The notes beneath the pieces are model-generated. The model did no database searches. It was not told the origin of the DNA and saw only the letters and a list, made by a program, of their open reading frames with translations. Position numbers and translations under genes: made by a program. Shown in pieces: positions 1-64,000 of a DNA stretch of 64,000 nt. Source of the DNA: Stylophora pistillata (lineage: Eukaryota); the NCBI RefSeq assembly GCF_002571385.2, contig NW_019217784.1, forward strand, positions 853,218-917,217, given 5' to 3'. Within the stretch, counting starts at the first letter, position 1, and the number at the start of each line of letters is the position of its first letter.

Positions 1-921
1 CTTCAACTGCTTAGTATGTCAGGACAGTGTAACTGTTAGGGTGAAACACCAGAAGACTTGAAAAATTGTTATTTTGTTAATGCTACAAAATAAGCCTTTG
101 TTCAAACAGCAATAAACAGGTTGTCTGTTGCTCAAGTGGGATTTGATTTTTTTTTTAATTGTTATGCAGTGAACATAAGATATTAATTAAGTGCTTTGAT
201 GTGACATGTATCTCAAATAGCACCACACAGTGTTAACACTTGGCTCTTGTGATATAAAAATACTTTGTATACAATTTTATTTTAATTTACTTTTGATGGC
301 CCAGCTATTCATTTTTATTCAGTTGTGGAGCCGTTGTGTAGTGCATTCTCTTGTTATTTCACACTGTTTCCTATTGTAACACTTCTTAATGGAAACCATG
401 ATGTCAGGTAACTTAAGTCTGTCCATGGCCTTCTGAAAGTGGAAATCTTTCCCTTGATGTTTTCTGCCTAATGGTAGGTGGAGTACCCCATAGGTGAAGG
501 AAAGCACTGACATCAAGCCCGTGATGCCTTGTGGCCATACTTGCAACAGGAAAGGCACAGACAGATGACTTTTCTGATGCATCTGTAATTCCCAAACTTT
601 CCCTTTTTTGGATAATAAAATAGTTTGGAAAGGGTTGGTTTGCAGAGTGTAGGTTTACCCTGTACCAAGGTATACACCATTAAGAGAGTAATCCAACCTT
701 GCTTGTTATTGAGTTTACAATATTGGAGGCAGCAGTTCACCAGTGATAAGCCAAACTCACTATGTGTAGGGATTATGAGGTCTTATTTGATAGTTATCAC
801 CCACATCAAGCTGTGGAAATGTGATTTCCAGTATCCTTGGCATGGAGTTTCATATTACTGAAAGTATATTTACAATCTTCCAAAGTTGATGTTACTCATT
901 TTTTGTCTTATTTACATATAG

Positions 922-1457
922 ATATTGAAAAAACATCCTTGGAAACAATACCCGGTCCGTTTGATAACTACAGCATCAATGTCTTCCGCCATCCCATCTT
1001 ACATCTACAGAACAACCCAGGCTTTCAGAATAGTGCACTTTACAAATACCCCTACAATCATACAATGTTTTTGACAAACATAAACAAACTGACATTTGAG
1101 CAGCAGCAAGCTTATGGAATCATGAGCATGTTTGGTTCTCTGGTTGCCTTGGCAATGGATGATGGTGTTCAGATGGGTCAACACTTGCAGAAGCCACTTG
1201 TTACTAAGTGTGTAATCACAGATGGAATCCAGTTTACTTTGATGTGTTATCAACTCAACACACTCTCATTTCAGGAAGACTTTGGAATCAAGAATTGTGC
1301 CTGGGTTTCACACAGCATGAATCTTTTTAAGGTGACAACTGCTAAACGCAAACCACTTTTATTTGAGACTTTGGATATGGACAACGAAGTTCCTGGTTTT
1401 AATGATGAGTGTTTCAAAACTGTTTTAGCTTTCCTTTGCCAAGAGACAGAGTCATGA
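922..1457 (+). CDS. Terminal coding exon of a mitochondrial ribosomal protein of the mL37 (MRPL37)/mL65 (MRPS30) family; upstream exons not identified in the window
   Basis: The ORF contains YPYNHTMFL...PLVTKCVITDGIQFTLMCYQLNTL...GIKNCAWV...GFNDECF, matching the mL37/mL65 C-terminal domain as recalled. Polypyrimidine tract and AG acceptor end at 921; stop at 1455-1457. Confidence 0.8.
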
Positions 1458-3255
1458 GGCATTTTAGGATATTTTTATTATTCCTATACTGTCTACAGAG
1501 ATTTTAAAGTTTTTTTTTTGCTATCTTGATGGCTAAACTCTGGCAAAACAAGAGTGACTGAACAGGTAATCTTATCAGTTGGCAGCACTTGCCATTATAA
1601 TGTTATTCAAGTTTTTACATAGTTTTACAATTGTATAACTTTATAATTATCTCCAAGTAGTTATTTGAAAAGAAATAACCAAAACATCTGATTTAAAAGA
1701 GTAGAGTGCAAACTTCAGATACACTGTTTTCTTCAAAACTGTACATCTTAATGTATGTTGGAAGCACTGTAAAATTATTCAAACAGTTTTACACCCAGTC
1801 AGGACTTCTATGTCAGTAGCAATTTCTTTCCTAGGCATCTTACCCAGGCGTATTCAGTGCAGGTCTCAGTTCTGCGTTGTTCATCCTCTTGCCTGCAAGT
1901 AAGCTTTCCTCTCTGGTTGGTCAAATCTTGGATTATTTGTTTGCCTTTGTCTTAGCTGACTTGCTCTCCCAGAGTAGCTGACCCTGCCTCAGAGAAAAAA
2001 AAAACTTTCCTGTCTTGTAGCAATTTTTCTCTCGTGTTTTAAGGTACAAATCGTGTAGGTAAAGAGAGAAGGTAGCCAGAAGTGAAAAATTACACAATGA
2101 ATGTTCTGAATGTAAACGATGTTTAAATCATGAAAAGTGACGGTCATTAAAATGCCGATATGCATGTCTACATATCACAAGCTATGGAACGGAGTTCCAA
2201 AAAAGAAGCAATATACGGCACAGTAAAACAAGTTAAGAAAAAGTAGATCAGCTTTCTGGACCTCTGAACAATATTTGGTATTAAGTGAATCATCCGGTCC
2301 TTTCATTGTATATAATGACTCCCTACTTTTTGCATGCGTTGGCATCTAGTGATATTGGAATAAAAGAAAACAGTGAAAGCAATGCTCTACGCGAGGCGTA
2401 GGGTGGGTAATCAAAGTAACCTTAAGGTCTAAGTCGAGTGTAGAACTTAATCCATTCGGGCCAAAAACCAATAATATGGACTGGGTTTAGTTTCGGTACA
2501 TGCCTGTATTTCTATGATGAACTTCTCTTGCACTAAGGGGCCTTTGCGCAACGCCACCCTGAATGTGATGATTGTTATTCAGCTTTAGCGTGTAATATTG
2601 GTCCAGTTGATTATGGTTCGGTAGACTTTAGAGTCTGACTTTGTTCCTTTACCTAAAATTTTCTTGAGAGGAAGTGTTGAGAAATGCTGCCGACCGAAGA
2701 CAGTGTGAAAGGTATATTTGGACATGTTGGATAGTGGTAGATAGCGACTATACAGTCACATTTCACCGCAATGGCGTCTGTACGATGACATGGGAAGAAC
2801 TTTACTTGACAAATTTTAACAAACTTCTTCATCACTAGTCTTTGAATATCTCAAGGTTCACACTGCACAATCGCTACTGAACTAGTATGAGTTCGGATGA
2901 CGAAAACGTCACGCACGATCCAGATCTGCTCTCTTGGAGTTAAATGTTTCCAAGAAAAGTCAAATTTGCCCCGAACTAGGTCCATTCTAAAGCTGCAAAT
3001 ATTTTCGGTAACACTCGTGAATTAAAATGTCAACTGCTTTGTCAGGAAACCTCCAGTCGTGTTATTTTCAGCGATAGATAGAAGCAGTAACAACGAGAAA
3101 CCTTTCTTGACTGGGATTGTACGCAAGCGTTCATTGGCGTTGCATAAGAGTCACTCATGATGGCGACTGGACGCATCTTTGGTTGCTCCGCACTTATTAC
3201 TCTTTCTTTGCTTCTCCGGGTGGTTTATTTCGAGCAAAATACCACAAAACTGTTA

Positions 3256-3846
3256 CCTTACTTGTATTAAAATTCGCGTGGTACTCATTTTCGCTCAGTT
3301 TTAATTTCGCGCGATTTAATTTCGCGCACCTTATAGAGGACTTATTCGCGCAGCTTTAAATTCGCGCAGGACATTTTTCTTGTTCGGTTTCTTTACTAGA
3401 GTTAACAGATGCAGTTAACCTTTTTGTCATTACACAATTAAAGAATAGCACAGAATTCGCGTAAACCTAAAGCAAGTTTTTCACCGCCCGCTGCTGGCAC
3501 ATTTTTTCACGCAATTTTTTTGGTTTGTTTGACTACAGTAATATGTCGTATGGTTTGTTCAGTTAGGTAAAATCAGCAACAGCGACAACAACAATTTATT
3601 TGTATTCCATTTACACAGATGGTATTGCATATGATAACATTAACAATGATAGTAATTAGTGAAGAAAATACAAAATAAAAAAGATATCCAAAAGAAAGAA
3701 AAACTTCTTATCAATGTGTTAAATGGGGTTGACAGGCCTACACGACTCCCCAGCGCGTGTTTAGAGTAGCCTATTCAAAGTTTAGCCCTCACGAGTATGT
3801 CTTTGAGCGACCGCCCTCTTTTGTAAGATACGAGCGGCGGATTTTG

Positions 3847-3889
<43 letters not shown>

Positions 3890-4598
3890 TAATAATAATA
3901 ATAATCATTTAATATTTATATTGCGCAAATTAACATGTGAATATGATCAAATGCGCATCACAACACTTTTCGAGGGACTTTGGCCGGACTGCATCAGCAG
4001 TTTAGTTCGCTCAGTAGTGGTTGTGAATCTATTAAATGCCAGTTTTTCATGAGAATTTGCTTTAGGTTTGGCACTGATGGTTTGTATTGTGTAGCGATAC
4101 AAAATGTCGACGGTCGCCATTACCCCAAGGAGGCTTGGAAATTCCAATTTCATTGGCAGTCATCCAAAATAAAGCGAGCTCGGAAATTTATAAGAAGATG
4201 GAAGTATTTCTGGTGGAATATTACATGGAACCAGAAAGAATCCCGACTGAAATTTCTCAGGTTGAAGAAGATGATGATGAGGTAATTTTTTATTTCTAAT
4301 TTTTGATGGTAATATGTGTACGCAAAAATAGAACGGATAACTTGCCTTTTTAAACACCAACCTCTAATTCTCACTGAAAAACTCTTTAGTATCCAGTGAT
4401 ACTGTTAACTGTTGTAATATTACCATATGTAATAGTATTTCGTAGTATATTGTGTAATTCTAAATTCTTAAGTTGTCAATAAAGTTAATATTTAATTCAA
4501 AACCTTTTCGCGCGGATTATATTTGGCGCAGTATGAAATTTCGAGAACTTACGTTGTGCGCGAATTCTAGTACTGCGCGAATTTTAATACAAGTAAGG
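3256..4598. mobile_element. Non-autonomous TIR DNA element with TA target duplication, carrying a HIRAN-like coding remnant
   Basis: TA-CCTTACTTGTATTAAAATTCGCGtggtact (from 3254) is inverted relative to agtactgCGCGAATTTTAATACAAGTAAGG-TA (to 4600). Repeated subterminal TTCGCG motifs. Internal peptide RRSPLPQGGLEIP. Confidence 0.75.
3848..3965 (-). mobile_element. L2-like LINE 3' tail with (ATT)n microsatellite
   Basis: (AAT)n run at 3848-3905. The reverse complement of the adjacent sequence resembles the LINE 3' end at ~22845-22910 (GCGCATT..GATCATAT.CACATGT...TTGCGC.ATATAA). Confidence 0.65.
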
Positions 4599-7500
4599 TA
4601 GCTAATTATTTAAGTTCGCCGACGAAAGTCTTTTACTACGTATATGATGGCAGCCCAGACGTGTTCTCGCTCGAGAAATTCAACCACGCGGTCTGTGTTG
4701 TCAGCCATCTTGGATCATGTTTTCATCGACCGAGTTGTAGCCGAAGCTATTGAGGGAAATTTGGAAAATCAACTCTAAACTATTACAGAAGTAGTAAAGC
4801 CAGTTTTCATCTCAATTATTTCAAGGTCTCCGGTGATGTACATCCGAACCCTGGACCTACGACTGCTAATAAAAATCCAAAGCAAAATACGGATTCGACC
4901 AAATCGAGGAAAGCACCTGTTTGGAAGTATCCATGTGTTCTCTGTTTAAAACCAGTTCGTGCCAATCAGAATGGTATCCTATGTGATATTTATAATAGAT
5001 GGCATCATATAAAATGCTTAAATATGGATCCTAAATTGTATATGGCTCTCAGCGACTCAGATGAGGAATGGTGCTGCGATGACTGTACGAATCCATTTAA
5101 TTTTACGGATTCCTTCTTCGAAGTCTCGTGTGGCTCTGATGGCTTTGATGTTCTTGCCAACGATGGAAGTCAGACCGCCACAGCGAACAGTCGCGACCCG
5201 TTTCCCAAGTGCTTGGTGTTAAATGCAAGAAGTTTGCGCAACAAAGTTCTTGATTTGCAAGCTCTGCTTTTTGTGGACATATTTAATGTTTTTGCTCTCA
5301 CTGAGACTTGGCTTGATAGTAACTTTGGTGATCATGAGCTTTTGATGGATGGTTTTAATAGCTTCCGCAAAGACAGGCACATTCAACGTGGTGGCGGGGT
5401 GTTGTTAGCAGTCCGGCAGAAATCACCTACCTTTCTCCCGTCGATTTGACCTGGAAGTTGAAGTTGAAATGTTGACCCTTGAAATCTGCCTGACGCATAA
5501 GATCCGTGTTGTTGTTGCAGCCTTCTTTTGATCCCCTAATTCCTATGCAGAAACTTTTTTGTTTCAGTTAAGAAAATTCCTGGATAAATACTGCAGAACT
5601 GCTTTATCAAACCTTATTGTCACAGGTGACTTCAACTTTCCAAATATCGATTGGACTACTGGTAGTCCATTTAGACCCGACCCCAGTACGGAGGAGTTCT
5701 GAAATATTCTGGGTGATTTCTTCCTAATTCAGAAGAACACGTCTGCTACTCGTGGTTTAGGTATCACTGAGGGAAACATTCTGGATTTAGTCTTGACTAA
5801 TAACCAGTCCCTTGTTAGGGATGCATTAGTCCATCCGAATGCTTTTGATTCTGATCACTTTCCTCTCACCTTCACACTCTTTGCTAAATCCAGTAGACCA
5901 AAGAATGTGCAGAGGAAAGTGTACTGCTACAAGAAAGTGGATTTCATTTGCTTGCAAGAGACTACATCACATACCTTGAGAATCAGTTATCTCTGACTAC
6001 CCTTTTGAGGACTGTTTGACCAGATTTCAGGACATATTATTATCTGCCATCAATCAATTTATACCGTCCTCAGGTTACACTTCGCCGTCGATCAAGACCT
6101 CCTTGGATAAGTAATGAGATAATGAAACTGATTAGCAAAAAGAAAAAATTATGGAAGTGAGTGAACGTAAGTAGATCACCTGACTTATTTTTGAAATTCA
6201 AGGAAATGAGGAAAATTATGAAGAAGCATATCCATTTGAGCTATAGTCAGTATTTAAAAAAGCTATCTATGAAGCTGAAGACGGATCCTAAAATTTTCTG
6301 GTCATTCCATTCAATGAAGTCGAAACAGAAGAGGATTCTAGAAATTGTTTATTACAACGAAGCGCACTCAACTAATCCAGCAACAAAGGTGGAACTGTTT
6401 AATCAATTCTTTCCTACAGTCTATTCCGCCCCAACTTCCGATAAAACTTTTTCCATTGATGTTGTTAATCCAAATTTGTTGTTGAACATAAAGACCACTG
6501 CAAGCGAAGTGAAAAGAATCCTACAAAATCTTGATGTCACCAAGGCAACCGGTCCTGACAACATTTCTGCTCGTATTCTTTAAGTTTGCTCTGAAGAATT
6601 ATCAAAACCTCTAGCCCTTCTGTTTAATAGATCCTTTTCTTTAGGAAGAGTTCCTGTACAGTGGAAACTCGCCAGCATTTCACCTGTTCATAAAGCAAAT
6701 GAAAGGGACCTTGTGGATAACTACAGATCTATCTCTCTTCTGTCCGTTCCAGGAAAATGTCGAGCGTATAAGTGTACTCAGCAATTTATTTTCATGTCTC
6801 AGCTTACCTGTCAGATTGGCAGCATGGTTTTGTCAAAGGAAGATCTACTGCCACTCAACTAATTTTGACTCAACATAAATGGGCAAAAGCCCCTTGATGA
6901 GGGTCATCAAGTTGATGTAGTTTTCCTCGATTTTTCGAATGCCTTTGACGGTGTTCCTCATCTGGTCTTACTGCACAAGCTTTGTAATTTCGGTATTTCT
7001 GGGGAACTGTTGAACTGGTGTCAAGATTACCTTAGTAATCGAAGACAAAGAATAGTCATTGTTGGTTATTCATCTTCTTTGACAGAAATCACCTCTGGTG
7101 TACCACAGGGCTCTATTCTTGGGCCACTATTTTTTGTTTTGTTTATTAATGATTTACCTCATGTAGTTTGCTCTGGAAGCACGATAGCTTTGTATGCTGA
7201 TGATAGCAAGATGTTTAGCGTGACAAACTGTGATGATGATCAGATGCTTTTCAAAAACGATTTGGGTAAACTTTACTACTGGAACCAACGCAACCTGATG
7301 GATTTCAACTCCAAAAAGTGCAAGATTATGAAAATTACTAACAAACAAGTGCCCTTTAGCAACAAAGTGAATTTGAGTGGTACAGTTCTCGGGGAAGTCA
7401 AGGAATTTAAAGATTTAGGAACATTGACTAACAACGGTTTATCCCGGAACTCTTATATTGATATGATCACTGCCAAGGCAAACAGAATGTTAGACTTCAT

Positions 7501-7899
7501 TAAAAGAAAGTGCATGGATCTCAAGGATGAATCTACTCTAAAGACCTTGTACTGCTCCCTCGTCAGATCGAATCTGGAATACTGCTCAGTCGTCTGGTGT
7601 CCGTTCACCAAGAGAAACGTAAACAAACTTGAGAGAATTCAGCGTAGAACAACTAGGTTCATTTTAAAATCGAATGAACCATATCGTTCCCGTCTACGTA
7701 AACTCAATCTGTTAACTCTTGAGCAAAGACGTTTCGTTATCGATGTTACTTTCTTGTTTAAGGCTCTCAATGGCCATTTAGATGCTGACTTTTCTCAATT
7801 GTTAGATTTTTATAGCCAAGAGGACCACTACTTACTGAGACATTTTGATACTAAATCGTTAAAAAAGAAATACGCAAGGACTAACATACTTAAAAATAG

Positions 7900-8372
7900 A
7901 GGCTGATAGTTTCGAAAGAAACTGTTTGGGGCTGCGTCGGTGGGAGTAACGAAATAATTTGGATATATCAACAAAGTTGAAATGGTACATTGGCCACCGT
8001 AACGGTTACAAAAGCTGACGTTTCGAGCGTTAGCCTTTCGTCGGAGCGAATAGAGGAATTGTGGGTTGTGTGTGCTTTTAAAGGCAGAAAATGGAGCTAC
8101 GTTATTGGTGGGAACATGGCAACGAGAAAAACATGAATAAATTAGTGGAATGAAAAGCGTTCGTTGATCCCTGTGGGATTTAGACTGCCGGTTTGAAAGA
8201 TGAGCTTTTGTTCCAGAGTTTTACCGCTTTCCGTGCTACCTAAATGTAAGGAAAGACTGCAGATTGCCATATGTTGCTTAGAATGATTAGGTAAATTAAA
8301 ATGTCTAGCGACTGGTTTCGATGTGTCCTTGTCATTCTTTTCCACGTCTCGAAGGTGTTCTCGGAATCGGTC
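7900..8372 (-). mobile_element. 5'-truncated Penelope-like element (GIY-YIG C-terminus plus terminal repeat) inserted into the LINE
   Basis: Peptide KPVARHFNLPNHS...LEQKLIFQTGSLNPTGINERF. Flanked by ACTTAAAAATAG at 7888-7899 and 8373-8384. The LINE frame resumes (LKNSYFYRIVDE) after 8400. Confidence 0.85.
8013..8048 (-). ncRNA. Minimal hammerhead ribozyme-like core (variant CCGACGA)
   Basis: Minus strand reads TCGCT-CCGACGA-AAGGCTAACGCTC-GAAA-CGTC-AGC, inside a Penelope terminal repeat. Confidence 0.55.
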
Positions 8373-8831
8373 ACTTAAAAATAGTGTACTATTTTGGGCA
8401 CTTAAAAATAGTTACTTTTATAGGATTGTGGACGAATGCAACAGTTTGTCTCTTGAGGTCCGTTTGGCATGCAATGTTGACAAGTTTAAAGCTAGTGTTA
8501 TTAAATTTGTAACAAAGTTGTAAATATTTTACAATTTTTTTAGTGAGTTTATTGTAATTTTTATGAGGTGATTTGTTTTTATATGGGGTCACGCAACTCT
8601 TTTACAATTAAACCTTATGGCATTTTTTTCCTCTTTTTCTTTCTCTTTTCCTGTAAATATGCCATTAATTTGTAATAAATTAAAAAAAAGAAAAGAAAAT
8701 CCTAATTTTTTCGCGAAAAGAAAATTATGATGAGAAAAGGCATGTTGTGTGGCGCTGTTTTTAATCTAATATCACCGATATGCTGCTCATTCTGCATACA
8801 GGTGATGCAAACTGGACCTCGCATCTCTAAA

Positions 8832-9695
8832 TCACTGAGCTGTGCACGTTCTAAGAAGCTTGTTAACAGATCTGCGAAACTTTTCACTTCGCACAGAGTA
8901 GATAAACGGGTCTAAGGTGGCATTCAAGTAGTACACTGTATTTATCCAGACTTGAAGTTTTGGGTATAACCAATCATTTTTTCGAACTACTGAGTAAAAT
9001 ATCACTGAGGGTAACCAGCAAAGTGCGTACACACCCAATACGATAGCCATTGTCTTGGCTGACTTGCTCTCCCAGAGGAGTTGAGTTGGCCGCACATTAT
9101 AGTTAGCTGGCATTGAAGTAATTTTCTTTTCGTGTTTTAAGGCAACAAAGAACATATAAAAGTAAAGAATGAATGTAACCAGAAGCAGCAAGATGCAATA
9201 GGTGTTTTGAACGTAAATAATATTTAAACCATGGAAAATACCGGTTACTATTGCACCCGAGGTCCAAGATAGGAAGGAACATACTGTTGCTTTTGTCTTT
9301 GTGAACAGAGACTTGTAACGAAATGGAAAAGCGATGGCTATGAAACGCTCCAAGGCGATGAAGAATAAACTCGTTGAGGAAGCAGTGACAATAAACTGAG
9401 CCAGTACACGGTGCAACAACACCAATGTTTTGTCCACGTGACAGAGTCCCATTCTTTCACACACGTGACGTGCGATATCGCCTGGTATCAGCACTGTCAC
9501 GGTCAGTAAATCAACACAAGCCAAATTCGCTATCAAGATGTTGGAAACTGTTGAGAAACGAAGCACCACGAAAATCACCGCTAATACGAGAAGATTTCCT
9601 AACGTCCCAAATATTGAAATGAGTCCATCAAGTACAATAACAGCTCCACCTGTCGCATCAGTGAAGATGGCGAAGTGAGTGGTGTTTTGATGCAT
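8832..9695 (-). CDS. Class A (rhodopsin-like) GPCR, single coding exon, orphan
   Basis: GNLLV (TM1), LACVD (TM2), ALERFIAI (DRY-like), W in TM4, CWLP (TM6), DPFIY (NPxxY). ATG at 9695 lies downstream of a splice-acceptor-like tract. Confidence 0.9.
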   Translation of the reverse strand: MHQNTTHFAIFTDATGGAVIVLDGLISIFGTLGNLLVLAVIFVVLRFSTVSNILIANLACVDLLTVTVLIPGDIARHVCERMGLCHVDKTLVLLHRVLAQFIVTASSTSLFFIALERFIAIAFPFRYKSLFTKTKATVCSFLSWTSGAIVTGIFHGLNIIYVQNTYCILLLLVTFILYFYMFFVALKHEKKITSMPANYNVRPTQLLWESKSAKTMAIVLGVYALCWLPSVIFYSVVRKNDWLYPKLQVWINTVYYLNATLDPFIYSVRSEKFRRSVNKLLRTCTAQ

Positions 9696-12011
9696 TCTCC
9701 CACCCACTCGATGTGGCTAGAGAACTGGAAACGAGAAAAATGGAAGGCATTTTGTACACGTTACAAACCTAAGAAATCATTCATAAACAAATTAGGACTA
9801 CCCGATAAGACGTATACTTTAAGGGGTCATTTATGGCCATGATTTAAAATTTTATTTTCCATGCATACCTTGTCAGATAAAGATATAATTCGAGATTTCC
9901 TGGACTGGCGCCTTAGAGCGTCCTTTCATTAGTTGAGATAACTCGCTCCAAACCTTTCAAACAAGCACAGGAGAGTCTATAACCAATAACGGAGTACATT
10001 TCCCTTGAATTTGTTGGTGCAGTATCAGGTGTAATACTAAGAGGGGCTATGCATATACATGCATAGTCGTCAAACTGTTATAGAAACTGAATGCTTTTAT
10101 ATGTTTTTACTTCGGCTTCAACGAGAGATATAAATATATATTTTGATATTGGTCACTTTTTTTTTTCATGTGCCTCAACAACTTGTTATCAAATATTTGA
10201 CCTTTCTTGGATTGAGTGACCATTTCACTGTGGCCTTTTCGCTTTTGAACTAAATTCGAATGAAGACCACAGTGGAATACTTAAAGGCCTCTGAAACTCC
10301 CACTTTACAGGTTAATCAATCTAAGTTAGGGACTGGACAGCTTATTTTAACAGAATACAACAAAAAGTCGTCAAAAACATAGTACATTCACCATTTTCAA
10401 AACAAATAATTGAGTACGAAAACGTTACTAAAATATCATTAATTGGCTTGCTTCAGTTTACTGAGAATTCCATGCGAACTCCGTGGCCGATAGCTGCTAT
10501 TGGAAGCCTAAACATCTTAAAATTTAATATTTGGAATAATTATCTTAAATAATCAGTGTAATGACATGATGTGACGAAATTCTGTGAGTTCAGCCAGCAA
10601 CTGAAGAAGAGAATTGTTTTCTGAACATTTTTGGCAGGCAAAACATTTTAAACAAATTAAAGCGTCATCAACTAAAAGTTTAACGAGAACTGATTCTTTT
10701 TAGAAGTGTTCATTCCATTAGTATCGCCCCGATCACCTATCAGCAGTGTTGCTACTCGCGGACCAGAAGAGATTGTAGATGGAGAGAGCGCTTTAGTGTT
10801 TGATTGTATCTTACTTGCTCTGACAACTGTGAACACTTCACCTCTGTCAGCTTTGCTGTAGAACGTTCACTCGACTGAAAAACGCTGTGAAGAGGTAGTT
10901 TCTCTGACCGGAGGGAGTCAAAGAATGTACTACTTGTTTTTTCTACGTACATAAAGTGAAGCACCTACTTATCGCTAACCTGAACAATATTGTTTATTTT
11001 CATATGGTTGAATGAACTGTGCCTATATATTTATCTCATTAAGACTCTGGTTATACGTCGACAATTGACATGCATGCCACGAAGTTTATTGATTTGAACT
11101 CATCTTTCACTCAACTCTATTGAACTGAGATAAAAAGGATATATTTGATTCAAGAAGATTGCCTTCCCCTACTCCTATATACCATTAAATCCTCCTCTTC
11201 GTAGGGCTTGAGGAATATGTGGGAGTGTTTGAAGGATCACTTCTGCTTATGGTAACTGAAACGACGCAAGTAAAGTTAAATCTTATATTGGACTCATATT
11301 TCAATATCTAACGGCATTGAGTGTAACCCGCAGAACCCACCGGAACACAGAGATCAGTCATGAATGTTCTGGCATCACTTGCTTATGTTTAGGTACAGCC
11401 GAAAATGCGGGATTGACTTGGCCAAAAGGGTTGAAATATCCTCAGTTTATTTTTGTCGTGTAATCGTAATTCCAGAAGCCTAGCATGGTTCGCAGTTAAC
11501 CCAAATCACCATACTTAGTTCAATTTTCTTGTTTAAAAATCTTGAACCACAACTATTCCGTTATAATCGAGTTTAAAATATTTTTCTCCATTTTTCTCTC
11601 TCATTTTTCGTCTATTTGAGCAGCGAAAATACTAACACGAGTCAGTCTCGAAGCAAACCGCACGTAGTAAATCTTGGGCTAGCAAATTCACGACCGGCGT
11701 AGAGCTGACTGACAAATCACCAGGGGTCGTATAACAAGACCTCAGGTGTGACATGAAAAAGTTGGACAGGCAGGGTCATCCCTTCTTGCCGTGTAACCCT
11801 TGTTGAGACTCGGGTTTGAATTTCTTCTTCTTTTTTCTTTTTTTTTAATGTAAACACCGAGCTATCTCAGGTCAGGTTTGTACTTTCTCCAAAATAACAA
11901 TTTTCGTCTCGTCGTGTCTATTATCCACTGACTTATCGTTGGGTTTTTTGGTCGCTAGAAAGTTTCCCCACAAAGTAGGTCGTTCTCAAATCAAAACATA
12001 TGCGAATATAG

Positions 12012-12209
12012 GGGTAAGTTTCCAAAGAAACCGTGATGCTGCTTCGGTGAGGGTAACAAGGTAACTGCTTTTATTCGCTCCGACGAAGGGCTAACGCTCG
12101 AAACNTTAGCCCTTCATCAGAGCGAAGGGCTAACTCTTTCAACGTCAGGTTTTTAACCTCAGTTTACGGTGGCCAATTTACATTATCGACTTAGTTAATA
12201 AAACCAAAT
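12012..12209. mobile_element. Short non-autonomous Penelope-like insertion with inverted parts and hammerhead-like core
   Basis: 15-bp TSD CATATGCGAATATAG (11997-12011 and 12210-12224). Contains CCGACGAAGGGCTAACGCTCGAAAC and an inverted CTGATGAAGGGCTAA. Same family as 7900-8050. Confidence 0.8.
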
Positions 12210-12543
12210 CATATGCGAATATAGACTGGCTACCAGGATTCGTGTAAAAAGTACCTACATTATTTGGCACTCTCTGTGTTGATTCAAAGTGTAAACTTAA
12301 GTCGTTTTATTTCAAGAGACTTTTAAACGTTTTTGATGGTGACAACTTTCGTACCTTTAAAATAACTTGTCCTGAGTGTCGCCGGGTAAATACCCTTGTT
12401 GCGTGCACTTCTTAAGCAGCCTATTTATTTAGTCTATCTATATTATTAAGTTGATGATTATAAGAGAAGGTTGGGTTGGAGTTTAAACCTGTAGGGGACT
12501 TATGTCCTATTGTTTTTGCTCCGGTACTGCTTTGTACAAGTCC

Positions 12544-12545
<2 letters not shown>

Positions 12546-12575
<30 letters not shown>

Positions 12576-12578
12576 ATA
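12546..12578. repeat. (TAAA)n microsatellite, probably a retroelement tail
   Basis: About 8 direct repeat units. Confidence 0.85.
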
Positions 12579-12978
12579 GGGCTCTTGATCAGAGAGACAT
12601 TTAAGCAATGTTAGTTATGAAGAGGAGCACAGGAGGCAGGATTTCTGTCTGATTGTCATTAATCTGAAAGATCTCGGAAAGCTTTTCTGCGATCTACTTT
12701 CCTGAGAAACCATTGCAGTAATGCTAACCATACGTTAAATTACAATTAATATTTTTGCGTAAATCTGAATTTACTAACAGTTTAATTTTGAATTTTTAAA
12801 TTTCTTTGCTTTACAATAAATAAAATCTTTCTCTAGATAAAATATAATCATCATGATATTAAAGTCCTAATATCCACATGTTTTGCACCTGTAAGGTATC
12901 CTGTCATGTTCCTCAGTTATACATGCTTTGGCAGGGTTCTCTTGGAAACTCAAGTCATTGGGTAGTCCCGGCCAGTTG

Positions 12979-55585: not shown

Positions 55586-57068
55586 TTATGCTGGACAGGT
55601 AATGCCACTCAATTTCTCTACAAGAGTTTTCCTTAACATAGTTGTAAGCTGTTCAAGTTCTTGTGCCTGTTTTCGCAGTTCTGCATTACTTTTCTCAAGT
55701 TCTTCCTCTTGTTGGAACAAATCCTGTTCTTTCTGCCTTCTGGCAGCACGAGCATGTTTTGATGCAATGTTATTCTTTAATCGTCTCACTGTTTGTTTGT
55801 CAAGAGTACTTGCAATACCCATGACTTTATTATGTTCAGTCTCTTTGTCTGAATACTGTTTGACTTTCTTAGCAAGTGATTTACAACCATCAGCGGAATG
55901 AACTCGTTTTCTTGTCTGATTATGTTGAACATTCATACCACTTTTGTGACTAACTGTACATACATCTCCTACACTAAGCAAACTAACATTAGGCACCTGT
56001 CCAAGATCATCAGAAAGAGAAAAAAGTTCACCAATGTCAACAGTCACAGTTGAAATATTTTCAGAGCTACTGTCCACATTCTGAACTGACAAAGGCACAG
56101 CCACAGGCTCAGTGCTAACAAAGGACTGTACCAGTTCTTGAGTGAGAAGAGTCAGTGCATCTGATGATTGGATGACTGTGATTTCTTCCACAGCTGTATC
56201 AGCCATTTCTTCTCCGTTGGAATCAGAGGTAAGTTGATGCATACTTGACAGTAGATTGTCGCAGTCCTCTTCCAGAGACACAACATCTACTACACTCTCA
56301 GGGGAGAGTGCTGTGTCAGTAAAGTCTCCAGCAGATGAGAAGACCTCGGATTCACTACCAAGTGAGACAATGTCAATTACATCACTACCAGGAGAAGCCA
56401 CATCTGAGTACTCAGCAGTTCTTGCAGTCTCCATCTTCACAATATCTGACTGGCAGATGTCTGAAGTGGAGACTGGTAAAGTATGCTCCACTTCAAACCC
56501 CAAATCCATTGTGTCAAGATGTGGGAGATCTGGAAACAGCTTGTCGATATCAAGGTATTGCTCGAAGAATGGATCGTCCATACAACCTGGTGACTCACAC
56601 AAGTCCAACAAACTTTCTGTTGGTTTGGTGTTCAACTCATCAAGCAGCCGAAGGTCGAGTATGAACTCCTCATCTTTAGCATCAATCTGGCTTTCAGTGT
56701 CTTGCAATGATTCCAATATATCTAGAAATAAAAATAAAGAGATCATGGAGAGTTGTTTGACAAGAATGAGGCAATACGGAAGGTCAGAAATAAACAACTC
56801 TACCGCTGCGATTTACGTGTTTATTTCACAAGGAGTTACGACTTAACCGGTGGACAGAGGTATACCGGCAACAAGGAAATTTGCTACATTTCATGTACTT
56901 AAACTTAAATACCTTGATCTTTATTCAAGATTTTTCAAAAGAAATCACTGTCTTTTAAATTAAGATTATTCAAACCTTACCATTTGGTACTTCATCAAAC
57001 AGGCGGCATGAATTCAGAGTCCAAGGTTTGGTTCCAGTGTCTTCGTTGGTTTCCATGTGTGTTTCCAT
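55586..57068 (-). CDS. bZIP transcription factor (C/EBP-PAR-like basic region), two coding exons 57068-56981 and 56721-55586, ~407 aa
   Basis: RRLKNNIASKHARAARRQKE followed by Leu heptads; long acidic, Ser-rich N-terminus. Phase-1 donor G|GTAAGG at 56981 joins acceptor TTCTAG|AT at 56721 in frame. Confidence 0.85.
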
Positions 57069-57216
57069 GTTTGTTTCCTTCTTGCCGGTGTAACGATTTT
57101 TTTCCTCTACTTCGATCGAGCCGCTTTTCAAACGGTCGATTTTTTCGAGGCAAGGATTGTTCGGGATAGGCCATGATAACTTCGGATAGTTCTGTGTCAG
57201 CGAACTTACTATGCAT
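56995..57216 (-). promoter_or_regulatory. uORF overlapping the bZIP start out of frame (ATGs at 57216 and 57174)
   Basis: 73/59-codon ORF ending PPV-stop; overlaps the main CDS by 74 nt. Confidence 0.6.
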
Positions 57217-57399
57217 TTCGAATTAAATGAAGAGTAGTTAGCTGTCGAATCTGCCGTTGTGTGGCTTAAGCCTGAACTTTTTGGAGAATATTCCTTCGAG
57301 CGCCGACTTGTCAAAGAGCGGCGCCAACGCTGTCGATCAAACGCAGGTTTACCCAACAAAAGCGGAGAATACCTCGACGAAATTCTTGAGGAAAAGCCA

Positions 57400-57665
57400 G
57401 AAATGAAATAAAATTTGGTATGTTATTGCACTACTTTGTATAAATGGTGGTGCAATAGTTGTGCTAAAATTCTACACTTACGTCAACATGAACCAATCAC
57501 ATACCGCGTAAGTTTAGTTTGTGATGTCATCTGTGACCAATCATTATCGAGTTCAAAGAGTTGTCAATGGAAACCGATTAAATTAACGATTCTGTTTGGC
57601 TCGATACTTCAAGTAGTTTGTACAAGTCCAAACAGAAAGTGAACGGACCAATATTTGCGTCATAG
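57400..57665 (-). promoter_or_regulatory. Putative bZIP promoter with CRE/ATF, C/EBP-type and CCAAT motifs
   Basis: TGGTGCAAT 57448, TTACGTCA 57478, TGATGTCA 57522, TTGCGTCA ~57655; CCAAT at 57493, 57537, 57648; TATA-like and Inr-like motifs near 57440 and 57405. Confidence 0.45.
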
Positions 57666-60600
57666 TTTCTAGAGGAAGGATAATTCAACATCTTCAGTTA
57701 ATGTGGTCACTTGTTATGAAGTCCTCGTAGGTTTCTCCGCCGAGCGAACAATCTGGCCGCTTTGATTAATAGAGGAATTTGTTTGATTGGCTGATTTTAA
57801 TATTTTTTGTTTTGTTTTTTCATTTTATTTGTTATTTTTTCATTTTTTGCATGAGAAAAATAAGATGATGTTGAGAAAACCAGATACTCCTTCGCACAAT
57901 GGTGCAACTTTCTGTACCCCTTATGATTTTTTGTCAAGTTGTGTTTCGCCAAAGGTTTTTGTTACATCAGTCAAAGAATGGTTAAGTTTGAACGAATATC
58001 AAAGTGAGTTAAAAGCTGGGCTGATTGTGTGGAAGTCTGTGGGAAAAAGCTCTACGTCTTAAGTATCAAGGAAGCTTTAAAACAAAGTGGAAAACAAAAG
58101 AAAAAGACTACACATATCCACGCAAGGAATAAGCTTTGATTAATAATCAACGGACGCCCTGCTTTCAGTTCGTCCCAATCCATTCCTGTTCGGACATACA
58201 TATAAGAATACAATAGATGTAAACGGAATCATAAGCCTCTCTAGTTAATCCTTCCAGGCTAGAATTATCCCTTTTATCATTACCAAAAAACCCTTATCTT
58301 ACTCTTATAATTGTGTTAATTTTTTTTTATTATTTCTTTTCTTCTTTTGGGGGCGGCACCGGGGCTCCTAGCTCCCTCCGGTATTTCTCTCTCCATTGCA
58401 TGACTGGGATGGTAACGATTGTCTAAAGGTGTAGTCTGACACCTGGCTTCTGACAGGTACTGTTGTGCTATGTTCCGGATGAACCAGAATCACATACAAC
58501 TTAGTAGCGAACATACATCCCAAAAGGCCATACGAGCTCACAAGCGTAGCCACACAAGTCACGATGGTTACACCTTGGCTCTCTAGGCCCGCAAAGTCCA
58601 CTGGGAAGTAAGCTATGGCGGAGAGAAGGAGTATGTACATTGCAAAACCGATATACCTTGCCTCGTTGAGGTTTTCTGGTAACTTTCTCGCTTTGAAATC
58701 ATGAATGATGCATATTCCAGATATATATCAAAACGAGGTAGCCGTTGATTGCGAGATGCAGGCTGAAACCCAAGGAAAACCTGTGTGGGCAACAGGTCAG
58801 AAAAATGTATTCGCCTCGCTTTATAACTCGTGTCATAAAGGGAGCGTCGATAAAAAACAAAACGTTAACAGAAAAACTACAACCGAGTTCAACAAAAACA
58901 CCAACGTGGCTTGAACTTTTCAGTTTGTCATCAGAATGAAGTGCTTCATTCACTTATCAATGAGATCATCACGGAAAGCGCTTAGAATACGAAGAGATTT
59001 AATCAAGAGTGTAGCAACACATGTAACGAGCGCACAGGAGTTCAAGAAGTAAGCTAAACGGCAGGTTAAGGTTGTAGGTTGCATTACACTCAGGAACGTT
59101 TGAGCGAAGAACACAGTGATGGAAAGCAACAAGATTGCACTTAGTTCACGGCTTGAAGCTTTCACGAGCGGTTTCTCTCGATATCTTAATAGAACAAGGG
59201 ACGAAAATATCGAAAGTAACACACCGAAAATTATAAAACCTGTGACCTGGTAACCCGTGATGTCTGTCGGTTTGATGTTAACTATTGGTAGATCTTCGCG
59301 TTCTGTTCGATTCTCACTTCACCTCTGACCTTCAGGACATTCTTTGCAATTCATGTGCCCAGAGTCTGGATTAACGGAACCTGGAGGACATTCTACGCAT
59401 TCCCAGCAACATGCAGTTGTAACAGACTGCGCCGTGCTTGGAGGACATATCACAGAACAAGCCGATGTGGGTGGAACACTGAAATTTGAAGTTCTCTTAT
59501 TCCATTTGATCTTCCCGACTTCAATCTCAAGCCTTATTCTGGAACTCTTATTCCAAGATCCAACAATTTCCTTGACATTTTGTGTAACCCCTCCTACTTC
59601 CCGTCTATGAAAGTTAATAATTCCATATGATGAAGTCACGGGGTCAGCAGACTTATCAAACTGAAATTTCCCATAATACCATCGAACAAAACGTTCCCTA
59701 GGTTCAGGTCAACATCCAGCGGCCTCACTGATGGATGAATTTGGGGACATCTCCCCCTTTGGAGTGGACCATAACGTTCCTTGCATAAATAAATCATATG
59801 AAGAGCACGCGCAACTGCATAAACTGCCTCGATTACGTAAGGAAGAAAAGTATCATAGAGCTTTTGAATTACATTTTGAGTCAGAGTTGCAATATCTAGG
59901 CACACACAGAGTTCACAAGATTTTTCCAGAGAGCAACTGAATTCTTTCGTCGAAACTTTTTGCCACTATTGAGACATACGTTTCCTGATCATGTCCTTTG
60001 GGGTAATTATTGCCAAATATGATTTGAATTCTTCATTGTGATGATAAATGGCTGTATGCCCAAGGCCCCATCCAAGACACCGAAAAGTGATCGAATGTGG
60101 TTTGGTTGTTCTGATGCGAGGGCATCGCTCCAAATCCTGGTGCGATCTAGCAATTTCTGATTTTCTATTTCCTGAATGAAAGCTCGGCCATAGCCACCAA
60201 ACAGCCAAAGAACAACTACTCTGGCATTTGAACGTCTCTTTAGTTTGGTGACTATAACGTTAACTTTATTCATGTAGTTTGAACGAATGTATTCAGAGCT
60301 ATACAAAATGACTTCCTTGGGAAGGATTCCTTTTCAAGTGCCCACACTCCATATCTGCCATACGAATCATCAACAGCCACTGTTGCAACGTGACTCCAAT
60401 CAAAATGTTCAAATAGATCCGCCATTGCGCTTGCTCGTTGCTTGTCCGATGGCACTGTTATAAAAGAGGTTTTGTAGAACGGCGAGCTTAGCTCTTCACT
60501 CATCGCAGCGTAACTGATAGCAGGTATACCTGCAACTTTAAGCAAGCTTCCACCCAAGACGGAGCTGCCAGAGTCAGCTGGCCGAATTAGAGACACAGCT

Positions 60601-60712
60601 GGACTCAAAGAATGCTTCACTGTTTCATTCCTTGCCAATGTCCTGATGGCTTCCTGCGAGCATGCGTAATGTGAGTCGGTACCTTTGACAAATTGATAGG
60701 TGGATTTCATTG

Positions 60713-62166
60713 CATGATGATGATACTGATGATGAAACTTTATTAAGGTGTCTAAAGAAACTTCCTGGCTTAGGTTAAAGAACCTGTGGTAATTAAGGGA
60801 CAACATAAATAAATATAAATTAAGGTAAAAAATTATTTAAATATAAGCATATGGCATAGGTATAAATGATATTAAAAATATTTGCAGTATGACAAATGTG
60901 TCTATGAACTACAAAGATGACAGCACTTCCATCAATTATCCGTTAGTGTAACTAAATCTAATGTACGTATTTTGTTTTTGAAACATTTTAAGGTGGTAAC
61001 TTCTCTCAAGTCTGAGGCCGGGATAAATTTCCCCAGAGATTGGGCCCTATATGGCAGAGGGAGTACCTGCCATATGTTACCGTATTGTACCTGGCAGCGG
61101 AGAAACTAGACTGCCTTAGGTCATAGTTAGATCTAAACACAAATGTCTTGTAATCTCCTGTTCTGCAAACTAGGGAGTTCTGCTCTTTTTAGAAGTTCAG
61201 GGTAGCCAGCGTTGTTCCTAAAAACAGCACGCAGGCCCCTTTCTTGCATCCACTCGATTTTACGAGAATCACTGGCTCGGAAAAAGTGCCACACAAGGTG
61301 GCAATATGTAAGGTACGGCAATATTGCTGTTTTAAAAAGCATAAGTTTAGCATTTGTGGGAATCAAATTTCTAATTCTCGTAAGGACGCCGATTTTCTGA
61401 CCGGCATTTTTACAGATTATTTTAATGTGCTTGGAAAAATTCAGCTTGGAATCTATTGTGACACCCAACAATTTGAGAGAGTCAGTTATACTAATATCAT
61501 GATTATTTAAACTGATGACTTGAGTGGTGTTGTTATCGCTTTGGCCATGTCCGATGTTCATAATTTGATATTTCTTCAAGTTCCCCGCTAGAAGATTTGA
61601 GTCGTACCAATTAGTGGCTTGCTGTGCACTTTCCTTTAGCATTGACTTAACTGAGGACTGATCCCGCCCTGTGTGGTATATCTGATGATCGTCCACGTAC
61701 ATAGACAAGTTAGTTGTTACACAGTACGACAAATCGTTCTTAAATATATTCCAAAGTAAGGGACCTAGAGCGGAACCCTGTGGACAACCTCGGTTAACAG
61801 TCCTACTTGAACTGACCAGGTCCCCAATTCTCAGCCGGTAATTGCGATCACATAGATAACTCTCCAGAGGCCGGACTGTACTGCTTTCAACGCTGTAGGC
61901 GTTGAGCTTACTCGACCCCTTTCAGTAAATTTAAAAAAAAAAATCAAAAATGAATTACTGTGCCAATATTAATGTCACCCTGGTTTTTTGCTTTCACCAG
62001 AGTAATCAGTTTCTTCCTAGCTATTCCTGTGATTTATTTGTTGCTCTACGTTTTTTTCTTTTATTATAATTGTTCAGGATTTCATTTCTAATATATGCAT
62101 ATATATAATATTTTTTCTCCATGGTTTGTAAATTTCGTTTATTCATAATTATTTTTAGTTTAATTC

Positions 62167-62216
<50 letters not shown>

Positions 62217-62478
62217 TCCCGACCCTAATATTGTAATCCATTCTATGTTATTTGGCTTCCTAGCCTTGTTCACCTTCTAGTTATTTTAGGAAGCCAACAC
62301 CCTCTTAGTTTTAATTTTTTATTTGATGTTAATTTAATCTTCTCAAGAATAAGGGTGAATAAAGTTGTTGTTGTTGTTGTTACTCAGTAGTAGCGGTGAG
62401 TCAAACGCTTTTGACATATCAGTTGACAGCAAGCTCACAACCAATTTGTCATCTCTTGCATGTCTCCAGCCCTCCACG
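60713..62478 (-). mobile_element. 5'-truncated LINE (CR1/L2 group) inserted in the class C GPCR coding sequence
   Basis: STDMSKAFDS near 62420, GCPQGSALGPLLWNIF, MYVDDHQ, LLGVTIDSKLNF; AATAAA plus (CAT)n tail at 60713-60745. Confidence 0.88.
61914..62379 (+). mobile_element. Retroelement 3' UTR fragment nested in the LINE; includes (TG)n at 62171-62216
   Basis: AATAAA-(GTT)n tail. TTACTC is duplicated at 61908-61913 and 62380-62385. Removing the insert restores RT peptide LLLSKLNAY. Confidence 0.75.
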
Positions 62479-63451
62479 GTAGTCGTGTATGTCATAGCCC
62501 AATGTTATGTTTGGGAGAAATTTCGAGTCACTGTTTATCTTTTCTATTGCGAATATCATAGCCTGAGCGTGACCTAATCCAGGGGCATTAAAATCACCGC
62601 AGTCCTCATTGTCAATGCCTTTGTAATGGAGGAGAAACAAACCACCAAGGGTTACGTTGCTAGTCTCAAAACCTGGTATACATGCCAGTACAAATAATGT
62701 GTTGTAACTGTTCCGAAATTGAATGGGATAAAGACAGACAGATACAACTTAGTAAAAGTAGTGACGATGTCATGTTCTCCAAATGGAAATCCGTGGATAT
62801 TTATCCCTGCCGCGAATTCGATAAAAAGAGGATCTTTTCTCTCTAGATTAGCAAGTTTTGAACATCTTCAAAAATCTTCAAAACAGATGCCTGCAAAAAA
62901 ATTGAGGTAAGCGGGTGTGAGAAGAAAATAAATAAGTAGAAAGTTTTGACGTATAGCACCCCTTACCATCAATGAACGGTTCTTAAATTCATGAAATAAA
63001 CAGTTTTAGGACTATCTCTTGAAATCACACGAAAAAATCACCTCAGATCACTGACGATATCAGTTGCCAACATCATTCTCGACGTTGCCAACAGAGTTCG
63101 GAGTTCAATTGAACTTCTCAAGTCAGGATCCCTGTTAGACCTGTTCATCTAGACAGGAGTATTTTACAATCTTCTTTGTATCAGACAAGTGGTACTAAAC
63201 AATGACGAAAATTCAATCAGTTCTTTTCGAAGTCGTCCAAAATGCACGAGCATAAAAATAAAAAAATATTAAATGCTGCAAGGAAAGTCGGATCATTAGC
63301 GAGGCTCCAAAACTGAAAAACCAGTAAAACGAAAGTTAATTACATTGTAGTTATTTTCATGTGCGCCTCAGTCTTTCGTCTCGAAGTATTTGGATGCTTA
63401 GTTACAACATTAAATCCAGGCTCTATAACTAGTGCTGCCTCTGAATATGAA

Positions 63452-63625
63452 AGGGGTAACTTTCTAAGCAAACTGTGGTGCTGTGTCGGGGGCGGTGGGG
63501 CTGGTGGGGCTGGTGGGTGAATTACAGGATATTTGGTTTTATCAGCTGAGTCAATAGATTTAAATTGGCCAGAGGGTCCTAGAGTAAAGAGTTTCTGAAG
63601 TCGACGTTTCGAAGGTTAATGCTCG
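63452..63625 (-). mobile_element. Degenerate Penelope-like terminal repeat remnant
   Basis: AGGGGTAACTTTCTAAGCAAACTGTGGTGCTG...AAATTGGCC...GACGTTTCGA resembles 7900-8050 and 12012-12050. Confidence 0.6.
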
Positions 63626-64000
63626 AATGGTCGGTATAGAAAATAGTCTCGTACTGAAGTTTGAAGAAACAAGCCATGATATAGACAATCCAGATAATTC
63701 TTTTTTTTGATTTCGTTGTATTCTGGTACACGATATTTTCATATAAATTTTAAAGAATTATTATGATAAAATACTTTTTTCATGTTATTATGTTCACACA
63801 TAGATTATTTAGAAATAAATTGTTTGACGCGCAGAGGTTTATCAAACACACTGTAGTAAAATATCCGAGCATACATGTATTCGGCATGTCACCAGAGTGA
63901 CTATCATCATCGTTATCATTGTCGTCATTGTATCTGTCATTGTCACCTGAATATTCACATTTTTCTTGTTTACTTCGTATTCATCACTTTTTTTTTGGTA

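Follow-up and report, generated by a model that had tools for sequence, protein, structure and literature searches.

A bZIP gene of the coral Stylophora pistillata carries within its mRNA a conserved upstream open reading frame (uORF) that overlaps the annotated bZIP start out of frame, and the bZIP frame is itself open well upstream of that start. From comparisons of sequence we somewhat favor a mode of control in which the uORF would act as a brake and the bZIP frame would be entered independently of the annotated AUG. At rest the overlapping uORF would likely capture most scanning ribosomes and keep the bZIP factor off; AUG-independent entry of this kind would likely switch it on. In corals this entry is probably at an ACG that is invariant and lies 41-44 nt ahead of the uORF start; across the family it would presumably be through a +1 slip at the uORF stop itself, of the form NUU-URA-Y. 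We infer the trigger to be translational stress: slowed elongation or termination on the uORF would build a queue, with scanning complexes likely held over the ACG, a start at which would give a protein 63 residues longer, and a ribosome paused at the stop would gain time and may slip +1. Leaky scanning to the ATG at 57068 may add a third route.

More tentatively, and at somewhat less than an even chance, an invertebrate bZIP family (cnidarians, molluscs, nemerteans and possibly nematode ZIP-2) may have kept an antizyme/RF2-like +1 frameshift at the stop of the overlapping uORF since before the cnidarian-bilaterian split. Synthesis of the factor would then report ribosome slowing directly, and corals would have added an ACG one queued ribosome upstream of the uORF. 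Programmed frameshifting is known from few animal nuclear genes.

Gene layout, transcription and splicing

The window, i.e. the whole stretch of 64,000 nucleotides that was analyzed, encodes on its minus strand a bZIP gene with a single intron. We recomputed the coordinates of a preliminary description of this gene and all of them hold. The features considered below are:

55586..56721, minus: exon 2 coding region, comprising an acidic region and a C-terminal bZIP domain (about 55804-55649), from Pfam and reads
56722..56980, minus: intron of 259 nt, GT-AG, phase 1, with 67, 34, 31 and 26 junction reads
56994..57000, minus: uORF end GUU-UGA-U (Phe-Asp in the bZIP frame), conserved; candidate +1 shift or slow-termination site
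56995..57216, minus: overlapping uORF of 73 codons in the -1 frame relative to the bZIP, from reads and conservation
57066..57068, minus: main ATG as annotated, with A at -3 and G at +4, the start of the public protein P0002
57069..57257, minus: 63 further codons of the bZIP frame ahead of the annotated ATG, free of stops, from homologous peptides
57115..57140, minus: predicted hairpin in the middle of the uORF, from z-scores against mononucleotide shuffles
57204..57209, minus: donor-like GTAAGT, proposed in the preliminary description; no use seen in reads
57255..57257, minus: bZIP-frame ACG with A at -3 and G at +4, in a conserved context; candidate non-AUG start
57298..57337, minus: 19-nt invariant block, the longest invariant run in six aligned sequences, with a GC-rich hairpin
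57400..57425, minus: approximate 5' end of the transcript, from the drop in read depth in four runs
57456-57448, minus: C/EBP-ATF-like ATTGCACCA, invariant in the window and 4/4 aligned genomic loci
57448..57529, minus: promoter interval containing CCAAT boxes, invariant in the window and 4/4 genomic loci
57485-57478, minus: CRE-like TGACGTAA, invariant in the window and 4/4 aligned genomic loci
57529-57522, minus: CRE-like TGACATCA, invariant in the window and 4/4 aligned genomic loci

Exon 2 matches the Pfam bZIP_2 model (35.4 bits, E 1.2e-8), and RNA reads cover its coding region completely. The product of the ATG at 57068 is P0002, a public protein of 407 aa annotated from S. pistillata either as uncharacterized or as "cell death specification protein 2". 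A PDB search returned only weak matches to the bZIPs of C/EBP and GCN4 (best E 0.011), and no stray copies turned up in a scan of 78 prokaryote genomes.

Raw reads of two studies, four runs of unstated treatment in all, were mapped to 55300-57800 (1% threshold, 2-6% of each run). Sense depth falls from 1.7-18.9 at 57316-57399 to 0.6-3.2 at 57400-57483 and then to none in the four runs. Since sense coverage extends to about 57400-57420 in all of them, beyond both 57216 and 57174, the two upstream ATGs lie in the mRNA. Among seven alleles of the leader and exon 1 the ACG, the ATGs and the stop are all intact and neither frame gains a stop; a one-base insertion in an A run (12/153 reads) may be slippage. 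Runs X23 and X24 contain a second, divergent allele with clustered changes at 55945-55967 and 57026-57227. Run X23 alone has reads in the antisense direction at 57400-57735, at a low depth of 1-2.5 and upstream of where the transcript starts.

The preliminary description had proposed a dual translational and splicing switch, in which, under stress, the donor at 57209 would join the uORF ATG to exon 2 and thereby make it the bZIP start. The elements it relied upon are present: ATA|GTAAGT occurs at 57209 as a consensus donor in phase 1, like the used donor at 56980, and joining 57210 to 56721 would yield an in-frame bZIP protein of 380 aa. Moreover, the second allele in the reads keeps GTAAGT (its change at 57213 spares the hexamer), the uORF peptides of the nearest relatives start with M-H-S-K or M-L-S-K, which is compatible with the hexamer, and a stress splice form exists for Drosophila Xrp1 (bioRxiv 10.1101/2025.06.15.659587). 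However, among joints with at least three reads per run, and leaving aside three loose ends, the normal junction is the sole one listed (158 reads in all), and the 57210>56721 joint is listed in none of the four runs at a depth of 14-40 at the site. GTRAG is missing at the corresponding position in 7/7 related loci (six coral-like ones and L033), and the GT opens a Val codon, where relatives have Val or Ile. GTAAGT occurs 33 times over both strands of the window, and a leader of 350 nt is expected to contain 0.09 copies; the donor hexamer does not go beyond chance, and the uORF does. Hence the translational half of the proposal survives, with a uORF that is transcribed and conserved, and the splicing half, lacking both the joint and conservation of the donor, is largely refuted. 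Rare or stress-only use of the donor may occur, and we give the splice switch itself hardly any credence.

Upstream of the transcript, the interval 57448-57545 is a dense conserved promoter, whose elements we take, on the basis of their motifs, to be of the CRE-like, CCAAT and C/EBP-ATF-like types; it suggests transcriptional input from other bZIP factors. Within the leader, the 7-bp stem of the GC-rich hairpin is kept in 6/6 sequences with one-sided changes only, and its stability in the window equals that of shuffles (z -0.1). The hairpin in the middle of the uORF has z-scores of -2.6 (window), -5.6 (L023), -2.8 (L025) and 0.0 (L028), and a search for compensatory pairs in it found none. The first bases of the contig bearing L028 (1-130) fail to align with the coral leader and resemble bacterial rRNA, which makes a chimeric 5' end of this contig probable.

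Two other features flank the gene in the window. On the minus strand, 58368-60260 encodes a class C GPCR-like sequence (NCD3G E 5.6e-10, 7tm_3 E 1.3e-18) that is interrupted by in-frame stops and apparent frame changes and is likely a pseudogene just upstream of the promoter. On the plus strand, at about 51000-54500, lie exon-like ORFs with coiled-coil and ABC-ATPase signature-like peptides, resembling a putative SMC5-type gene that would converge on the bZIP gene.

The uORF, the open bZIP frame and the stop site

In the transcribed leader 57216 and 57174 are the sole upstream ATGs, and, just as the preliminary description stated, they share one frame (73 and 59 codons) which overlaps the ATG at 57068 out of frame by 74 nt and terminates in M-P-P-V-TGA, with the stop at 56997-56995. 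A scan of metagenomes recovered 15 related loci, of which five come without upstream DNA and ten are informative. Six of these are coral-like, with 48-54% identity in exon 2, and represent four distinct sequences; L035 and L036 are one sequence. The uORF start, its length (73-77 codons) and its stop are kept in 6/6 coral-like loci with exon 1; the second ATG at 57174 is absent from all six. The uORF is very probably a conserved and repressive element. Its stop precedes the intron donor by 14 nt in the window, by 8 nt in L023, L025 and L027 and by 5 nt in a paralog; junction-based decay follows a 50-nt rule, and a stop 14 nt before the junction would be close enough to escape it.

A profile recovered 13 predicted uORF peptides (at least one of them a query's own), all of which end in V or I, with endings such as M-W-P-V, M-R-P-V, M-W-T-V, M-P-P-V and R-W-P-I. 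The preliminary description had drawn a parallel between the Pro-Pro ending and the uORF of GADD34, which is of the type with a Pro-Pro-Gly motif. This parallel fails because Pro-Pro is unconserved: P-P-V is found only in the window and P0345, and 12 of the 13 peptides end otherwise; relatives have R-P-V, W-P-V, W-I-V, W-T-V or W-P-I in its place. Pro-Pro being specific to this species, we rejected stalling on it. In one distant lineage (L035:112-417 together with P0347 and P0350-P0355) the uORF encodes a conserved acidic peptide of ~100 aa, whose conservation begins at a strong-context GTG ~30 codons before the first AUG. Homology between the bilaterian-like uORF peptide and the coral extension is unsupported (hhalign probability 0.3%), and an atlas search with the uORF of L034 returned nothing at 0.9 or above.

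The preliminary description missed that the bZIP frame is stop-free from 57422 to 57068. The 63-codon extension aligns with the N-terminal extensions of proteins from an Acropora cluster, Porites and Oculina, its H-T-T-A-D peptide being matched in the Acropora-cluster, Porites evermanni and P0085 proteins. In the six coral-like loci and in L033, too, no stop interrupts this frame upstream of the uORF AUG; in L034, L035/36 and the paralog it closes 30-41 codons before the stop site. The in-frame ACG lies within a 16-nt block in which a single base differs across the window and the six coral-like loci, all of which share the context AGCCACAC-R-ACGGCAG, and it precedes the uORF ATG by 41 nt (window) or 44 nt. 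Between the ACG and the uORF stop the bZIP frame contains 0 stops in 6/6 sequences, and the third frame contains 3-6 within the overlap. Under synonymous recoding of the uORF the chance of such an open frame is 0.038 in the window, 0.016 in L028 and 0.009 in L033; it is an unremarkable 0.17-0.38 in L023, L025 and L027, where an early in-frame AUG is present.

In the distant locus L033 an in-frame ACG is followed by the first in-frame AUG only after 198 codons; aligned with P0103 over 177 columns, this AUG-less frame is 49% identical (E 1e-39). The +4 base of that ACG is U, and the codon is at most a putative positional homolog of the coral ACG; coral profiles do not recognize the L033 extension, and they recognize its uORF weakly (E 0.005). 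Codon-position counts after the coral ACG (5/14, 10/14 and 7/13 variable columns) give no main-frame signal, those in the overlap (42/71 at each position) do not separate the two frames, and those upstream of the ACG (8, 4 and 12 of 26) are borderline and unlike what a start at the ACG would give. The bZIP-frame translation of exon 1, used as a query, found no short homologs (0/9 candidates). Weighing these observations, we regard the ACG as probably serving as a start in corals.

The end of the uORF is conserved at the nucleotide level. The window shares GUU-UGA-U with L033 and the six coral-like loci, whereas L034 has AUU-UGA-C and L035/L036 have AUU-UAA-C, such that NUU-URA-Y closes an AUG-started uORF in the window, in 10/10 informative loci and in the paralog. 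The background of this motif is about 2.9-4.6% per stop: as a control, 7 of 242 stops in the -1 frame of six coding regions have it, as do 4.5% of stop triplets in the window. The bZIP frame is in the +1 register relative to the uORF, and there the motif leaves a shadow, G-L-F-[D/N/K], in 27 of 146 distant homologs against 2.3 expected, including proteins of Elysia marginata and Tubulanus polymorphus. In all 27 it follows S/C/G/R, and in 19 of them T/M/I, which are the residues that selection on the -1 frame would favor; many of the 119 that lack it may be exon-2-only predictions. Folds 3' of the stop range from z +2.1 to -2.7 in four loci, with no conserved 3' stimulator evident. A protein constraint on Phe-Asp/Asn combined with the stop may also give the motif in the absence of any shift, and ORF2 lacks its own start codon only in L033 and the paralog. 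That a +1 shift is used somewhere in the family we put at a little under an even chance.

The bZIP family and alternative explanations

The S. pistillata genome has 19 bZIP_2 matches. The nearest paralog of this gene, L037 (G000:C14:973500-978200), is the second hit (E 3.7e-6) and has a predicted intron in the same position. It carries a strong-context uORF of 34 or 59 codons ending in CUU-UGA-C at 2438-2444. An in-frame AUG is missing both from the 41 open codons that lead up to the site and from the 72 codons after it, and the 140 nt before it contain no YAG-type acceptor AG. L037 forms a long branch in the tree, and its match to the family acidic motif before the first Met is weak at 2.0 bits, a value reached by 7 of 1000 shuffles, with two PAR-like controls at 2.4-2.7. 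It is the cleanest candidate for frameshifting. Its promoter region has a TTGCACCA element.

A tree of 60 bZIP domains over 73 columns, with rough supports, includes 16 of the 19 own-genome matches and leaves out L033. It places this gene within a cnidarian-like group (85/95), apart from the ATF4, C/EBP and PAR-like rows, and groups L034 with an Elysia protein (100/82). Another gene of the same genome, L013/L038 (G000:C149:264000-269500, minus), which we take to be ATF4 from its ATF4-type basic region motif, falls outside the group holding this gene, the alignment being short and the supports rough. It is the likely ATF4 ortholog, and ATF4 orthology of the present gene was rejected. L013/L038 has a 3-codon uORF and an ATG closely followed by a GTAAGT donor, which would begin a likely intron-split overlapping uORF ending in UCU-UGA-A; a ATTGCATCA element lies in its promoter. 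The label "ATF4-style" in the preliminary description is loose: it fits the conserved, out-of-frame overlapping uORF, and neither the gene's ancestry nor its leader, which lacks a short AUG uORF1. Together with the tree and the ATF4-type gene, a profile search matching 753 proteins at E 0.001 (150 of them listed) points to a widespread invertebrate bZIP family distinct from ATF4. Atlas neighbors are arthropod and nematode bZIP_2 clusters (0.90-0.94), a lead only, and no nematode ZIP-2 sequence was among the search results.

The main rival to AUG-independent entry, which we judge unlikely, is ordinary control by the integrated stress response, wherein eIF2-alpha phosphorylation would let ribosomes bypass the upstream ATGs and start by leaky scanning at 57068, as in CHOP, ATF5 or Xrp1, the ACG and the stop context being conserved for other causes such as dual coding or RNA structure. 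The main ATG within the overlap is strong, and an in-frame AUG, often in a good context, lies within the overlap in this gene and in all informative loci but L033 (the six coral-like loci, L034 and L035/36), so that recoding is not required in this gene and in 9 of the 10 loci. The conserved C/EBP-ATF-like promoter element is in keeping with such control, as is the repression of the Xrp1 main ORF by its uORF2 (PMC13268129). In an RNAalifold prediction the stop region base-pairs with the flank of the ACG and with the 19-nt block, and this could also account for the conservation of the ACG. However, that long-range pairing has no compensatory support, is broken in the window and L028 (2/6 sequences), and was rejected. 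Leaky scanning is further at odds with the lack of a short AUG uORF1 and with the shifting position of the main AUG, which lies 19-62 codons before the Phe in different corals, and it leaves unexplained the AUG-less frame of L033, the AUG-less paralog and the open frame upstream of the AUG.

Conservation of the uORF end could alternatively reflect its peptide, with a C-terminal S-E-x-x-W-P-[V/I]-stop that would stall the terminating ribosome and block downstream translation until relieved by a metabolite or stress, no frameshift being involved and the ACG being minor. When coral uORF profiles are compared with bilaterian-like ones, the last 13 residues are indeed the sole shared part (hhalign E 0.0035, probability 9%), the bilaterian-like uORF peptides are ~60% identical over 100 aa, and the residues before the G-L-F shadow (S/C/G/R in 27/27, T/M/I in 19/27) show the wobble pattern that selection in the -1 frame predicts. 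Yet the W and P are replaced in this gene (P-P-V), its nearest relatives (R-P-V), L028 (W-I-V), L033 (Y-R-V) and the paralog (P-R-L), and the NUU-URA-Y nucleotides persist where they change. We hold peptide arrest to be distinctly improbable, and continue to favor somewhat the uORF brake with AUG-independent entry into the bZIP frame. Should such entry operate, coral biology would gain a candidate stress regulator to which transcript counts are blind, and current gene models would seem to lack the N-terminus of this bZIP.

Comparison with known systems

Like ATF4, ATF5 and Xrp1, the coral gene has an out-of-frame uORF overlapping the bZIP start; unlike ATF4 and ATF5, it is not of the ATF4 orthologous group and has no short uORF1. 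In the ATF4 overlap a hairpin and a near-cognate codon act through queuing (PMC11058473), and passages of an Xrp1 preprint (bioRxiv 10.64898/2026.10.09.757274) make no mention of frameshifting or non-AUG initiation. Searches of the open-licence literature turned up no account of the present arrangement in cnidarians or other non-nematode invertebrates.

The stop site resembles those of antizyme and RF2. Antizyme genes naturally shift +1 at GUU-, AUU- and UUU-UGA; the RF2 site, CUU-UGA, also supports shifting in mammalian cells when it is placed in an antizyme context (PMC1874602). As in those genes, the ORF1 stop is preceded by GUU, AUU or CUU, ORF2 lies in the +1 frame and a pyrimidine follows the stop (PMC1874602). 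The differences are that the protein is unrelated and that most members of the coral-bZIP family keep an in-frame AUG.

The closest parallel in layout is zip-2 of C. elegans, in which a 146-codon overlapping ORF (oORF) lies in the -1 frame, and activation by elongation inhibitors can dispense with the main AUG and with eIF2-alpha phosphorylation (PMC11831180, Kniazeva and Ruvkun 2025). Both genes have a C-terminal bZIP, an AUG-started oORF in the -1 frame, a main frame open upstream of both AUGs and an unconserved position of the main AUG. The zip-2 oORF ends in CUU-UGA in eight Caenorhabditis species and CUU-UAA in one (PMC11831180), i.e. CUU-URA in 9/9, as in the paralog L037, and the main text of that paper does not name this CUU site. 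A difference is that no in-frame ACG is evident in the 20 codons printed upstream (PMC11831180). This likeness is one of layout, and ZIP-2 is a possible homolog of the coral bZIP. The zip-2 authors proposed a +1 shift anywhere in the overlap, and could neither place the site nor detect the fusion peptide (PMC11831180); the 7-nt site common to corals, mollusc-like and other distant relatives and the AUG-less paralog offers a precise candidate location for such a shift. Low-dose induction of zip-2 drops to 1-4% when main codon 15 is made a stop, and a gene with an early oORF stop still responds (PMC11831180), on account of which entry there appears to lie upstream of the terminal CUU-UGA. The terminal site is then unlikely to be the sole route, and the mutants would also fit non-AUG initiation under queuing, queue-driven non-AUG initiation being an established process (PMC6601509).

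The candidate ACG has its counterpart in cpc-1 of Neurospora: among the near-cognate starts of that gene, the best conserved is an ACG with A-3/G+4 that precedes the inhibitory uORF (PMC5487733, Ivanov 2017). The two share a stress bZIP (cpc-1 being a GCN4 homolog), a main frame that is stop-free upstream and a conserved in-frame ACG. They differ in that cpc-1 has a short reinitiation uORF1 and a uORF2 of 35-70 codons (PMC5487733), belongs to another bZIP family and kingdom, and has had its initiation demonstrated in extracts, the coral ACG being a candidate. If the ACG route were true, the coral gene would be an animal counterpart of this fungal design and would furnish a second possible explanation for the zip-2 mutants, namely a non-AUG start under queuing.
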